A DNA stretch of 56,808 bases from an uncultured Methanosarcinales archaeon (GTDB taxonomy: Archaea > Nanobdellota > Nanobdellia > Woesearchaeales > CAZOXR01), in contig CAZMIO010000007.1 of assembly GCA_964566535.1 (NCBI GenBank), positions 1 to 56,808 of the forward strand. The letters are read 5' to 3'. Made by a program: the position numbers and the translations under genes. The notes beneath the pieces were generated by a model. The model was not told where the DNA came from. It ran no database searches and saw only the letters and a program-made list of their open reading frames with translations. This document shows, piece after piece, positions 1-56,808 of this stretch. How positions within the stretch are numbered: the stretch's first letter is position 1; the number at the start of each line of letters is the position of its first letter.

Positions 1-2296
1 CTGTTGAGCTTGTAGTAGGGGTTGTTCCGTCAGTTGTGTAATAGGTTGTTGCGCAGTCACTGCCAGTACCATCGTTACAAGATAATGTGATGGTTGCACT
101 GGTTGCCCAACCAGAAGGTGCATTGTCAGTTGTTGTGGGTGCTGTTGTGTCAGTAGGGGTGATTGTGAAGGATAAAGTTGATTCTCTTGAGTTGCCTACA
201 TTATCAAATGCTTTAATTGTTACTGTATGTGCTGCAACTGATAGTGCAGTTAATAATGTATATGGGCTTGTTTTCTCTGTAAATGTGCCATCGTCAACTT
301 GTAATTCATAATGGTGTATGCCGCTCCTATCATCAGTTGTTGAGAAAGAGAACGTAGGGGTTGTGTCGGTTGCTGATGTATCCCATGAAATTGTGAATGT
401 TGATGGTTGGGTGTTGTCTATTTTTATCTTTTTTCCTGTTGCAGCCCAGTGATAGATGTTATCTGCTACGTCCCTTAACTTTGAATAAGCTATAAAATTT
501 CCTTCTGATGAACCAGCTTCAATATCATAAGTCACTAGGATTGCTGTTTCATCATCTCCACATGTATTTCCACCAGCATCAACACAAGCTCCATCATTAA
601 TATCTAGATAGGCTTTAGTCTGGGCACTTTGATCCCAGGGGCCAAACCCAGTTGTGCCAGGATAGAATGCTGCCCTTAAAGTTTCGGGAGCGGCACAACT
701 GTTACCGCAACTTTCTTTGTCAAAAGCAATAGCATCGTATAAAAAAGCACCATCGTCTGTTGATGACATTGTATGGTATGATGTTGTACCATCTTTTACC
801 CAGCAATCATTACCATTTGGATAATCACAATTGGTGAATGTGTGAGAGTTAAAGGTTGGGGCTGTTGTGTCGTCTGATTCAACTGTAAAGGCTAGGTCGT
901 CGTTATCGGAATACCTGTTTGTACTGCAAGTCATCGTTTCAGCACCACGATGCTCTTGAGTGTAAGATTCAATTGCCCTAATCAGATGAGTTCCAGGATG
1001 TCCTGTCAGCTCGAAGGTAGTTGTGAGGGTCTTGACTTGGCTTCGATAGGGACCAGGAGGACAGAGTGAGTAAAATTTATTGACCCAACCATCTCCGTTA
1101 TTATAGGCAACTGCAACTTGAGTGTTGGTAGTACTGTCACACATCACTTCAACGTCTACTTGAACCATGTCTCCAACTGTAAATGTTCCATCTGTTTGGT
1201 CTGTTATTGTTATATCTTCTATATACATAACTCCTGACATACTTCCATCAGCACAATCGCAAGGAGAAGTTTGTTTGTGATTAGCTGCAGTATTACAGCT
1301 ATTGCCGCAATTACATGGAGAAGTGCTGTCGCAGGTTTTTGCTGGNNNNNNNNNNNNNNNNNNNNNNNNNNNNNNNNNNNNNNNNNNNNNNNNNNNNNNN
1401 NNNNNNNNNNNNNNNNNNNNNNNNNNNNNNNNNNNNNNNNNNNNNTCTGCTGGTGTGTCGTCTGCAGCTGGAGCACAGCTACCAGTACAATGATTTAATG
1501 AGCCAGAACAAACACAATTAGTATCTGCTAATGTGGAACATGAACTGTATGTGTTACAAGCATTTGGTAGGCATGAGCTAGTTGCTGAATCTGTTCCACA
1601 AGTTGGTGTACCACAAGCAGCGCAATTGTCACCACCACAGTCAACCGCAGTTTCGCCGTTGTTTTGGGCTCCATCTGTACACGTTTCACAAGTTCCTGCA
1701 TTACAAGTGCCTGAACAAGAACCGCATTCACCACCACAGCCGTCATCACCGCAAGTTAATCCTTCACAAGTTGCTATTCTTGGGTCAACTGCATCACAAG
1801 TTCCATATGTTGTTCCAGAACATGCTTGTGAGCCAGATGCTGAACAAGTTCCAAAGTTAGCAGTACAATCTGCAGGATCTGATCCACAAACACTGGCACA
1901 TCCATCACTACCACAATCCTTGTCAGTGCAATCAGGTACACAACATTGACCAGTTGAGCTATCGCAACCGGGATCTGAACCGCAATTAGTGTAAGTATAT
2001 GACCGAGATGTGCCTGAACAAGAATGTGAGTAAGCCCTTTCAAAAGCACCACATTCATTGTAGTTATTTGACCTACATGAACAACCCAACCAATTCCAAG
2101 ATATGGAGTCGATTTTACTTCCTGTGTTACTGCAACAACTGAATCCCACTATAGATACTGAACAAGATGACATGCTTATACTGACTCCATCACTACAACT
2201 TACAGAAGTTCCTGAACTACTACATGTTGTGGCATAGGAGTTAATTGTGAGGAATAATGATATTACAATTAATAAGAATAGTAACTTGTACTTCAT
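1..2296 (-). CDS. Large secreted Cys-rich surface protein with Ig-like/Thr-rich domains (3' end runs off the window)
   Basis: Not in the ORF track because it has no stop in the window. ATG at 2296 overlaps the upstream TGA (ATGA). Reads MKYKLLFLLIVISLFLTINSYA (signal peptide), then Cys-rich modules (CVPDCTDKDCGSDGC, CGDDGCGGECGSC, ETAVDCGG), stays in frame across the N gap at 1346-1445, then DTTAP-type Ig-like repeats. Confidence 0.85.
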   Translation of the reverse strand, partial: MKYKLLFLLIVISLFLTINSYATTCSSSGTSVSCSDGVSISMSSCSVSIVGFSCCSNTGSKIDSISWNWLGCSCRSNNYNECGAFERAYSHSCSGTSRSYTYTNCGSDPGCDSSTGQCCVPDCTDKDCGSDGCASVCGSDPADCTANFGTCSASGSQACSGTTYGTCDAVDPRIATCEGLTCGDDGCGGECGSCSGTCNAGTCETCTDGAQNNGETAVDCGGDNCAACGTPTCGTDSATSSCLPNACNTYSSCSTLADTNCVCSGSLNHCTGSCAPAADDTPAXXXXXXXXXXXXXXXXXXXXXXXXXXXXXXXXXXPAKTCDSTSPCNCGNSCNTAANHKQTSPCDCADGSMSGVMYIEDITITDQTDGTFTVGDMVQVDVEVMCDSTTNTQVAVAYNNGDGWVNKFYSLCPPGPYRSQVKTLTTTFELTGHPGTHLIRAIESYTQEHRGAETMTCSTNRYSDNDDLAFTVESDDTTAPTFNSHTFTNCDYPNGNDCWVKDGTTSYHTMSSTDDGAFLYDAIAFDKESCGNSCAAPETLRAAFYPGTTGFGPWDQSAQTKAYLDINDGACVDAGGNTCGDDETAILVTYDIEAGSSEGNFIAYSKLRDVADNIYHWAATGKKIKIDNTQPSTFTISWDTSATDTTPTFSFSTTDDRSGIHHYELQVDDGTFTEKTSPYTLLTALSVAAHTVTIKAFDNVGNSRESTLSFTITPTDTTAPTTTDNAPSGWATSATITLSCNDGTGSDCATTYYTTDGTTPTTSST

Positions 2297-2916
2297 GGTG
2301 TAACCTCGTTACAACTTAATAAATTTTTTATATTTATTTTAAATTCTGAAGTATCTATCAATAAGTTGGAATACAGTATTGTCTCAAAAATATCATCCCC
2401 AATAGAAGCGCGTATTGCTAGATATTTATGTTCTGTTTCATCTTCTTCGATGATTTTTAATTCGGCATTGTTATCGCATGTAAATTCTTTAGATTTAGAA
2501 TAATCTGTTGAAGTTGAAATTTGTGATTGAATCTGACAATAATTTACTAATTCTGTATTTTCATCAGTTCCTATTATGATCTTACTATTTGGGTCTTTAA
2601 CATTACTTTTAATTATATTTCTTGAGTCTCCAACGGTTTGGATGTCTGGTTCTTGCTCAAATTCCAACTCACCAAACTCAACGTGATCTCTAAGTAAATT
2701 CAAACAATCTTCTTCATTGAAGGCTGGCTCTTCTTCTATTGGAGTTATTGTTCCTGTTGATTGAGGGGTTGGTTGTTTGATTGAAACTAGTGCGATTACA
2801 ACTAAGATGACTATTACTGAGATTACAATTACAATATGAGAAGTAAAATTCCTTTTTTGAGGGGTTAACGTAGGTCTTACTAAGTCGCCTTTTCTGCTAT
2901 CACCATTGTGATTCAT
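2293..2916 (-). CDS. Hypothetical single-TM membrane-anchored protein
   Basis: 207 aa ORF with one hydrophobic helix (IVIVISVIVILVVIALV), translationally coupled to the downstream giant protein. Confidence 0.75.
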   Translation of the reverse strand: MNHNGDSRKGDLVRPTLTPQKRNFTSHIVIVISVIVILVVIALVSIKQPTPQSTGTITPIEEEPAFNEEDCLNLLRDHVEFGELEFEQEPDIQTVGDSRNIIKSNVKDPNSKIIIGTDENTELVNYCQIQSQISTSTDYSKSKEFTCDNNAELKIIEEDETEHKYLAIRASIGDDIFETILYSNLLIDTSEFKINIKNLLSCNEVTP

Positions 2917-2959
2917 TAGTGCCCCTCTTTATTTATCAATTTTACAATTTATATTATTA

Positions 2960-3520
2960 TTAACCCAAAATGTTTTCGCAATCTTTTTTCATGAATTGAT
3001 TTGTAATTTTTGCGCATAGTGAAACATCTTCGCTATCAAGTGCTTGTTTCATGTTTGCGTTGTTATTGCAAACTTCGTTTTGTAATTCGTCTTTTATTGA
3101 AGCGCAACTGGATGTGTCTCCTGATTCGGCTGTTTTTGAAGAGAGAATAGTGTCACGACAGTTTGTTTTTAGTGCTTCGTTAGAAATTTGGTTGCAAAGG
3201 TTTTCATCGTTCTGTTTGTTAGCTTTTGCTAAGTGGACATTATCAATGCAAGATGATTTTGTTTCTTGGTCAGGGATTTTGTTGCAAGCTGATGTGCTTA
3301 AGCTAGATGCTGCGGTTTTTGATGTGATTGCGTTGATACAGTCATCTTTGATATCTTGTCTAGTGATTTGATTACAAGCAGATTCATCTGAGTTTCTTAA
3401 GGCTGCATCTAATATTGAGAAATCGGTATCGGGAGTTGTTGGTTCCTGCGGAGCTGCTGGTTCTTGCTTTGCACAACCAATTATTAAGAGTAATGTAACG
3501 ACTAAAATGTACTTTTTCAT
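2960..3520 (-). CDS. Lipoprotein-like secreted protein with five C-x11-C repeats
   Basis: SD GAGGTG before MKKYILVVTLLLIIGC (lipobox-like); ~29-aa repeats such as ACNQITRQDIKDDC and LCNQISNEALKTNC. Confidence 0.75.
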   Translation of the reverse strand: MKKYILVVTLLLIIGCAKQEPAAPQEPTTPDTDFSILDAALRNSDESACNQITRQDIKDDCINAITSKTAASSLSTSACNKIPDQETKSSCIDNVHLAKANKQNDENLCNQISNEALKTNCRDTILSSKTAESGDTSSCASIKDELQNEVCNNNANMKQALDSEDVSLCAKITNQFMKKDCENILG

Positions 3521-3664
3521 TAATTCCACCTCTTTTTTACTGTAATATGTACTAATATACCTACTTCAAGCTCAATATTTGAAAAACTGGTATATAAATG
3601 TTTTCATAATGTATATTAGAGAGGATTAGTAAGATTTTTATTGTGAATTGAGTTCTAGATTTAT

Positions 3665-4057
3665 ATGAAAACTTATTTTGTTGTTACTGGTGTTTTGAAG
3701 TTTAAGGATAAGATACTGATACTGAAAAAAGCTCCAAATGACTATAATTATCCGAATAAATGGAGTTTTTGTTCTGGTTTTACTCAAGAGTTTGAGACTG
3801 GCGAAGATAATGTTCTTAGGGAGATTAAAGAGGAGACTGGACTAGATGCAAAAATTGTAAAGACTGGTAAGATAATGGAAGTTATTGATGGGGAGAAGAG
3901 ATGGGTGATTGCAGTTTATCTTTGTGAGACTGATAAGGATGATGTTAAGCTATGCCATGAGAATGTTGATTTTAAGTGGGTTAAATTAGGGGAGTTTGAT
4001 GATTATGATTTTGTTCCTGGACTGATAAAGAAGTTGGATGGTTTGGGGTTGGAATAG
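3665..4057 (+). CDS. NUDIX hydrolase
   Basis: Nudix box G-x5-E-x7-REIKEETG. Confidence 0.9.
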   Translation: MKTYFVVTGVLKFKDKILILKKAPNDYNYPNKWSFCSGFTQEFETGEDNVLREIKEETGLDAKIVKTGKIMEVIDGEKRWVIAVYLCETDKDDVKLCHENVDFKWVKLGEFDDYDFVPGLIKKLDGLGLE

Positions 4058-4252
4058 TTGAAATTCAATGAAAATAAATTGTTACTAAAAATTGAAACTA
4101 ATTAATCAATAAAAACCCAATAAGGTTAAATAAATGGGAAAGTGAAAAATTAATAGAAAATAAATAAATAACAAAATTAAAAATACTATTAATAAATAAA
4201 ATTAAGAAATCCGATGAATTTAAATAGTGCTTTAGGTTTACAATTGAATGGA

Positions 4253-4696
4253 ATGAAAATAATAATTGGATCTGACCACGCTGGATTTAAATTGAAGGAA
4301 GAGATAAAAGAATTCTTGAAGGGTTTGAAGCACAAAGTTAAGGATTATGGTACCGATTCTGAAGAGTCGGTTGACTACCCTAGTTATGGACATAAAGTTG
4401 CAACTGATGTTGCTAAGGATAAAAGTGTAGGGATATTGGTTTGCGGCTCAGGAATTGGGATGTCTATTGTTGCAAATAAAGTTAATGGTATTAGAGCAGC
4501 ACTATGTCACGATGAGTACACTGCTGAGGCTGCTCGTAAGCATAACGATGCAAATGTTTTATGTTTGGGTTCTCGAGTTTTAGAAGGGAAGGATGCTAAA
4601 GGGATTGTAAAGAAGTTTCTTGAGACTAAGGCTAGTACCGAAGATAGACATAAAAGAAGGGTTTTAGAGATAAAGGATTTAGAATGCAGTTCCTAA
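4253..4696 (+). CDS. rpiB: Ribose-5-phosphate isomerase B
   Basis: GSDHAG, DYP, CGSGIG, ANKV and HNDAN motifs; start moved to MKIIIG, ~27 nt after TTTAAATA. Confidence 0.95.
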   Translation: MKIIIGSDHAGFKLKEEIKEFLKGLKHKVKDYGTDSEESVDYPSYGHKVATDVAKDKSVGILVCGSGIGMSIVANKVNGIRAALCHDEYTAEAARKHNDANVLCLGSRVLEGKDAKGIVKKFLETKASTEDRHKRRVLEIKDLECSS

Positions 4697-5166
4697 ATTA
4701 TTTTTTGACGGCTTTAATTTCTTATATTGGTCTTTTTGCAGGTATGTTGCTGATTTTTATGGGACCTGAGGAGAAGAAGCCTGGTGAGAAGTATTTTAGA
4801 ATCATGCAGGATGTTGTTTTGTTTTTGGTTATGTTTTTTCTGTTTTTTAATCTTAAGTTGAATTATTTTTGGGTTTCTTTTTTGATGGTAATTGTGCTGT
4901 TGGTTTTGATATGGTACAGAGCTAAAAAGATTGATAAGGTTGAGAACCAATTTGTTGTTTATACTTTGTTTGGGATAGTGCTACATTTGAGTTTGATCAA
5001 TGCAGAGTTTTTGATTACTGAGGCTTCTTTGATCTTTCTTTATGGGATGGCAACTGGTTCTTTACTGACTAACAGCAAGAAAAAATTTGAGAGTGTTAAG
5101 AATGTTCTTAAGTATAGTTATTTTATTTTGGTTGCGATGCTACCATTTCTTTTTTCTAAACCCTAG
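4684..5166 (+). CDS. Hypothetical multi-pass membrane protein
   Basis: 160 aa with several hydrophobic helices; overlaps the rpiB stop. Confidence 0.75.
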   Translation: MQFLNYFLTALISYIGLFAGMLLIFMGPEEKKPGEKYFRIMQDVVLFLVMFFLFFNLKLNYFWVSFLMVIVLLVLIWYRAKKIDKVENQFVVYTLFGIVLHLSLINAEFLITEASLIFLYGMATGSLLTNSKKKFESVKNVLKYSYFILVAMLPFLFSKP

Positions 5167-5694
5167 ATAAAATCCTATATGGGTTGTGGATATGGATGAT
5201 AAGAATGCCAAAAGGATTATTGTTATTGATTGGGTGAAGGTTAAGGGATAAATAAATGAGATGAACATGATTCCTCCTAATGCTGAGTCAATTTGGTCCC
5301 AGGGGATGAATGGTTGTCCAGGTGAGATGTTAAACCTTCTTTTGATGAAGCTTTCAACTGCATCTCCAAGTAAAACTCCAAAGCCAATTAAGAATCCTAA
5401 AAGAGGGGCGTTAATCTGCTCGTAGTTGATTAGGCTTATTGATTGGAATGAAGCATAATTATAGAGAAATGCTTGGATGTATGCCATTATTATTGCAAAC
5501 AGAATCCCAAAAATTAATCCCCTATATGTTTTGTTGTCTCCCAGAATTCTTTTTTTGTTTAATTCTTTTTTTAGGTCTAAGGGGGTTGCTAATAGTTTGA
5601 AGTGTTTTCTAACTATTATTGGCGCCATATTTGCAAATATCCCTGGAAGCATTAGGTAGATAAGGCCAATTATGAAGTTTACTGCGCTTGACAT
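5140..5694 (-). CDS. carS: CDP-archaeol synthase (CarS) family cytidylyltransferase
   Basis: PGIFANMAP, LGDNKTYRG and GDAVESFIKRR...PG...DQID motifs typical of CarS. Confidence 0.88.
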   Translation of the reverse strand: MSSAVNFIIGLIYLMLPGIFANMAPIIVRKHFKLLATPLDLKKELNKKRILGDNKTYRGLIFGILFAIIMAYIQAFLYNYASFQSISLINYEQINAPLLGFLIGFGVLLGDAVESFIKRRFNISPGQPFIPWDQIDSALGGIMFISFIYPLTFTQSITIILLAFLSSISTTHIGFYLGFRKKKW

Positions 5695-5784
5695 GGGTTA
5701 TCTGAGTACGGTTATTTTTTTAAATGTTTCTGATTATTACCCAAAGTAGAAAAACTTATAAAATAATGTGGCTTTAATATCTTA

Positions 5785-6579
5785 ATGAATAAAGCCTTAC
5801 AACAGAAGCCGGAGATTGATAAATTAAATAACGAAGGTTATGGTATTGTAGATATGCATGTTCATAGTGATTATTCTTGTGATGGTGCTGTTAAGGTTGA
5901 TGATTTACTGAAGAAAGCTAGACAGTTAGGGATTGGTCTTGCTATAACTGACCATAACAAGATTGAAGGGAGTATTGAGGCTGCAAGGAAGAGTAACGGA
6001 GTGTTGATAATTCCAGGGATTGAGTTACGGTCAAGGGAAGGGATAGATATCTTGATTTATTTCTATAAGATAAGTGAGATGAAGGATTTCTATGGGAAAC
6101 ATATTCAAGGGAATAGAAAAAGGGATGTGCAGGGCTCATCAAGACTAAATATAGTGCAGATTGTTGAGACTTTGAAAAAATATAGATGTTTAGTTTGTAT
6201 TGCTCATCCTTACAGATTTTATTTGAAGAAGTTTTTTAATATAATGTTTAAGACTAGGAGAAATAAAGAATTGTTTAAGTTGTTCGAGACAATTGAAGTT
6301 ATTAATGGGAAGAATCTTCGAAGAAAGAATAAGAAGGCTATAAGGAAAGCTAATCAAATGTCAAAGCATTTTGTTGCTGGTTCTGATGCTCACAGATTAA
6401 AGGATGTTGGAAATGCAGTCACGTGCTGTAAAGGTGCAAATACTGTTGAAGAATTTTTAGATCATATCGTTAAAAATAGAAATGTGATTGTTGCTGGCAA
6501 AGAGGCTAAGCTTTCTTATAAGGTTGTAGGGCCGTTGATGGCTATGAGGAATGCTTTGTTTCATTGGGTTAAGAAGTAA
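5785..6579 (+). CDS. PHP-domain metal-dependent phosphoesterase
   Basis: DMHVHS, ITDHN, PGIE, AHP and GSDAH motifs. Confidence 0.9.
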   Translation: MNKALQQKPEIDKLNNEGYGIVDMHVHSDYSCDGAVKVDDLLKKARQLGIGLAITDHNKIEGSIEAARKSNGVLIIPGIELRSREGIDILIYFYKISEMKDFYGKHIQGNRKRDVQGSSRLNIVQIVETLKKYRCLVCIAHPYRFYLKKFFNIMFKTRRNKELFKLFETIEVINGKNLRRKNKKAIRKANQMSKHFVAGSDAHRLKDVGNAVTCCKGANTVEEFLDHIVKNRNVIVAGKEAKLSYKVVGPLMAMRNALFHWVKK

Positions 6580-6603
6580 AGTTAAATATAAATTATTAAG
6601 AAT

Positions 6604-6948
6604 CTAAAGTTCTAAGTCAACTACGCCGCCTAATGTTTCTATTTCTCCGCCAACTATGTATAAGACTGGTTCTGCTGCTTTTGTATACCCATCTGCTATT
6701 AATTGTGCCGCTGAAGTTAAGTAAATGTTCCTTATGTGTTGCCCTTCTGGTGCATTTTGGTCCATATCGGGCCTCGGAGGTGGAGAGATTTGAGTCATTA
6801 CTCTTCCCCTTTCTCTTTTTTGGTAAGGAGTATACTCTGCGGTTGCTGCGTCTGAAGCGAGTGCAGCTCTTGCAAATCTGGTAGAATCTGGAGATGTAAC
6901 CATTCCTGTTAAACCTGTTTGACTTACTCCTGATATTGGGTTAAGCAT
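6604..6948 (-). CDS. Hypothetical protein
   Basis: 114 aa ORF with SD GGTGA upstream and a TATA-like TATATA further upstream; no recognised motif. Confidence 0.6.
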   Translation of the reverse strand: MLNPISGVSQTGLTGMVTSPDSTRFARAALASDAATAEYTPYQKRERGRVMTQISPPPRPDMDQNAPEGQHIRNIYLTSAAQLIADGYTKAAEPVLYIVGGEIETLGGVVDLEL

Positions 6949-7082
6949 CTATTATTCACCTTTAGTTAAATGTATATATAATTATTTAGTAAGAATGAGT
7001 ATATAAATGTTACTACTTTAAAATGAATATCAGAAATGAGACATTTCTGAGTATGATCAGAGTATAGAGTATTTCTGACATA

Positions 7083-7706
7083 TTAGATAGAGTCGTGCAA
7101 CTTTCTAATCTTGTCTAGGAGTTCTGTTGTTTTTTCTTTTAGGAATTCTTTAGTTACTTTGTCTGTTTTGATTACGTAGGGTTTGCCGAACTTTATTCTG
7201 ACTTGTTTTTTGAACTTTGGGATGATCTTTCTTTGTGGGGCAACGTCATAAGCTCCTTTTATTGCAATTGGTACTATTGGGGCCTGGGTCTCCAGCGATA
7301 ATCTTATTGCGCCTGACTTTCCTTTCGTCCTTACTTTTCCGTCTTGTTTGGATGGGTCTTTTGGGAAACCTCCTTCAGGGAAGATTGCGATGAATTTTCT
7401 TTTTTTTAGTTGGGCTAGTAATGCATTGTAAGCCTCTTTTGGGTCATCCAGGATGATACATCCTGCCCATTTTGTTGATATTGTCTTTCCAAAAACTTTC
7501 AACATCTGGCCTCGGTTTGCAAGAAAATGTACCTTATGGTTTTTTTGTTTCAAAACTGGCTTGATGATAAAGAAAGGGTCATAATAGGACGAATGGTTGG
7601 CAGCTAAAATAGCAGGAGGGTCAGGGATATTTTCCATGCCCTCTACTTTTTTCACTAAAAGATTTATCAGCGGAAGGACTGTCCTTTTATAGATTGGATG
7701 GACCAT
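7083..7706 (-). CDS. plsC: PlsC-family lysophospholipid (1-acyl-G3P) acyltransferase
   Basis: Catalytic NHSSYYD (HX4D), FPEG block and PIVPIAI motif. Confidence 0.88.
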   Translation of the reverse strand: MVHPIYKRTVLPLINLLVKKVEGMENIPDPPAILAANHSSYYDPFFIIKPVLKQKNHKVHFLANRGQMLKVFGKTISTKWAGCIILDDPKEAYNALLAQLKKRKFIAIFPEGGFPKDPSKQDGKVRTKGKSGAIRLSLETQAPIVPIAIKGAYDVAPQRKIIPKFKKQVRIKFGKPYVIKTDKVTKEFLKEKTTELLDKIRKLHDSI

Positions 7707-7727
7707 TATAGCAGTTATCTAATGGGG

Positions 7728-7741
7728 AATATTTAAATATT
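7728..7741. promoter_or_regulatory. Palindromic bidirectional TATA element shared by plsC and pgsA
   Basis: AATATTTAAATATT is a perfect 14-bp palindrome, equidistant (22 positions) from the plsC ATG (7706) and the pgsA ATG (7763). Confidence 0.65.
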
Positions 7742-7762
7742 ACGTATTGATTCATGATTTGT

Positions 7763-8299
7763 ATGAAAGGCGAATATTTTAACATTCCAAATTTTTTGAC
7801 TATGTTGAGATTTATTTTTTCTCCGGTATTTTTAATATTATTTTTGAATGGTGAGACTGGGATTGGGTTGGTTGTTTTTGCATTTGTTGCCATTACTGAT
7901 ATGATTGATGGGTGGGCTGCAAGGACTTTAGACCAAAAAACAAGGTTTGGAAAGTTTATTGATCCGATGGCAGATAAGTTTATGATTGCTTTGGCCTTAG
8001 TTTCTTTAGTGTTGAAGTTTGGTTTTCCAATCTGGGCAATACCTTTGATTGTACTCAGAGATGTTGTTTCATTGACAGGTTCTGCAATTGTTGCTGCTAA
8101 GAAGAAAGGACCTTGGGTTGCTAGCAGATTGGGTAAGTTGACTACACTATTTCAGATAGTTACAGTTGTAGTGTTTATCTTTAATTTTTATAAAATGATC
8201 TTCCTTTGGATTGCGATTGGCTTTAGTGTTGCTACTGCAATTGAATATGGTGTTAGGGGAATGAAGATAATTTTAAGTGATAAGAAGAAGAAAAATTAA
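7763..8299 (+). CDS. pgsA: CDP-alcohol phosphatidyltransferase (PgsA-like)
   Basis: NIPNFLT...R and D-x2-DG-x2-AR-x7-G-x3-D-x2-AD motif. Confidence 0.9.
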   Translation: MKGEYFNIPNFLTMLRFIFSPVFLILFLNGETGIGLVVFAFVAITDMIDGWAARTLDQKTRFGKFIDPMADKFMIALALVSLVLKFGFPIWAIPLIVLRDVVSLTGSAIVAAKKKGPWVASRLGKLTTLFQIVTVVVFIFNFYKMIFLWIAIGFSVATAIEYGVRGMKIILSDKKKKN

Positions 8300-8946
8300 G
8301 TTCTATGATTTTTTGAGAACATCATCTTTGCCTGGGTTTTTGCTACGTGAATACATTCGCTGATTAGAGATGATAGGCCTTCTTTTTTTGCCCTTAAGAT
8401 GTGGGTTACGCCTTTCATTCCAACTTGTCGTACTTTTAGTTTGCGGTCTTTGTAGTAACGGTTAATTACTGATTCGATGCCCCACCCTTCTATCAATGGA
8501 TTGCTCATTATTTTTTTGAAGTCTTTGTATTTCATAGCTCGTTCTCCTGCTAATTGGAATACGTAGTAGATGAATGTGAAGCCCCTTACTGGATTGTCTT
8601 TTATGCCCATGCACATCTCTACTTGCCCTTTGATTACTGGATTGATTATTTCGTTAATATTTTGTTCTTTGAATCTTATCAAGTCTGCATCACACATAAA
8701 GACAATATCTGTTTTAAGACCTTTGATTCCCTCTCTAATTGCGTTTCCTTTGCCCATGTTTTTTTTGAGGTTGACGAATTTTATTTTTTTTGATTTAAAC
8801 TTTTTTACTTCTTTTGCTGAATTGTCTTTTGAGCCGTCATTTATTATTAAGATATTATCTAACATTTTTGAGTTTACTAAGACCTTTAGAACATTACCTA
8901 CTGTTTTTCCTTCGTTGTATACTGGGAGAATGCATGTTACTTTCAT
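8296..8946 (-). CDS. Glycosyltransferase family 2
   Basis: ILPVYNE, INDGSKD, GKG and DAD motifs. Confidence 0.92.
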   Translation of the reverse strand: MKVTCILPVYNEGKTVGNVLKVLVNSKMLDNILIINDGSKDNSAKEVKKFKSKKIKFVNLKKNMGKGNAIREGIKGLKTDIVFMCDADLIRFKEQNINEIINPVIKGQVEMCMGIKDNPVRGFTFIYYVFQLAGERAMKYKDFKKIMSNPLIEGWGIESVINRYYKDRKLKVRQVGMKGVTHILRAKKEGLSSLISECIHVAKTQAKMMFSKNHRT

Positions 8947-9012
8947 CTTGATTGGTATAATTGAGTGGTAGGTTTATAAAAGTTTTTATATTCTGAATTA
9001 TTTGTTAATTGT

Positions 9013-10476
9013 ATGGGAATAACTATTTTGGATTGTTACACTGATGAGCCTGCCGGATTAGGGGTTCCGCCTTATTTAGGTGTTTATCCTAGATATCTTG
9101 CCGGGAAGTTTATGGCTGATGGTGAAGATGTTAAGTACATTACTATAGACGACCTTAGGTTTCTTAGGAATTATGATTTGGATGATGGGAAGAAGGAAGT
9201 TGGAAGGAAGACGAATATTAAAATTTATAATTTGACTAAGAATATTGGAAAGATTCGGGAGATTCTAGATGGAACAACTAAGTTGATTGTGGTTCTTGGA
9301 GTTCATACCCCGGGGAAATATCTTTCTGGTGTTCCTGGGACTTTGAAAGAAGTTATTTTGCTTATTGATGGGATAAATTGTGAGAAAGTACTGACAGGAC
9401 CTGCTGTTTTTGGGACTCAACTAGAGGGCGGGAAGTTTGCTGAGAAAGTTGACTTAAGTGCGTTTAGCGAAGTTTTTGAGTTTAATTATAAGTATGATGA
9501 GATAAAGGATAGTGCTACCCGGGGCGCTTCTATTGTTAAGCAGATGAATGGCTTGCAGATGATTGAGATTGAGACATCGCATGGATGCCAGAGGGGGAAG
9601 TGTTCTTTTTGTACTGAGCCTCTGAAGTTTAAGTTGGAGTTTAGGGCTCAGAGGGATATTATTGATGAGATGAAGGAGTTCTATAAGTTAGGTAGTAGAT
9701 ACTTTAGACTAGGGAAGCAAAGTTGTTTTTATTCTTATCCTAAGGCTGAGGAGTTGCTTAGAGAGGTTAGGAAAGTTTGTAAAGATATTAAAGTGCTGCA
9801 TATTGATAATGTTAATCCTGTAAATGTTTTGGGTAGGCGAGGGGAGGAGATTACAAAGGCTGTTGTTAAGTATTGTACGAGTGGAAATGTTGCTGCATTT
9901 GGTGCTGAGAGTTTTGATCCTGTTGTTGCCAAGGAGAACGACCTTAATTGTAAAGCGGAGGATGCTTTTTCTGCTGTGAAGATATTAAATAAGTTTGGAG
10001 GGAGTAGAGGGGAGGATGGGATGCCTAAGTTTTTGCCTGGGATAAATCTATTGTTTGGATTGAAGGGAGAGAGTAAGAAAACTCATGAGGCAAATTATTC
10101 GTGGTTGAAGAAAGTTTTGGACTCGGGGTTGCTGCTTAGGAGAATTAATATCAGACAGGTTAGTATTTTTGAGGGGACTCCTATGTTTGATGGTGTTGGA
10201 AATAAATTTTTGAGAAAGAATAAGAAATATTATTGGAAGTGGAGGAATGAGATAAGGCAGAAGATTGATGTTGCGATGATGAAGCGATTATTGCCTACCG
10301 GTTCAGTTTTGAAGAAAGTTAGAGCTGAGATTTATGATGGTAATACTACATTCTGCAGACAGATGGGAACTTATCCTTTGATTACAGGTGTTAAGGGTCG
10401 ATTGGAGTTAGGTAAGTTTTATGATTTAGAGGTTGTTGGGCATATGCTTAGAAGTGTAACTGGGAAGGTTGTTTAG
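9013..10476 (+). CDS. Radical SAM protein with C-terminal TRAM-like domain (COG1031-like)
   Basis: LDCYTDEPAGLGVPPY N-terminus; ETSHGCQRGKCSFC (CX4CX2C) cluster motif; HIDNVNP; RQMGTYP in the C-terminal domain. Confidence 0.85.
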   Translation: MGITILDCYTDEPAGLGVPPYLGVYPRYLAGKFMADGEDVKYITIDDLRFLRNYDLDDGKKEVGRKTNIKIYNLTKNIGKIREILDGTTKLIVVLGVHTPGKYLSGVPGTLKEVILLIDGINCEKVLTGPAVFGTQLEGGKFAEKVDLSAFSEVFEFNYKYDEIKDSATRGASIVKQMNGLQMIEIETSHGCQRGKCSFCTEPLKFKLEFRAQRDIIDEMKEFYKLGSRYFRLGKQSCFYSYPKAEELLREVRKVCKDIKVLHIDNVNPVNVLGRRGEEITKAVVKYCTSGNVAAFGAESFDPVVAKENDLNCKAEDAFSAVKILNKFGGSRGEDGMPKFLPGINLLFGLKGESKKTHEANYSWLKKVLDSGLLLRRINIRQVSIFEGTPMFDGVGNKFLRKNKKYYWKWRNEIRQKIDVAMMKRLLPTGSVLKKVRAEIYDGNTTFCRQMGTYPLITGVKGRLELGKFYDLEVVGHMLRSVTGKVV

Positions 10477-10498
10477 TAGGTTGTAATTTATAATTCTA

Positions 10499-10659
10499 AA
10501 CCAAAAAGTCTTAGGGAATTTTCCAATCCGTTGCGTTTTAAAAAACACAAAGTATTGGAAATCTAAAAATTTTTCAAATTTTTAGGTCATAAAAATCTTA
10601 GTAGATTTTTATAAATCGTAGATTTCCAATCCGTTTTGGTTCTTAAAGAACCAAAAAGT
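10499..10659. repeat. Intergenic cluster of palindromes with internal and flanking direct repeats (REP/MITE-like)
   Basis: Four inverted repeats; TTTCCAATCCGTT occurs twice; flanked by AACCAAAAAGT direct repeats. Confidence 0.6.
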
Positions 10660-10691
10660 TTAAATATAAAGATGTCCAAAATTAGAATAAG

Positions 10692-11270
10692 ATGGCAGAA
10701 TCGGTATTTAGAGGAATAATCTCTTTTTTCGGGGAGATTGGTTTATTTGATGTAGTTTTACCGTTTTTGCTTGTTTTTACGATTGTTTTTGCTATCTTTG
10801 AGAAGACTAAGGTCTTTGGGACAGAGGATATAGATGGTAAGAAATATACTAAGAAGAACCTTAATGCAATGGCTTCTTTCGTTATTTCGTTTTTGGTTAT
10901 TGCTTCTTCGAGATTAGTTGAGATTGTAACAACTGTTTCTTCACAAGTTATTATTTTACTGATGTTGTCTGTCCTATTCTTGTTATTGATTGGGTCTTTT
11001 ATGAGAGAAGGAGATCCTATATTCCTCGAAGGAGGATGGAAAGTATTTTTCATGTTCATTATGTTTATTGGTATTGTGATAATTTTCTTGAATGCTATAA
11101 AGACGCCTGCAGGTGATACTTGGTTGCAGACGTTTTGGGATGTAGTTAGCGGTGGGAAGACAAGCAATGCTATAGGGTCTGTAATTTTAATACTAATCAT
11201 CGTATTTTTTATGATGTTTGTTATGAAGGAGCCTGGTAAAGGCGAAAAAAAAGAATCTGAAAAAAAATAA
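10692..11270 (+). CDS. Multi-pass membrane protein (paralog 1 of 3)
   Basis: GLFDVVLPFLLVFTIVFAIFEKTKVFG N-terminus is similar to the next two ORFs. Confidence 0.85.
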   Translation: MAESVFRGIISFFGEIGLFDVVLPFLLVFTIVFAIFEKTKVFGTEDIDGKKYTKKNLNAMASFVISFLVIASSRLVEIVTTVSSQVIILLMLSVLFLLLIGSFMREGDPIFLEGGWKVFFMFIMFIGIVIIFLNAIKTPAGDTWLQTFWDVVSGGKTSNAIGSVILILIIVFFMMFVMKEPGKGEKKESEKK

Positions 11271-11288
11271 CGAGAGGTGCTTTAGAAA

Positions 11289-11897
11289 ATGGTAAATCCA
11301 TACAATTTTAATAATTTGTTGATATCGTTAGAGCAGTTAGGGTTAAGGACCCTATTGACGTTCTTGTTGATATTTGTGATTATATATTCAATACTGCAAA
11401 AAACAAGAATATTAGGAGAGGAGAAGAAGAGGTTTAATGCAGTTATCTCTTTGATAATTGCGCTGATGGTTGTTGTTCCGCATGCGCTCGGGATATATCC
11501 CAGAGGAATGGATGTGGTGCAGATACTAAATGATGCTATACCGCAAGTGTCTATAGTGATTGTTGCTATAGTAATGTTATTGTTAATTGTAGGAATACTA
11601 GGTGGCGAGAGGAATTGGATGGGCGGAAGCTTATCTGGATGGGTTGCAATTGCTGCGTTTATCTCAATATTGTACATATTTGGTACAGCTGCTGGATGGT
11701 GGGTTGGATGGAGCTGGTTCCAGAATTATTTTGGACCAGATGCAATAGCGATTGTAATAATGCTGTTGATCTTTGCCATAATTGTCTGGTGGATTACTAA
11801 AGACGAAGGAGAGACTAAAGCAAATGCACTTGGTAGGTTCGGAAAGTCATGGCAGGACTTTTTTGGTGGTGGAGGGGGAGGAGGAGCTAATAAGTAA
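11289..11897 (+). CDS. Multi-pass membrane protein (paralog 2 of 3)
   Basis: GLRTLLTFLLIFVIIYSILQKTRILG; SD GAGGTG. Confidence 0.85.
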   Translation: MVNPYNFNNLLISLEQLGLRTLLTFLLIFVIIYSILQKTRILGEEKKRFNAVISLIIALMVVVPHALGIYPRGMDVVQILNDAIPQVSIVIVAIVMLLLIVGILGGERNWMGGSLSGWVAIAAFISILYIFGTAAGWWVGWSWFQNYFGPDAIAIVIMLLIFAIIVWWITKDEGETKANALGRFGKSWQDFFGGGGGGGANK

Positions 11898-11911
11898 TTT
11901 ACCTTGGTAAA

Positions 11912-12427
11912 ATGGCTACATTTTTAGATTTAACCGGGCTAGAACAGTTTTCTAGTATTTTTGTTTTTCTTTTTGTTTGGTTAGCTGTGTGGGCTACTTT
12001 GTCATTTTCTAAGATTTTTGGAGATAATAAAACTGTTAATATCTTGATTGGGTTTGTTATAGGGATATTTGTCTTATTGTCGCCAATTGTTACTGGGGCA
12101 ATTGCATACATTGCGCCTTGGATAGCTTTAGTTTTTGTTTTTATTATGCTTTTGAAGGTTGCTTTGCAGTCTTTTGGAGCAACAGATGCTGATATTTATG
12201 GACCTTTGAAGAATGTTTTTATGGTAGTAATTATCATTGCTTTAGTTGTTGGAGCATTGAGTTATATAAGGGAGAGAACAGTTCTTCCTGGGGAGAATGA
12301 AACTAGTGCGGATTATGACTTTACTAAGACGAGCAACATAATATTTCATCCTAAAATTCTTGGTATGATTATGGTATTTGTTATAGCTATATTTACCATA
12401 GTGTTGTTGGTTGGAAGGGTTAGATAG
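11912..12427 (+). CDS. Multi-pass membrane protein (paralog 3 of 3)
   Basis: FSSIFVFLFVWLAVWATLSFSKIFG...N; same spacing of the K-x-x-G...N motif. Confidence 0.82.
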   Translation: MATFLDLTGLEQFSSIFVFLFVWLAVWATLSFSKIFGDNKTVNILIGFVIGIFVLLSPIVTGAIAYIAPWIALVFVFIMLLKVALQSFGATDADIYGPLKNVFMVVIIIALVVGALSYIRERTVLPGENETSADYDFTKTSNIIFHPKILGMIMVFVIAIFTIVLLVGRVR

Positions 12428-12482
12428 AATAAAAAAATTAATAAAAGATTAGGTATTTCCTCTTGATGGAGGTCAAGTTTAA

Positions 12483-12722
12483 ATGAAAATAAGTGATGTA
12501 ACGTTTAGCAAGGAAGCGAGAGAAGACGTTTTAGAGTTGTATGGAAAAACTATTGATAAAGAGGGGTTTATAGTAGAAAAGGAAAATATGGACCAAAGAG
12601 TCTTAACCCCTAAGGGAGAAGAGATACATGTTGATGAGTGGGGGGGCATAATTAAAGGTTCTGAAGCTTTTGTTAAATCTGACACATTCTCATTAATTGA
12701 ACTTGCAAAAAGATTAGATTGA
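12483..12722 (+). CDS. Small hypothetical protein
   Basis: 79 aa, SD GGAGGT, coupled to the next ORF. Confidence 0.75.
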   Translation: MKISDVTFSKEAREDVLELYGKTIDKEGFIVEKENMDQRVLTPKGEEIHVDEWGGIIKGSEAFVKSDTFSLIELAKRLD

Positions 12723-13549
12723 AAATTCCCAAATTTTTCGACAAGTTAAAAAATATATTTGAAGGTAGATTTGAGAATATTCTATCAAATAATGAAATAA
12801 ATATAAGTCTGTTTAATTTTACAAGGAATTCTCAGGATACTTTAGAAGTGGAAGGAGGAAATAAATTAAATCTTGATTTAAAGAGAGCTACCGCTGAAGA
12901 AAGAAGGTTAATAAAAGAAAATATTATTGATGGAGTAGTTCAAGATGACAAAGATGCATTTTTAAAAGATAATTCTTCTGAGAAAACTAAACAGATTAAA
13001 AATAATCTTCCAAAAGAAAATGATATGGAACTATTGAATTTCTATAAAGACAAACTAAGACCTGATATGTATAAATCACTAGAAGCTTCGCTCGTGGTTC
13101 GTAATTCTTTTAAGAATAAGGAGGATATAAGTGAATTAAAGAAAGATATTGCCCGTAGATATCCTCAATTTGGCAATAATATTTGTAATTTAGTTAGTAG
13201 AGGTTATTTTGATAGTCATTTTAAAGACCTATACTTTAGTATGTTGGAAGATGAAGAGTTCGATATGAGGTTTTATCAAAGAAAAGTTGTAAAGATCGTT
13301 AAATCATTGCCTTATACTGTGTTCATTACGCGCTATAAATCATTTGATGAACTTAGTGGTGAAGTAAGGTTTAAACTTGAAAAATTGAAAAAATATGGTA
13401 CCGGGAAATTACTATTACATGGATTAGGGAGAGAGAATGTTACTACAACATTAAGTATTCTTGATGAATACGAAGAAGAGGACCATATACAGATTGAAAA
13501 AGAGATAAACTCCAATAAAACGATAATTACGGCAACGCTTATTTTCTAA
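12719..13549 (+). CDS. Hypothetical protein, possible C-terminal Alba-like domain
   Basis: 276 aa ORF with TTG start overlapping the upstream TGA; C-terminal VFI...LLLHGLG pattern. Confidence 0.7.
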   Translation: MKIPKFFDKLKNIFEGRFENILSNNEINISLFNFTRNSQDTLEVEGGNKLNLDLKRATAEERRLIKENIIDGVVQDDKDAFLKDNSSEKTKQIKNNLPKENDMELLNFYKDKLRPDMYKSLEASLVVRNSFKNKEDISELKKDIARRYPQFGNNICNLVSRGYFDSHFKDLYFSMLEDEEFDMRFYQRKVVKIVKSLPYTVFITRYKSFDELSGEVRFKLEKLKKYGTGKLLLHGLGRENVTTTLSILDEYEEEDHIQIEKEINSNKTIITATLIF

Positions 13550-14193
13550 ATAATCTTCTTTTTAGGCTTAACGCCTTGAGTTATTCTTGATAGCTTGTTT
13601 ACATTATCTGTAAATGTTGGAAGAATCTTTTGGAAAACTTTTTCCATTGCTTTTATTTCTGTTCCTACATTGACTAAGTTTTGATCATATTCAGTTATCT
13701 TACCGAGAATACCTTTGTGCAATGAGTCAAAGTTTTCCTTTAGATTTTTAATTTCTGTCTCAATTTTTGTTAATCTTGTTTCTGTTTTATGGTTCCACTC
13801 GGATATTTTATTTATATTTTTTAGTAGATCGTTCCACTTTTCATCTATTATTGCTTCTGCTATCTCTTCAATTTGTTCTTTAGATTCTCCACCCATTGCT
13901 TCTTCTGCGCCATATGCTTCTTGTCCTGGTGGAGGCATTCCTGGTGGTGCTCCTGGTTGGGGGGCTTCTGGTTGACCCGGTGGAGGAGGCATTCCTGGCG
14001 GTGCTCCTGGTTGGGGCGCTCCTGCATCTACTTGATTAATTGCATCAAATATTTGATTAGAATTATAACCTTGACCTTGTAAGGACTGGATGATTTGGTC
14101 ATTTGGCATGCCTTGCTGCTTCATAGTCATAATTTGGTCCATTGGTGGTCCTGCTGCAGCTCCCCCTTCCTTTTTTTTACCAAATAAAGCCAT
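13546..14193 (-). CDS. Pro/Gly-rich linker plus coiled-coil hypothetical protein
   Basis: SD GAGGTGA; duplicated APQPGAPPGMPPP; C-terminal heptad coiled coil (EEIAEAIIDEKW...). Confidence 0.8.
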   Translation of the reverse strand: MALFGKKKEGGAAAGPPMDQIMTMKQQGMPNDQIIQSLQGQGYNSNQIFDAINQVDAGAPQPGAPPGMPPPPGQPEAPQPGAPPGMPPPGQEAYGAEEAMGGESKEQIEEIAEAIIDEKWNDLLKNINKISEWNHKTETRLTKIETEIKNLKENFDSLHKGILGKITEYDQNLVNVGTEIKAMEKVFQKILPTFTDNVNKLSRITQGVKPKKKII

Positions 14194-14247
14194 TAAACTA
14201 TCACCTCTTTGTTTTAAATTTGTATCCTATGTATATAAACGTTTTGA

Positions 14248-14679
14248 TTATTTATCAGATGAGGATTTCTTTTTTAAAATCTCTTCAATAATTTGAGTTA
14301 CCTCGTTTCTTGTAACAAAGTTTATTGGTTCCCATAAATTGATGTATTTATTGAGAACTTGTAGCTCTTCTTTTTTTGCTAATGATTGAATCTCTTTTAA
14401 TAACATTAAGATTTTATCCTTTACTTCTAGTAATTCTTTTTTTATTTCGTTTATGTCTAGGTTTATTGTTTTTATTTCAACTGAGACTCTTTTATCTCTG
14501 CTCAGCATATTTTGTTCTGTTATTTGAGTTTTAGTTTGTAGATTTGAGTAACGTTCTTCTAATGTTCTTAGTCTTCGGCTTAAATCTCGTACTTCTGTTG
14601 CTGGGCCTTGCTGAGGTACACCTGGTGGGGCACCTGGAGGGGGTTGTTTTGCGCCGAATGCTAGAGCTGGACCTGCCAT
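14248..14679 (-). CDS. Coiled-coil hypothetical protein
   Basis: 143 aa; RRLRTLEERYSNL coiled coil; KYINLWEPINFVTR C-terminus. Confidence 0.8.
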   Translation of the reverse strand: MAGPALAFGAKQPPPGAPPGVPQQGPATEVRDLSRRLRTLEERYSNLQTKTQITEQNMLSRDKRVSVEIKTINLDINEIKKELLEVKDKILMLLKEIQSLAKKEELQVLNKYINLWEPINFVTRNEVTQIIEEILKKKSSSDK

Positions 14680-14817
14680 GATTCTGTTTTAGATGTTTTG
14701 GTATAATAAAGTTATGCAACTATGCTAAAGTGGTTAACTAATAAGTCAGTATTTTAATCGAAATGTTTATAAACATATTATAAAATATATTAATTAATAT
14801 AGTATATATATTATAAT

Positions 14818-15666
14818 ATGTTTAATATGAGGAAAAAAGGCCAGATTCAGTCAAATGTAATTATGTATGCCTTGTTTATGATAGTTGCAGCTATGATTCT
14901 TTTATTTGGGTACAGCATGATAAAAACTTTCAGAGAGAAGGCTGAGGAGGCTGATATGGCCAGGTTTAGGATGGAGCTTGGAAAGTCAGTAAGGCTGAGT
15001 ACCGGTTATGGTGATGTGAATGAGTTTAGAAGTGATGTTCCTTCTTCTGTTAAGGAGATTTGTTTTTATGACTATAGGTTGGATAAGGATGAGTCTGGTT
15101 TGGATAGGCCTGTATCGCATGGTCTCGAATCAAAACATTCTTTTATAGCCAATAGTGTTGAAGATGGTGTTAAGAGTAATGTATTTTTTATTGGTTCTGG
15201 AGGGATGATTGGAAGTGATTTTGTTGATAAGCTTTCTATTGTTCCGCCGCATTATATTTGTAAGAAGGTTAAGGGCGGTGGTGTTAAGATTTATATGGAA
15301 GGTAAGGGGGATTCTGCTCAGATTGGGAAGTTGATGGTTAAACAGCATATTGCTGGTAGTGGGACTATAAATATAGAAGATGTTGATGGTTTGAGTTTAG
15401 AGGTTCCTAGCGGTTATACAGGAGAGATTACTTTTGGTGTTAAGACAGAGACTGATGATGCACGGATTAGTGATAGTATTGTGATTGAGCCGAGTGGATT
15501 GAGTCTTGGTTCTAATCCCTTCTTGCTTAGGATGCCTTTGCCCGAAGGGGAGGATTGTACTAATTTAGAATTTAAAGCGTTTATAGATAGTGCTTGGAAG
15601 ATTTTTGAAGGAAATTGTGATGAAAGTGGAGAAGGTATTGTTATATTTGAGATTGATCGAACATGA
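14818..15666 (+). CDS. Archaeal type IV pilin-like protein with class III signal peptide
   Basis: MRKKG|QIQSN followed by a hydrophobic helix (VIMYALFMIVAAMILLFGY), upstream of the pilus ATPase. Confidence 0.8.
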   Translation: MFNMRKKGQIQSNVIMYALFMIVAAMILLFGYSMIKTFREKAEEADMARFRMELGKSVRLSTGYGDVNEFRSDVPSSVKEICFYDYRLDKDESGLDRPVSHGLESKHSFIANSVEDGVKSNVFFIGSGGMIGSDFVDKLSIVPPHYICKKVKGGGVKIYMEGKGDSAQIGKLMVKQHIAGSGTINIEDVDGLSLEVPSGYTGEITFGVKTETDDARISDSIVIEPSGLSLGSNPFLLRMPLPEGEDCTNLEFKAFIDSAWKIFEGNCDESGEGIVIFEIDRT

Positions 15667-15681
15667 TAAGGGGTGTTTTTT

Positions 15682-17676
15682 ATGAAAAAAAAATATGTTA
15701 TTGGGATTTTGATTTTAGTTTTCACGAGTTACCTTGTTAGTGGATTAGAAGGTAGTATAGCTCCATCGGATAGTGCTGCAACACCTCCTGGGCCTAGTGA
15801 TCATGATTGGGATGGTGATGGTGTAGTAAATGATAATGACGCTTTTCCTAGGAATCCTCTTGAATGGGCCGATGTTGATTTTGATGGGTTTGGGGATAAT
15901 TGGGATGCTACTTATTTCGAAGTAGGACGTAATGATGGTCCTTCTCAAGATGGTGATGGTGATGGGGATGGTCTGACGAATATAAGGGAGTTTGAGTTAG
16001 GTACTGATCCTAATAATGCTGGTAGCGATCCTTTACAAGTTGTTAGTATAGGGGATGGTAGCGTAATAACAACACCTTCTCCCTCTGGCGAATATACTCC
16101 CTCACCAGATGATAATTCATGCGACTGTCCTGATTTAAACAACGATAACACTGTTAATATGTTTGATTTAGTTCAAGCTGCTTTGGCTATAGGCGATACT
16201 GGAATCTCTGGCTTAGTATGTGTTGCAACAAAATTTGGACAAGACATAAACTGTGGTGATTATGGAACTTCAGGTGGAATCCCTCAAGTAAACTCGCCCC
16301 CTTTTATCCTAGGGGTGGGATTGAGAGTATCAGAGGACGAGCCCTACCTTAAAATTTCTCCTGGAGATGATGGGGGTCGAGGAAACTTACATTATATCTA
16401 TAGGCTCGATGATTCAACTAGTTGGGGTTCGTCAAGGTCATCAGCAATTGATATTTTAGACATAGTTAGTCGTAATCCACGGAAATACCATAGGATGGAT
16501 ATTAAAGCTGTTGATAGCGAAGATTTAGAATCAGATACCTATTCAATAACATTTAATGCAGAAGAAGTTAGAAGATTTGGGCCAAGTATCGATAGGGTTT
16601 GGTTGTCTGAAGGGTCAGTAAGTGCGACAAGAGATAATAGATATGTGAGGATTGATGCTTCTGATGATGAAGATGATCATATTGAACTAAAGTATTATTA
16701 CCGGTTTCCTAATGGAGAGAATGTCTGGAGGGAAAAACAATGGACACCAAGATACACGTTTATTGACGTAACTGATATTGTAAGGGAAGACGATGATAGA
16801 TTTAATTTAATAGAATTAATGGTCGAAGATACTGAAGGGTTTGAATCTGATGTGTATGATTTTGAGTTTAATGATATTATTGGGGAGCGCGCTCTCCTTG
16901 TAGAGCCAGGACTTTCAGTAAGGATGTTAAACCAACAAATAGCAGAGCAATCTACTATAAGTTCAGCATTTCCTGAAGATCCATCTCAATATAGTCCTGC
17001 TGTTAGTGGTGGTGAGCTTACCTATATTCAACCAGGTGGAGGGACAATTAAATCCCAACAAGTTATTGGTGGTGATTTTGTTGCCAGAGAATCTGCGGTT
17101 GTTGAAGATCCAGATGGAAATATTTATTTTTGGCAGCAGACTAACCATCACCAGTTAGATATAATTAACCCTGGTAGGGAATATATTCCTACTGCTGAGA
17201 CATCGATTAATTTCTGGCCTCATGGTGAAATTGAGATGGTTAGATTTCCATTGGATGGTAGTGGAAGGAAGATACCAAGTGTAGATGGTACTGGTTACGC
17301 GATGGATCATTATGGTACTATAATTCTTTCTGATAATTTTAATCAAAAATATTCTTTTGATGAAGGGTATATTTCACAAGTGTCCATTAGTAGAAGTCCA
17401 CTTATGGGGGAGTTTAGCTTATCTGATGGGACTACATACCAAAATACTAGAACGCATACACTTGAAGTTATTTCAGCAAAGCGAACATATGGTAGTATCA
17501 TAATGGCACCAGTAGTTAATGAATTAACATTTCCTGGGGTTATAGAAGTAACTTATAGTGCAGATGGTAAACTTTTAAAGATTATGTGGTTTCATGAGCC
17601 ATTTTCTAGCGATGGTTCACCAAGCGGTGGATTAGATGCGGAAGAAACTATCATATTCGAATCTGATGTTATATGA
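15682..17676 (+). CDS. Secreted acidic protein with TSP3-like Ca-binding repeats and a dockerin-like motif
   Basis: Signal peptide; DWDGDGVVNDNDAFP, DGDGDGLTNIREFELGTDP and PDLNNDNTVNMFDL motifs. Confidence 0.8.
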   Translation: MKKKYVIGILILVFTSYLVSGLEGSIAPSDSAATPPGPSDHDWDGDGVVNDNDAFPRNPLEWADVDFDGFGDNWDATYFEVGRNDGPSQDGDGDGDGLTNIREFELGTDPNNAGSDPLQVVSIGDGSVITTPSPSGEYTPSPDDNSCDCPDLNNDNTVNMFDLVQAALAIGDTGISGLVCVATKFGQDINCGDYGTSGGIPQVNSPPFILGVGLRVSEDEPYLKISPGDDGGRGNLHYIYRLDDSTSWGSSRSSAIDILDIVSRNPRKYHRMDIKAVDSEDLESDTYSITFNAEEVRRFGPSIDRVWLSEGSVSATRDNRYVRIDASDDEDDHIELKYYYRFPNGENVWREKQWTPRYTFIDVTDIVREDDDRFNLIELMVEDTEGFESDVYDFEFNDIIGERALLVEPGLSVRMLNQQIAEQSTISSAFPEDPSQYSPAVSGGELTYIQPGGGTIKSQQVIGGDFVARESAVVEDPDGNIYFWQQTNHHQLDIINPGREYIPTAETSINFWPHGEIEMVRFPLDGSGRKIPSVDGTGYAMDHYGTIILSDNFNQKYSFDEGYISQVSISRSPLMGEFSLSDGTTYQNTRTHTLEVISAKRTYGSIIMAPVVNELTFPGVIEVTYSADGKLLKIMWFHEPFSSDGSPSGGLDAEETIIFESDVI

Positions 17677-17813
17677 AAAAACCAATTTCAGCTACAATTG
17701 AAGAAGAGTTGGTCAAGTGGATTAGTGAGAAGACCAAGGATAAGACTAAGTATAGGAATAAGTCTCATTTGATTGAGATTGCGCTTGAGAAGTTAAAGGA
17801 GGAAGATAAGTAA
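17673..17813 (+). CDS. Ribbon-helix-helix (CopG/Arc-like) DNA-binding protein, 46 aa
   Basis: Below the ORF-track cutoff. MKKPISATIEEELVKWISEKTKDKTKYRNKSHLIEIALEKLKEEDK; overlaps the upstream stop (ATGA) and the ATPase start (TAATG). Confidence 0.8.
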   Translation: MKKPISATIEEELVKWISEKTKDKTKYRNKSHLIEIALEKLKEEDK

Positions 17814-20104
17814 TGGCATTTCTTGAAAGTAAGAAGCCTTTCTCTTATGAATTGGTGAGGGAAGGGGAGGAAGTTGTCCTGAAGATAGATTGCGAGAAGT
17901 ACTTTAGGATTCCGTCTATAGAAGACGATCCATTTACTATGGCTAAGGTTTGTGACCTGCTAAATGAGATTAAGGGTGTCACGAAGATTGTTTTTTCACA
18001 GAAAAGAAATTATGAATATGAATATAGTCAAGTTGTGCTTATCCAAGAGATTGCTAGGCTTTATAATCAATTGATGAAAAGAAAAGATTTAGTCGGGTAT
18101 AGTGCTTTTGTTTCTGATCCGGCATGTACTAAGTGTATTCCTGGATGGTATTCTGAGATGAAGCATATTATCTCTGATCTTTTGAGGAGCGATCCATTAA
18201 GTGCTTATGTCACTCTTAAGAGGATGGCTAGGAGAGAGAAGATTAAGGAAGAGGCTACGGTTGATGAGAGGTGTATTAAGTGTGAGAAGAAGGTAATTAC
18301 TGCTATCGATCATATTGTTGGTATGTTGGAGAAAACTAAACTGGTTGTAATTGCTAAACCTCACTTATCTGGATATAAAGTTGGTGATAGAGAAGTTTAC
18401 AGAAGGATATTCACGCCAGTTATTAAGCCGGATTTTATGTTCACTAAATTAATGGCTACTTATCCAAGTGAAGGAGAGGAGCTTGATAGTTATATGGTGG
18501 GTAAGGACACAGAAATAACTATCTTTGCACTGCCAGACACTATACAGTATCTTTATCACATGGTTCCTCCAGAGTTTAAGCTGTCTGAGGAAGAGTATGA
18601 GATATTAGATACTGCAAGGAAAGTAATGGCTGAGCATAAGCCAAAGAAATCTGAGTTTGTTGATCCTCAGAGGATGAGACAGGTGTTTTCTAATGTTGGA
18701 CAGGATCTTATTGAGGAGTTGATAAGCCACAAAGGGATAAGGATGTCATCAAGGAACGTTGAGAAGCTCACTAGGATATTGGTAAGGTATACTGTGGGTT
18801 TTGGTTTGATTGAGGTGCTGCTGCAGGATGAGAAGGTGCAAGACATTACAATAAATTCACCTATGGGAAATATTCCGATTTTTTTGGTACATCAAGAATT
18901 TACTGACTGCAAAACAAACATAATTCCTACTGAGAGTGAGAGTGAGTCATGGGCATCTAAGTTAAGGATGATCTCTGGAAGGCCTTTGGATGAGGCTAAT
19001 CCTATCTTAGATACAGAGATTAGCATTCCAGGAGCTGATGCAAGGGTTGCAGTAATAAGTCCTCCTTTGAACCCTCATGGACTTGCGTATGCTTTTAGGA
19101 GGCATAGGGACAAGCCATGGACTCTGCCTTTATTTGTTAAGAATAGGATGATTAATCCTTTGGCTGCTGGTTTGATGAGTTTTATTATTGATGGTTCTAG
19201 GACAATGCTAGTTGCAGGAACTAGGAGTTCTGGAAAAACGTCATTACTTGGTTCTGTACTGACTGAGATTATGAGGAAGTATAGGGTAATTACAATTGAG
19301 GATACTATGGAGCTGCCAGTTACTGCATTGAGAAAGATGGGGTATAATATCCAGCCAATGAAAGTTGCTTCAGCTATGACTAAAGGAACTTCTGAGGTTT
19401 CTGCTGATGAAGGTATAAGGACAACATTGAGGTTAGGTGATTCATGCTTGATTGTTGGGGAAGTTAGGAGTACTGAGGCTAAAGCACTTTACGAAGCTAT
19501 GAGAGTAGGTGCACTGGCTAATGTTGTTGCAGGAACAATTCACGGCGATAGCCCATATGGTGTTTTTGACAGAGTTGTTAATGATCTAGAAGTTCCTAGG
19601 ACTTCGTTTAAAGCTACTGATATTATTGTAGTTGCTAATCCAATAAAGTCGGCTGATGGATTGCATAGATGGAGGAGAGTGACTCAGATAACTGAAGTAA
19701 GGAAGCAATGGGATCAAGATCCCCTGCTTGAGAATGGTTTTGTGGACTTGATGAAATATAATGCTGTTAAGGATGAGCTTGAGCCCTCTAAGGATTTGAT
19801 AAATGGTGATTCTGATATATTGAAAGGGATAGCAGGTAATGTTAAGGAATGGGCAGGTAATTGGGATGCCCTTTGGGATAACGTATTACTAAGAGCTAAG
19901 ATAAAGGAAACATTAGTGGAATTTTCAGATAAGGTTAAGGATGACCAAATTTTAGAGGCCCCATTTGTAATCAAGAGTAATGATGAGTTTCATAGAATAT
20001 CAGATAAGATTAAAGAAGAAGTTGGCAGCTTGGATTCAAAGAGGATATTTTTTGAATGGAATGAATGGTTGAGAAAACAGCATAAGAGAAAGAGTTTAGA
20101 ATAA
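17813..20104 (+). CDS. Type II/IV secretion (FlaI/TadA/VirB11-like) ATPase
   Basis: Walker A GTRSSGKT, TIEDT, Walker B LIVGEVR, His box GTIHG. Confidence 0.93.
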   Translation: MAFLESKKPFSYELVREGEEVVLKIDCEKYFRIPSIEDDPFTMAKVCDLLNEIKGVTKIVFSQKRNYEYEYSQVVLIQEIARLYNQLMKRKDLVGYSAFVSDPACTKCIPGWYSEMKHIISDLLRSDPLSAYVTLKRMARREKIKEEATVDERCIKCEKKVITAIDHIVGMLEKTKLVVIAKPHLSGYKVGDREVYRRIFTPVIKPDFMFTKLMATYPSEGEELDSYMVGKDTEITIFALPDTIQYLYHMVPPEFKLSEEEYEILDTARKVMAEHKPKKSEFVDPQRMRQVFSNVGQDLIEELISHKGIRMSSRNVEKLTRILVRYTVGFGLIEVLLQDEKVQDITINSPMGNIPIFLVHQEFTDCKTNIIPTESESESWASKLRMISGRPLDEANPILDTEISIPGADARVAVISPPLNPHGLAYAFRRHRDKPWTLPLFVKNRMINPLAAGLMSFIIDGSRTMLVAGTRSSGKTSLLGSVLTEIMRKYRVITIEDTMELPVTALRKMGYNIQPMKVASAMTKGTSEVSADEGIRTTLRLGDSCLIVGEVRSTEAKALYEAMRVGALANVVAGTIHGDSPYGVFDRVVNDLEVPRTSFKATDIIVVANPIKSADGLHRWRRVTQITEVRKQWDQDPLLENGFVDLMKYNAVKDELEPSKDLINGDSDILKGIAGNVKEWAGNWDALWDNVLLRAKIKETLVEFSDKVKDDQILEAPFVIKSNDEFHRISDKIKEEVGSLDSKRIFFEWNEWLRKQHKRKSLE

Positions 20105-20105
20105 A

Positions 20106-22271
20106 ATGGCTGACATAAAAAAAGAGGAGTATGAGAGTCTTTTGGCTAAATATAAGAGTAAGGTTGAGGAAGAGTTAGGTGGTAGTGTAAATACTCCTAG
20201 ACAGATAGTCACGAAAGAATACCAACAATTTAGGAAAGAGTTCATCTCCACCCATATGTCTATATACGAGCAAGCTTGTAATCTTAGTGAACAACTTTTG
20301 AAGGTAGCTCCTGATAAAAAGAAGGAAGCTGATCTGAAAGAGGCCTTAGGAACGTGTCACCTTAATGTTACTCCAGTGGGCGTTGTTTCTTTTTCGTTGC
20401 TTGCTCCGATATTGTTAATATTAATCGGTTCATTAGTCTCATTTGTAGCTTTCCAGGAATTCTTTTTTGTATTCTTCTTTTTTATTGTAGGGGTGTCTTT
20501 GATTGCTCCATTGAATAAACTTCCAGAGTTTTTGGCTAATAGCTGGAGACTTAAGGCTTCGAATCAGATGGTATTGTGCATCTTTTATGTTGTAACTTAT
20601 ATGAGGCATACATCAAATATTGAGAATGCCGTTGCTTTTGCAGCAGAACATTTGAGTCCTCCTTTGTCTGTTGACTTGAAGAAGGTTTTGTGGGATGTTG
20701 AGACTGGGAAGTATGAATCAGTCAAAGAATCGTTGGAAGTATATCTTTCTGGGTGGAAGAAATGGAATATGGAGTTTGTTGAATCATTCCATCTGATAAT
20801 ATCTTCACTATATGAAAAGTCGGAAGACAGAAGGTTGAGGTCATTAGACAGATCGTTGGATGTTATTCTAAATGAAACTTATGAGAAGATGCTGCATTAT
20901 GCACACAATTTGAAATCTCCAATAACCATGCTACACATGTTAGGGATTATTCTGCCAATCTTAGGATTAGTTATTCTACCTTTGGTTGTCAGCTTTATGG
21001 AAGGAATAAGGTGGTTTCATATTGCTACTATCTACAATATTGCACTCCCCCTCACTGTATATGTTATGGGGAAGAACATCTTGTCTAAGAGACCTACGGG
21101 GTATGGAGATACCGATATTAGTGAAGATAATCCTGCTTTGAAGAAATATAGGAATTCAATATTTAAAATTGGTGGTGCTGAGGTTGCAGTGAATCCATTA
21201 TGGATTGCAGTATTTATTGGTGCGGTGTTATTTTTGATTGGGTTTTCCCCTATAGTTTTGAACTTTTTAGAGGTTTCTGATGTAGGTATAGGTACTGAAG
21301 ATATATCCAGCTCATGCGGATATGTTTTTTGCTTGTTGGGATATGAAACTATGGAGAATGGTGATGTTAGGGGTCCTTTTGGTCTTGGAGCTTCGGTGTT
21401 GAGCTTGGCTGTCACGCTGGCTTTGGGTTTAGGGTTCGGACTGTATTTTAAATTGAAGTCTAAGAATGTAATTAAATTAAGAGAGAAGTCTAAGAAACTC
21501 GAGGATGAATTTGCGTCTGCATTATTCCAACTAGGGAATAAGTTAGGTGATGGTTTTCCTGCTGAGGTTGCTGTTGGGAAGGTTGCTGAGACTATGGCTG
21601 GAACAACATCCGGGAATTTCTTTTCAATGGTCAGTTTAAATATAAGGAGACTTGGGATGGGTGTTGAGGAGGCTATCTTTAATCCTAAGTATGGTGCTAT
21701 GCTTTATTTCCCATCAAAGATTATTGAGAGTTCTATGAAAGTTTTGGTTGAGTCTGTTAAGAAAGGGCCTGAGATTGCTGCTCAGTCTTTAATGAATGTT
21801 TCTAGGTATATTAAAGAGATCCATAAGGTTAATGAGCGGCTTAGGGATTTGATGGCCGACATTATATCTTCTATGAGTTCTCAGATTAAGTTTTTGACTC
21901 CGATTATTGCAGGTATTGTGATTGGAATAACTTCTATGATTTCATCAATAATTGGTAAATTGGGTAAGATGATTGCTTCAGGTGGTGGGGCTGATACTGG
22001 ACTTGGGGCCTTGAGTGGAATAAGTTTTAGCATTGGAGTTCCAACTTATTTCTTTCAGATAATTGTTGGAATCTATGTTGTGCAGATTGTGTATATTCTG
22101 ACTATTCTTTCTAATGGTATACAAAACGGCTCTGATAAATTGAATGAGAGATTTAATCTTGGAAAGAATTTAATCAGTAGTCCTATATTGTTTTGTGTTG
22201 TTGCTTTCTTAGTTATGGTGATATTTAATATGATTGCCGGAACAATTCTAGAAGGTGTTGTTGGGATATAA
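20106..22271 (+). CDS. TadC/FlaJ-like (T2SSF) membrane platform protein
   Basis: Directly follows the ATPase; two cytoplasmic domains, each followed by TM bundles. Confidence 0.78.
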   Translation: MADIKKEEYESLLAKYKSKVEEELGGSVNTPRQIVTKEYQQFRKEFISTHMSIYEQACNLSEQLLKVAPDKKKEADLKEALGTCHLNVTPVGVVSFSLLAPILLILIGSLVSFVAFQEFFFVFFFFIVGVSLIAPLNKLPEFLANSWRLKASNQMVLCIFYVVTYMRHTSNIENAVAFAAEHLSPPLSVDLKKVLWDVETGKYESVKESLEVYLSGWKKWNMEFVESFHLIISSLYEKSEDRRLRSLDRSLDVILNETYEKMLHYAHNLKSPITMLHMLGIILPILGLVILPLVVSFMEGIRWFHIATIYNIALPLTVYVMGKNILSKRPTGYGDTDISEDNPALKKYRNSIFKIGGAEVAVNPLWIAVFIGAVLFLIGFSPIVLNFLEVSDVGIGTEDISSSCGYVFCLLGYETMENGDVRGPFGLGASVLSLAVTLALGLGFGLYFKLKSKNVIKLREKSKKLEDEFASALFQLGNKLGDGFPAEVAVGKVAETMAGTTSGNFFSMVSLNIRRLGMGVEEAIFNPKYGAMLYFPSKIIESSMKVLVESVKKGPEIAAQSLMNVSRYIKEIHKVNERLRDLMADIISSMSSQIKFLTPIIAGIVIGITSMISSIIGKLGKMIASGGGADTGLGALSGISFSIGVPTYFFQIIVGIYVVQIVYILTILSNGIQNGSDKLNERFNLGKNLISSPILFCVVAFLVMVIFNMIAGTILEGVVGI

Positions 22272-22279
22272 AGAAAAAA

Positions 22280-22353
22280 TGGGGTTACTGGAATTTGAAT
22301 CCAGGACACCTACGTCTTCAGCGTAGTGCTCTCCCAGGCTGAGCTATAACCCC
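22280..22353 (-). tRNA. tRNA-Phe(GAA)
   Basis: GGGGTTA/TAACCCC acceptor stem; anticodon arm CTACG-CTGAAGA-CGTAG; T arm CTGGA-TTCAAAT-TCCAG; no encoded CCA; TATA ~28 nt upstream. Confidence 0.96.
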
Positions 22354-22530
22354 ATCAAAGTATAAAAGAAATCAAATTTGTTTAAATAGGTTTTGGTTTG
22401 GGAAATGTTTGGTTATTAATATAAAAAATCATTAAAAAATAATCAATAATTAATAAAAGTTAATAAAAATAAATAAATAGTGGAAAGATATTAATACTAG
22501 ACATTCTAGAGATATAATTGGTGATGTGTA

Positions 22531-23457
22531 ATGCCTGTTGTTTTATCTACTGGAAATCCAGAAAAAGTTACTTTAGTTAGATTAGTTGAATATGCTGCTG
22601 TTCAATTGGACGAAGACAATCAAACTTTTGTTGACATGACTGTTGCTGCAATCTTGAATGTCGAAGAACCAACTGATATTTCCATGTTAGTAAGAGGGGG
22701 ACCAGAGAAATTAAGAGATAGGGGTCATATGTGGGCTCCTGGTGAAAAGTACATGTTACCAGCTATTTTAGGTGGAGAGTATATTGGTCCAGGGAATTCT
22801 TCATTGGATGGTTTATCTGTTTCTCCATTTGAAATAAAGAGGGTAAGTAGTGGTGTAGTAAGAGCACAAATAGATGGAAGTCTTGAGTTACCAGTTAAAG
22901 CTTATAGACTTGAAGGGATTGAACAAGAAATGCTTCCAAGTGTTGATGATCCAATATATTCTATTGCAAGGTTTTCAATTGATGGTGAAGGGTTAGTTTT
23001 AGTAACTTTGGGTTACAGAACTAGGGTGGGTGTTAGAAGAGATATTCATGATGAGGTTGATGTATCTTTCGATGGATATGAAAGAGTAATTGAGGTGATA
23101 GATAGAAGAGTTAGAGAAAGTGGAATTGAAGGTGCTAATCCATGGGAAGGTACTCATAGGGGTGAATTTGAATATTCTCGATTAATGGATCAAATGCAAA
23201 GTTTACTTGAAATTAGACATTTATTGGTGATAAGTGCTCCAAATGGTGCAACAATATATCCTGGAGGATCCCTTACATTTTTTGGAGTTGGTAAGGAAGG
23301 AGAAAGAAGTGGTCATCTAAATAGTCCGAATGATAATTTTACTTCTGTTGCATACTTAGATTTAATGGAAGGTGGAGGAGTATCTGCAAAAATTGCGAAA
23401 CCTGGTTGTTTTGGAAGACCCATTAGTGATGGACCAGCATATTCTATGAGGCCTTAG
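22531..23457 (+). CDS. Hypothetical protein (ORFan-like)
   Basis: 308 aa ORF with SD GGTGA; no recognised motif. Confidence 0.7.
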   Translation: MPVVLSTGNPEKVTLVRLVEYAAVQLDEDNQTFVDMTVAAILNVEEPTDISMLVRGGPEKLRDRGHMWAPGEKYMLPAILGGEYIGPGNSSLDGLSVSPFEIKRVSSGVVRAQIDGSLELPVKAYRLEGIEQEMLPSVDDPIYSIARFSIDGEGLVLVTLGYRTRVGVRRDIHDEVDVSFDGYERVIEVIDRRVRESGIEGANPWEGTHRGEFEYSRLMDQMQSLLEIRHLLVISAPNGATIYPGGSLTFFGVGKEGERSGHLNSPNDNFTSVAYLDLMEGGGVSAKIAKPGCFGRPISDGPAYSMRP

Positions 23458-23522
23458 GAAAAAACCAATAAAGAAATAATCAATAGCTTAAAATTTAATA
23501 AAATAAATAATAGAAAAATAAA

Positions 23523-23945
23523 TTACCCAATATACTCTTCGTCGTTGACTGGTTTTTCGTCTTGTTGTTTTGGTTCTGGCTGAGTAGCTTCAGGTGGTAC
23601 GTTAGAATAAACCTTGCCTTCTTCAGTTGATCCTTCGGTTGAGCTTGAGGCTTCTGCTTTGCCAACGATTTCGAACTTTCCAAACTTTCCGGTTGTTAAC
23701 TGTAACTCCCCTTGCCATTCGTTGACATAACCGTTACTTATCTTTACTTTGTCCCCTACTTTTACTTCGTCAATTTGTTCGTTCCATAGGGAAATTTTAA
23801 CTTGGCCTGATCCGTCTTTTGCTACTGCGTTGCACACCCTGCCTGGTTTCCCGAACTTTTCAAATTCTCTGATGTCGCCTTTTTCAACTACGTCTAGAAC
23901 TAATTCCACATTTCCTTGTCTTGCTTGTAAGTCTTTTACTTCCAT
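23523..23945 (-). CDS. ssb: Single OB-fold ssDNA-binding protein (SSB/RPA) with acidic tail
   Basis: GRVCNAVAKDGSGQVKISLWNEQ...VKVGDKVKISNGYVNEWQGELQL. Confidence 0.9.
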   Translation of the reverse strand: MEVKDLQARQGNVELVLDVVEKGDIREFEKFGKPGRVCNAVAKDGSGQVKISLWNEQIDEVKVGDKVKISNGYVNEWQGELQLTTGKFGKFEIVGKAEASSSTEGSTEEGKVYSNVPPEATQPEPKQQDEKPVNDEEYIG

Positions 23946-23978
23946 TTTATGATTAGGATGGATAGGTAGTTTATAAAT

Positions 23979-25394
23979 TTATTTGTTGAGTAGTTCTCTT
24001 AAGGTTTCCTTTAAGTCTTTTATTGGAGTTCTGACTTGTTTTGTTGTATCACGATCTCTTATTGTGACCTTTTTGTCTTTTAACGAGTCGAAATCAAATG
24101 TGATGCAAAAAGGAATTCCTATCTCGTCTGCTCTTGCATATCTTCGTCCAACTGAACCTGATTTGTCAAACATTGAGTTGAATTCTTCTGATAAGTCTGT
24201 GAATAGCTTTTTTGCTTCTTTTTCTAGTTTGTTTACTAACGGGAAGATTCCCACTTTTATTGGAGCTAATTTTGGATGTAGTTTTAGCACTACATTTCCC
24301 CTTTTTTTGTCGTCATTGTATGCTTCGAAGATGAATGTTAGAAATGCACGGTCAATACCTTGTGATGGTTCTGAGGCAACATAAGGGATTACTTTTTCTT
24401 TTGCTTCTTCATCGAAGTATTCCATACTGGTGTTTGAGAATTTCATGTGCTGAGTGAGGTCGAATTGCTGTCTGTCTGCGTTTCCATGTATTTCTTTCCA
24501 GCCGAATGGGAAATTATATTCAATATCGAAGCATGCTGATGCGTAATGTGCTAACTCGTCTTTATGATGCTCTCTTAATCTTAGATTTTCTTTTTTTATT
24601 CCTAGGTCTAGGAAGAATTTGTAGTATTTAGCTAACCAGTAAGCGTGCCAAGGAGATGCTATTCTTTTTGTGACCATCTGGTCTATTGTTATTTCTGAAT
24701 GGGGTTTGTTGGCTTTTTGTTCTTTTTCTGTTATTAAGTTTAATTTCATACTTTCTACTTCTTTTATGAATGGACAGTTGTTTACGTCTTTTGGGTTGAT
24801 GAAGTATTCAATCTCGAATTGTTCGAATTCTCTTGAACGGAATAGGAAGTCTCTTGGAGAAATTTCATTTCGGAATGCTTTTCCGGTTTGTGCTATACCG
24901 AAAGGGAGTTTTTTTCTTGATGTTTCCTGGACTAATTTGTAGTTTGTGAATATGACTTGTGCTGTTTCTGGTCTTAAGTAGGAGATATTTCCTTCAACTG
25001 GACCTACGTTTGTTGTGAACATTAGGTTTAGCTTTCCAGAGCTTTTTAGTTTTGCTTCGCACTTTGGACAAGTCATTCCCTTATCGTCATCTCCTTTAAC
25101 CATTATCCTGCATTTAGGGCATTTGTAGATGTAATCTAGGAATGAATCAACATGGCCTGATGCTTCCCAAACTTTTGGGTGAGTTATTGTTGTTCCGTCA
25201 ATTCCTACAACATCTTCTCTTTGTTGTACGAAAACATTCCAAAATTGGCTTTTTATGTTGTTTTTTAGCTCTACGCCTAATGGACCGTAATCAAAGAAAC
25301 CTGCCATTCCTCCGTATATTTCGGAGTTTTGGAAAACAAAGCCTTTTTTCTTGCAGAAAGTTGCCATGTCTTCAATTGAGATTTTTTCTTCCAT
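23979..25394 (-). CDS. glyS: Glycine--tRNA ligase (alpha2 type)
   Basis: YLRPETAQ, FRNEISPR, REFEQFEIE, LAHYA and the GRRYARADEIG anticodon-binding domain. Confidence 0.97.
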   Translation of the reverse strand: MEEKISIEDMATFCKKKGFVFQNSEIYGGMAGFFDYGPLGVELKNNIKSQFWNVFVQQREDVVGIDGTTITHPKVWEASGHVDSFLDYIYKCPKCRIMVKGDDDKGMTCPKCEAKLKSSGKLNLMFTTNVGPVEGNISYLRPETAQVIFTNYKLVQETSRKKLPFGIAQTGKAFRNEISPRDFLFRSREFEQFEIEYFINPKDVNNCPFIKEVESMKLNLITEKEQKANKPHSEITIDQMVTKRIASPWHAYWLAKYYKFFLDLGIKKENLRLREHHKDELAHYASACFDIEYNFPFGWKEIHGNADRQQFDLTQHMKFSNTSMEYFDEEAKEKVIPYVASEPSQGIDRAFLTFIFEAYNDDKKRGNVVLKLHPKLAPIKVGIFPLVNKLEKEAKKLFTDLSEEFNSMFDKSGSVGRRYARADEIGIPFCITFDFDSLKDKKVTIRDRDTTKQVRTPIKDLKETLRELLNK

Positions 25395-25444
25395 TCTGAT
25401 TATTAGTTTTATTATTGTTTATTAAATTATTGGTTTATTTGGAG

Positions 25445-26635
25445 TTATTTCTTCAGCCATTGAATTTCTTCTTTGGTTAAATCTAATTGTTTTGTGATGT
25501 TGTTTGACATTTCTTTGTTGTTTCTGAAGATTGATCTGTAAAGGTCAATTTGGGGCAAGATATTTCTTGTTGAGGTGTGAGTATGGTCTGCAATCTTTTG
25601 AGCTATTGCTTTCTTTTTCATGCTCTTTTGTTTTGCCCACCAAAGTTTTAGAATTCTTCCTGTTGGTTTGTAGTCTACGAACTTTTTGTATTTTTGGTCT
25701 TTTGAGACTGCTATTCCTGCTGTGATTAGGGCGTTTATGTAGATAAGAAATCTCCAGTGCTGCCATCTTCTTATTCTTCTATTGAATATGTCTGCTTTGC
25801 TTAACTTATCGTATGCTCTTGCTAGGTCTTCTGGTTTGTCGTATTCACTTGGTAAGTTTTCATCTAACCATAGAAGTTGATCGTTTAGGTCTTCTTTTAC
25901 ATTGTCGAAAGCTGCTATTGCAATATTTGGATCGGTTGTTTTGAAGATTTTTGTTAAGGCTGTTTTTATTGATTCTTCTTTTAGTCTTTCTCCTAGTTCT
26001 GCTAGGTTGTCTGTTTCATAAGATGCTGTTTCTAAGTCTGTTATTGCTGCTCTGGCATCTCCTGCTGACATTCTTGCTAACATTTTTAATGAAGATTCTT
26101 TGATGTCTAGCTTTTCTTTTTCTGCTATGTCTTTTAGTAGTGTTACTAGTGATTGGGGTGTTAGTGAATCATATTTTACCATCTCTGTTTTTTTTCTTAA
26201 TGAAGATAGTTTTCTGTCCCATGGATTTGTTGTTGTTAGGACGAATGGGAAGGTTGATGTTTGGATTAGTTTTATGATTGTTGGTATGCCTCCACGGTCT
26301 TTCATCCCAGATAGACCATCTACTTCATCGATAAGGATTATTTTCCCTTTTGAGAACAAGGACATTTGTTTTGAGGCTCCGCCCACTTTATTTTCTATCT
26401 GCTCTTTGTTTCTTGTGTCACTGGCGTTTATTTCAATAAGCTCTAGGTTTAGTTCTTTTGCTACTGCATATGTAGAGGATGTTTTTCCTGTTCCCGATGG
26501 GCCGTATAGGAGGATTGCTTTTTTTTTCTGGGTTTTGTAGTTTGTTATGAAGTCTTTTAGAGTTTTTACTGCTTCATCTTGACCAATTATTTCCTGAGAA
26601 TTTTTTGGCTGATATTTTATTGTGTAAGGGAGCAT
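25445..26635 (-). CDS. rfcL: Replication factor C large subunit
   Basis: KYQPK, GPSGTGKT, EINASD, DEVDG and WLDEN motifs. Confidence 0.95.
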   Translation of the reverse strand: MLPYTIKYQPKNSQEIIGQDEAVKTLKDFITNYKTQKKKAILLYGPSGTGKTSSTYAVAKELNLELIEINASDTRNKEQIENKVGGASKQMSLFSKGKIILIDEVDGLSGMKDRGGIPTIIKLIQTSTFPFVLTTTNPWDRKLSSLRKKTEMVKYDSLTPQSLVTLLKDIAEKEKLDIKESSLKMLARMSAGDARAAITDLETASYETDNLAELGERLKEESIKTALTKIFKTTDPNIAIAAFDNVKEDLNDQLLWLDENLPSEYDKPEDLARAYDKLSKADIFNRRIRRWQHWRFLIYINALITAGIAVSKDQKYKKFVDYKPTGRILKLWWAKQKSMKKKAIAQKIADHTHTSTRNILPQIDLYRSIFRNNKEMSNNITKQLDLTKEEIQWLKK

Positions 26636-26702
26636 AGGATTTGGGAAGAATGAAGGGTTTTTAAATTTTTAGGAGAATAAACAAATAAATAAAAATAAGA
26701 AA

Positions 26703-27134
26703 TTAAGATGTGATAATATCCACAACTTTGATCTTAAATGTTAATGTTTTTCCGGCTAATGGATGGTTTAAGTCCAAAGTTATTTCTTTTTCTTCTACTT
26801 TAATTATTTTTGAAGGTATTTGTTGTCCATCTGGTGTGCCTATTGCAATCATCATGCCTGGCTTTGGTTCCTGGTTAATAGGAAGCTTATCTCTTGGTAT
26901 GCTTTTTTGAAGGTCTGGGTTATGTTCACCGTAAGCGTCTTTTGGCTCAAGCTTTATTTCTTTTTCCTGGCCTTTTTCCATTCCGATAACTGCACTATCA
27001 AATCCTTTGATTAATTGGCCTGAACCAACTTCGAATTCTAAAGGCTGTTTTCCTTCTGATGTGTCGAATACTTTTCCATCTTCTAATGTTCCTGTATAAT
27101 CAACTTTTATTTTGTCTCCTGCTTTAATTGTCAT
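26703..27134 (-). CDS. slyD: FKBP-type peptidyl-prolyl isomerase (SlyD-like, no His tail)
   Basis: VDYTGTLEDGKVFDTS, AYG and DLNHPLAGKTLTF motifs. Confidence 0.93.
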   Translation of the reverse strand: MTIKAGDKIKVDYTGTLEDGKVFDTSEGKQPLEFEVGSGQLIKGFDSAVIGMEKGQEKEIKLEPKDAYGEHNPDLQKSIPRDKLPINQEPKPGMMIAIGTPDGQQIPSKIIKVEEKEITLDLNHPLAGKTLTFKIKVVDIITS

Positions 27135-27272
27135 GTTATCAACTCCAGTTTAGTTGTGAGAATCATTAATATTATTTAAAGTTTTAGTTTCTATTTGAGT
27201 AGATTATTTAGAGAAAGGTTTATATATTAGAAGTTGCAGAGTTTAATTTATCAAAAAAGAGTGGTGATAGAT

Positions 27273-27520
27273 ATGGCTAAAAAAAGAGTACCCTTAAGAA
27301 GGTCATCAGTAAGGAGAAGAAGGAAATCAAAAAGAAAGTACCTCTTTTCAAGAAGATTCTAGGTGATGAGTTTTTAGCTGTATCTGCGATAATATTATTT
27401 GGTTCATTCCTGAAATTAGGATGGGGTTCTTTTAGTATTGCGCTAACCTTGATGATAATTGCAACGTTTTCTTTTATAGCTGGGATTAGCATAAAAGGGT
27501 ATGTTAAGGAGAATCAATAA
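27273..27520 (+). pseudogene. Small two-TM membrane protein gene interrupted by a frameshift in an A7 run
   Basis: SD GGTGA plus ATG at 27273. Adding one A to the A7 tract (27279-27285) gives 82 aa MAKKKSTLKKVISKEKKEIKKKVPLFKKILGDEFLAVSAIILFGSFLKLGWGSFSIALTLMIIATFSFIAGISIKGYVKENQ. As sequenced it stops after 29 aa. Confidence 0.6.
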
Positions 27521-27537
27521 ATTAATTATTTTTTAAT

Positions 27538-28047
27538 TTATTGTTGTCTTGAGGTTTTCTGTTGTAATAGTCTGTCGAAGTGTGATGCTAATCTTGTAGG
27601 TTCGGTATAAGGACATGATTGATCTTTTGCTTCTGGATATTTACCGATATGAGGTTGTGCATCAATTCCATGATAGAATATTGTTTTTGGCATTGCGCCT
27701 TCTTCTGCAATGATGTCTAGGATGCCTTCTGCTAAAAGAGCCCCCTCTGCCACCATACAATCCACAATAATTGCATCAACACTTGAAAGACTGGTTTGCT
27801 CTGTTCCTAAATTTGGGACTGTATCTAATTCCTGATAATGAACCCCTATTTTTCCAACAGATTCTAAAAGAGCCTTAATGTCAGTGTATCCAGAGTCTGA
27901 ACCGCAATATAGAACGTGAAGAGTGTAACTTGGTTCTCCTAATCCTCTTGCTCGACGGTTTCGCAATTTTTCTTTTCTTTCTTCTTTACTTATTGCGTCC
28001 CTCATCTCCCTTCGTTGACTTCCCCCGCCTAGAAACACATCTTCCAT
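27538..28047 (-). CDS. Hypothetical protein with degenerate receiver-like domain
   Basis: SD GAGGT before MEDVF; LHVLYC...VDAIIVDCMV...PKTIFYHG pattern resembles REC beta1/beta3/beta4. Confidence 0.55.
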   Translation of the reverse strand: MEDVFLGGGSQRREMRDAISKEERKEKLRNRRARGLGEPSYTLHVLYCGSDSGYTDIKALLESVGKIGVHYQELDTVPNLGTEQTSLSSVDAIIVDCMVAEGALLAEGILDIIAEEGAMPKTIFYHGIDAQPHIGKYPEAKDQSCPYTEPTRLASHFDRLLQQKTSRQQ

Positions 28048-28150
28048 TTTGGATACCTCATAGAAAAAGATATAATATTTCTTTTTCAAAAGGGAGAATG
28101 TTTTAGAATTTAAATGTTTTATTGTGAAAATTACGAAAAAAAGAAAAAGC

Positions 28151-28384
28151 TTATAAGCTTTCCAAAGCTTTTTTCATCAATGGTAGGACTGATTCTACTT
28201 CTTCTTTTATCATCCTTCCTAGTTTAGCAAAGCTCCATTCGCCATTTTGGTTCATGTTTTCTCTTGAAAGCTGAAGTTTTTTCTCGCCTTCATTATAACT
28301 ATAGATTCCAACATGAATCCTTGTTGTTTCGAAGATTGCCGTTTCTTTGAAAATTTCCTTATTTAAATTTGGGTCAAATGCCAT
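28151..28384 (-). CDS. Small conserved hypothetical protein (possible PC4-like ssDNA-binding fold)
   Basis: 77 aa with own TATA and SD GGTGA; beta-rich followed by a C-terminal helix (YSYNEGEKKLQLSRE...FAKLGRM). Confidence 0.7.
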   Translation of the reverse strand: MAFDPNLNKEIFKETAIFETTRIHVGIYSYNEGEKKLQLSRENMNQNGEWSFAKLGRMIKEEVESVLPLMKKALESL

Positions 28385-28478
28385 TATATCACCATTAACT
28401 AAGAAGTAAGGTTTGTTTTTTAAAAGTTTGCATTAGAATAATTAGAAAAAAATAAAAAATTGGTTTAATTTGTTTAGT

Positions 28479-28499
28479 TTAGCAACATCCGTCTCCCAT
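28479..28499 (-). CDS. Candidate 6-aa micro-peptide MGDGCC
   Basis: ATG GGA GAC GGA TGT TGC TAA; SD GGAGGT 6 nt upstream; TATA TTTTTATAT at ~28543-28551; U-rich tract downstream. Confidence 0.55.
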   Translation of the reverse strand: MGDGCC

Positions 28500-28575
28500 T
28501 TTGGTACCTCCTAAGCTTATGTTACAGTATGTACCACTGCCCATATAAAAAGGTTTGCACTTTAAGTTATAGGAG

Positions 28576-30060
28576 CTATTGGTTCTTAGGGATTACTATG
28601 GTAAATGTGGTTCCTTTCCCAACTTCAGAGGTTACTTTGATGTCTCCTTTGTGCAGCTTTACTATTTCGTAAGCTATTGTTAATCCTAGGCCAGTACCCC
28701 CTTCTTTTCTTGTCACATGGTGTTCTACCTGGTAGAATTTGTCAAATATCTTGTTTAATTGGTCTTTTGGTATGCCTGCTCCTGTGTCTGCAACCCCGAG
28801 TTCCCATGAATCGTTGATAGAGTTTATTGAGAATGTTATTTTTCCCCCTTTTTCTGTATATTTTATTGCATTTGATAAGAGGTTTATTAGAACTTGCTTG
28901 AACTTTTCAGAATCTACATTAACTTTTAGGTCTTTAGGTATTTCATTCTTTATTTTTATTCCTTTTTGGTCTGCTAATGGGATTGAGGAGTTATTGTTGC
29001 AGAAATCGTAGATATTGAATCTGCTTATGTTTAGTTTTATTTTTTTATCTTCTAATTTTGAAAGATCTAGGATGTCATTGATAAGGTAGGATAGCCTTTT
29101 TGTTTCTCCTTTTATTATGCCGAGTGATTCTTTTTGTTTCTGATTTACTTTTCCTAGTTTATCGTCTTTTAATAGGGAACTGTAAAGGTTTATTGAAGTT
29201 AGAGGTGTTCTTAGTTCATGGGATATTGTGGATACGAATTTATCCTTCATCATACTTAGTTCTTTTTCTTGTTTGTACTTTTGTTCTGAGATTTTTAGTT
29301 TCTTTCTTAGGAATGCTTTGTCTACAAGTTTTAAGTAAATGACTCTAGTGAGCATTAGGACTGCTAAGAGTGGGAATGGATGTTCTGCAACAAATAATTT
29401 AATGTTATTTCCGTTGTAGAAGAGGATGTTGATTAATCTTAAAAATGGTGTTGTAAAGTAAAATATGAAAGCTAAGATTAATGAATATCTATAACGATAT
29501 TTTACTTCAGTGTTTGTTGATAAAGTATTTATTGCGTAAAGGAGCAGAAGTATTTTGATAAATGTGAATAGGAGTCCGGAGATTGAATTTGTTATTATTG
29601 CATTGTTGTTTAGGAAGATGAGTACTTCTGCGATTAAAAATATTTGAAACAGGAAGTAGAGGATTAATGAAGGAGTTATTTGGAAGATAATCTGTTTCTT
29701 TATTGAGATTCCTTTTTTGACTAGGATGGGGAATAGGAATGCATTTATCATAAGAACTAAGGCTACTATTTCAAGTACGTGGCCGATAATTGGGAAGTAA
29801 TATCTATATGTTGTTGGCCCAATTTCCCTGAATAAGACTCCGAACAAGATAACAAATTCGACAATTTTTCCAAATGATAATGCTATGAATGCTATGGTTA
29901 AGTATTTTAGATCTAGTCTTTGGTCTCTTGTGTATTCAGAGACAATCATATAAGTTATTAGTAGGAAAAGTATTAACTCAAAACCCGTCTTGATCAATTC
30001 TCCTTCGAATGTTCCTAAGATAAAGAAGATTCTCCTAATGTTATCAATATCAAGAATCAT
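28576..30060 (-). CDS. Membrane-bound sensor histidine kinase
   Basis: Multi-TM N-terminus; H box SHELRTPL; N box NLLSNAIKY; G boxes DTGAGI and GTGLGL. Confidence 0.95.
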   Translation of the reverse strand: MILDIDNIRRIFFILGTFEGELIKTGFELILFLLITYMIVSEYTRDQRLDLKYLTIAFIALSFGKIVEFVILFGVLFREIGPTTYRYYFPIIGHVLEIVALVLMINAFLFPILVKKGISIKKQIIFQITPSLILYFLFQIFLIAEVLIFLNNNAIITNSISGLLFTFIKILLLLYAINTLSTNTEVKYRYRYSLILAFIFYFTTPFLRLINILFYNGNNIKLFVAEHPFPLLAVLMLTRVIYLKLVDKAFLRKKLKISEQKYKQEKELSMMKDKFVSTISHELRTPLTSINLYSSLLKDDKLGKVNQKQKESLGIIKGETKRLSYLINDILDLSKLEDKKIKLNISRFNIYDFCNNNSSIPLADQKGIKIKNEIPKDLKVNVDSEKFKQVLINLLSNAIKYTEKGGKITFSINSINDSWELGVADTGAGIPKDQLNKIFDKFYQVEHHVTRKEGGTGLGLTIAYEIVKLHKGDIKVTSEVGKGTTFTIVIPKNQ

Positions 30061-30067
30061 CTTAGAA

Positions 30068-30433
30068 TTATTTATTTAGCACTTGATTGATAACATGAAG
30101 TAGTTCGTCTGCTTCAAACGGTTTCATTATATAATCGTCAGCGCCTAAGTCCATTCCATCTGATTCGTCTTTTTCTTGGTTCTTTGCAGTAACCATGACA
30201 ATCTTAGTATGTTTAATTTCTTCGTCACTTCTTATACTTTTGCATACTTCCATTCCGCCCATCTTTGGAAGCATTAGGTCTAATACTACTAGGTCTGGCT
30301 TTTTTTCTTTTACTGCTTGTAATCCTTCTTCTCCATCTTTGGCAATATGGACATTGAAGTTTGCTGATAGAATTAGCTCTTGCGCCCTTGCTATGTTTTC
30401 ATCATCCTCAACTATAACAACACTCTTTTTCAT
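30068..30433 (-). CDS. Single-domain response regulator (receiver only)
   Basis: VEDD, DLVVLDLMLP, VTA and ADDYIMKPF motifs. Confidence 0.95.
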   Translation of the reverse strand: MKKSVVIVEDDENIARAQELILSANFNVHIAKDGEEGLQAVKEKKPDLVVLDLMLPKMGGMEVCKSIRSDEEIKHTKIVMVTAKNQEKDESDGMDLGADDYIMKPFEADELLHVINQVLNK

Positions 30434-30535
30434 CTTAAAGCCTCCCTATCACCTCAATGAAGAAAAATAAATGGAGATACGTTTATAAAGTTTTTGATAA
30501 GTTTTTGTAGGACAACTATTTCTTTTCTTTCTGAA

Positions 30536-30645
30536 CCAATCCTCCAGCCATCCCTGGCAGGAGACGGTTTTGTTTCACAAAACCTACTCGCCACCCCGGA
30601 TGGGGCATCCCCCGGCTCGTCTCCGCCATGGCTGGAGTCTCCTGG
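30536..30645 (-). ncRNA. Unassigned GC-rich structured RNA
   Basis: 63% GC over 30541-30640 in an AT-rich intergenic region; nested stems; TATA at 30666-30673. Strand inferred from G-U pairs and promoter spacing. Confidence 0.65.
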
Positions 30646-30695
30646 ACACTCATTATCCCAAAACCTTTATATACGGATTCTATTAACTTCTTGTT

Positions 30696-33215
30696 ATGGA
30701 ATTGCCTAAGAGATATGAAGCAAAGGATGCTGAGGGGAAATGGCAGAAGTTTTGGGAGAAGGAAGGAATCTATAAGTTTGATCCTGATTCTAAATCTGAG
30801 GTTTATTCTATAGATACTCCTCCGCCGACTGTTTCTGGAAAGATGCATATGGGGCATGCTTTTTCATATTCTCAGCAGGATTTTATCGCTAGATTTCAAA
30901 GGATGTTGGGAAAGAATGTTTTTTATCCGTTTGGAACGGATGATAATGGGCTGCCAACTGAGAGATTGATTGAGAAGACAAAGAAAGTTAAGGCATCTAA
31001 GATGGACAGGCAAGAGTTTGTTAAGCTTTGTTTAGATACTTTAGAGAATGAGTTGAGACCTAAATATATTGAAGATTGGAAACGGATTGGGATGAGTTGT
31101 GATTGGGATGTTTTTTACACAACAATCAATAAGCACTGTCAAAGAATTTCTCAGAGAAGTTTTATTGAGCTTTATGAGGCTGGGAGAATAGAGCACAAGA
31201 AATCACCTATTATGATCTGTCCTCAGTGCAGCACTGCAATTGCACAGGTTGAGATGAGGGATGAGGAGAAGAAGAGTTCTCTTAATTACATTAAGGCAAA
31301 GATGGATGATGGTGAATATATTATTTATGCTACTACAAGACCTGAACTAATCCCTGGTTGTGTGAGTGTTTCACTTAACAAAGATGGAATTTATGTTAGG
31401 GTTAAGAAAGGGAATGAGGTTTGGGTTATTAGCAAAGAGGCTTTTGAGAAGTTTCGTGATGAATGGGAGCTTACGCTTATTGATGAGGTAGAGGGTAATT
31501 TATTTGTTGGTAAGAAAGTTAAATTGCCAATAACTGGTGCTAAGATAACAGTACTTCATGATGAAGAGTCTAAGACAGAGTACGGTTCTGGAATAGTTTA
31601 TTGGTGTACTTATGGTGGTATGGAATGTATTGATTATCTTACTAGACATACAGATATTAAGCCGATACATATCATGGATATTTCTGGAAGATATAATGGA
31701 AAAGCTGGGAAGTATGAAGGAATGATGTCTCTTGAAGCTAGGAAAGCTATTTTAGAGGATTTGGAGAAAGATGGTTCTTTAGTATTTCAAGAGCACTTAA
31801 GTCACGCCGTTAATGTTCATGAAAGATGTGGAACTGATATTGAGTATGTTGCAACAAAGCAATGGTTTATCAAGTATTTAGATCTGAAGGAGCAGTTTTT
31901 GAAGAATGGTGCTGAATTGAATTGGTATCCTAAACATATGAAACACAGATATGATAATTGGGTTAAGGGGTTAAAATGGGATTGGTGTATATCTCGTCAG
32001 AGGTTTTTTGGAGTTCCGTTTCCAGTATGGTATTGTAAGGAATGTAAGGAAACTATAATTGCTAATGTTAATAAATTGCCAGTTGATCCTTTGAAGGATA
32101 AGCCCACTAGGAAATGTAAGTGTGGAAGTGATGAGTTTATTGGAGAGAAGGATATTTTGGATACGTGGGCGACTTCGTCGCTTACTCCACAGCTTGCTAC
32201 TGAGTTGTTTAAGGGCAAGAAGATTTATGATAAATTGTTTCCGATGTCGATTAGACCACAGGCGCATGATATTATTACTTTTTGGTTGTTTAATACATTG
32301 GTTAAGTCTCAGTTGCACTATGGAAAGAATCCATGGAAGGATGTGGTTATATCTGGGCATGCTCTTGACCCTCGTGGAAAGAAGATGAGTAAGAGTAAGG
32401 GGAATGTTGTTGAGCCTCAGTTAGTTTTAGAGAAGTATAGCTCTGATGCTCTGCGTTTTTGGGCAGCTGGCTCTAAGTTAGGGGACGACCTGCCTTACCA
32501 AGAGAAGGATTTGGTTACAGGGCAGAAGTTTATCACTAAATTGTGGAATGCTTCTAAGTTTACTTTTATGCATTTGGAGGATTATAAAGGTGGTAAGCCT
32601 AAGAAGCTAGAGGTTATTGATGAATGGATTCTGGTAAAGTTGAATGAGATTATTAAGAATTCTACTTTGTCTTTTGAGAAGTATGAATATTCCAGGACTA
32701 AATCAGATGTTGAGAATTTCTTTTGGCATACTTTTTGTGACAATTATTTAGAGATAGTTAAAGATAGGTTGTATAACCCTGATCAACGTGGTAAGAGTGA
32801 GCGGTTGAGTGCTCAGTATGGCCTTTACCATGGTTTGTTGGGAGTTTTGAAGTTGATGGCACCAATAATGCCGCACATAACTGAAGAATTGTATCATGCA
32901 TTCTTTAAGGTGAAGGAGAAAGCTAAGAGTATTCATATTTCTTCATGGCCTTCTGAGGTTGAAGTTGATAAGAAGGTTGAGAAAGTAGGTGATTTGGTTG
33001 TTTATGCTGTTTCCAAAGTAAGGCAAGCTAAGTCTGAGAATAATATGTCTTTGAAGAACCCGATTAAGGGGTTAATTGTTAAGGGGAAGATTTCGAAGAA
33101 AGAGTTTGAGTCTATTAAAGATGATTTAGTTGGTGCAACTAAAGCTGAGAGCGTTAGTTATGAGAAGTTAGCCGATGATTCTAAGATAAATGAAGAAGTC
33201 GTTGTTGAGCTTTAG
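30696..33215 (+). CDS. valS: Valine--tRNA ligase (archaeal type)
   Basis: DTPPPTVSGKMHMGH, DWCISRQR, DTWATS and KMSKS motifs. Confidence 0.97.
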   Translation: MELPKRYEAKDAEGKWQKFWEKEGIYKFDPDSKSEVYSIDTPPPTVSGKMHMGHAFSYSQQDFIARFQRMLGKNVFYPFGTDDNGLPTERLIEKTKKVKASKMDRQEFVKLCLDTLENELRPKYIEDWKRIGMSCDWDVFYTTINKHCQRISQRSFIELYEAGRIEHKKSPIMICPQCSTAIAQVEMRDEEKKSSLNYIKAKMDDGEYIIYATTRPELIPGCVSVSLNKDGIYVRVKKGNEVWVISKEAFEKFRDEWELTLIDEVEGNLFVGKKVKLPITGAKITVLHDEESKTEYGSGIVYWCTYGGMECIDYLTRHTDIKPIHIMDISGRYNGKAGKYEGMMSLEARKAILEDLEKDGSLVFQEHLSHAVNVHERCGTDIEYVATKQWFIKYLDLKEQFLKNGAELNWYPKHMKHRYDNWVKGLKWDWCISRQRFFGVPFPVWYCKECKETIIANVNKLPVDPLKDKPTRKCKCGSDEFIGEKDILDTWATSSLTPQLATELFKGKKIYDKLFPMSIRPQAHDIITFWLFNTLVKSQLHYGKNPWKDVVISGHALDPRGKKMSKSKGNVVEPQLVLEKYSSDALRFWAAGSKLGDDLPYQEKDLVTGQKFITKLWNASKFTFMHLEDYKGGKPKKLEVIDEWILVKLNEIIKNSTLSFEKYEYSRTKSDVENFFWHTFCDNYLEIVKDRLYNPDQRGKSERLSAQYGLYHGLLGVLKLMAPIMPHITEELYHAFFKVKEKAKSIHISSWPSEVEVDKKVEKVGDLVVYAVSKVRQAKSENNMSLKNPIKGLIVKGKISKKEFESIKDDLVGATKAESVSYEKLADDSKINEEVVVEL

Positions 33216-33227
33216 TCATATCTACAG

Positions 33228-34634
33228 TTAATCTATTTTTTTTACCCTAGGCCCATCATCTGAATCTTCGATGATATAGCCTTTTTCTTTTATTTTATCT
33301 CTTAGTTCGTCTGCTGTTTTGAAGTCTTTGTTTTTTCTTGCTGATTCCCTTTTATCTAAGAGGTCTTGGATAGATGAAGAGGTTTTTTCTTCTTTTTTGA
33401 AGTTCATCACCCCTAGAACTGAGTCTAGTTCTTTTAGGAGTTTTATTATAGAATCTGCGTTTTTCTTGCTAATTTTTCTTGTGTCTATTAATTTGTTGAT
33501 GTCTTTTGTGAAATTGAAGATTACTGCTAAGGCTTCTGATATACTGAGGTCGTCATCCATCTTTCTTTCAAACTTTGTTTTAGTTTGGTCAATTAATCTT
33601 GTGACTGCTGGATTGTCTATTGTTCCTTTTACATTTTTTAGGCTGAATATGAAATTGTTTAACCGTTCGATTGAGTTATGTGCTGATTTTAGTCCTTCGA
33701 ATGTGAAGTTTAATTGCTGTCGGTAGTTTGTTGCTAATAGTAGGTATCTAACCGATAATGGGTCAAAGTCTTTTTTTATGACGTCTCTTAATGTGTAGAA
33801 GTTTCCTAATGATTTTGACATCTTTTTTCCGTCAACAATTAGATGTTCGCAGTGAAGCCAATAGTTTACAAACTTTTTTTCGGTGTATGCTTCTGATTGA
33901 GTAATCTCGTTTTCATGGTGAGGGAATATTAGGTCAACTCCACCAGTGTGGATGTCAAATGTAGGTCCTAGGCTGTTCATCGACATTATTGTACATTCAA
34001 TATGCCAGCCAGGTCTTACTTTTCCCCAGTCCGAGTCGTAGGAGATATTCCTATTTATTTCGTCTTCTGTTGATTTTTTTAATAATGCGAAATCTCCGGG
34101 ATGGTCTTTTTCGTATTCGTCTGAATCTACTCTTGCCCCTGCTTTTTGCTGTGAGAGGTCAACTTTTGATAGTTTCCCGTAGTCTTTGAATTTATTTATT
34201 GCAAAGTAAACTGAACCGTTTTTTTCATAAGCATAGCCTTTGTCAACTAATGCTTTTGTAACCTTTATCATCCCATCAACGTGATCAGTTGCTTTTGGGA
34301 ACTTTGTTGCTTCTTTTATGTTTAGAGTAGTTAGGTCTTTGAAGAAAGCATCAGTAAATTTTTCGGTGAATTCTTTTAGGGAGAGGTTTGCTTCTTTTGA
34401 GTCCCTTATTGTCTTATCATCAATGTCTGTTATGTTCATGATATGTTTTACTTTGAATCCTTTGAATTCTAGGTATTTTTTTAGAATGTCTACGAATATG
34501 TAAGAGCGGAAGTTTCCGATGTGGGCGTAGTCATATACAGTTGGACCGCAGGAGTATAATGAAACCTGATTCTTCTTTAGTGGTTTGAAGGAATCTTTTC
34601 TTCTCGTTAGTGTGTTGTAAAATTTAAGTGCCAT
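33228..34634 (-). CDS. cysS: Cysteine--tRNA ligase
   Basis: CGPTVYD, HIGN, GWHIEC, FPHHENE and KMSKS motifs. Confidence 0.98.
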   Translation of the reverse strand: MALKFYNTLTRRKDSFKPLKKNQVSLYSCGPTVYDYAHIGNFRSYIFVDILKKYLEFKGFKVKHIMNITDIDDKTIRDSKEANLSLKEFTEKFTDAFFKDLTTLNIKEATKFPKATDHVDGMIKVTKALVDKGYAYEKNGSVYFAINKFKDYGKLSKVDLSQQKAGARVDSDEYEKDHPGDFALLKKSTEDEINRNISYDSDWGKVRPGWHIECTIMSMNSLGPTFDIHTGGVDLIFPHHENEITQSEAYTEKKFVNYWLHCEHLIVDGKKMSKSLGNFYTLRDVIKKDFDPLSVRYLLLATNYRQQLNFTFEGLKSAHNSIERLNNFIFSLKNVKGTIDNPAVTRLIDQTKTKFERKMDDDLSISEALAVIFNFTKDINKLIDTRKISKKNADSIIKLLKELDSVLGVMNFKKEEKTSSSIQDLLDKRESARKNKDFKTADELRDKIKEKGYIIEDSDDGPRVKKID

Positions 34635-34690
34635 TTTAGTATGTTATTTCTATTATAGTTTAAAATAGTTTTTGTTTTTTAATAAGTAAG

Positions 34691-34765
34691 AGGGAGGATT
34701 GGGATTTGAACCCAAAAATAAACGCTCTGCAGGCGCTCCCCTTAACCAGATTTGGGCATCCTCCC
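34691..34765 (-). tRNA. tRNA-Cys(GCA)
   Basis: GGGAGGA/TCCTCCC acceptor stem, U73 discriminator, anticodon arm AGCGC-CTGCAGA-GCGTT, T arm TTGGG-TTCAAAT-CCCAA. Confidence 0.95.
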
Positions 34766-34790
34766 GTAAAGGTGAAACTATGAAAAAGAA

Positions 34791-34823
34791 TTAACAGCAA
34801 CAAGATTTGAATGTTTGTTTCAT
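34791..34823 (-). CDS. Candidate poly-cysteine leader peptide MKQTFKSCCC
   Basis: ATG AAA CAA ACA TTC AAA TCT TGT TGC TGT TAA, 23 nt after TATA TTTAAATA (34847-34854) and 25 nt before tRNA-Cys. Confidence 0.65.
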   Translation of the reverse strand: MKQTFKSCCC

Positions 34824-34939
34824 AAGGGATAATGAATTGATACAGGTATTTAAAGTTTACTGATAATGAGGTTAATAATTTAAAACAAAAGCTTTTAATA
34901 TGTTTTAAGGTTACAAATTCTTTCAGGAGGCTGGTAATA

Positions 34940-35734
34940 ATGCAAGGAATATATGAATTATTGGGGAAAATTAAGGAGACAAAACCGTTAGTGCATCACA
35001 TTACAAATTGGGTAACTATTTATGACTGTGCGAATATTGTTCGAGCTGTTGGAGCACTGCCTGTTATGGCTCATGCTAAGGAAGAGGTTGAGGAGATGGC
35101 AGGAATTGCTTCTGCACTTGTTCTGAATATTGGAACTTTGACAACAGAGCTTGTGGATAATATGATCTTAGCTGGAAAGAAGGCTAATGAGAAAGGAATT
35201 CCGGTTGTGTTAGATGCTGTTGGTGTTGGAGCTACTAATTTTCGGAATGATAAATCTGCAGAGATTCTTGAGAAGGTTAAGGTTGATGTGATTAAAGGGA
35301 ACTCTTCTGAGATTGCTAAATTAGCTGGAGAGAATGTTGAGACTAAAGGAGTTGAGGCTGGACGTGTTGAAGCTAATTTGATTGAAGTAGCTAAGAAATT
35401 GGCTAACGAGAAGGATGCAACTGTTGTGATAACTGGCAAAGAAGATATTGTGGCTAACAAAGAATCTGTTTATACAGTTAAGAATGGGCATGATATGATG
35501 GGAAACATTGTAGGAACTGGTTGTATGGTGGCTTCCGTTATTGGTGCTTTTGCTGCTGTTGAACCAGATTATGCAAAAGCTGCTGCTGCTGCGCTTGCTA
35601 GTTTTGGCATTGCAGGAGAGCTTGCTGCTAGAAGATCATCAGGACCTGGAAGTTACAAAGAGTGCTTCTATGATGAGATTTTTAATCTAGATGAACTGTC
35701 CTTGAATGATATGCAAAAGGTTGAGAAAAAATAA
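34940..35734 (+). CDS. thiM: Hydroxyethylthiazole kinase
   Basis: [22 protein letters not shown] and GTGC motifs. Confidence 0.96.
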
Positions 35735-35739
35735 AGAAT

Positions 35740-36390
35740 ATGAGTAGAGATATTCTAGTTTATAGGGGACTGTATTTTGTAACTGATAGAGGGCTTTCTA
35801 GGAAAAGTGTTGTTGAGGATGTTACGTCTGCTATTTCTGCGGGGGTTAAGATAGTCCAGTATAGGGAGAAAGAGCTTGGTTTTGATGAGCAGGTTGGTGA
35901 GGCTAGGGAGTTGAGAAGGGTGACTAAGGAGAAAGGTGTTTTATTGATAATTAATGATGATGTTGAGATTGCGCTGGAGGTTGAGGCTGATGGAGTACAT
36001 ATTGGTCAGGATGATACTTCTTATGCTGAGGCTCGTAAGGTATTGGGTAGTGGGAAGATTATTGGAGTTACCGTTCATAATGTTTCTGAAGCTGTTTTGG
36101 CTGAGAAAATGGGTGCTGATTATTTAGGAGTTAGTCCTATTTTTGATACGACAACTAAGTTAGATGCAGGTAAGGGGTCTGGTGTTGAGTTAATACAAAG
36201 GGTTAAAAAGGCAGTTAGATTGCCAATTATTGCTATAGGTGGAATAAATTATAATAATTTGGAGGAGGTTATGGGGGCTGGTGCTGATGGTGCGGTTGCA
36301 ATGTCAGCGATTATAGCTAAGGATGATGTTAGTGCAGAGTGTAAGAAATTTATTGAGATGATGCAAAATGACAATACTTGGAAAAGCTAA
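35740..36390 (+). CDS. thiE: Thiamine-phosphate synthase
   Basis: QYREK, IINDD, GVHIGQDD, TTTK and AIGGI motifs. Confidence 0.96.
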   Translation: MSRDILVYRGLYFVTDRGLSRKSVVEDVTSAISAGVKIVQYREKELGFDEQVGEARELRRVTKEKGVLLIINDDVEIALEVEADGVHIGQDDTSYAEARKVLGSGKIIGVTVHNVSEAVLAEKMGADYLGVSPIFDTTTKLDAGKGSGVELIQRVKKAVRLPIIAIGGINYNNLEEVMGAGADGAVAMSAIIAKDDVSAECKKFIEMMQNDNTWKS

Positions 36391-37636
36391 GTTCGGGGAA
36401 TTGACTCCTGAGATGGAGGCTGTTGCTAGTGATGAAGGTATTAAAGCAAAGCAATTAGTTAAAGCTATTGGTGAAGGGAGAGTTGTTATTCCTTTGAATA
36501 ATCAACATAGGGGTTTGAAACCAATTGGTATTGGTGAGGGCCTTCGGACTAAGATTAATGCTAATATAGGGTCTTCTCCTACTAAGGCTGATGTAGGCTA
36601 TGAACTTGAGAAACTGAAGGCTGCTGAAGATGCTGGTGCGGATACTATCATGGACCTTAGTACTGGCGGAGATATTGATAACATTCGGAGAGAGATAATT
36701 AAGAATTCTAAGATTCCTGTTGGAACTGTTCCTATCTATCAAGCTATAATTGAGAAGGATAGTGTTGTTGATCTGACTGCCGAGGATATGATAAGAGGTA
36801 TAAAGAAGCATGTTGAGGATGGTGTTGATTTCATTACTATTCATTCTGGTGTTAAGAGAGACTTTACTAAGTTAATTAAGAAAAGATTGATGGGTGTTGT
36901 GAGCAGAGGAGGTTCATTTTTGATGAAGTGGATGGAACATAACAGACAGGAAAATCCACTTTACGAACACTTTGATAAGGTTCTTCATTTAGCTTCCAAG
37001 TATGATGTTACATTGAGCTTAGGAGATGGTCTTCGGCCTGGATGTTTGAAGGATGCAACCGATAAAGCGCAGTTGTCTGAGCTTAAAGTATTAGGGGAAT
37101 TGGCTAAGAAGGCTTTTGATGAGGGTGTTCAAGTTATAGTGGAAGGTCCAGGACATGTTCCAATTGACCAGATAAAGATGAATATTGATCTTCAGAAAAA
37201 AGAATGTAATAATGCTCCGTTTTATGTTTTAGGTCCGTTAGTTACAGATATTGCTCCTGGTTATGACCATATAACTTCAGCTATTGGTGGAGCAATTGCT
37301 GCGTCTGCTGGTGCTGATTACTTATGTTATGTTAGTCCTGCTGAACATTTAGGATTGCCTGATGTTGATGATGTTAAGGTAGGGGTTATTTCTTCTAAGA
37401 TTGCTGCTCATGCTGCAGATATTGCAAAAGGAATTCCTGGTGCAAGGTTTGTTGATGATGAGATGGCAAAGGCTAGGGCTAGGCTTGATTGGGACGAGAT
37501 GTATAGGTTGTCTTTAGATCCTACCACTGCTAAGAAGATTAGGGAGAAGTGTTCTCCTACTGATTCTGAAACATGTTCTATGTGTGATAAATTTTGTTCA
37601 GTTAAAATCAATCAAGAACTGAAAGATGGAAAATAA
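36368..37636 (+). CDS. thiC: Phosphomethylpyrimidine synthase
   Basis: KINANIG, MDLSTGG, SRGGS, EGPGH, GYDH and C-terminal CSMCDKFC motifs. Confidence 0.97.
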   Translation: MTILGKAKFGELTPEMEAVASDEGIKAKQLVKAIGEGRVVIPLNNQHRGLKPIGIGEGLRTKINANIGSSPTKADVGYELEKLKAAEDAGADTIMDLSTGGDIDNIRREIIKNSKIPVGTVPIYQAIIEKDSVVDLTAEDMIRGIKKHVEDGVDFITIHSGVKRDFTKLIKKRLMGVVSRGGSFLMKWMEHNRQENPLYEHFDKVLHLASKYDVTLSLGDGLRPGCLKDATDKAQLSELKVLGELAKKAFDEGVQVIVEGPGHVPIDQIKMNIDLQKKECNNAPFYVLGPLVTDIAPGYDHITSAIGGAIAASAGADYLCYVSPAEHLGLPDVDDVKVGVISSKIAAHAADIAKGIPGARFVDDEMAKARARLDWDEMYRLSLDPTTAKKIREKCSPTDSETCSMCDKFCSVKINQELKDGK

Positions 37637-37886
37637 GCTCAAAGAATTGGTTTTGCTTAATAGGAAAAAGATTGGTGAGGATGAGTTGTTTAACTTTCTT
37701 CTTGATCATATTGGGAAGCACATTGATGAGGTTAAGGAGCTGAAAAGTAAAGATGATCCTCATTTTTATAAGGAAGTTGCTGACCTTTATTTATTGGGTT
37801 ATATGCTGATGTTAAATGAAAATGTTAATAAAGAAGTAGTTGAAGAGAGAATTAAGAAGATAGAAGGGAAGATAAATGAAAATTAA
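37626..37886 (+). CDS. Small MazG/HisE-like all-alpha pyrophosphatase-fold protein
   Basis: 86 aa; HIDEVKE...KEVADL resembles the MazG-like ExxE...ExxD metal motif; overlaps thiC and thiL. Confidence 0.55.
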   Translation: MENKLKELVLLNRKKIGEDELFNFLLDHIGKHIDEVKELKSKDDPHFYKEVADLYLLGYMLMLNENVNKEVVEERIKKIEGKINEN

Positions 37887-38823
37887 AGATATAGGTGGGG
37901 AGTTTGCACTGATTAAGAGGATAGCTCAAAAAGTTAGAGATAAGAATGTTAAAGTTGGTATTGGGGATGATTGTGCTGTTCTTTCTGTTGGTGGGAAGCT
38001 GTTAGTTATTACTACAGATACTTTGGTTGAGAATGATCATTTTTCTTTGAAGTGGTTTAATCCGGAGCAGATTGGGATGAAGGCTGTTGAGATAAATGCT
38101 TCTGATGTTGGTTCAATGGGCGGGAAGCCGAAGTATGCTTTGGTTTCTCTTGTTTTGACGAATGATACTAAAGTTGAGTTTATTGACGATTTGTATAAAG
38201 GGATGAGGGCTTCTGGTAGGAAGCATGGCATTGAGATAATTGGTGGTAATATAACTCATGGTCGCGAATTGGTTATTGACATCTGCATGATTGGTGAAGT
38301 TGCTAAAAAGGATTTGAAGTTGAGGTCTAGTGCTAAGGTTGGAGATTATATTTTAGTTAGCGGTCCGCTTGGTGGGTCTACTGCTGGTTTGAAATTGTTT
38401 TTGAAGGGAATTGGAGGACATTCTGCTGTTAAGAAGAAGCATGTTTTGCCTAAGGCTAATTATTCTAAGGTTAAGGGATTTTTGAGTAAGATAAATGCAA
38501 TGATTGATGTTTCAGATGGTTTAGGTTCTGAAGTTACTCGGATTTGTGAGCAGAGTAAGGTTGGTGCTGTGATTTTTAAGGATAATGTTCCTATTTCGGA
38601 TGAGGTAAAAGGTGCTGCTCATGTTTTGGGTCATGATGCTTTGGATTATGCACTTTTTGGTGGAGAGGATTTTGAATTGGTTTATACTGTTTCTGAGAAG
38701 AATCTTTCTAAGGTTAAGGGCTATTTGGTTGGGCAGATAACTAAGAAGAAAGGTGTTAGGGTTTTTTCTAATGGTAAGGAGAAGAAGTTATCTGGTCATG
38801 GGTATGATCATTTTAAGTTATAA
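37876..38823 (+). CDS. thiL: Thiamine-monophosphate kinase
   Basis: GEFALI, GIGDDCA, NASDVGSMGG, IDVSDGL and GGEDFEL motifs. Confidence 0.96.
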   Translation: MKIKDIGGEFALIKRIAQKVRDKNVKVGIGDDCAVLSVGGKLLVITTDTLVENDHFSLKWFNPEQIGMKAVEINASDVGSMGGKPKYALVSLVLTNDTKVEFIDDLYKGMRASGRKHGIEIIGGNITHGRELVIDICMIGEVAKKDLKLRSSAKVGDYILVSGPLGGSTAGLKLFLKGIGGHSAVKKKHVLPKANYSKVKGFLSKINAMIDVSDGLGSEVTRICEQSKVGAVIFKDNVPISDEVKGAAHVLGHDALDYALFGGEDFELVYTVSEKNLSKVKGYLVGQITKKKGVRVFSNGKEKKLSGHGYDHFKL

Positions 38824-39432
38824 GTTTATTATTTTAGCCGTTTTTATTGATTCTGATTCTAACTTTTTTATGTCTAGCTTGTTTTCTTCTACTCGTACTG
38901 CTTCTAGTCTTGCCTTTGTTGCTGGATTTGGGGGTACTGATCTGCAGCAGATGGATGGTTCGATTGAGATTTCGTAAGTTCCGATTTCTTTTGCCAAATC
39001 CATTGTTTCTTGTTTGTCGTTGCAGAGTAATGGTCTTAGGATGGGAAGAGATGTTGCGTCAGTTACTGTTATTAGATTGTCTAGGGTTTGGGAAGCAACT
39101 TGCCCTAGGTTTTCTCCTGTTATTAGGAAGTCGCATTTTTCTTTTTTTGCTACTTTTTCTGCTATTCTGAACATGAATCTTCTGCATAGTATGCAGTTGT
39201 ACTTTCTTGTTGTGTTTTTGATAGATTCTAATTGGTTTTTTCCGTGCTCTATTATGTATAGTTTTTTTATTCCTAATTTTTTAAGAAGGCGCTTTGTTTT
39301 TTCTAATGGTCTGAAATCTGTTAAAGGGCGGTTGTCGAAGTGTATTGCTACCATTTCTACATTACGCTTCTTCATCAGGTAAGCTGCTACTGGTGAGTCT
39401 ATTCCTGAACTGATTAATAATAGGCCTTTCAT
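38818..39432 (-). CDS. thiI: ThiI-like PP-loop sulfurtransferase, catalytic domain only
   Basis: SSGIDSPVA, CILC, TGENLGQVASQT, RPL and IGTYEIS...CC motifs; no N-terminal THUMP domain. Confidence 0.85.
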   Translation of the reverse strand: MKGLLLISSGIDSPVAAYLMKKRNVEMVAIHFDNRPLTDFRPLEKTKRLLKKLGIKKLYIIEHGKNQLESIKNTTRKYNCILCRRFMFRIAEKVAKKEKCDFLITGENLGQVASQTLDNLITVTDATSLPILRPLLCNDKQETMDLAKEIGTYEISIEPSICCRSVPPNPATKARLEAVRVEENKLDIKKLESESIKTAKIINL

Positions 39433-39509
39433 GTTGTTTTAGGGGTTTTTGATAGTTTATATTACTTTCTTAACGGTTTATAATTTAAAACCAAAAGATT
39501 TATAAACTA

Positions 39510-39531
39510 CATATGATACATAATTCATATG
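39510..39531. promoter_or_regulatory. Probable ArsR/SmtB-type operator
   Basis: Inverted repeat CATATGA-N8-TCATATG between the TATA box (TTTATAAA) and the arsR start codon. Confidence 0.6.
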
Positions 39532-39831
39532 AAATGTGAATCATACTTTAGGTTTTTTGAGACAGTATCTGGTAAATTGAGATGGAGTATACTTAGTTTG
39601 CTAGAGAATGGGCCGATGAGTGTTAATGAGATTAGTGAAGGTTTGAATGAGGAACAGAGTAAGATATCTCACAATCTAAGAAATTTAGCTGAATGTCATT
39701 TTTTAGATGTTAAGCAAGATGGTAAGAAAAGGATTTATTCGCTGAATAAGGAAACGATTGTTCCTTTGATGAAATTAGTTGAAAAACATGTTGAAAAATA
39801 TTGTACAGATTTTTGCAAGGTGGAAAAATGA
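39529..39831 (+). CDS. ArsR/SmtB family transcriptional regulator
   Basis: wHTH: LRWSILSLL...SVNEISE...QSKISHNLRNL...GKKRIYSL; several Cys residues. Confidence 0.92.
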   Translation: MKCESYFRFFETVSGKLRWSILSLLENGPMSVNEISEGLNEEQSKISHNLRNLAECHFLDVKQDGKKRIYSLNKETIVPLMKLVEKHVEKYCTDFCKVEK

Positions 39832-40982
39832 AGTGTTATATGGATCATGCGGCAACAACACCAGTCGATAAGGAAGTGGTAAATGTTATGTTACCTTATT
39901 TTTCTGAGAAGTTTGGCAATTCTTCGAGCTTACATCAATGGGGGCAGGAAGCTAAGGAAGCTTTGGAGAGTGCTAGGGATGAATGCGCTAAATTGATTGG
40001 TGCTGATGCTAAGGAGATTGTGTTTACTTCTGGCGGTTCGGAATCTGATAATTTGGCACTTAAAGGAGTGTTAGGTGCTAATCCAAAGAAGAATCATATT
40101 GTTACTAGTGCCATTGAGCATCATGCTATACATACAACTTCTAAGGAATTGGAGAAGGAAGGTTTTAAAGTTACGTTCGTTCCAGTCGATAAATACGGAA
40201 TGGTTAGTGTTTCTGATGTTTCTAATGCTATAACTGAGAAAACAGCAATTGTTTCTATAATGCATGCTAATAATGAGATTGGGACTATACAGCCAATTGA
40301 AGAGATTGGTAAGGTGTGTAAGCAGAAAGGGGTTAAGTTCCATACAGATGCAGTACAGAGTGTTGGAAAAATTCCTGTTGATGTTGAGAAGTTAAATGTT
40401 GATTTACTTAGTGCTTCGGGTCATAAGATATATGGCCCTAAGGGTGTTGGATTTTTGTATATTAAGAGAGGAACTAAAGTTAAGGCCTTGATACAAGGTG
40501 GAGGCCATGAATTTGGCCTACGAGCTGGAACTGAGAATATTTCAGGTATTGTTGGACTTGGTAAAGCTTGTGAGATTGCTCGGAAAGGAATGGTTAAGGA
40601 AGGTGAAAGGTTGACTAAACTGAGTAAATATCTTGTTGATAAGATGATGGGAGAGATTGGAGATTCTTATCTTAATGGTCACCCTACGAAAAGGATTCCA
40701 GGAACTAATAATTTTAGATTTGATTATATTGAAGGAGAGGCTTTGATATTACATATGGATATGAAAGGAATTGCCGCTTCAACTGGTTCTGCTTGTTCAA
40801 CTAAGTCTCTTGAACCTAGTTATGTTTTGACTTCTCTTGGACTTGAACATGTACAAGCGCATGGATCGTTGAGGTTATCTTTAGGTAAGATCAATAATAA
40901 AGAACAAGTTGATTATGTTGTTGAAAGTGTTAAGGAGATTGTTGAAAATTTAAGGACTATTAGTCCCTTGAGGAAGAGGTGA
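39828..40982 (+). CDS. iscS: Cysteine desulfurase
   Basis: YMDHAATT, FTSGGSESDN, HTDAVQ, SGHKIYGPKG and STGSAC motifs. Confidence 0.96.
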   Translation: MKCYMDHAATTPVDKEVVNVMLPYFSEKFGNSSSLHQWGQEAKEALESARDECAKLIGADAKEIVFTSGGSESDNLALKGVLGANPKKNHIVTSAIEHHAIHTTSKELEKEGFKVTFVPVDKYGMVSVSDVSNAITEKTAIVSIMHANNEIGTIQPIEEIGKVCKQKGVKFHTDAVQSVGKIPVDVEKLNVDLLSASGHKIYGPKGVGFLYIKRGTKVKALIQGGGHEFGLRAGTENISGIVGLGKACEIARKGMVKEGERLTKLSKYLVDKMMGEIGDSYLNGHPTKRIPGTNNFRFDYIEGEALILHMDMKGIAASTGSACSTKSLEPSYVLTSLGLEHVQAHGSLRLSLGKINNKEQVDYVVESVKEIVENLRTISPLRKR

Positions 40983-40987
40983 TTATG

Positions 40988-41368
40988 ATGTATTCAGAAA
41001 AAGTAATGGATCATTTTAAGGTGCCTCATAATGTTGGGGAGCTAAAGGATGCTGACGGAATTGGTAAAGTTGGAAACCCTCAGTGTGGAGACTTGATGTG
41101 GATTTATATTAAAGTTAAGAAAAAAGGTAATGATGAGATCATTGAAGATATTAAGTTTAAGACTTTTGGCTGTGTAGCTGCAATTGCTACTAGTTCAATG
41201 GCTACTGAGCTTGCTAAAGGGATGACTTTGGAAGAAGCTAAGAAGATGACAAGGGATGATGTTAAGGATGCTCTTGAAGGATTGCCTCCAATAAAAGTTC
41301 ATTGTAGTAATCTAGCTGCTGAAGGTATTCATAAAGCTATTGAGGACTATGAGAAGAAAAAGAGATAA
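40988..41368 (+). CDS. iscU: Fe-S cluster scaffold IscU/NifU
   Basis: GNPQCGD, KTFGC and LPPIKVHCS motifs. Confidence 0.96.
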   Translation: MYSEKVMDHFKVPHNVGELKDADGIGKVGNPQCGDLMWIYIKVKKKGNDEIIEDIKFKTFGCVAAIATSSMATELAKGMTLEEAKKMTRDDVKDALEGLPPIKVHCSNLAAEGIHKAIEDYEKKKR

Positions 41369-41395
41369 TCAGTTCTATTTGTGATTTGCTTATCA

Positions 41396-43042
41396 TTACC
41401 TATATCCTCGTTCTCTTAAATTTGCATCTATATCATCTGCAGAAAACCCTAATTTTTTTGCAACTCTTTGTGCATTACTAAATGTAGAAATACCTTCAAT
41501 AAGTCCAAAAGTAGGACTACCATCAGAATCAATCTCTACCATTAAATATTGTCCTATTCCTGAAGCCCTAAATGAACTAACTGTTTCATGATCATGTGTG
41601 ACCATCATCGTATTATTACCAATTGTATGAAATCCATTTAAAATGTAGCCAGAAATAGCCTTCCTTTCTTCATCAGTTGTGCCTTCTGCAAGACCCTCAA
41701 GAACAACTAAACTCCTAGGAGTAACTTTATAAAATATTCTCATACTGTCCTCCAGTTGAACACCAAACATTCCCTCCCTGTTTTGTTGACTACCAAATTG
41801 TTGTGCTTGATAATGAATTTGATCAGCAATATTTATTTCAGCTGTTGTTGCAGCTATATAACATCCCATCTGAGCCAATAATTGACTTTGCTCAACAGTT
41901 AAACATGTATTTGTCTTACCACCACTATTCCTTCCAGTGATAAACGTTATTCCACAACCATCAAGGTGGATATTATTACCTACATATCCTGGATTTCTTT
42001 GAGCCTCAATTGGATTTTTTAAATCTGTTGCCCGAAAGTGATGTCTATCATAATCAGTCATTGTTGGAAGTACAACACTTGTATCAGCAGGAAAGCTTTT
42101 CCCGTATTCAACAAAAGACATTAGTTCATCCATCCTTCCAATACCTTCAATACCTAAAATAAACTCTGGATTACTTAATGCAAACTCTCTCAGAGGAAAT
42201 ACTGCAGAATTTTTATCAAATCCTTCCTTAAACCCAAACCCATAAAATACTGAAGCTACTGTTAAACCTAAACCAACCCAAGGTAACATTCCAATTGACC
42301 CTGATTCAATAATCCCCATTCCAAATGCACCCATCATACCTGCAAAAGGTGCAGCCATCGCAGCCTCAACCCAATTAATTGGAACTGGTCTAAATCTTAA
42401 AGATGGCTCATACCATTCCTTTTGTTGCCGGGTTTTTATTCCACTAAGTGTTCTGTGAAGTGGTCCCTCAATTAATTCATGGGTTTGTGATTCAGTTGCT
42501 CCTAAAACTGAATCAACAAGATACCTTAGATATGGTGTTTCAGGGTTAGGTATAGATTGTGCTGCTTTTTTAATAGCTTCAAATGCCTTTTTAGTTTCCC
42601 GAAATCTCGGAAATAAACCTGTTGGATCAGATGAATCAGCAATAGGCTCATATCCATCAACAAAATCAAATATAGCTGTTTCAACAGATCTAAATTCAGT
42701 TAATAAATCACTAATACCATTTCGAAGCCTATCGTCAGCTTCAAGTTCTTTAACACTTTCTTGTTTTGCAACAATAATATCTAAAGAAGTATGAGGTTGA
42801 TTTAATGTCCTATACAAAACAGCAGAACCAAAATGAGTTATAGTATGCCGAAGAGCTTGATATAATTTATCAATTTCTAATACTTGCTTTGTTCTATAAT
42901 CAACAACTTTTGAGCCTACCCTGCCCCTTAGTTTATCACTCTCAAAACTTACCCAGCGATCTTTAGATAGTATTGATTTATCAACATGCATTCCTAATAA
43001 TGGATCCCTTTCTTCTTCAATTATCTCTCTAAGTGTTCCCAT
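41396..43042 (-). CDS. MutS-related ATPase (domain V plus TM segment, no mismatch-binding domain)
   Basis: ITGRNSGGKT, LLAQMGC, SLVVL...EGT and MVTHD motifs; central hydrophobic hairpin. Confidence 0.82.
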   Translation of the reverse strand: MGTLREIIEEERDPLLGMHVDKSILSKDRWVSFESDKLRGRVGSKVVDYRTKQVLEIDKLYQALRHTITHFGSAVLYRTLNQPHTSLDIIVAKQESVKELEADDRLRNGISDLLTEFRSVETAIFDFVDGYEPIADSSDPTGLFPRFRETKKAFEAIKKAAQSIPNPETPYLRYLVDSVLGATESQTHELIEGPLHRTLSGIKTRQQKEWYEPSLRFRPVPINWVEAAMAAPFAGMMGAFGMGIIESGSIGMLPWVGLGLTVASVFYGFGFKEGFDKNSAVFPLREFALSNPEFILGIEGIGRMDELMSFVEYGKSFPADTSVVLPTMTDYDRHHFRATDLKNPIEAQRNPGYVGNNIHLDGCGITFITGRNSGGKTNTCLTVEQSQLLAQMGCYIAATTAEINIADQIHYQAQQFGSQQNREGMFGVQLEDSMRIFYKVTPRSLVVLEGLAEGTTDEERKAISGYILNGFHTIGNNTMMVTHDHETVSSFRASGIGQYLMVEIDSDGSPTFGLIEGISTFSNAQRVAKKLGFSADDIDANLRERGYR

Positions 43043-43223
43043 ACTAATAAAGAATTATAAACATTTTATAAATTTATTTACAATTACTACTTTTTAAGAG
43101 TTAATGTTCTATAATAAAACCTCGTTATAATCATATTTTCTCGTTTACACTCGTAAACATAACAATATTTATAAATCGAATTGGAATTCTTAATTGATAA
43201 CATTATATATAGGAGGGTTTACA

Positions 43224-44728
43224 ATGGAAGAACATTCTGAAAAAAAGGAACATCATACTGAACATAAGGAGCATCATGCACATTCTGAGCATCATAAAGA
43301 GCCAGAACATCATGAGCATAAGAAAGAAGAACATTCTGAACATAAGGAGCATCATGCACATTCTGAGCATCATAAAGAGCCAGAACATCANNNNNNNNNN
43401 NNNNNNNNNNNNNNNNNNNNNNNNNNNNNNNNNNNNNNNNNNNNNNNNNNNNNNNNNNNNNNNNNNNNNNNNNNNNNNNNNNNNNNNNNNCTGAACATAA
43501 GGAGCATCATGCACATTCTGAGCATCATAAAGAGCCAGAACATCATGAGCATAAGAAAGAAGAACATTCTGAACATAAAGTTCATGAGCACAAGGAAGCT
43601 TCACATGAACATCATAAGAAGCCAGAACATCATGAACCTAAGGTCCATCATGAGCATAAGGAAGTTAAGCATGAAGCAAAGGGATTTAATGGTTGGAAAG
43701 CTCTTAGCGGACTATTGATCTTATTATTGATATTTTCTATTTATACTGGTGGATTTAAATTTGGAGGTTCAAGCGGGGATGGTATGTCGAAAGATGCTGC
43801 TTCTGCAAAGGCTTTAACATTTATTAAAGGTAATTTAGTTCCTCCTGGAACTGATGTTGAGCTTCAAAGTGTTGATGAGAAAGGTAATGTTTATCTTTTG
43901 AATGTGAACATTGATGGTAGTCCATACGAGTCGTTTATTACAAAGGATGGAAGTTATTTATTCCCTGGTGGATTGAATATAGATGAGATACCTATACAAG
44001 ACGTAGTTGGAGGCGATGAGCCAGGTATACAACCTGAGTCTCCTGTAGATATGACTGAATTGGCTGATGATGATGCAGTTAAAGGGGATGAAAATGCCCC
44101 AGTTACAATTGTAGAGTTTAGTGATTTTGAATGTCCTTATTGTGGAAGGTTCTTTAAGGAAACCTTACCTTTAATTGATGAAAAATATATTAAAACTGGA
44201 AAGGTTAAGTTAGTTTACAGAGATTATCCACTTCCCAACCATCCGTTTGCTCAGAAAGCTGCTGAAGCTGCAGAGTGTGCTGGTGAACAAGACAAATTCT
44301 ATGAGATGCACGATAAGTTGTTCATAGAAGGTGTTAGTGGAGGAGTAGATGATTATAAGAAATATGCTGCTGACATTGGACTAGATACCGATGTTTTTGA
44401 TGCATGTCTTGACAACGGGGTAATGGCTGGAGAAATTCAAGTCGATCTAAGGGACGGTGATAGTGCTGGTATAAGCGGAACTCCTGGATTTATCATCAAT
44501 GGAGAAATTGTCTCTGGTGCACAGCCTTTTGAAGTTTTTGAACAGATAATTGAAGAGAAACTTTTAGCTGCAGGAAATTTGGCTGGTGTAACTGGTGATG
44601 TAGTTGCAGTGACTAGTGAAGGGGCAACTGATGAAGCAGTGAGTGTAGAAGTTTTGGGAACTGATGATGGTGAAGAAAGTTCAGAAACTGATAGTGATGA
44701 CGAAGAAACTTCAACTGATAGTATCTAA
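43224..44728 (+). CDS. DsbA/thioredoxin-like protein with long His/Glu/Lys-rich N-terminal repeat
   Basis: SD GGAGG plus ATG at 43224; the post-gap repeat is in frame with the 43715 ORF; EFSDFECPYC, RDYPL, GTPGF and GAQPF motifs. The split in the ORF track is caused by the N gap. Confidence 0.85.
43258..43579 (+). repeat. 78-nt coding tandem repeat (EHKEHHAHSEHHKEPEHHEHKKEEHS)
   Basis: Units start at 43258, 43336, 43491 and 43569 (partial), spanning the gap at 43391-43490. Confidence 0.9.
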
Positions 44729-45715
44729 GATTTCGTGAGAATCTTTTTTATTTATTTTTATTTTTGTTGTTAAGATAGTGTTCCAATATTCTTTCTCGTT
44801 GTTTGATACTCTTGCGAACTTATCTGCCTCTATTAAGGCATAAGGATAGCCTAGGAAGATGGGATCTTTTGAGTTTTGCTTTAGGAGAGTTAAGATTTCG
44901 TTAATATTTGGTGATTGTGCTTTGTAAACTTCGAATCTGAAGATGTGTTTTGAAAGGGAATGTAGTTTTGTGAAGAAAATATTTGCTTGGTGATCTTGAT
45001 GTTCTGATTCTACAATTGGATGGTAATACCATGTTTCTTTTGGTTCTAAGAGGGAGAGTGTGTTGGTTAGTGAGTTGCCTTTTTCTGTTAGAAGAGTAGT
45101 TGATTTGCAAAGGCCTGTGATTATGGTGTTTTGTTCTATTGCTTTTTTGTAGAGGGCGTTGAAGTAATTGATTTCGTTTGTAACTGATGATTGTAGTGAG
45201 CCGTCTAAGACGATTATGTCTGTTTTGTCTGTTATTGTTTCTGCTAGGTGTAGTTCTGCAAATCTTCTTATTGTTTCTCCGATTTTTGAGATGTTTACTG
45301 TATGTCTGCCTTCGCTTAAGGTGTTATCGTGTATATCGAATTCTGGGTTTGATGGTAGGAGTTCTTTATTGAAGATTGAGGTTTGGTAAGATAGTTGATT
45401 GTTGCCTTTTTTTGAGTTGACTAGGATGAAGGATTCTATTTTTTTTGATTCAATTCGTTTGTTGTTTTGGTAGATTGTATAGTAGACTCTTATTAGTTGT
45501 AGGGAGATATTTGCTGTCTTTAGGATTTCTGAGTTTCCGCCATCTATGAATGCGATTTTTTTGTTTGAGTCTGTTTGGGTTATTTTTTTGAAGTTTTCTT
45601 TTTTTATTTCGAATGTTTTGTAGCGTTTGTCTGAGAAGTAGGGTTTGTCTGGAAGTAGTGATTCTGTGTTTGGCGTTAGGTGATTTTTTATGCTATTGAT
45701 GATTTCTTCGTTCAT
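44711..45715 (-). CDS. nurA: NurA-family nuclease
   Basis: AFIDGGN, IRRFAE, VLDGSL, GLCKST and GYPYALIEADKFARV motifs. Confidence 0.88.
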   Translation of the reverse strand: MNEEIINSIKNHLTPNTESLLPDKPYFSDKRYKTFEIKKENFKKITQTDSNKKIAFIDGGNSEILKTANISLQLIRVYYTIYQNNKRIESKKIESFILVNSKKGNNQLSYQTSIFNKELLPSNPEFDIHDNTLSEGRHTVNISKIGETIRRFAELHLAETITDKTDIIVLDGSLQSSVTNEINYFNALYKKAIEQNTIITGLCKSTTLLTEKGNSLTNTLSLLEPKETWYYHPIVESEHQDHQANIFFTKLHSLSKHIFRFEVYKAQSPNINEILTLLKQNSKDPIFLGYPYALIEADKFARVSNNEKEYWNTILTTKIKINKKDSHEILDTIS

Positions 45716-45794
45716 AGTTTATTGGATTGTTATTGGTTTTTTATATTTTGTTATTAATAACTTTTATATAGGTTAATTGTTTCCTTTGCTTACT

Positions 45795-46700
45795 ATGAAT
45801 AATCAGGAATTAATTAGGGGAATAAACAAATTAAAGAAAGAGAAGAATGCAGTTATACTTGTGCATAACTATCAAGTTTCTGAGATTTATGAGGTTGCTG
45901 ATTTTTTAGGGGATAGTTTGGAACTGTGTCAGAAGGCTGCTAATACTGATGCTGAGATTATTGTTTTTTGTGGTGTTGATTTTATGGCTGAATCGGCTAA
46001 AGTGCTATCTCCTGATAAAATTGTATTGCATCCTGAGAAATTGGCTGAGTGTCCAATGGCTCAGATGGTTTCCGCTTCTCAGATTCTTGAGATGAAGGAG
46101 AAATATCCTTCAGCTGCTGTTGTTTCGTATGTTAACACTACTACTGAGGTTAAGGCGGTTTCAGATATATGCTGTACATCAGCAAATGCTGTTAAGGTTG
46201 TGGGTTCGTTGTCTGAGAAGGAGATCATATTTGCACCTGATAAGAATTTGGCTGCTTATGTTCAATCGAAATTGCCTGAGAAGAAGATAATTCCAGTTGA
46301 GGGTCATTGTTATGTTCATGATAAGATATTGGCTTCTAGCGTTAAAGAGGCTAAGAATAATTATCCTAATGCTTCAGTTGTTGTGCATCCTGAGTGTAGA
46401 CCGGATGTTGTTTCATTAGGTGATGTAGTTTGTTCAACTTCTCAGATGATCTCGTATTGTGGGGAAAGTGATGCTAAGGAGTTTATTATTGCAACTGAAT
46501 GTGGGATGATTAACAGGCTTGCGAGAGAGATTCCGGATAAGAAGTTTTATGCTATAGGTGGAGTATGCATACAGATGAAGAAGATTTCCCTTCAGAAGGT
46601 TTATGACAGCCTGAAAAATGAAAAGGTTAAAATAGAGCTAAGTGAAGAGGTAAGGTTGAAGGCTAAGAAAGCGCTTGATAGGATGTTGGAAGTTGTATGA
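45795..46700 (+). CDS. nadA: Quinolinate synthase
   Basis: VHNYQ, GDSLEL, CGVDFMAE, CPMA, YVNT, CTSANA and HPEC motifs. Confidence 0.97.
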   Translation: MNNQELIRGINKLKKEKNAVILVHNYQVSEIYEVADFLGDSLELCQKAANTDAEIIVFCGVDFMAESAKVLSPDKIVLHPEKLAECPMAQMVSASQILEMKEKYPSAAVVSYVNTTTEVKAVSDICCTSANAVKVVGSLSEKEIIFAPDKNLAAYVQSKLPEKKIIPVEGHCYVHDKILASSVKEAKNNYPNASVVVHPECRPDVVSLGDVVCSTSQMISYCGESDAKEFIIATECGMINRLAREIPDKKFYAIGGVCIQMKKISLQKVYDSLKNEKVKIELSEEVRLKAKKALDRMLEVV

Positions 46701-47638
46701 TGAATCGAAAGAAAACTTTGGAGAAGGCATTTCAGAGAGGACATTTGCTTAGTCTGAAGAATAAGTTTTATCTTGACTGGGTAAAGAAGTTTATTGTTGA
46801 TGAGACTAAAGGTGATGTTGGAGATATTGGAGATGTTACTTCTGATAGTGTACTTTCGAAGAACCCTGTTGTTAAGGCTAAGGTTTACGTTCGTGAAAGA
46901 GGGATTGTTGCTGGAGTAGAGGAAGTGAGTTATTTTTACAAGAACAATGGAATTAGTGTTAAGGTTTTGAAGAAGGATGGGAGCAGAGTAAAGAAAGGAG
47001 ATGTGGTTCTTAGGATTAGTGGGAAGCTAAAGGATTTACTTAGGATTGAGAGGAGTGCTTTAGACTTAATGCAGAGAATGTCAGGTATTGCTAGTTTGGC
47101 TGATTCGCTTATGGGGAAGGTTAAGGGAAGGATTGGGATTGCTCCTACGCGTAAGACTCAATGGAGATATTTAGATAAGAAGGCAGTTTATGTTGGTGGT
47201 GGACTTACCCATAGATTAGCTTTATGGGAATCTGTTTTGATAAAAGATAATCATTTGAAGGCTCTTCGGATGTTGGATGTTGAGGACGTTGTTGAGAGTG
47301 CTTTGAGGAATGCTGCTAAGAATAAGAAGGCTAACTTTATCGAGATAGAAGTTGTTAATCAGAAGGATGCTGTTCGGGCTGCTAAAGTGTTTAAGGAATT
47401 GAAATTGAAGAAGCCTTGTTTGATTATGTTGGATAATATTAATCCTTTGGGGATAAAGAAAATTATTAAGGAGTTGAAGAGGTTGAAGCTTTATGATTCG
47501 GTATTGATTGAGGCTTCCGGTGGAATCACTCCTGAGAAGGTTGTTTCGTTTTCTAAGAGTGGAGCTGATGTTGTTTCTTTGGGGTATTTGACACATTCTG
47601 TTAAAGTGTTGGATATTAAGCAGAAGATTGTTTCGTAG
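46697..47638 (+). CDS. nadC: Quinolinate phosphoribosyltransferase
   Basis: GDVTS, ER..L, TRKT, HR, IKDNH, MLDN and EASGGI motifs. Confidence 0.95.
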   Translation: MMNRKKTLEKAFQRGHLLSLKNKFYLDWVKKFIVDETKGDVGDIGDVTSDSVLSKNPVVKAKVYVRERGIVAGVEEVSYFYKNNGISVKVLKKDGSRVKKGDVVLRISGKLKDLLRIERSALDLMQRMSGIASLADSLMGKVKGRIGIAPTRKTQWRYLDKKAVYVGGGLTHRLALWESVLIKDNHLKALRMLDVEDVVESALRNAAKNKKANFIEIEVVNQKDAVRAAKVFKELKLKKPCLIMLDNINPLGIKKIIKELKRLKLYDSVLIEASGGITPEKVVSFSKSGADVVSLGYLTHSVKVLDIKQKIVS

Positions 47639-47674
47639 AAAATATATTTAAAGGGAATTAAATTACTTTTTCTA

Positions 47675-49237
47675 ATGGATAGTGAGATTTTAGTTATTGG
47701 AAGTGGGATAGCAGGGCTTAGTTTTGCTCTCAAGGCTAGTGAGTATGCTTTCGTAGTTTTGGTTACTAAGGATAAGATTTCAGAGTCAAACACTAAGTAT
47801 GCTCAGGGTGGGCTTGCTGCTGTTTCTGGTGAAGATGATTCTTTTGAGTTGCATGTTAAGGACACCCTTAGGGCTGGTGATGGGCTTTGTGATAAAGAAG
47901 CTGTTGAGTTTTTAGTTAAGAATGCTCCTTCTCAGATTGAATGGCTGCGGAAGATAGGAGTTGAGTTTGATTCTGAACTAAGTAATGAAGCTGTTCATTC
48001 TGCTAAGAGGATTGTTCATTCAGGTGATATAACTGGGGAAAGGGTGTCTGATGTTTTGGTAGAGAAGGTTAAGGCTAGTGATAGGATTAAGGTTTTTGAG
48101 GGTTGTCAGGCTGTTGAATTAGTTGTTGAGGACGGTAAGTGTGTTGGTTGCGATGTTTTGGATGTTGCTAAGGGTGATGTTTTTAGGGTGAGTGCTTCTG
48201 GGGTTGTTTTAGCAACTGGTGGACTTGGAAGAGTTTTTAAGAATACATGTAATCCTGAGATTGCTACTGGGGATGGTTTTGCGCTTGCATTTAATGCTGG
48301 TGCGGAGTTAATTGATATGGAGTTTGTGCAGTTTCACCCTACTGGGCTTTATGGTTCTGATCCGATATTTTTGATTTCTGAAACTTTGAGAGGGGAAGGG
48401 GGGCATCTTAGGAATAAAGATGGTGAAATTTATATGCTTAAATATCACAGAGATGGTGAATTGGCTCCAAGGGATGTTGTTTCTAAGTTTTCTGTTGATG
48501 AGATGAAACGGACTGGGACTGATCATGTTTTTTTGGACTTAACTCATATGGATTCTGAGTATTTGGTTAATAGGTTTCCTAAGATCCATAAGAAATGTTT
48601 GGAGTATGGTGTAGATTTGACTAAAGATAAGATTCCTGTTGCACCGACTGCCCATTATTCTTGTGGAGGGGTTAAGATTGATCTTAATGGTTGTAGTTCT
48701 GTTCCTGGGCTTTATGCAATTGGTGAAGTAAGTTGTAGTGGTTTGCATGGTGCTGATAGGCTTGCTTCTAATTCGCTTACAGAAGGTCTTGTTTTTGGGG
48801 AGAGTTTGAGTGAGTATTTGAAAGATAAGGTTAATGAAAGATCCATTGAATTAAAAATAATTAAAAATGACGATTTAACTAAAAAAAATATCAATAACAA
48901 AATATCAATAAATAATGAAATAATAATAAAAATTAAAGAAATAAAAGAAAAAATACAATCAATTATGTGGGAGAAGGTTGGGATAATTAGGAGTGAGAAG
49001 GATTTGAGTGAGGCTTTGGAAGTGATAAAGGAGATTGAGGAAGAGGTTAATGGGTTTTCTGGAGTTAGTAAGGAGTTGGTTGAGCTTAAGAATTTGATTT
49101 TGGTTAGTAAGGTTATTACTTTTTGTGCTTTACGTAGGAAGGAGAGTAGAGGGACTCATTTTATTTCTGAGTATGCTGTTCGGGATGATAAGGAGTGGGC
49201 GAATCATTTGGTTGTGGATAAGGAAAGTTTTCAATAA
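47675..49237 (+). CDS. nadB: L-aspartate oxidase
   Basis: GSGIAG, YAQGG, QFHPT, LISETLRGEG, ELAPRDVV, GLHGADRLASNSL and ESRGTH motifs. Confidence 0.95.
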   Translation: MDSEILVIGSGIAGLSFALKASEYAFVVLVTKDKISESNTKYAQGGLAAVSGEDDSFELHVKDTLRAGDGLCDKEAVEFLVKNAPSQIEWLRKIGVEFDSELSNEAVHSAKRIVHSGDITGERVSDVLVEKVKASDRIKVFEGCQAVELVVEDGKCVGCDVLDVAKGDVFRVSASGVVLATGGLGRVFKNTCNPEIATGDGFALAFNAGAELIDMEFVQFHPTGLYGSDPIFLISETLRGEGGHLRNKDGEIYMLKYHRDGELAPRDVVSKFSVDEMKRTGTDHVFLDLTHMDSEYLVNRFPKIHKKCLEYGVDLTKDKIPVAPTAHYSCGGVKIDLNGCSSVPGLYAIGEVSCSGLHGADRLASNSLTEGLVFGESLSEYLKDKVNERSIELKIIKNDDLTKKNINNKISINNEIIIKIKEIKEKIQSIMWEKVGIIRSEKDLSEALEVIKEIEEEVNGFSGVSKELVELKNLILVSKVITFCALRRKESRGTHFISEYAVRDDKEWANHLVVDKESFQ

Positions 49238-49268
49238 TTTTATATATTACATATAACTTCTTAGTAAT

Positions 49269-49532
49269 ATGAGATACGTACCAAGCCAAGAAGAGCATGA
49301 ATTGCGAATGGGTGTGGCTAATGAATTCTACCAAGATTGGTTAGCTGCAATTGGTGTTGATGATACTAAAGCAGTGGTTGGAATTAATATGTCTGTTGGA
49401 TATGTTGCCTCACAAGGAAAGAAGAGGCGGGAAGAAACAGGAAGGGCTTATGATATTTTACATCCGCTACTAATGGCTGATATTAACAGAGCTGTACAAA
49501 CAAGACTTGAAGCTACTGCGACAAGAGGATAA
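49269..49532 (+). CDS. Hypothetical protein
   Basis: 87 aa with TTTATATA ~23 nt upstream. Confidence 0.6.
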   Translation: MRYVPSQEEHELRMGVANEFYQDWLAAIGVDDTKAVVGINMSVGYVASQGKKRREETGRAYDILHPLLMADINRAVQTRLEATATRG

Positions 49533-49569
49533 TTCTAGTTTAATATTAATCCAAAAGTTTTTATAGAAA

Positions 49570-50514
49570 TTATTTAGAAGTTCTCCTTGCTCCCATAACT
49601 GGATGCCCCCATTCTGTAGGTAGACCAAACACGCCCCTACCTAAATAGGGATGGGTGGTCTCTCTGTCAGGTAGTCTTTCAACATAGACCTCAACGCCCT
49701 CTCCTTGTTTATACCTAACTGGAACTGATCTGCTGTATTTCCACTCGGAAACATCTAGGAAATCTACATGGACATCTCCCCACCTATCAAACGTCAAAGC
49801 AGCGTGTAATGGTCTATAGTTTTCATCAGGGGTATTTGTTTGTGAAGCAGACGCTTGTGTATTTCTTCCTTCCAATGGTCTAGACTTCGGCCTCTTTGCA
49901 TCAGTACTAGGTAAAAATAAATCTCGATATGCTTGAGGAAAATTAATACAAAAGTGAGAAAGAGGTATTCGTCTTTCATATGTAACTTCTCCAGGTTCAC
50001 CTTCAAATGGAATTTTATCTGAGCTGATAGGAAGAGTCATACCAATAAGCCTAGGATCACTTGCATGCAGCCCAGAAGTCCTATTCAGCGCTGCATATCC
50101 CCGTGTTATTCCTTCTTCATCAGGTCCTTTCATTTCTACTAAAACATGATGTGTAATATAGGTTATATCATTCCGATAATCTAACAAAGTATTGGTTGCA
50201 AGGGTAATATCCATTTCCTCTCTTTCTTCCAGATATGTTGCAACCATACCTCTGAACTCTTCCTGAGCTGCCATTCGAATCAACTGCCAAGCAGAAGGCA
50301 TTGTAAAATGAGTATGGTCAAACTCTTCATCAGCATGGCCCATTAAGATTCCCCGGGTTGTTTCTATACCGAGTCTATGCTCCAACCCAACCTCCAGACT
50401 TTCTCTTCTAGTGTGAGAACGACCAAACTGCGCATGTGCAGGTATTGCAATATGTGTTGAAAATTCCCTCGCCAGATCATCTTCCGCCATGTAACTCTCC
50501 AATAATTTAATCAT
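49570..50514 (-). CDS. Hypothetical protein (ORFan-like)
   Basis: 314 aa ORF; the start may be the internal MAEDD after GGAG; no recognised motif. Confidence 0.65.
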   Translation of the reverse strand: MIKLLESYMAEDDLAREFSTHIAIPAHAQFGRSHTRRESLEVGLEHRLGIETTRGILMGHADEEFDHTHFTMPSAWQLIRMAAQEEFRGMVATYLEEREEMDITLATNTLLDYRNDITYITHHVLVEMKGPDEEGITRGYAALNRTSGLHASDPRLIGMTLPISSDKIPFEGEPGEVTYERRIPLSHFCINFPQAYRDLFLPSTDAKRPKSRPLEGRNTQASASQTNTPDENYRPLHAALTFDRWGDVHVDFLDVSEWKYSRSVPVRYKQGEGVEVYVERLPDRETTHPYLGRGVFGLPTEWGHPVMGARRTSK

Positions 50515-50593
50515 CTATAAATTTTTTGGTTTTGTTAATATAACAGCTTTTAACACAAAAGTTTTTATAGAATTTAAGATAATTTAATAGAAT

Positions 50594-52846
50594 ATGTATG
50601 AATTAATTATAACAGAGAAGCCGAATGCTTCGAAGAGGATTGCTGAAGCATTGGCCGAAGGGAAGCCGATAAGAGAAGGGAAAGACGGAGTTTACTTCTA
50701 TAAGATAAGCCGTGGGAAGCAAGATATTGTTGTAGCATGTGCTGTTGGTCATCTTTATGGGCTTGCTCAGAAGGAAGGGAAGAAATGGAGCTTTCCTGTT
50801 TTTGATATTGAATGGAAACCTACATGTGAGACAAATAAGAGTTCTGCTTTTACTAGAAAGTATTTGAATACTATAAAGAAGCTTGCTAAGGAGGCTACAG
50901 AATTTACGGTTGCTACAGATTATGATATTGAGGGAGAAGTTATTGGACTGAATGTTGTTAGGTATGCTTGTAAGCAAAAAGATGCCAATAGAATGAAGTT
51001 CTCTACTCTTACTAAGGATGAGTTGATTGAGGCTTATGAGAATAAGAGTAAACAGTTAGATTGGGGACAGGCTAAAGCTGGGGAGACTAGGCACTTTCTA
51101 GATTGGTTTAATGGGATTAATTATTCAAGAGCGCTTACTTCTTCGATTAAGAAAGCTGGTTCGTTTAAGTTAATGTCAACTGGAAGGGTGCAAGGGCCTG
51201 CTTTGAAGATAATTGTTGATAGAGAGAAAGAGATACAGAAATTTAAACCGGTTCCTTTTTGGCAGATTGAGCTTAATGGAGAGATGAAGAAGGAAGCTGT
51301 TGATGCATGGCACAAAGAAGATAAATTTTGGGATAGGAAGGAAGCTAGTCAAGTAATGAAGAATGTTAAGGGTGCTAAGAAAGGTGTTATTTCTAAGGTT
51401 GAGAGAAGGGAGTTTAAGCAAGCTCCACCAACCCCGTTTGATCTGACTGCAATGCAGGTTGAGGCTTACAGATGTTTAGGGATACAACCAAAAGAAACTT
51501 TGTCTATTGCTCAAGAACTTTATACTGCTGGATATATATCATATCCCCGTACATCATCTAATCAATTACCTCCTCAAATCGGTTATAAGAAAGTTTTGAA
51601 TAAGATTGCAAAGCAGGAGATGTATGCAGACTTATGCAAAGGGATTCTTGCTAAGAAAAGTTTAGCGCCAAACAATGGGAAGAAATCAGATCCTGCTCAT
51701 CCTGCCATTTATCCTACTGGAAATACTCCTAATTTAGATGAACGGGAAGCTAGAGTTTATGATCTAATCGTTAAAAGATTTTTAGCTACTTTTGCTGATG
51801 CTGCTGTTAGGGAGACAATGACCGTTGATATTGATGTTAATAAGGAGCTTTTTGTTGCTAAGGGAACTAGAACTGTTGAGAAAGGGTGGCATGAATATTA
51901 CGCCCCATATGTTAAGTTGGAAGAGCTGACATTGCCTGATGTTTCCGAAGGTGATGAAGTTAAGGTTAAGAAGATTACTTTGCATGACAAGGAAACTCAG
52001 CCTCCAAAAAGATATACTCCTGCTTCTATAATTAAAGATCTTGAGAAGAGAGGTCTTGGAACTAAGGCTACGAGGTCTGAGATTGTTGAGACTTTATTTA
52101 GAAGAGGTTATGTTGATGGCAAGACAATTGAGGCTACAAAGTTAGGGATAAGGACGATTGATACACTGGCTAAGCATAGCCCTCAGATTGTTAGTGAGGA
52201 ACTTACAAGGCATTTTGAAAGTGAGATGGAGAAGATAAGAGGAGGAGAGGTTAAAAGTGAGAAGGTGCTTTCGGATGCTAAGGATGCTTTGGGTAAGATA
52301 ATTAATGATTTTAAGAAGAATGAACTGAAGATTGGTAAGGAATTATTGGCTGCAAATATTGAGACAAGGGATGAGCTTAGCTTTTTAGGTAAGTGTGTGA
52401 AGTGCAAGAAAGGAGATTTGCAGATGAGAAGGGGGAAGTTTGGTCAATTTGCTGCATGCAACAAATACCCTAAATGTAAGACAACTTATTCCCTACCCAA
52501 TAATGCTTTGATTAAGCCTGCTAAGAAGGTTTGCGAGCAATGTGGGCTGCCTATTGTGCTTGCTATTAAGAAAGCTAAAAGGCCGCAGGAATTTTGTTTG
52601 AATCCTGACTGCCCAAGTAAACAACTTGAAGGGGAGGCATTGAAGGAGGCTAAGAAGTTTGAGGCTGGTAAGGTTGAGAAGCCATGTCCTACATGTAAAG
52701 ATGGGAAGTTGTTGTTAAGGTCAAGTGTTTATGGTAAGTTTTATGGCTGTGATAAGTTTCCTAAGTGTAAGTATACTGAGAAGTTAGTTGAGGAGCCTGT
52801 GAAAGATGAAGTTGAGGAGAAAGGGGAAAGTAATAAAAAGAAATAA
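50594..52846 (+). CDS. topA: DNA topoisomerase IA with C-terminal zinc ribbons
   Basis: ITEKP, ATDYDIEGE, STGRVQ, catalytic ISYPRT, AHPAI, GTKATR and three C4 ribbons. Confidence 0.96.
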   Translation: MYELIITEKPNASKRIAEALAEGKPIREGKDGVYFYKISRGKQDIVVACAVGHLYGLAQKEGKKWSFPVFDIEWKPTCETNKSSAFTRKYLNTIKKLAKEATEFTVATDYDIEGEVIGLNVVRYACKQKDANRMKFSTLTKDELIEAYENKSKQLDWGQAKAGETRHFLDWFNGINYSRALTSSIKKAGSFKLMSTGRVQGPALKIIVDREKEIQKFKPVPFWQIELNGEMKKEAVDAWHKEDKFWDRKEASQVMKNVKGAKKGVISKVERREFKQAPPTPFDLTAMQVEAYRCLGIQPKETLSIAQELYTAGYISYPRTSSNQLPPQIGYKKVLNKIAKQEMYADLCKGILAKKSLAPNNGKKSDPAHPAIYPTGNTPNLDEREARVYDLIVKRFLATFADAAVRETMTVDIDVNKELFVAKGTRTVEKGWHEYYAPYVKLEELTLPDVSEGDEVKVKKITLHDKETQPPKRYTPASIIKDLEKRGLGTKATRSEIVETLFRRGYVDGKTIEATKLGIRTIDTLAKHSPQIVSEELTRHFESEMEKIRGGEVKSEKVLSDAKDALGKIINDFKKNELKIGKELLAANIETRDELSFLGKCVKCKKGDLQMRRGKFGQFAACNKYPKCKTTYSLPNNALIKPAKKVCEQCGLPIVLAIKKAKRPQEFCLNPDCPSKQLEGEALKEAKKFEAGKVEKPCPTCKDGKLLLRSSVYGKFYGCDKFPKCKYTEKLVEEPVKDEVEEKGESNKKK

Positions 52847-52863
52847 ATTCTGAAAGTAGTTAT

Positions 52864-54111
52864 ATGGGCAATTATACGGGCGTTTTTGATTACAAGATAG
52901 AGACTCCGGTTTGTAATATTCTGATAGATTTTGAGCAAGGGAGTGCAGAGTATTTCTTTAGTATGGTTGATAGAGATAGATTTGTTAGTGTAATTGTGGG
53001 TGCTATTAAGGATAGTGGGTATAATGATATCAATTTAAAGATTGCTATAAGGATTCGGCCTAATGATATAATGGGTGTAAGAAGGGATATAGGAGATCAA
53101 CATAGGAATAGGCCTAATGAGGAGATTAGGCATTTAAGTAAAAGTTATAAGCAAGCTTATGTTAAATCAAAAGAATTTCTTTCAGGAGAATATATTGTTT
53201 ACATTGAATTCACAGAGACCTTAAGGAGATACTATATTGACATATATAATGATACAATAAGAAATAATGATATGGCTAATGCAAATATTAGAACTTTTAT
53301 TGATGCAATTGAGGGACATTTTAAAACTATCTATCCGGATAGATTATATGGAATCTTAGCACATGAAATTACACACTTATGGCATATGAAAAAAAGTAAG
53401 GCATTAAAATATGCTAGTAGAAATAAGAGAAGATTTAGTAAGATTTCTGGTGGAATAGATATTGAAGTTGGAGCGTTTAATAATGTTTTATTTAGTTATG
53501 GAAAGGAAAATTTCATTATAGGCCTTAATGAAGTTATTGGGTCTTTTAGGTCTATGTATGTCCTTTTTAGGAAAAGGTTTATTGATTTTACAATGCAACT
53601 TTGTACTGAAGGGATGGCTACTTTCATGGAATTATATGCAACTGGAAAAGAAATTGATGATGATAAAATCTTTAGGGATGCTTTAGAGACTGCGAGAGAA
53701 TTAAAAGATAAATTTAGGATTTTTTTAACTGATTTTGAAGGTATTATTGGATTAATTAGAAGGGCTCATGGTCAAACTAGGGAAGTTGGGAACTTCATGC
53801 CCCTGGTTAAAAGAAGTAGAGATCAATATGAATTGCATTGTCGAGAGATAAATAAGTTTTTTGAGGCGTTAAATTTGGGATCATATAGTATTGGTTTGCT
53901 TATACCTGTTACATTATATTTACATAGCGATCATTCTGTAGAAGAGATAGGTAAAATGAAACCTACTAATTTGATTGATGAATATTGCAAAGTTTCGACT
54001 ATAATGGGAAGGCAGCCAGTTGTATCGACTAGTCATTTTCACAGAGGAGCATTTGATGTTAGGGACTGTATAACTGAGTTTAACAGATTGAGGAAGGGAT
54101 TGAAGATTTAA
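52864..54111 (+). CDS. Putative zinc metallopeptidase-like protein (gluzincin pattern)
   Basis: LAHEITHLWH (HExxH) plus downstream EGMATF. Confidence 0.6.
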   Translation: MGNYTGVFDYKIETPVCNILIDFEQGSAEYFFSMVDRDRFVSVIVGAIKDSGYNDINLKIAIRIRPNDIMGVRRDIGDQHRNRPNEEIRHLSKSYKQAYVKSKEFLSGEYIVYIEFTETLRRYYIDIYNDTIRNNDMANANIRTFIDAIEGHFKTIYPDRLYGILAHEITHLWHMKKSKALKYASRNKRRFSKISGGIDIEVGAFNNVLFSYGKENFIIGLNEVIGSFRSMYVLFRKRFIDFTMQLCTEGMATFMELYATGKEIDDDKIFRDALETARELKDKFRIFLTDFEGIIGLIRRAHGQTREVGNFMPLVKRSRDQYELHCREINKFFEALNLGSYSIGLLIPVTLYLHSDHSVEEIGKMKPTNLIDEYCKVSTIMGRQPVVSTSHFHRGAFDVRDCITEFNRLRKGLKI

Positions 54112-54163
54112 CTTTTGACTTAATGCTAAAGATTTAAAAATGAGGTCTGTTTCTTAAGTATTC

Positions 54164-55963
54164 ATGAAAAAATTAATTTTGTTTGTTATTTTGCTGGCAG
54201 TTGTTCCTTTTGTAGTTGGTAAGGAAGGTCATATGACTTTACTTGCTGTTCAGGAAGGAAGTGATGGTTATAGTGGTGCTATTGCTGACCTTTATCTTGA
54301 GATTATTCCTGGTTCTGGTAGGGTTTTTCTTGAGACGTTTCCATTACTGAAGATTGACACTCAAATATCTACTCGGTTTGCTAAGGAAATAGCTTGTGAT
54401 TATTTGAATGCGGACTGTGAGAGGTATGATTTCATCTATACAATAAATTCTGGTTCTGTCATTGTGGGTGGACCGTCTGCTGGTTCTTCGATTGCTACTA
54501 TGACTATACTGATGCTTCAAAATAAAGCAATAAATGAAGAGATTGCAATGACTGGAACAATAAATTCTGGCGGAATTGTTGGGCCTGTTGGTGGTTTGAA
54601 GGATAAGATTAGGGCTGCTTCTGAGAATGGAATTAAGACGGTGCTTATACCTAAGGGAGAGAGGTTCTTTAGTGAAGGGGAGGTTAATATAAGTATTAAT
54701 TCAACTATTAATGAAACTAGTGATGAGATTGATTTGTATGAGTTAGGTAATGAGTTAGGGATTAGAGTTATCGAAGTAGGGAATCTGGATGACATAATGT
54801 ATATTTTTACCGGGAAGATTAAGGAAGAGGAGGAGGTTAATTTTGATGTTAATTCCGGATATGCTGAGACTATGGAGAAGTTAGCTGCTGATCTTTGTAA
54901 GAGGAGTGATAAGTTAAAGAATAATGTTTTGGATGAAAGTGGAGAGTTTAACAATACATTTGAGGATGGTGTTAACCTAACTGAGAGGGGGAGGGTTGCT
55001 TTTGAGAGTGAGGACTTTTATTCTTCTGCCAGCTATTGTTTTGGTGCTAATGTGAAGTTTAGTTATATGTTTGTTGCAGGTCAGGAATTATCAAATGATG
55101 AGTTTATTGAGAAGATTGAGGTTATCCAGAATCAGATTGATGAGTTTAATGAGGTTTTAGATAGGAAGGAAGTAAGGACGATAACTGATTTAGAGGCTTT
55201 TGTTATTGTTAAAGAGAGGTTGACTGAGGCTTCAAATGAACTGAATGATGCTATCTCTGAGATTGAAGGGAATAATACTGAAGGGAGCTTTCAGAAGGTA
55301 GCTTATGCTTCTGAGAGAGTTAATTCTGCTCACTCGTGGTTTAATTTCTTTGACAATAGAGGGAAGAGGATTAATCTTAACAAAGAGAATCTTAGGGAGA
55401 CTTGTCAAAATAAGCTTCAGGAGGCTGAAGAGAGGTTCTTGTATGTTGAGACTTTTATTCCTGGCGGGATAATTGAGACAAAAAAAGAGATTGATTTAGC
55501 CTATGAGGATTTGAATAATGGAGATTATGAACTATGTTTGTTTAAGGCTAGTAAAGCTAAGGCTGAATTGGATGTTTTTTTGAGTGTTCTTTATGTTGGA
55601 GAGGATAAGATTGAAGAAATTACTTCTCAGAAATTAGATGTTGCTCGGAAGAGTATTTTGAAGCAGATTAAGAAGGGAGCTTTTCCAATTTTGGGATATT
55701 CTTACTATGAATATGCGAATTCCCTTAAAGGGGGGGATGATTACTCTACTCTTTTGTACTTAGAGTATGCTAGAGAGCTAAGTAATCTTGACTTATATTT
55801 TAAGAATGGGAAGAAAATTGGCTTTGTTGTTGATAGGGAGTCTTTATTTTATATATTTGGGGTTATAAGCGGCATAGTAGTTACAATTGCTAGTATCATA
55901 ATATTTAAAAAGATAAAAAACCCAAGCAGAACACAGAGTGTTCTGCTGGGAAAAAAGAGGTGA
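54164..55963 (+). CDS. Secreted membrane-anchored Lon-like (S16) serine protease without ATPase domain
   Basis: Signal peptide; GPSAG Ser and VGGLKDK Lys dyad; helical region; C-terminal TM. Confidence 0.9.
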   Translation: MKKLILFVILLAVVPFVVGKEGHMTLLAVQEGSDGYSGAIADLYLEIIPGSGRVFLETFPLLKIDTQISTRFAKEIACDYLNADCERYDFIYTINSGSVIVGGPSAGSSIATMTILMLQNKAINEEIAMTGTINSGGIVGPVGGLKDKIRAASENGIKTVLIPKGERFFSEGEVNISINSTINETSDEIDLYELGNELGIRVIEVGNLDDIMYIFTGKIKEEEEVNFDVNSGYAETMEKLAADLCKRSDKLKNNVLDESGEFNNTFEDGVNLTERGRVAFESEDFYSSASYCFGANVKFSYMFVAGQELSNDEFIEKIEVIQNQIDEFNEVLDRKEVRTITDLEAFVIVKERLTEASNELNDAISEIEGNNTEGSFQKVAYASERVNSAHSWFNFFDNRGKRINLNKENLRETCQNKLQEAEERFLYVETFIPGGIIETKKEIDLAYEDLNNGDYELCLFKASKAKAELDVFLSVLYVGEDKIEEITSQKLDVARKSILKQIKKGAFPILGYSYYEYANSLKGGDDYSTLLYLEYARELSNLDLYFKNGKKIGFVVDRESLFYIFGVISGIVVTIASIIIFKKIKNPSRTQSVLLGKKR

Positions 55964-56012
55964 TAGATAATGATACCCAGTTCTTATTCAGAAGTAGAGT
56001 ATCATTACTCAC
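55915..56012 (-). ncRNA. Candidate two-hairpin antisense sRNA (alternative: + strand 32-aa ORF 55970-56068)
   Basis: Minus-strand TATA TTTAAATA at ~56037-56044; hairpin TAATGATAC/GTATCATTA; linker ATCACCTCTTTTTT; hairpin CCCAGCAGAACAC/GTGTTCTGCTTGGG; then a T6 tract. Confidence 0.45.
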
Positions 56013-56089
56013 ACTCTAGGATGGTTACAGAACTGATATTTAAAGTTTATTGTAAGATTTTGAAATAATGATTACATGTTGGTGATGAA

Positions 56090-56623
56090 ATGTTATGTTC
56101 GAAGTGTAAAAAGTTTAAAGTTAGGGTGGAGATAAGTCATTTGGGTAGTTTATGTGCTAATTGCTTTTGTAAGATTTTTGAGAAGAGGATTAGAAAATCT
56201 GTGAGAATAGATAGAGTTTTTTCTAAAAATGATAGGATATTGGTCAGTGATAAGTTGAGTGAGTACTTGGTTAAGGAAATTATTAAGGGTATGCCTGTTA
56301 AGATATTTTTTCGTAAGTTAGATGATGATTTTGTTAAGAGGGAGAAGATAAATAAGGTTGTTGTGGGATGGACTTTGGATGATGAGGTGAATCAGTTCTT
56401 GGAGAAGTTGTTGTTTAATCGTAAAAGTAAAGAGGTTAAGTATGTTAAATTGTTGAAATCGGTTACGGATGAAGAAGTTGAAGCGTTTGTTAAGATTAAG
56501 AAGATTAAGTTTAGTTTGAATGAGAAAAATGAGGATATTTCTGAGTTTATTTCTGTTTTGAATGAGAAATATGACGATATTAAGTTTGGTCTTGGTAAGA
56601 GTATAAAGAAATTGAAGAGTTAG
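56090..56623 (+). CDS. Degenerate TtuA/Ncs6-like protein (N-terminal CxxC...CxxC zinc finger, PP-loop lost)
   Basis: MLCSKC...LCANCF...EKRIRK...NDRILV and WTLDDE match the Ncs6/TtuA layout, but SGGKDS is absent. Confidence 0.65.
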   Translation: MLCSKCKKFKVRVEISHLGSLCANCFCKIFEKRIRKSVRIDRVFSKNDRILVSDKLSEYLVKEIIKGMPVKIFFRKLDDDFVKREKINKVVVGWTLDDEVNQFLEKLLFNRKSKEVKYVKLLKSVTDEEVEAFVKIKKIKFSLNEKNEDISEFISVLNEKYDDIKFGLGKSIKKLKS

Positions 56624-56750
56624 GAAAACTATAAGGATTCTGTCAATAATAAATCGATAATTAGAAAAATAAAAAGAGAAAATTTAGCCAATAAAAAACA
56701 ATCATTAGAAATAAAATAATAACTAAAAAATAAAGAAAAAAAAGAAATAA

Positions 56751-56808
56751 CTAGCTTATTTCGTAGACAACGCTTATTGCGCTTTGCACCTGAACATTCT
56801 GAGGAGAT
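56751..56808 (-). CDS. 3' end of a gene entering from the right edge (SIMPL/DUF541-like C-terminus)
   Basis: ...SPQNVQVQSAISVVYEIS* ending at TAG 56751-56753. Confidence 0.5.
   Translation of the reverse strand, partial: SPQNVQVQSAISVVYEIS

Follow-up and report, generated by a model that had tools for sequence, protein, structure and literature searches.

A 21-nt archaeal gene for the peptide MGDGCC and an unannotated family of Gly-Cys-Cys-ending micro-genes

In a 56,808-nt stretch of archaeal DNA (the window), a 21-nt gene for the hexapeptide MGDGCC proves to be genuine, one of an unannotated family whose members encode 6–11 residues with a Gly-Cys-Cys end and whose expression is predicted from the DNA. 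The family occurs in tiny archaea of the symbiotic type, mostly next to defense genes for copper, mercury and thiol redox. The preferred reading, to which we give a probability of roughly 0.55, is that the ribosome makes MGDGCC as a peptide with two vicinal thiols that buffers soft metals or redox state in trans; as a gene-encoded thiol, it may stand in for glutathione or represent a minimal metallothionein. The family extends the range of conserved, near-minimal genes that escape annotation (21 bp here; 18 bp is given as the smallest known gene in PMC13417212). It also offers a concrete candidate for the small thiol of DPANN archaea; in the text of PMC7278568, the identity of the small thiol is left open for most archaea.

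The gene and its surroundings are laid out as follows (window coordinates; the micro-ORF is the short open reading frame itself).

28576..30060, minus strand: sensor histidine kinase (HisKA and HATPase_c), ending 76 nt before the micro-ORF; flank, outside the unit.
28558-28543, minus strand: BRE-TATA promoter of the micro-gene, GCAAACCTTTTTATAT, 11.7 bits with the genome-trained matrix.
28511-28506, minus strand: Shine-Dalgarno sequence (SD) GGAGGT, 6 nt 5' of the ATG.
28499-28479, minus strand: micro-ORF of 21 nt, ATG GGA GAC GGA TGT TGC TAA, encoding MGDGCC; member of the Gly-Cys-Cys-stop family.
28463..28478, minus strand: A-rich tail ACTAAACAAATTAAAC, common to the paralogue MGCGCG (G000:C3:179771-179791).
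28459-28444, minus strand: U-tract TTTTTTATTTTTTTCT, a likely terminator by the T-run criterion (at least 11 T in 14 nt).
28431-28417, minus strand: separate promoter of the 77-aa gene, GCAAACTTTTAAAAA, 10.4 bits, 47 nt 5' of its ATG; it ends the micro-gene unit.
28151..28384, minus strand: gene for a 77-aa protein with a weak PC4-like lead; flank, outside the unit.

The first-pass annotation had proposed a complete, stand-alone micro-gene at 28440..28560. Its promoter, SD, reading frame and U-tract, together with the next gene's own promoter, were each found base for base where it had placed them, and the proposal is supported, with selection acting on the peptide across the family (see below). 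The window corresponds to contig C7 of genome G000 (1.45 Mb, 35% GC, 91% complete), which probably belongs to a Woesearchaeota-type DPANN archaeon, judging from the labels of other records with the family and from the Atlas taxa of the neighboring gene. The BRE-TATA matrix was trained on 570 upstream regions of G000; it misses about 40% of true promoters. Because its maximum lies 36–38 nt 5' of the ATG across these regions, most G000 mRNAs are probably leaderless. The micro-gene promoter lies 58 nt 5' of the ATG, and its score was equalled by none of 570 shuffled regions. From the same spacing, transcription is predicted to start at about 28521, giving an RNA that would run to the U-tract near 28445, for which no fold is predicted (z +1.27); Rfam returned nothing relevant at the micro-gene. 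DNA of G000 occurs in marine metagenome runs, and contigs of runs X12 and X18, from two independent studies, span the micro-ORF with 0 differences, which rules out an assembly error; runs X13 and X17 yielded no contig across it.

Short frames ending in Cys-Cys are not rare: G000 contains 241, a number that favors a chance ORF in an intergenic gap, and nearly all of them lie inside genes or have no SD. The 127.6 kb of intergenic DNA contain two GGAGG-led ORFs of 3–11 codons with at least two Cys, MGDGCC and MGCGCG, against a chance mean of 0.07 and never 2 in 60 order-3 Markov simulations. We searched the 401 genomes of the window's order with the pattern GAGG-spacer-ATG-N(0-24)-GGN TGY TGY stop and read the frames of 131 rows by eye, finding 30 in-frame copies outside genes in 26 of the genomes and in 18 of 136 families. 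An all-genome scan returned at least 119 loci; among the matches listed, 17 of the 21 with archaeal labels were in frame and 15 of these were free of other ORFs, compared with 5 and 1, respectively, of the 98 with bacterial labels. This family evidence refutes the chance ORF, whose probability we regard as negligible. Informative archaeal record labels are Woesearchaeota and Pacearchaeota; several records labeled Methanosarcinales have Woesearchaeota-like neighbors, and that label looks unreliable.

With five duplicates among the genome loci removed and five metagenome loci of the same species left uncounted, the family totals 46 in-frame ORFs in 45 loci. The Gly before Cys-Cys is imposed by the search pattern. 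The counts refer to a single motif and are minimum figures; MGDGDCC (L109), MGDDCCGGDKCEE (L100) and MGCGCG fall outside it. One in-frame candidate from an unpublished genome was left out, and genomes flagged as unpublished stand in the denominator of 401 with no claim based on them. Seven in-frame matches inside long ORFs were dropped as chance (L092, L121, L122, L123, L364, L365, L366); a match out of frame (L120) and a eukaryotic-looking, unrelated one (L036) were also left out. L113, L119 and L187 share sequence with a further long frame, which makes them less clean copies. The 10 loci from a scan of JGI metagenomes comprise five from the same species, one unrelated locus and four new copies. 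L028 encodes the identical peptide MGDGCC with other Cys codons, and L029, L033 and L034 encode MGGGCC.

The exact 6-codon pattern occurs, across the 401 genomes, in G000 alone (two copies) apart from one chance match inside a gene, and a CGCG-stop variant was in frame in G000 alone among 6 rows read by eye. An any-xCC pattern, with matches in 358 of the 401 genomes, was rejected as too loose. In IMG/VR, 23 loci found without an SD requirement included no family member, and 105 loci found with one included 5 in frame, a single one of them free of other ORFs; since that locus is unconvincing, no viral copy is confirmed. The neighbors of the copies at L028, L033 and L034 are element-like (an HNH endonuclease, an AdoMet decarboxylase and numerous small membrane proteins), joined at L034 by an MVGGC-like gene ending in PPIVGSC; a PHROGs search with 12 proteins of L028 and L034 matched the HNH protein alone. 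Tandem micro-genes occur at L100 (MGDDCCGGDKCEE then MKGNGGCC) and L109 (MGDGDCC then MCGGCC). We found no description of the family, and no match to six of its peptide strings, in the literature searched, which was largely open-access; small-ORF catalogues could include the 10–11-aa members. The family of near-minimal genes is, we conclude, real and undescribed.

Several features indicate that selection acts at the level of the peptide. All copies are 6–11 whole codons long, and orthologous loci differ by whole-codon indels, as in MGRGKDKGCC, MGKGKGCC and MGGGKKGGCC, all before the same glutaredoxin gene. Synonymous positions vary (TGT/TGC 25/21 and 33/13 at the two Cys codons; TAA 43 and TGA 3 at the stop; Gly codons too). 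Gly makes up 45% of the variable residues, Lys 35% and Asp 7%, and 1 of 202 is hydrophobic versus 35% in the proteome, a bias that the search pattern does not impose. Two Cys are present in 38 of the 46 peptides, three in 7 and four in 1. The SD is GGAGGT in 22 of the 30 copies from the order's genomes, though GAGG alone was required, and it lies 7–9 nt 5' of the ATG in 39/46, a spacing that the patterns partly limit. The shortness of the transcript, the strong SD and narrow codon use (GGA in 36/46 at the Gly before Cys-Cys) would also suit a non-coding RNA or ribosome-loading element in which the frame is incidental. That reading is very improbable and largely refuted by the codon evidence (whole-codon indels, synonymous changes, residue-level bias); nor is there an Rfam match or a conserved RNA structure, with a mean folding z of -0.07 and 3 of the 46 copies below -2.

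The flanking genes are not part of what is conserved. The 77-aa protein has no Pfam or NCBIfam match; its look-alike cluster in the Atlas (0.92) has PF02229 in 15% of its members. The gene was found in 21 of 61 genomes searched, with homologues in 20 of 60 relatives, and at none of these 20 homologous loci is there a micro-ORF, so conserved synteny with it was rejected. A HisKA or HATPase domain is likewise absent from the 123 neighbor proteins of the other copies. Two roles that the first-pass annotation had suggested, signaling to the neighboring histidine kinase and control of read-through into the 77-aa gene, fail because synteny with both genes is not conserved; the 77-aa gene, moreover, has its own promoter. 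The micro-ORF is kept instead as a family at other loci. Two further observations concern the window. The predicted start site of the 77-aa gene overlaps a leaderless frame of 3 codons, MVI, at 28395. On the plus strand, 34940-37636 holds the thiamine genes thiM-thiE-thiC (thiE identified by inspection), which are not usual in a DPANN genome of reduced size; there is no TPP riboswitch at the Rfam gathering score.

The second copy in G000, MGCGCG (C3:179771-179791), is flanked by DUF1858 and AhpC genes inside a 27-kb metal and redox island. The tail CTAAACAAA..TTAAAC..TTTTT has 2 occurrences in the 1.45-Mb genome, each right after a 6-codon ORF. Stop-codon read-through was rejected, as the post-stop frames differ between the two paralogues. 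The island (G000:C3:158000-184902; L249, L022) contains genes for FTR1, ArsR, a Cu/Zn permease-like protein, a DsbD-like protein, TlpA, AhpC, ferritin, desulfoferrodoxin and a rhodanese-like protein ending in FGC, as well as three membrane-anchored proteins ending in LP(G/Q)MVGGC, a protein family with no NCBIfam match. Tails of the MVGGC type, similar to the ends of the micro-peptides, close larger proteins in the family's islands.

Such company is typical of the family. A metal or thiol-redox gene lies within 1.5 kb of 28 of the 46 copies versus 2 of 49 control loci of the same order, by leave-one-out with probes that are proteins from the family loci. The Fisher p value of about 1e-9 overstates the enrichment because of this origin of the probes and because kin are not independent; 2.9% of G000 positions have such a neighbor. 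Pfam domains among the 123 neighbors include HMA/P1B ATPases, DUF302, DUF2933, DUF5676, cupredoxins and ArsR, together with AhpC, glutaredoxin, rubrerythrin, thioredoxin-reductase-like proteins, MsrA/B, ferritin and nitroreductase; CopA-type ATPases and MerA are also found, and there is no Cys-biosynthesis gene and no histidine kinase. Metal-gene neighbors accompany 14/23 of the Lys/Arg-rich peptides versus 1/23 of the other class. The copy at L166 directly follows MerA (above the curated cut-off), 44 nt 3' of the gene for this enzyme, which ends in MACCVE, and at L225/L362 the copy stands between arsR and acr3-arsC. The order at L362:1108-2650, which holds the sole bacterial member among the matches listed, is arsR, MDCCGGGCC, acr3, arsC. 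No metal or redox gene occurs within 1.5 kb of 14 of the 46 copies, several of them at short loci, and the window's copy has no such neighbor.

An unnamed 45–48-aa ORF with the motif CxKGKCFE (L022:5532-5678) comes right after DUF1858 in all six loci seen. When 326 genomes of the class were searched with the 48-aa ORF as anchor, 2 new loci were found, neither with a micro-ORF, and the micro-gene therefore appears to be an optional, mobile member of these clusters. Among the functions raised in the first-pass annotation, a thiol or metal-chelating peptide is the one that the neighborhoods of the family favor.

Under the dithiol-peptide reading, the mRNA of about 75 nt would be translated at a high rate and the initiator Met removed, as expected with Gly at position 2, to leave GDGCC. 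The vicinal thiols of the free peptide would bind Cu(I), Hg(II) or As(III) and/or cycle between dithiol and disulfide with glutaredoxin- or thioredoxin-reductase-like enzymes, and metals and oxidants would thereby be buffered in a cell where no glutathione ligase was found. A GshA-type ligase (PF04107 GCS2, PF04262 Glu_cys_ligase) was not found in 91%-complete G000, which has glutaredoxin-, TrxR- and AhpC-like genes; nor was an HMA domain found there, and one P-type ATPase is present. Family members share a build in which a flexible linker of Gly, Lys and Asp carries Cys-Cys at the C-terminus; this build would come in Lys-rich versions assigned to metal operons and in Gly/Asp versions, MGDGCC included, assigned to redox clusters or standing alone.

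Action in trans is suggested by where the copies lie. The orthologous copies at L099 and L100, whose upstream proteins are 56% identical, precede a convergent gene; in 6 of 46 cases, the window's copy included, the next gene has its own promoter; 13 of 46 copies are inside operons, at most 21 nt from the upstream same-strand gene; copies occur in tandem at L100 and L109; and those at L028, L033 and L034 are set among unrelated, element-like genes. Against the dithiol reading, an unmodified 5-mer would be expected to degrade fast. The lack of a metal or redox neighbor at the window's copy and at the 14 copies counted above, the two neighbor-anchored loci with no micro-ORF and the failure to find an HMA domain in G000 weigh in the same direction.

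A cis-acting sensor ORF accounts for some of the same data. Here scarce Cys-tRNA, or metal on the nascent Cys-Cys at the stop codon, would pause the ribosome and alter U-tract termination or re-initiation, tuning stress genes downstream; the window's copy would be an orphan or tune the 77-aa gene. In archaea, termination may be coupled to the ribosome. A U-tract (at least 11 T in 14 nt, within 55 nt of the stop) follows 28 of the 46 copies compared with 10.5% of 552 ordinary G000 genes. In 21 of 46, it is followed by a same-strand gene without a detected promoter, which fits attenuation equally well and so weighs against the dithiol peptide. Family copies often stand directly before glutaredoxin, AhpC or CopA, and mycobacterial attenuators work with two consecutive Cys codons (10.1101/834739). 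However, a sensor would have nothing to regulate at L099 and L100, and the downstream gene has its own promoter at the six loci already counted. The U-tract is absent from 18/46 copies, and orthologous loci may have it or lack it with no change at the end of the peptide. Some copies without it run directly up to the following start codon, a position at which pausing would have the opposite effect. The lack of conserved RNA structure noted above (that of the window's copy included) and of any Cys-biosynthesis gene among the neighbors scanned also speaks against it. The trans-acting peptide ranks above the cis sensor because the family does not match known attenuator design. We consider the cis reading somewhat unlikely; if true, it would provide an archaeal Cys- or metal-sensing ORF.

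Likely Cys sensors in the same genome look different. The first-pass annotation had counted MGDGCC as the second Cys-Cys-terminated micro-ORF in the window; the other is most likely MKQTFKSCCC, which looks real, is leaderless and without an SD, and lies before tRNA-Cys. The relevant features are as follows.

34860-34846, minus strand: promoter of the MKQTFKSCCC ORF, 12.8 bits, 37 nt 5' of the ATG.
34823-34791, minus strand: MKQTFKSCCC ORF, leaderless, starting at the predicted transcription start; a different class from the Gly-Cys-Cys family.
34765-34690, minus strand: tRNA-Cys, followed by cysS (CysRS).
G000:C3:141890 (L371:8890-6910), minus strand: leaderless ORF MREEIKKETSIFSLSRCCCMCC, promoter of 15.2 bits.

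The order is thus MKQTFKSCCC, U-tract, tRNA-Cys and cysS. In 10 of 12 other tRNAs listed by ARAGORN the promoter is 37–40 nt upstream, compared with 95 nt for tRNA-Cys, and the short ORF is a candidate for Cys-sensing control of this tRNA. The 419 G000 ATGs in leaderless position include those of two short ORFs with a run of Cys at the end, MKQTFKSCCC and MREEIKKETSIFSLSRCCCMCC. Downstream of the latter are a 19-codon ORF, DUF2061, cysK and cysE; this leader has the appearance of a polycysteine attenuator that controls cysteine synthesis in an archaeon. G000 would thus also carry apparent polycysteine attenuator leaders before cysK-cysE and tRNA-Cys, and their presence makes Cys-codon sensing plausible in the lineage. 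These likely sensors are leaderless and combine ordinary residues with a run of at least three Cys. CCC occurs in 0 of 46 family members, a further point against the cis reading. Citrate synthase-, isocitrate dehydrogenase- and aconitase-like genes (by inspection) lie just past cysE, at G000:C3 ~133300-139000 (L371).

A precursor of a RiPP or of a C-terminally lipidated peptide, with the enzyme encoded elsewhere, is improbable. A polybasic-plus-CC end resembles the Rab prenylation motifs; a search for protein prenyltransferase PF00432 does not discriminate, with no match in G000 or in any of 14 control genomes. The size is near that of biarylitide precursors (5 aa, 18 bp; PMC13417212), and bufferins, which are Cys-derived copper chelators, are RiPPs (PMC12452194). 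The RiPP precursor that the first-pass annotation had listed among its options nevertheless fares poorly: the 123 neighbors share no tailoring enzyme (one radical SAM gene was seen, at one locus only), the MNIO family was not found in G000, and there is no division into leader and core, the N-terminal part varying freely.

Returning to the dithiol peptide, a broader version would hold for Woesearchaeota-type archaea at large: a ribosomal thiol buffer encoded by a 21–33-nt gene, in which a free Gly-Cys-Cys peptide would replace both glutathione and metallothionein, be recycled by glutaredoxin or thioredoxin reductase, occur as a Lys-rich form for metals and a Gly/Asp form for redox, and travel as a cassette between genomes and mobile elements. 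We put this forward tentatively, at less than even odds.

Comparison with known systems helps to place the family. Mycobacterial polycysteine leaderless sORF attenuators (Canestrari et al., 10.1101/834739) likewise have consecutive Cys codons at the 3' end, often with operon genes downstream. As described there, they are leaderless, first in the transcript and located at cysteine-metabolism loci, one acting through a duplex that sequesters the ribosome-binding site; in the text of that report, the duplex is not claimed for all loci. The Gly-Cys-Cys genes, in contrast, are SD-led, lie anywhere in an operon or alone, are structureless and have metal and redox neighbors. At least two consecutive Cys codons are present in 46/46, by construction of the search, and a leaderless first position, a cysteine-metabolism operon and a switchable duplex are all lacking; MKQTFKSCCC and MREEIKKETSIFSLSRCCCMCC fit the mycobacterial model far better. 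The copper-sensing leader CutF of Rhodobacter (PMC9973294) is similar in being a small Cys-containing ORF upstream of metal-homeostasis genes, but the export, signal peptide, Pro-rich stalling motif and mRNA stem-loop described for it in that source have no counterpart in the family. The biarylitide precursor gene bytA (PMC13417212) is also near-minimal and missed by annotation (18 bp, versus 21 bp for the MGDGCC gene). Unlike bytA, the family is free of aromatic residues, and its genes have neither a P450 next to them nor another tailoring enzyme in common.

The bacterial metallothioneins SmtA and MymT have about 50 residues. Like them, the family is gene-encoded, Cys-based and without aromatic residues, has Gly/Lys/Asp linkers and occurs near ArsR-type regulators and metal efflux genes; MymT is a Cu(I)-sequestering protein (PMC11672702). 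Unlike them, its peptides have 6–11 residues, which is too short for a lone metal-thiolate cluster, and mostly two Cys, too few for CxC/CxxC arrays that would fold a multi-metal cluster. Glutathione, gamma-glutamylcysteine and phytochelatins (PMC7278568) resemble the family in size and in their likely role as small Cys/Gly thiols for redox and soft-metal buffering. The family also has a glutathione-like context, beside glutaredoxin and disulfide reductases. Glutathione and phytochelatins, however, are made by ligases with gamma-peptide bonds, whereas the Gly-Cys-Cys peptides would be ribosomal alpha-peptides with two adjacent thiols, made from an SD-led ORF. The family most likely works like a minimal metallothionein or glutathione substitute, yet belongs to neither class. 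C-terminal arms with a vicinal Cys-Cys are present in MerA and in large thioredoxin reductases, and the family resembles these arms in presenting Gly-Cys-Cys on a flexible tether, here predicted to be a free peptide rather than part of an enzyme.

What the first reader, a model, noticed from the sequence alone, without database searches (positions are those of the whole stretch)
30536..30673. Unassigned ~110-nt GC-rich structured RNA between the two-component operon and valS
Seen: 63% GC island. The minus-strand fold has outer stem CTCCAGCCAT/ATGGCTGGAG and second stem TGGCGGAGACG/CGTCTCCTGCCA, closing a junction with hairpins TGCCCC-ATCC-GGGGTG and GGTTTTG-TGAAA-CAAAACC. At the base, CCAG-GA-GA/GA-TTGG resembles a kink-turn with tandem G-A pairs. 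The valS TATA (TTTATATA, 30666-30673) reads TATATAAA on the minus strand at the right distance for a 5' end near 30643-30645. It lacks the hallmarks of tRNA, 5S rRNA, SRP domain IV, RNase P and common riboswitches. Inference: a novel archaeal ncRNA (possibly L7Ae-bound) or a cis-leader of the receiver/kinase operon.
Basis: partly seen in the sequence, partly recalled or inferred. Interest (0 to 1): 0.72.

Follow-up and report, generated by a model that had tools for sequence, protein, structure and literature searches.

The report
Orphan copy of structured archaeal repeat
The GC-rich element next to valS is one stray copy of a previously uncatalogued, three-armed folded repeat that litters the genomes of related Woesearchaeota-type archaea and rides on IS5-like jumping genes, so it is mobile-element baggage rather than a gene-specific regulatory RNA.

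Summary
Window 30536-30645 is a 62% GC island that folds better than all 200 shuffles.

It is not specific to this locus. A covariance model built from homologues hits 42 of 151 genomes of the same order, with up to at least 29 copies per genome. The window's own genome has one copy (30550-30634, minus strand, 85.5 bits). None of 57 valS loci in relatives carries it.

The fold is a three-way junction with strong covariation: 17 of 19 pairs change on both sides across 102 distinct sequences. G.U and G.A pairs fall almost entirely on the window's minus strand.

Its 21-nt loop (GGGGG-NNG-CCCC-NUNC-GGGG-U) shows three-way mirror covariation, which suggests a small triple helix.

The unit occurs in four settings:
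- alone;
- as head-to-head pairs;
- inside MITEs with 8-9 bp target duplications;
- once inside an IS5-like insertion sequence, just after the transposase gene.

The K-turn/L7Ae reading and the operon-leader reading are not supported. Whether RNA or single-stranded DNA is the folded form is unresolved, and no expression data were obtainable.

An earlier scan note (e1-906646) described the same kind of repeat on other DNA.

The parts
30536..30645 (-).
   Evidence: Sequence; GC island; fold z-scores
30550..30634 (-). Core unit matched end to end by covariance model R1. It is the only match in the window's own genome.
   Evidence: 85.5 bits, E 2.3e-18, model positions 1-88 of 88; BLASTN finds a single copy in the own genome
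30542..30551 (-). Outer helix, 3' strand in the folded sense. Pairs with 30628-30637.
   Evidence: 10 of 10 complementary. The same CCAGCCAU/AUGGCUGG helix occurs in copies from other genomes: L044, L055, L204, L206, L208, L209
30628..30637 (-). Outer helix, 5' strand in the folded sense
30555..30565 (-). Helix A, 3' strand (GUCUCCUGCCA in the folded sense; one bulged U). A 3-nt bulge at 30552-30554 separates it from the outer helix.
   Evidence: Helix A is 94.7% paired, with 7 of 9 pairs changing on both sides
30619..30628 (-). Helix A, 5' strand (UGGCGGAGAC in the folded sense)
30566..30584 (-). Helix C hairpin (GGUUUUG-UGAAA-CAAAACC)
   Evidence: Helix C is 90% paired, with 5 of 5 pairs changing on both sides. 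Across the family its loops are mostly C(GNA)G triloops.
30585..30587 (-). Three-way-junction linker GUA (plus strand TAC) between helices B and C
   Evidence: GUA, AUA or GCA in the homologues
30588..30592 (-). Helix B, 3' strand (GGCGA). Pairs with 30614-30618 (GAGCC) through three Watson-Crick pairs plus tandem G.A.
   Evidence: 5 of 5 pairs change on both sides. The two outer pairs are G.A/A.G in 42 of 101 sequences and Watson-Crick in the rest.
30614..30618 (-). Helix B, 5' strand (GAGCC)
30593..30613 (-). Conserved 21-nt loop module, GGGGG-AUG-CCCC-AUCC-GGGG-U in the folded sense. Proposed to be a 4-5 bp hairpin with the 5' G-run laid on it as a third strand.
   Evidence: The exact pattern occurs in 69 of 301 genomes of the order, with 0 hits for the reversed control. 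Mirror three-way covariation.
30666..30673 (+). TATA box of valS. It is context, not part of the element. 22 nt lie between it and the valS ATG, so valS looks leaderless.
30696..33215 (+). valS (valyl-tRNA synthetase), the neighbouring gene
   Evidence: Pfam tRNA-synt_1 5.4e-88 and Anticodon_1
30068..30433 (-). Response-regulator gene, the neighbour on the other side. The histidine kinase gene lies at 28576-30060.
   Evidence: Pfam Response_reg 1.9e-29; HisKA and HATPase_c. The gene has its own TATA-like TTTATAAA at 30484-30491 and an AGGGAGGC Shine-Dalgarno sequence at 30440-30447 (reading inferred).

Best explanation
The element is a single, orphan copy of a roughly 90-110-nt structured repeat unit that belongs to the mobile-DNA load of Woesearchaeota-type (DPANN) archaea.

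One strand, the window's minus strand, folds into a three-way junction. Helix A closes the unit. Helix C is a variable hairpin. Helix B is capped by an almost invariant 21-nt loop. In that loop a CCCC/GGGG mini-hairpin is probably covered by the 5' G-run as a third strand, giving a triplex-like cap.

In related genomes the unit is dispersed in tens of copies. It stands alone or in head-to-head pairs among housekeeping genes. It forms the interior of MITEs that carry terminal inverted repeats and 8-9 bp target-site duplications. In one case it lies inside an IS5-like insertion sequence, 67 nt after the transposase stop codon and 31 nt from the IS end.

I therefore read it as a cis-acting structural module of IS5-like elements and their non-autonomous derivatives. 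On this reading it is kept by selection on the element, not on the host.

The window's genome has no detectable IS4/IS5, IS6 or Y1 transposase, so this copy is most likely an immobile relic with no dedicated role at the valS/response-regulator locus.

Shown: family membership, fold, strand, dispersal, and association with MITEs and an IS. Inferred: the triplex, that the module serves transposition, and that the folded species is single-stranded DNA rather than RNA.
For: Dispersal:
- BLASTN with the element finds many partial copies in relatives.
- The loop pattern occurs in 69 of 301 genomes of the order and 60 of 216 genera, up to 49 copies per genome. The reversed control gives 0 hits.
- In a wider sample it occurs in 44 of 218 same-order genomes and 0 of 83 genomes from other orders of the class.
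- Model R1 hits 42 of 151 genomes, all full length.
- The own genome has one copy.

Structure:
- Hand alignment A3: 91.2% paired, 14 of 23 pairs with changes on both sides, 0 of 500 shuffles as good; slid controls give 40-49% paired.
- Model-fitted alignment A4, 102 distinct sequences: 89.9% paired, 17 of 19 pairs with changes on both sides.

Strand: G.U 15 against A.C 3, and G.A 28 against C.U 0.

Loop module, 92 loops:
- Level-2 pair U-A always comes with A in the 5' G-run (8 of 8). C-G comes with G in 83 of 84.
- Level-1 pair U-A comes with A in 5 of 6. G-C comes with U in 5 of 6.
- This is a mirror repeat, not the direct repeat that an alternative hairpin would need.
- The mirrored A...A change also occurs in two class-2 MITE copies.

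Mobile context:
- Of 23 G056 MITEs with both inverted repeats, 19 have 8-bp target duplications matching at 7 or 8 of 8 positions.
- 8-9 bp duplications occur in other genomes too.
- Circularly permuted units sit inside GGCTCTGTAGAAA inverted repeats.
- An autonomous 890-bp IS has those repeats, a 9-bp duplication and a 294-aa DDE_Tnp_1/IS5-like transposase.
- The IS in L191 has perfect 17-bp inverted repeats and a 316-aa IS5-like transposase. It carries a class-1 unit on the same strand just after the stop codon.
- PF01609 is present in 22 of 42 unit-positive and 36 of 109 unit-negative genomes, and in 11 of the 15 highest-copy genomes. These are hand counts.

Not locus-specific:
- 0 of 57 valS loci carry the unit.
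- Neighbours are diverse housekeeping genes.
- Across 28 loci the gene arrangement is tandem in 20 (11 sense, 9 antisense), divergent in 6 and convergent in 2.

DNA-like loops: helix C ends in C(GNA)G triloops in 34 of 101 cases, against 1 GNRA and 0 UNCG. From recall, d(GCGAAGC)-type mini-hairpins are exceptionally stable in DNA, whereas structured RNAs usually favour GNRA or UNCG loops.

The own genome has no PF01609, PF13610 or PF01797 match.
Against: - The window copy shows no recognisable terminal inverted repeat beyond its own outer helix and no target-site duplication (by eye).
- Stand-alone class-1 copies in G005, G076, G084, G096, G120 and G147 also show no duplication. How solo units spread is therefore not shown.
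- Only 1 of about 27 class-1 loci with long flanks lies inside an IS.
- The 890-bp IS of G029 itself lacks the module.
- The link with PF01609 is weak and confounded by relatedness and by overall mobile-element load. Four of the 15 highest-copy genomes lack PF01609.
- The loop is conserved across about 60 genera while the inverted repeats differ completely. That is the reverse of ordinary MITE families and could mean the unit has a function of its own, such as an RNA.
- The unit lies on the same strand as the transposase mRNA in L191. This is equally compatible with a role as an RNA 3'-end element.
- The triplex rests on covariation in a few sub-families: at least four variant types, but related sequences. 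There are exceptions: A with C-G in 4+1 cases, and U with C-G in 2.
- Counts include the unpublished genomes G132, G207 and G209.
Confidence: 0.6

Rival explanations
1. It is a gene for a small, stable non-coding RNA transcribed from the minus strand. It would belong to a mobile family of RNA genes whose product acts in trans, or acts on its own element in the way IS-encoded guide or regulatory RNAs do.
For: - Strong strand-asymmetric covariation with G.U pairs.
- The loop module is far more conserved than the element ends.
- In L191 the unit is on the transposase mRNA strand.
- In the window the valS TATA lies 20-22 nt from the first paired base of the minus-strand fold. That spacing would suit a divergent start near 30643.
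- Many copies end in a helix followed by U5-7 in the folded sense.
Against: - There is no conserved promoter at a fixed distance. Only about 5 of 22 class-1 copies have a TATA-like box 36-45 nt upstream of the anchor.
- In 11 of the 14 head-to-head pairs the two 5' ends overlap by 8-9 nt, which leaves no room for a promoter.
- Orientation towards neighbouring genes is random.
- MITEs carrying the unit sit beside TATA boxes in both polarities, 11 against 8.
- Loops are DNA-type triloops rather than GNRA or UNCG.
- Distribution is patchy: 109 of 151 genomes have no hit.
Confidence: 0.2
2. It is a host-serving extragenic repeat in the manner of bacterial REP/BIME elements. In this picture the folded DNA or RNA serves as a binding site for nucleoid or topology proteins, as a transcript-end stabiliser or bidirectional terminator, or as a sink for supercoils.
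For: - The unit is strictly intergenic and occurs even inside operons, for example between ATP synthase genes in L201.
- It forms inverted pairs like BIMEs.
- It keeps a conserved GUAG-like junction.
- Many copies are flanked by A-run...T-run, which would terminate archaeal transcription in both directions.
- The earlier scan note e1-906646 drew the same comparison.
Against: - The window copy lies between divergent gene starts and lacks the T-runs.
- Only 2 of 28 loci are between convergent genes.
- Y1/RAYT transposases are missing from 38 of 69 module-positive genomes and from 8 of the 15 highest-copy genomes. These are hand counts.
- The patchy presence across the order argues against a needed host function.
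Confidence: 0.1
3. It is a new class of self-cleaving ribozyme embedded in repeats. Hammerhead and twister motifs are likewise multi-copy and circularly permuted.
For: - The unit is a compact three-way junction with an invariant loop and conserved junction letters.
- Circular permutation occurs in L010, L012 and L037, where helix A is closed and helix C is open.
- The unit is multi-copy.
Against: - There is no similarity to any Rfam ribozyme even at E up to 10.
- The junction has only three unpaired letters.
- The conserved loop is explained by self-pairing or a triplex.
- Orientation is random and no promoter is conserved.
- No cleavage test was possible.
Confidence: 0.04
4. It is a cis-regulatory leader or upstream element of the response-regulator/kinase operon or of valS.
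For: The position lies between the two genes. The folded strand is the strand of the response-regulator operon, and this copy has no T-run after it.
Against: - 0 of 57 valS loci in relatives carry the unit.
- The unit sits next to unrelated genes elsewhere.
- The response-regulator gene has its own TATA-like box and Shine-Dalgarno sequence downstream of the element, and valS looks leaderless.
Confidence: 0.02

Closest known systems
Bacterial REP elements and BIME clusters, mobilised by RAYT (Y1 HUH) transposases. This comparison is recalled from the literature, not read here.
   Same: Both are short, GC-rich, imperfectly palindromic, strictly intergenic and high in copy number, and both are often arranged as inverted pairs. 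Both have a strand-specific fold with a conserved GUAG-type motif beside a hairpin. Neither shows target duplications for solo copies.
   Different: The unit is an 85-95-nt three-way junction with a 21-nt invariant loop, not a single 20-40-nt hairpin. There is no dependable co-occurrence with Y1 transposases. The host is archaeal. The unit is also carried inside DDE-type MITEs and an IS.
Prokaryotic MITEs derived from IS4/IS5-superfamily elements, such as Correia elements and the Sulfolobus SM MITEs (recalled). A survey reports a Woesearchaea genome among the archaea with the densest MITE load, 105 per Mb (PMC11602168; I read the passages found by a term search).
   Same: The class-2, class-3 and permuted forms have terminal inverted repeats, 8-9 bp target duplications, a size of 165-220 bp, no coding capacity and tens of copies. 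A matching autonomous IS5-like element exists.
   Different: The conserved part is the interior, meaning the fold and the loop module. The inverted repeats differ between families, which is the reverse of ordinary MITE families. The window-type solo unit has neither the IS repeats nor a duplication.
GC-rich small RNAs found as GC islands in AT-rich archaeal genomes, such as the Hgc RNAs, and the L7Ae-bound C/D and H/ACA sRNAs (recalled)
   Different: No Rfam match. No conserved K-turn, no C/D or ACA boxes, no conserved promoter, and it is multi-copy and patchy in distribution.
Intramolecular purine-motif triplexes (H-DNA type mirror repeats) and RNA triple-helix caps such as ENE elements (recalled)
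   Same: The two purine runs are mirror repeats flanking a pyrimidine run. The co-variation follows G.G-C, A.A-U and U.C-G, the triplet rules recalled for purine-motif triplexes.
   Different: It has only 4-5 levels. It sits in a hairpin loop with a 2-3-nt return linker. It is unproven biophysically. It is not a homopurine tract in duplex DNA.

Membership tests
Any Rfam 15 family | Covariance-model score at or above the family's gathering threshold | tested here: not met
   The window has only two tRNAs at gathering score. For 30400-30750 at E up to 10, the best hits are 13-17 bits against thresholds of 40-100. Sixteen related loci of the other classes give nothing at E up to 0.5 except a 21-bit snoRNA hit, which is noise.
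K-turn / L7Ae-binding RNA | A conserved three-nucleotide bulge followed by tandem sheared G.A pairs between a canonical and a non-canonical helix | tested here: not met
   The basal GA letters are not conserved in homologues. The tandem G.A pairs in helix B have no bulge and are Watson-Crick in 59 of 101 sequences. L7Ae binding itself is not testable here.
MITE (non-autonomous DDE transposon) | Terminal inverted repeats matching an autonomous IS | tested here: inconclusive
   Met for the permuted, class-2 and class-3 relatives: GGCTCTGTAGAAA and GTAAGTAAAAAGTC repeats, with an IS carrying the former. The window copy has only its own 10-bp outer helix.
MITE (non-autonomous DDE transposon) | Target-site duplication of fixed length | tested here: not met
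   No duplication is recognisable at the window copy or at solo class-1 copies. It is met in relatives of the other classes: 19 of 23 G056 elements, plus L012, L049, L050, L057, L100, L101, L103 and L154.
MITE (non-autonomous DDE transposon) | Multiple near-identical copies in one genome | tested here: not met
   The own genome has one copy. Relatives have up to at least 29 class-1 hits and 49 module hits.
REP/BIME | Co-occurrence with a RAYT (Y1_Tnp) gene | tested here: not met
   PF01797 is present in 31 of 69 module-positive and 72 of 232 module-negative genomes. It is missing from 8 of the 15 genomes with the most class-1 copies. These are hand counts.
REP/BIME | Intergenic, high copy number, inverted pairs | tested here: met
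   All copies examined are intergenic. Fourteen loci carry pairs in the minus-then-plus arrangement, 11 of them overlapping by 8-9 nt.
Structured RNA gene (generic) | Compensatory base changes that preserve helices | tested here: met
   17 of 19 pairs change on both sides, and 0 of 500 shuffles reach the observed values. The A4 alignment was fitted to the model, but the independent MAFFT alignment A3 gives 14 of 23.
Structured RNA gene (generic) | Own promoter/terminator and evidence of a transcript | tested here: inconclusive
   No promoter lies at a fixed distance. Whether the element is transcribed could not be tested with the runs available (see tried and rejected).

The most novel reading that the evidence does not exclude
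The unit defines a new class of archaeal mobile structured element. Its invariant 21-nt loop folds into a miniature intramolecular purine-motif triple helix (G.G-C, A.A-U, U.C-G) capping one arm of a three-way junction. This fold, as single-stranded DNA or as RNA, would be the cis signal that an IS5-like transposition system, or a still unknown enzyme, reads. Such a structure-specified mobile module has not been described for DDE transposons. In the boldest form it is a functional RNA, ribozyme-like or guide-like, that the elements carry.
Probability: 0.25. Interest if true: 0.85.

Novelty: new variant of a known kind. Interest (0 to 1): 0.62.

Why it matters
DPANN archaea have tiny genomes, yet some carry dozens of copies of this folded unit. 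A catalogued family, with a covariance model, would remove a recurring source of false 'novel ncRNA' calls in these genomes.

It would also give a marker for mobile-element traffic within Woesearchaeota.

The loop's mirror covariation is a rare sequence-only signature of a triple helix, and it can be tested directly with short oligonucleotides.

Two side observations point to structure- and promoter-directed transposition in archaea, which is barely explored. First, the unit sits next to the transposase gene of an IS5-like element. Second, related MITEs and an IS insert 6 bp upstream of TATA boxes.

Tried and rejected
1. Rfam at gathering score and at permissive thresholds found nothing.

2. 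tRNA or tmRNA: none at the site.

3. K-turn: rejected from the homologues.

4. IS6 parentage, suggested by the GGCTCTG... repeat ends (a recalled resemblance).
- PF13610 is present in 17 of 69 module-positive and 37 of 232 module-negative genomes. These are hand counts.
- None of 14 PF13610 loci carries the MITE repeats within 3 mismatches in a sensible arrangement.

5. ISL3 (PF01610) and IS66 (PF03050): 0 of 5 high-copy genomes each.

6. RAYT/Y1 link: weak.

7. Fixed polarity towards the TATA box. My interim idea was that unit-bearing MITEs always face the neighbouring TATA box the same way, so the unit would be transcribed divergently. It held for the first 8-9 G056 copies. It failed on the enlarged set: 11 on one side, 8 on the other, 4 with none. 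I withdrew it.

8. Expression.
- Of 24 runs offered, one RNA run held 11% of the sampled words.
- When laid, its single contig covers only 30107-30252 in the response-regulator gene.
- This says nothing either way about the element.
- The three DNA runs laid show the element region with no differences and no joint that skips it. No empty-site allele was seen.

9. Viral contigs.
- 101 exact loop-pattern hits in IMG/VR, about what chance gives by my rough estimate.
- Only two weak R1 hits (22.7 and 24.6 bits) appear in the 80 loci listed.

10. Target duplication and IS-type repeats around the window copy and around solo class-1 copies: not found.

11. Conserved-neighbour idea: rejected.

12. Alternative Watson-Crick hairpin between the 5' G-run and the C-run. 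It would explain the loop only if the two G-runs were direct repeats, and they are mirror repeats.
Full report
**What is at the site**

Window 30536-30645 is a GC island. GC is 0.62 in 30550-30649, against 0.31-0.38 in the flanks. It lies between a response-regulator/histidine-kinase operon on the minus strand (30433..28576) and valS on the plus strand (30696..33215).

Either strand folds better than all 200 dinucleotide shuffles: z -3.59 for the minus strand and -4.18 for the plus strand. Rfam finds only two tRNAs in the whole window. Nothing better than 17 bits appears around the element even at E up to 10.

**It is a member of a large dispersed family**

- The own genome (1.45 Mb, 37 contigs) holds a single copy.
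- BLASTN against 60 relatives found many partial copies of the central 40-50 nt, several per genome.
- The shared core is a 19-nt pattern, CCCCGNANGGGGCNNCCCC on the window's plus strand. It occurs in 69 of 301 sampled genomes of the same order, which is 60 of 216 genera.
- It reaches 49 copies in one genome. The reversed-pattern control gives no hit in any genome.
- In a phylum-level draw it was found in 44 of 218 genomes of the order and 0 of 83 genomes from other orders of the class.
- Relatives found through valS are named Candidatus Woesearchaeota, Nanoarchaeota or Nanoarchaeia MAGs. This fits the small genomes and the archaeal neighbour genes such as Cbf5, tRNA-splicing endonuclease and SRP54.
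I reached the same kind of element independently from this window.

**The fold**

I aligned 18 window-type ('class 1') copies in the window's minus-strand sense (A3) and wrote the structure by hand. It has a closing helix A, a 5-bp helix B capped by the conserved loop, a 3-nt linker (GUA, AUA or GCA), and a variable hairpin C.

| Measure | A3, 18 sequences | A4, 102 distinct sequences |
|---|---|---|
| Cells paired | 91.2% | 89.9% |
| Pairs changing on both sides | 14 of 23 | 17 of 19 |
| Shuffles reaching the observed values | 0 of 500 | 0 of 500 |
| Paired with the 3' partner slid | 40-49% | 25-58% |

- A covariance model built from A3, with the loop left unpaired (R1), matched 42 of 151 genomes of the order, always full length.
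G005, G029 and G120 reach that cap, and 12 other genomes have 10-26 hits.
- The window scores 85.5 bits at 30550-30634 on the minus strand.
- A4 is the model-fitted alignment of 114 matches. It leans towards the model's structure.

**Which strand folds**

In A3, G.U cells outnumber A.C cells 15 to 3. Purine-purine G.A/A.G cells number 28, against no C.U cells.

The tandem G.A pairs at the base of helix B are Watson-Crick in 59 of 101 sequences, and no bulge accompanies them. The 'GA' letters at the very base of the window copy are not conserved. Many copies instead read AAAAAUCCAGCC...GGCUGGAUUUUU. The K-turn/L7Ae suggestion is not supported.

**The loop module**

In the folded sense the loop reads G-GGGG-NN-G-CCCC-NUNC-GGGG-U. 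Variants outside the exact pattern show that CCCC pairs with the 3' GGGG: CUCC/GGAG, GCCC/GGGC, UCCC/GGGA, and UCCC/GGGG with a wobble.

The 5' G-run co-varies with that hairpin as a mirror image. In 92 loops:

| Level | Hairpin pair | 5' G-run base |
|---|---|---|
| Second | U-A | A in 8 of 8 |
| Second | C-G | G in 83 of 84 |
| First | U-A | A in 5 of 6 |
| First | G-C | U in 5 of 6 |
| First | C-G | G in 74 of 80 |

Two class-2 copies show the same mirrored A...A change, where the alternative A-U closing pair is not available.

An alternative hairpin would need the two G-runs to be direct repeats, and they are mirror repeats. Mirror purine repeats around a pyrimidine run, with G.G-C, A.A-U and U.C-G sets, are what I recall as the rules of purine-motif triple helices. 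I therefore propose a 4-5-level triplex-like cap.

This is an inference from related sequences, and there are a few exceptions. It needs biophysical testing.

**Contexts and mobility**

The same loop module sits in several architectures.

*(a) Solo class-1 units with their own outer helix*
- I found no target duplication for them.
- Their neighbours are ordinary housekeeping genes.
- Across 28 loci the arrangement is tandem in 20 (11 sense, 9 antisense), divergent in 6 and convergent in 2.

*(b) Head-to-head pairs*
- Fourteen loci carry them, 11 with the two 5' ends overlapping by 8-9 nt.

*(c) MITEs*
- In G056, roughly 174-nt elements have GTAAGTAAAAAGTC inverted repeats, with more than 100 repeat words in the genome.
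- Of 23 elements with both repeats, 19 have 8-bp target duplications matching at 7 or 8 of 8 positions.
- Elements with GGCTCTGTAGAAA repeats have 8-9-bp duplications in G127, G015, G029, G189 and others.
- L010, L012 and L037 hold a circularly permuted class-1 core. Helix A is closed by a hairpin and helix C is formed by the inner part of the inverted repeats.

*(d) Autonomous elements*
- G029 has an 890-bp IS with the GGCTCTGTAGAAA repeats and a 9-bp duplication.
- It encodes a 294-aa DDE_Tnp_1 protein (PF01609, 2.5e-9). Its NCBIfam IS5 score is 118 bits, below the 140-bit cut-off.
- That IS has no loop module.
- G084 has an IS of at least 1207 bp with perfect 17-bp inverted repeats and a 316-aa IS5-like DDE_Tnp_1 transposase.
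- The G084 IS does contain a class-1 unit. It is on the transposase strand, 67 nt after the stop codon and 31 nt from the IS end.

*Transposase co-occurrence (hand counts)*
- PF01609 is present in 22 of 42 unit-positive and 36 of 109 unit-negative genomes. It is present in 11 of the 15 highest-copy genomes.
- Y1 transposases are present in only 7 of those 15.
- IS6, ISL3 and IS66 links failed.
- These associations are weak and not independent of relatedness.

**What the window copy is not**

None of 57 valS loci from relatives has a class-1 unit. The only hit is a 22.8-bit partial loop match far upstream in one locus. The element is therefore not a conserved feature of valS or of the two-component operon.

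- valS appears leaderless, with its TATA at 30666-30673 and its ATG 22 nt later.
- The response-regulator gene has its own TATA-like box (30484-30491) and Shine-Dalgarno sequence downstream of the element (my reading).
- Only about 5 of 22 class-1 copies have a TATA-like box at a comparable distance, and the overlapping head-to-head pairs leave no room for one.

**RNA or DNA?**

For RNA:
- G.U pairs occur in the helices.
- The unit lies on the transposase mRNA strand in the G084 IS.
- Many copies have U-runs after the outer helix.

For single-stranded DNA:
- Orientation towards host genes is random.
- No promoter is conserved.
- Helix C is capped by C(GNA)G triloops in 34 of 101 cases (GAA in 22), against one GNRA and no UNCG tetraloop. 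I recall d(GCGAAGC) as an unusually stable DNA mini-hairpin.
- Purine-motif triplexes are best known for DNA.

I lean towards a folded DNA strand read during mobilisation, at roughly 60:40 against RNA, but this is open. No expression evidence could be obtained (see tried and rejected).

**Verdict**

The finding is real as an observation and interesting as a family. The window holds one orphan copy of a structured, mobile-element-associated repeat, not a dedicated RNA gene or leader.

The own genome has no PF01609, PF13610 or PF01797 match, so the copy is probably immobile.

The family is absent from Rfam. I found no description of it: two full-text searches gave only a survey noting that a Woesearchaea genome is among the most MITE-dense archaea (PMC11602168, passages read). 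Supplements of that survey, which I did not open, may list such elements as anonymous clusters.

Tallies include the unpublished genomes G132, G207 and G209. No statement depends on them alone.

Noticed in passing
L242 (G029:C19) 417-1306; G056 loci L065, L088, L091, L093-L096, L424-L437, L442; also L050, L101, L103, L104, L012: IS5-like elements and their MITEs insert 6 bp from a TATA-like box, with a purine-rich BRE-like spacer. Of 23 G056 MITEs, 19 have such a box 6 nt outward from exactly one copy of the 8-bp duplication (11 on one side, 8 on the other, 0 on both). The 890-bp IS shows the same layout: GTAAAAAAT duplication, then gaaatg, then TTTATAAA. In L017, L050, L064 and L065 a gene start lies 22-24 nt after that box. 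This suggests insertion directed at archaeal promoters.
   Followed up: partly
L065 (G056:C1), about 22 nt downstream of the TATA box that follows the MITE: The sequence after the TATA box reads like a 5S rRNA gene (GGACGGCCATAGTGG...), so one MITE sits directly upstream of a 5S rRNA promoter. I recognised it by eye and did not run it against Rfam.
   Followed up: no
L089, L090, L092, L097 (G056): Some G056 MITE copies carry an extra 50-nt insert (tcttgatgagcgtagctcattaag...ctttgctctccaag) right after GCATCTTCAAA, giving a 224-nt size class. Repeat spacing suggests further size classes of about 300 and 375 nt.
   Followed up: no
L214, L216, L218, L219, L221, L205, L210, L231, L201, L193, L059: In head-to-head pairs of class-1 units, the two 5' ends overlap by 8-9 nt, and the outer helix of one unit is antisense to helix A of the other. 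A third partial GGCGTGCG word follows the right-hand unit. This is an interleaved, BIME-like mosaic.
   Followed up: partly
window 22279-22354 (-) and 34690-34765 (-): tRNA-Phe (GAA) and tRNA-Cys (GCA) genes. They are the only Rfam or ARAGORN hits in the window.
   Followed up: no
window 30666-30696 and 30440-30491: valS looks leaderless, with its TATA 22 nt before the ATG. The divergent response-regulator gene has a TATA-like box about 50 nt upstream plus a Shine-Dalgarno-like AGGGAGGC. The two initiation modes sit side by side.
   Followed up: no
L201 (G111:C19) 1424-1587: A pair of class-1 units sits between the ATP synthase subunit D and A/B-type subunit genes, which places it inside what is normally an operon.
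   Followed up: no
L107 (G127:C106) 584-603 and 3257-3276: A 2.7-kb segment is bounded by GGTTCTGGTGC... inverted repeats (80% complementary) and contains a 394-aa DDE_Tnp_IS240 protein. It may be an IS6-like element and is unrelated to the MITE ends.
   Followed up: no

Follow-up and report, generated by a model that had tools for sequence, protein, structure and literature searches.

In the window (the whole stretch of DNA analysed here, 56,808 nucleotides), it was found that a small marine archaeon has a 10-codon mini-gene with three final Cys codons between a promoter and its sole tRNA-Cys gene. Since cysteine genes of many relatives are preceded by the same device, the micro-ORF most likely serves to sense the cysteine supply by way of the ribosome. 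Judging from the sequences, it is probably translated as a leaderless cis sensor of charged Cys-tRNA(Cys), whose stalled ribosomes would raise downstream expression. The module has a recurrent anatomy of a TATA box, a short ORF ending in a run of Cys codons and, in many cases, a conserved box behind the stop codon, and its poly-Cys leaders are linked exclusively to cysteine genes.

The TATA box, TTTAAATA (34854-34847, minus strand), is preceded by GTAAAC and is assigned as the promoter of the leader transcript. It has the top score (10.7 bits) on both strands of 34640-34945 with a promoter weight matrix based on 18 tRNA promoters from the same genome, for which scores of at least 10 occur at about 1/10,000 genome positions. 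Between this TATA box and the tRNA-Cys gene, no minus-strand site reaches 4.4 bits, in agreement with the initial annotation, which had seen no other TATA between the ORF and the tRNA. The micro-ORF (34823-34791, minus strand; ATG AAA CAA ACA TTC AAA TCT TGT TGC TGT TAA) encodes MKQTFKSCCC, and its putative sensor codons TGT TGC TGT (34802-34794) stand immediately 5′ of the stop codon. The TATA-to-ATG distance is 23 nt, and the TATA-to-tRNA 5′ end distance is 22-27 nt in 18 other tRNA genes. Because these spacings match, transcription is predicted to start at or adjoining the ATG, giving a leaderless mRNA. No SD sequence precedes the ATG. The stop codon is followed by a T-rich tract, TTCTTTTTCATAGTTTC (34790-34774, minus strand), which belongs to the post-stop box and spacer, TTCTTTTTCATAGTTTCACCTTTAC (34790-34766, minus strand), with a T5 run and a TCATAG core.

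The tRNA-Cys (GCA) gene follows at 34765-34690 on the minus strand (aragorn; Rfam tRNA, 55.5 bits) and is the single tRNA-Cys gene detected in the 91%-complete assembly. A 'tRNA-Cys(aca)' called by aragorn on contig C2 was rejected as an intron artefact: its variable arm is long, and the anticodon assignment depends on an intron. In an Rfam search over 34300-35300, the tRNA alone was matched, with no other family at E ≤ 1. The next gene, cysS for cysteine--tRNA ligase (34634-33228, minus strand; PF01406, 6.9e-111; TIGR00435, 500 bits against a cut-off of 340), has a second, weaker TATA 24 nt 5′ of its ATG (34666-34659, minus strand; 7.0 bits with the weight matrix), predicted to be its own leaderless promoter. 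The divergent neighbour is thiM (34940-35734, plus strand), with its own TATA at 34893-34900 and GGAGG before the ATG. All letters and coordinates that the initial annotation gave for the TATA, the micro-ORF, the T-rich tract, tRNA-Cys and cysS are present as claimed, and so is the sulfur-gene neighbourhood that it described, with thiM, thiE and thiC as well as genes for ThiI, an IscS-like protein, an IscU-like protein and NadA. Contigs from four DNA runs are identical over 34560-34960, without variants. The stretch is present in 20 DNA rows from 15 studies and in no listed RNA run.

Is the micro-ORF common before tRNA-Cys genes in the same order? In a one-per-genome sample, a TATA-spaced ORF with a terminal Cys run (ATG, up to 20 codons, at least two terminal Cys codons, within 200 nt upstream) was found before 11/90 tRNA-Cys genes, i.e., counterparts exist in 10 other genomes; such counts overstate independence because the relatives are kin. 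The same ORF pattern occurs 23 further times on both strands of about 610 kb of flanking sequence. A TATA 21-25 nt 5′ of the ATG accompanies 11/11 of the tRNA-Cys ORFs vs 1/23 of the flanking ORFs, and that lone TATA-spaced flanking ORF heads a cysE-like gene. All 11 ORF-bearing loci have cysS downstream, either directly (five loci), after a cysE-like gene (two) or after a cysK-like gene (four). Put the other way, the ORF is present at 11/17 tRNA-Cys-to-cysS loci vs 0/73 unlinked tRNA-Cys loci; the six other linked loci have no upstream module. A run-based frame test that presupposes no ORF gave the same picture. Upstream of tRNA-Cys, 9/9 runs of (TGY)≥3 meet an in-frame stop codon no more than one codon later and also have an in-frame ATG and the TATA spacing. 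Elsewhere, 1/64 such runs have the stop codon, the ATG and the TATA spacing, and this exception is another module (G135).

Outside the Cys run, the peptides cannot be aligned; their lengths vary from 6 to 29 residues, and two of them end in CCW or CCCW. Within the run, TGT and TGC are exchanged, which is the synonymous variation that had been expected in relatives. The initial annotation had named the lack of a conserved Cys-run ORF in relatives as a refutation, and this lack was not observed: the ORF precedes tRNA-Cys in 11 or more families, and most cysK operons across the order have it as well. A pattern scan of genome contigs matched at least 120 loci, mostly chance bacterial matches; among the matches listed, 21 are in frame, and nine of those have cys genes or tRNA-Cys downstream. 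Two of these nine loci are labelled Methanosarcinales and one Pseudobdellovibrionaceae, and these labels are considered untrustworthy.

The module was also found in a second context. It lies upstream of 21/27 cysK loci, with 0/27 matches on the reverse strand, 0/27 downstream and 0/540 in shuffles; 7/15 further cysK loci are positive as well. A cysK homologue is present in 40/151 sampled genomes of the order, a tally that includes one unpublished genome. The same archaeon has a second module, MREEIKKETSIFSLSRCCCMCC, on contig C3, heading a DUF2061-cysK-cysE operon (CysK, TIGR01139, 467 bits; CysE, serine acetyltransferase). Among the 507 TATA-spaced short ORFs of this genome, runs of at least three Cys codons occur in just two, each of which stands before cysteine genes. 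Runs of other amino acids gave nothing convincing as leaders among these 507 short ORFs.

Behind the stop codon, 21/36 modules have a box near TTCTTTCATTGTnnTAGTT. In terms of a pattern, TCAT[TAC][GT] within 22 nt of the stop codon is found in 21/36 modules vs 17/498 control short ORFs. The box is conserved at the nucleotide level and lies at a variable distance, 0-2 nt, from the stop codon. The T5 run in the box of this locus resembles the T-runs after 18/27 other tRNA genes, and the 3′ flank of tRNA-Cys has no T run above 2. The initial annotation placed transcription termination at this U tract. The comparison does not support this part of the proposal: several relatives (G105, G119 and G038) have a box without a run of four T residues, and what is conserved is the core TCATTG, not oligo-U. 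Other roles for the box were tried and rejected. It is not a general terminator motif in this genome, as TCATTG occurs 7 times vs 9.4 expected, and CATTGT once vs 8.4 expected, after 946 long ORFs. Its TAG does not serve as a stop codon for frameshifted ribosomes, since the frame differs between G103 and G050, as judged by eye. A helix formed by the box with the tRNA 3′ flank is strong only in G072 (p 0.0), G103 (p 0.08) and G039 (by eye); with p ≥ 0.19 at 10 other loci, it is not a general feature.

The leader of this locus folds at -3.0 kcal/mol with a z of 0.39, no better than shuffles. The z is above -1 in 9/11 tRNA-linked leaders, and the remaining two, which are structured, are those with long spacers. 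No hairpins are predicted, and the predicted folds of the cysK leaders are weak, too. A hairpin attenuator was rejected because of the weak folds of the 11 leaders; thus, the classical terminator/antiterminator design is absent. A T-box riboswitch, whose structured leader binds uncharged tRNA by means of a specifier loop and an antiterminator, was also rejected, as there is no Rfam match at E ≤ 1 and the leader is unstructured. The initial annotation further pointed to TATGAAA at the start (34824-34818) and TTTCATA in the tract (34785-34779). Their complementarity is real, but the pairing is absent from the predicted minimum-energy fold. Across the 36 modules, a duplex of the 5′ part of the ORF with the box reaches p < 0.05 in 3/36 modules when the 5′ part is shuffled and in 5/36 when the box is shuffled (Fisher p 0.02 and 0.007, with non-independent rows). 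By eye, TCAT stays unchanged whatever base follows the ATG. This signal is weak and non-covarying; the pairing may have a function. On the whole, the core of the earlier proposal, a translated leaderless poly-Cys sensor for tRNA-Cys and cysS, is strongly supported by the comparison, whereas its U-tract and start/tract-pairing parts are not.

I infer translation and the transcription start, and also the direction in which control acts and its effector step, as follows. Transcription would begin about 23 nt past the TATA, at or near the ATG, and MKQTFKSCCC would be the first product of the leaderless mRNA. When Cys-tRNA(Cys) is ample, the ribosome would read the three Cys codons, terminate and depart. 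With the ribosome gone, the conserved box behind the stop codon would become active, and most transcripts may be terminated or degraded ahead of the tRNA gene or inside it. If Cys-tRNA(Cys) runs short, the ribosome would stall on the stop-adjacent Cys codons and cover the first part of the box. Then tRNA-Cys and, via the weak T-run after the tRNA, cysS would be reached by more RNA polymerase or RNA. Because there is a single tRNA-Cys gene, more read-through upon stalling is the only stable direction of the feedback. The two poly-Cys leaders of this genome, before tRNA-Cys-cysS and DUF2061-cysK-cysE, may form a small ribosome-driven cysteine regulon. Part of the downstream expression may bypass the leader, since cysS has its own TATA here and, as seen by eye, another TATA lies 23 nt upstream of the tRNA in G038.

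What would the effector be? A tRNA is not controllable through its own translation; therefore, the tRNA-linked control must act on transcription or RNA fate. Transcription termination is conceivable as the effector, and I propose it tentatively. My guess is a hairpin-free, box-dependent premature termination or cleavage, perhaps via FttA/aCPSF1. The genome encodes an FttA/aCPSF1 KH domain (PF17214, KH_TffA, 70.2 bits) on contig C1, in a 631-codon frame with one TAA inside, and an RNase P RNA (113.6 bits). The leader of G105 measures just 43 nt, and it is among several very short ones. Given the geometry of the bacterial expressome, with such short leaders a ribosome is hardly able to affect a polymerase still at the box; therefore, a factor acting on the RNA behind the polymerase must be assumed. 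By the footprint sizes of ribosomes, a stalled ribosome covers just the first few bases of the box. aCPSF1 is known to act together with terminator U-tracts, according to the cited part of the report (PMC8716108).

The same sensor may have another effector, which I consider rather unlikely: the stalled ribosome could shield the transcript from 5′-to-3′ decay or from cleavage at the box, and in cysK operons it could open the ribosome-binding site, as in mycobacteria. The cysK-linked modules do have GGAGG and a start codon only 30-110 nt past the stop codon, and the pyrimidine-rich box could pair weakly with this GGAGG, as judged by eye; the box is sequence-specific and not oligo-U, and the published mechanism of the mycobacterial Ms5788A is translational attenuation, as given in the cited part of that report (10.1101/834739). 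However, a tRNA has no ribosome-binding site, excision of the intervening tRNA would uncouple the fate of the leader from that of the mRNA, and the predicted structures are weak. It is improbable that the nascent poly-Cys peptide itself senses free cysteine, sulfide or a metal in the ribosome by a TnaC-like arrest. Peptides of down to 6-7 residues in which the Cys codons alone are conserved argue against such sensing, and charged tRNA as the signal is a simpler fit to the linkage with tRNA-Cys and cysS, even if the Cys run always adjoins the stop codon and the CCW and CCCW ends recall stop-proximal arrest peptides.

Three further readings do without a ribosome-based sensor of charged tRNA. That the UGU/UGC repeat and the box stay untranslated and are bound, as RNA or DNA, by a protein responding to cysteine or sulfur is very improbable. 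The nucleotide-level conservation of the box at its offset of 0-2 nt and the predominance of TGT in the run would suit such a site, but all nine runs share their frame with a TATA-spaced ATG and meet a stop codon within one codon (background, 1/64), and the frame is kept although ORF length and peptide vary. The conservation and promoter-proximal position of the ORF might also indicate a functional Cys-rich micropeptide that is produced along with the cysteine genes, for example as a ligand in metal binding or redox reactions. The lack of conserved residues beyond the Cys run, the range of 6 to 29 residues, the lack of partner genes and the constant cis arrangement with tRNA-Cys, cysK, cysE or cysS make this highly improbable. 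Finally, a 33-nt ORF in an AT-rich region could arise by chance if pre-tRNA-Cys simply has a 5′ leader of unusual length; the module recurs in many families and also in a context without a tRNA, and the controls gave zero matches, which leaves practically no room for this.

Returning to the translated sensor of charged Cys-tRNA(Cys), if the ribosome gates transcription or RNA survival into the only tRNA-Cys gene, then the tRNA regulates its own synthesis via its own decoding. This would be an unusual circuit, a tRNA gene behind codons readable solely by its own product. Translation-coupled attenuation in archaea is a long-standing question; their transcription machinery is eukaryote-like, and yet transcription and translation are coupled. 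Within about 60-100 nt, the module unites a promoter, a 7-13-codon sensor and a conserved box, and it is a compact natural test case. It also suggests that in host-dependent DPANN archaea the supply of cysteine is a bottleneck under regulation, given the small share of genomes with a cysK homologue. The wider reading is a hairpin-free, ribosome-mediated attenuation in archaea, in which the micro-ORF and the box would gate the only tRNA-Cys, the module would coordinate a cysK/cysE/cysS ribulon across Woesearchaeota-like DPANN, and the box would represent a novel effector element, at which FttA/aCPSF1 might load or cleave; I regard its chances as evenly balanced. Competition of FttA/aCPSF1 with the ribosome has been proposed and not demonstrated, as stated in the cited part of the report (PMC11616081).

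An archaeal poly-Cys leader of this kind was not found in the published literature, and bacterial cases have been published. The mycobacterial 'Cys ribulon' of the Ms5788A type consists of polycysteine leaderless short ORFs (Canestrari et al., 10.1101/834739). As far as the cited part of that report describes it, the two systems share a short ORF, leaderless there and predicted to be leaderless here, that has at least two Cys codons in a row and comes first in operons of cysteine metabolism; several loci per genome are also common to both (here, tRNA-Cys-cysS and contig C3). The sensing proposed there, ribosome pausing at low charged tRNA-Cys, is that proposed here. In contrast, the present module is archaeal with a TATA/BRE promoter, has a tRNA gene directly downstream at this locus and is not predicted to form a duplex sequestering a ribosome-binding site; its post-stop box has no counterpart described in the cited part. 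Since the archaeal and mycobacterial leaders have no sequence homology, they presumably have independent origins. The uORFC-8-2 motif of Rhodobacterales is a tandem-Cys uORF ahead of cysS. It has been interpreted as increasing the synthesis of Cys-tRNA through ribosome-mediated attenuation, and the cited part of the report gives it two stems, an intrinsic terminator hairpin and Cys at codons 14-15 (Brewer et al. 2021, PMC8632094). The upstream ORF with consecutive Cys codons before cysS is common to both; going by that same part, the archaeal module differs from this bacterial motif in having no stems, a C-terminal Cys run, and tRNA-Cys and cysK/cysE as the usual first genes.

The classical leader-peptide attenuators such as trpL and hisL have a run of cognate codons and are coupled to translation; they need alternative hairpins and a hairpin terminator. 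The module shares with them a cognate-codon run in a short leader ORF, here Cys before cysteine genes, but neither alternative nor terminator hairpins are predicted. In the tna operon (TnaC and Rho), free tryptophan is sensed via the nascent peptide. The proposed model would be tna-like in that a ribosome held at the end of the leader ORF masks a factor site starting after the stop codon; unlike in tna, the candidate factor is FttA/aCPSF1, which is proposed only. Two parts of such a tna-like mechanism are seen: a conserved element right after the leader stop codon (21/36 modules) and, in this genome, an encoded termination factor.

A stretch of 174 nt separates tRNA-Cys from thiM (34940, plus strand) and contains a leader whose parts are read on the minus strand. 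GTAAAC-TTTAAATA carries a TATA box at 34854-34847, which is followed after 23 nt by the micro-ORF ATG AAA CAA ACA TTC AAA TCT TGT TGC TGT TAA (34823-34791) and by TTCTTTTTCATAGTTTCACCTTTAC, a post-stop box with a spacer (34790-34766). Next come tRNA-Cys(GCA) (34765-34690) and cysS (34634-33228), which starts 55 nt past the tRNA gene; both are on the minus strand. The letters quoted for this locus in the initial annotation are all present in the window, which is contig C7 of a 1.45-Mb assembly (37 contigs, 91% complete, about 36% G+C). The micro-ORF has no GGAGG ahead of its ATG. On the plus strand (34893-34942), thiM has a GGAGG and, 39 nt ahead of the ATG, a TATA-like site of 7.7 bits; it would thus be a leadered gene, transcribed divergently from the leaderless micro-ORF. 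A search for a TPP riboswitch gave no match.

Most tRNA genes of the host genome have a TTTATAWA or TTTAAAWA box. Aragorn called 27 other tRNAs, and for 18 of them the distance from the end of this box to the mature 5′ end is 22-27 nt. A promoter weight matrix was built from those 18 sites. Its top site on either strand of 34640-34945 is the TATA box at 34854-34847 on the minus strand (10.7 bits); a score of 10 bits is reached at about 1 in 10,000 genome positions. It had been remarked that no other TATA lies between the ORF and the tRNA, and indeed no minus-strand site of at least 4.4 bits was found between this box and tRNA-Cys. Thus, the tRNA-Cys promoter probably sits 23 nt before the micro-ORF ATG, predicting one transcript composed of a leaderless mRNA and then tRNA-Cys. 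Since RNase P RNA is encoded in the host genome (113.6 bits), the 58-nt 5′ leader of tRNA-Cys could be removed. The longest T run in the 3′ flank of tRNA-Cys is at most 2, unlike 18 of the 27 other tRNAs, which by my count have at least four T within 15 nt; read-through into cysS is therefore plausible. With a weaker TATA of its own (7.0 bits) 24 nt ahead of the ATG, cysS could also be expressed independently of read-through.

Some features of the other tRNA genes may be mentioned here. TATA boxes ending 22-27 nt before the mature 5′ end in the host tRNA genes imply nearly leaderless transcripts, despite the RNase P RNA, and AATTCT recurs in several of these promoters, about 10-17 nt ahead of the tRNA. 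The usual-place TATA is missing at C3:39901 (tRNA-Arg gcg), C4:98184 (tRNA-Thr cgt), C1:56641 (tRNA-Pro), and C1:112426 (tRNA-Ser cga). These four genes abut the apparent end of an upstream coding region and may be co-transcribed with mRNAs.

Is the leader conserved in relatives, as the initial annotation proposed to check? A tRNA-Cys covariance model was run over 151 genomes of the same order (more than 130 families; three unpublished genomes included). The survey of tRNA loci covered 93 of the 151, from which the best match was taken; the other 58 had weaker or unlisted best matches or were unpublished. In 91 of the 93 loci tRNA-Cys was called by aragorn, and 90 of these had at least 100 nt upstream. 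An ORF was counted if it began with ATG, lay within 200 nt upstream, had no more than 20 codons, and ended in at least two Cys codons followed by at most one more codon. Such an ORF was found in 11 of the 90 loci, in 11 different families, although the relatives are kin and the counts are not independent events. The peptides are MKQTFKSCCC in the window (host genome, G000), and, in genomes of the order designated by G numbers, MKTSSPCCCW (G049), MMVNCICCC (G038), MTGCCW (G111), MITLCCC (G105), MLKAICCC (G050), MTNKTSCCC (G103), MMVNCICC (G119), MINQICCCC (G003), MTKTNYLGCCCC (G072), and MALYYCCCCC (G064). The same ORF pattern occurs 23 times in the remaining ~610 kb of the 93 loci, both strands included. 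By my count, a TATA box lies 21-25 nt before the ATG in 11 of the 11 tRNA-Cys-linked ORFs versus 1 of these 23. The exception, MSKMLSAVREYCFCCRCCC in G049, diverges from the tRNA leader and heads a hexapeptide-transferase (cysE-like) ORF. Two leaderless poly-Cys ORFs, each with its own TATA, thus stand back to back in this locus (L034, about 1237-1500, both strands), MKTSSPCCCW towards tRNA-Cys-cysS and MSKMLSAVREYCFCCRCCC towards the cysE-like gene. Since at least G039 and G023, outside the 93 loci, also have a poly-Cys ORF followed by a tRNA-Cys-like 5′ end, 11 of 90 is no upper bound for the order. Among the public matches listed, the module (a TATA-spaced leaderless short ORF ending in a Cys run, often with a post-stop box) is borne by MAGs labelled Candidatus Woesearchaeota, Nanoarchaeota, or Nanobdellati, in keeping with the earlier description of the host as DPANN-like. 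In the tRNA-Cys alignment, genes behind a poly-Cys ORF mostly start with GG (GGGAGG, GGGAGC, GGAGGG), and directly promoted ones with GCG or GCA; lineage or function could account for this.

The detection rules were set after the first cases had been seen; the frame test and the cysK-locus controls described below are independent of those rules. For the frame test, the 240 nt upstream of tRNA-Cys were searched for every run of at least three TGY triplets, with no ORF assumed. All nine such runs have an in-frame stop at most one codon away, an in-frame ATG with no stop between, and a TATA box 19-27 nt before that ATG. The remainder of these loci contains 64 such TGY runs, of which 13 show the near stop, 12 the in-frame ATG, and one all three; this one is another module, located between tRNA-Cys and cysK in G135. 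Apart from the Cys run, the peptides have no common residues and vary in length, and TGT and TGC alternate, which is the synonymous variation that the initial annotation proposed to look for. With the frame kept through such variation, these sequences argue for translation of the Cys run, against a mere nucleotide motif.

The genes behind the leader concern cysteine. In all 11 ORF-positive loci, cysS (PF01406) lies downstream of tRNA-Cys on the same strand: directly after it in five (G000, G049, G038, G111, G064), after a hexapeptide-transferase (cysE-like) gene in two (G105, G050), and after a PALP (cysK-like) gene in four (G103, G119, G003, G072). By NCBIfam, the G103 PALP enzyme is cysK (396 bits, cut-off 351), and the G050 enzyme is a serine O-acetyltransferase (NF041874, 212 bits, cut-off 150; 207 bits against TIGR01172, just below its cut-off of 210.65). 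Of the 90 loci, 17 have cysS after tRNA-Cys, and 11 of these bear the ORF, whereas none of the other 73 does. For 70 of the 80 negatives, 1 kb or more of downstream sequence was available for the search. Upstream sequence of at least 300 nt was required for a comparison of the 26 cysS loci closest to that of the window; a module is present within 1.5 kb in 10 of them, reached via tRNA-Cys, cysK, or cysE in nine; the tenth is in G045.

Homologues of cysK (E ≤ 1e-40) occur in 40 of the 151 genomes, a tally including one unpublished genome that was left out of the locus counts, and by this measure the cysK route to cysteine appears to be lacking in most members of the order. The published cysK loci that have 1.3 kb or more of upstream sequence were scanned for a TATA-spaced ATG ORF with at least two consecutive Cys codons near its end. 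A module lies upstream in 21 of 27, within 500 nt in 20 of these; the same detector gave 0/27 on the reverse strand, 0/27 downstream, and 0/540 in block shuffles. In a wider phylum sample, 15 further published cysK loci gave 7 positives, including one weak case (…NCCF), which is the one positive among three genomes from other orders of the class. The sample tallies (tRNA-Cys, cysK, wider phylum, cysS) include up to three unpublished genomes each, on which no locus-level statement depends. Many module-headed cysK operons lack a tRNA; thus, the module seems to move between contexts. In 3 of the 151 genomes, cysteine synthase (PALP) and cysteinyl-tRNA synthetase share a single uninterrupted frame of 776-804 codons, apparently a CysK-CysRS fusion (G119:C3:134287-136566, in L062/L253; G090:C2:19541-21850; G041:C89:1326-3497).

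A scan of the whole host assembly for TATA-spaced ORFs of 2-30 codons gave 507, only two of which carry three or more Cys codons in a row: the window micro-ORF and one on contig C3. The latter lies outside the window at about 140500-141960 (minus strand; L107 2410-4420), where a TATA box, 22 nt, and MREEIKKETSIFSLSRCCCMCC (ATG at C3:141890) are followed by TACACAATTCATTGTTTAAAA, a 19-codon ORF, a DUF2061 gene, cysK (TIGR01139, 467 bits), and a serine acetyltransferase gene. A box-like AATTCATTGTTT stands after the stop of this ORF. The host genome therefore has two poly-Cys leaders, heading the tRNA-Cys/cysS locus and a cysteine-synthesis operon.

The box was analyzed in 36 distinct modules, two or three of which may be false. 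TCAT[TAC][GT] occurs within 22 nt after the stop in 21 of 36, versus 17 of 498 control short ORFs of the host genome, and TTCT together with TCAT in 17 of 36 versus 5 of 498. The box is no general post-gene motif of the host genome. The consensus is near TTCTTTCATTGTnnTAGTT, and the window has TTCTTTTTCATAGTTTC. The offset from the stop varies by 0-2 nt, and the frame is not kept. The box is T-rich, and in the host genome it has a T5 run resembling the native T-runs after tRNA genes. Since the boxes of G105, G119, and G038 have no T run of 4 or more, oligo-U is not the conserved feature. A three-codon mini-frame, TTG-NNN-TAG (or TAA), is seen inside the box in G103, G072, G050, G039, G115, G065, G105, G056, and G252 (for example TTG TTT TAG, TTG TGC TAG, and TTG TGT TAA), with a varying middle codon and the stop in frame.

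The initial annotation had proposed a cysteine-sensing attenuator terminating at the U tract, and had noted that TATGAAA is complementary to TTTCATA. This complementarity exists; the pairing lies outside the predicted minimum-energy fold. The 11 tRNA-linked leaders fold weakly (z from -2.2 to +2.1, above -1 in 9), the window leader having -3.0 kcal/mol and z 0.39, and none of their predicted folds contains a terminator/antiterminator pair. A second possible register in the window leader, UGAAAC with GUUUCA, has -6.0 kcal/mol (p 0.03). Across the 36 modules, pairing of the ORF's 5′ part with the box is only weakly better than in shuffles: p<0.05 is reached by 3 of 36 against shuffles of the 5′ part and by 5 of 36 against shuffles of the box (Fisher p 0.02 and 0.007, among rows that are kin), and TCAT does not vary with the base that follows the ATG. 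The box could also form a helix with the sequence immediately behind tRNA-Cys; this helix stands out in G072, in G103, and, by eye, in G039, and is absent elsewhere. In these three (L090, L045, and L236) the complementarity is 9-22 bp; the long helix would bracket tRNA-Cys, and a further small ORF starts, with ATGAAAG, inside its downstream arm.

From this anatomy, I infer how the leader might work. A tRNA cannot be regulated through translation, so at this locus the target of the leader would have to be transcription, at elongation or termination, or else the fate of the RNA. As tRNA-Cys comes from a single gene, the sole stable polarity would be that stalling raises read-through; under the opposite one, the cell would shut itself off from tRNA-Cys. 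In the picture that I prefer, a ribosome stalled at the stop-abutting Cys codons would hinder whatever acts at the box, and one finishing the micro-ORF would free it, a logic resembling that of the tna operon. Three points speak against the detail of this picture: by its footprint, a stalled ribosome would reach no further than the first bases of the box; the leader can be as short as 43 nt; and G038 has, by eye, a second TATA before the tRNA. The leader may instead act through RNA decay or cleavage, or, in cysK operons, through SD-masking. An FttA/aCPSF1-type KH domain is encoded in the host genome. In published work, aCPSF1 cooperates with terminator U-tracts (PMC8716108), and steric exclusion between FttA and a coupled ribosome is a hypothesis of the authors of the FttA structure (PMC11616081).

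Membership in a hairpin-based attenuator family was rejected, as the hairpin pair sought in the predicted folds of the leaders was not found. No archaeal case of a polycysteine leader or of such attenuation was found in the literature searched, which leaves most subscription journals uncovered. The window module would rather work like the mycobacterial polycysteine leaderless sORFs and like the Rhodobacterales cysS uORF (PMC8632094). The two-leader layout of the host genome is that of the published mycobacterial 'Cys ribulon' (10.1101/834739).
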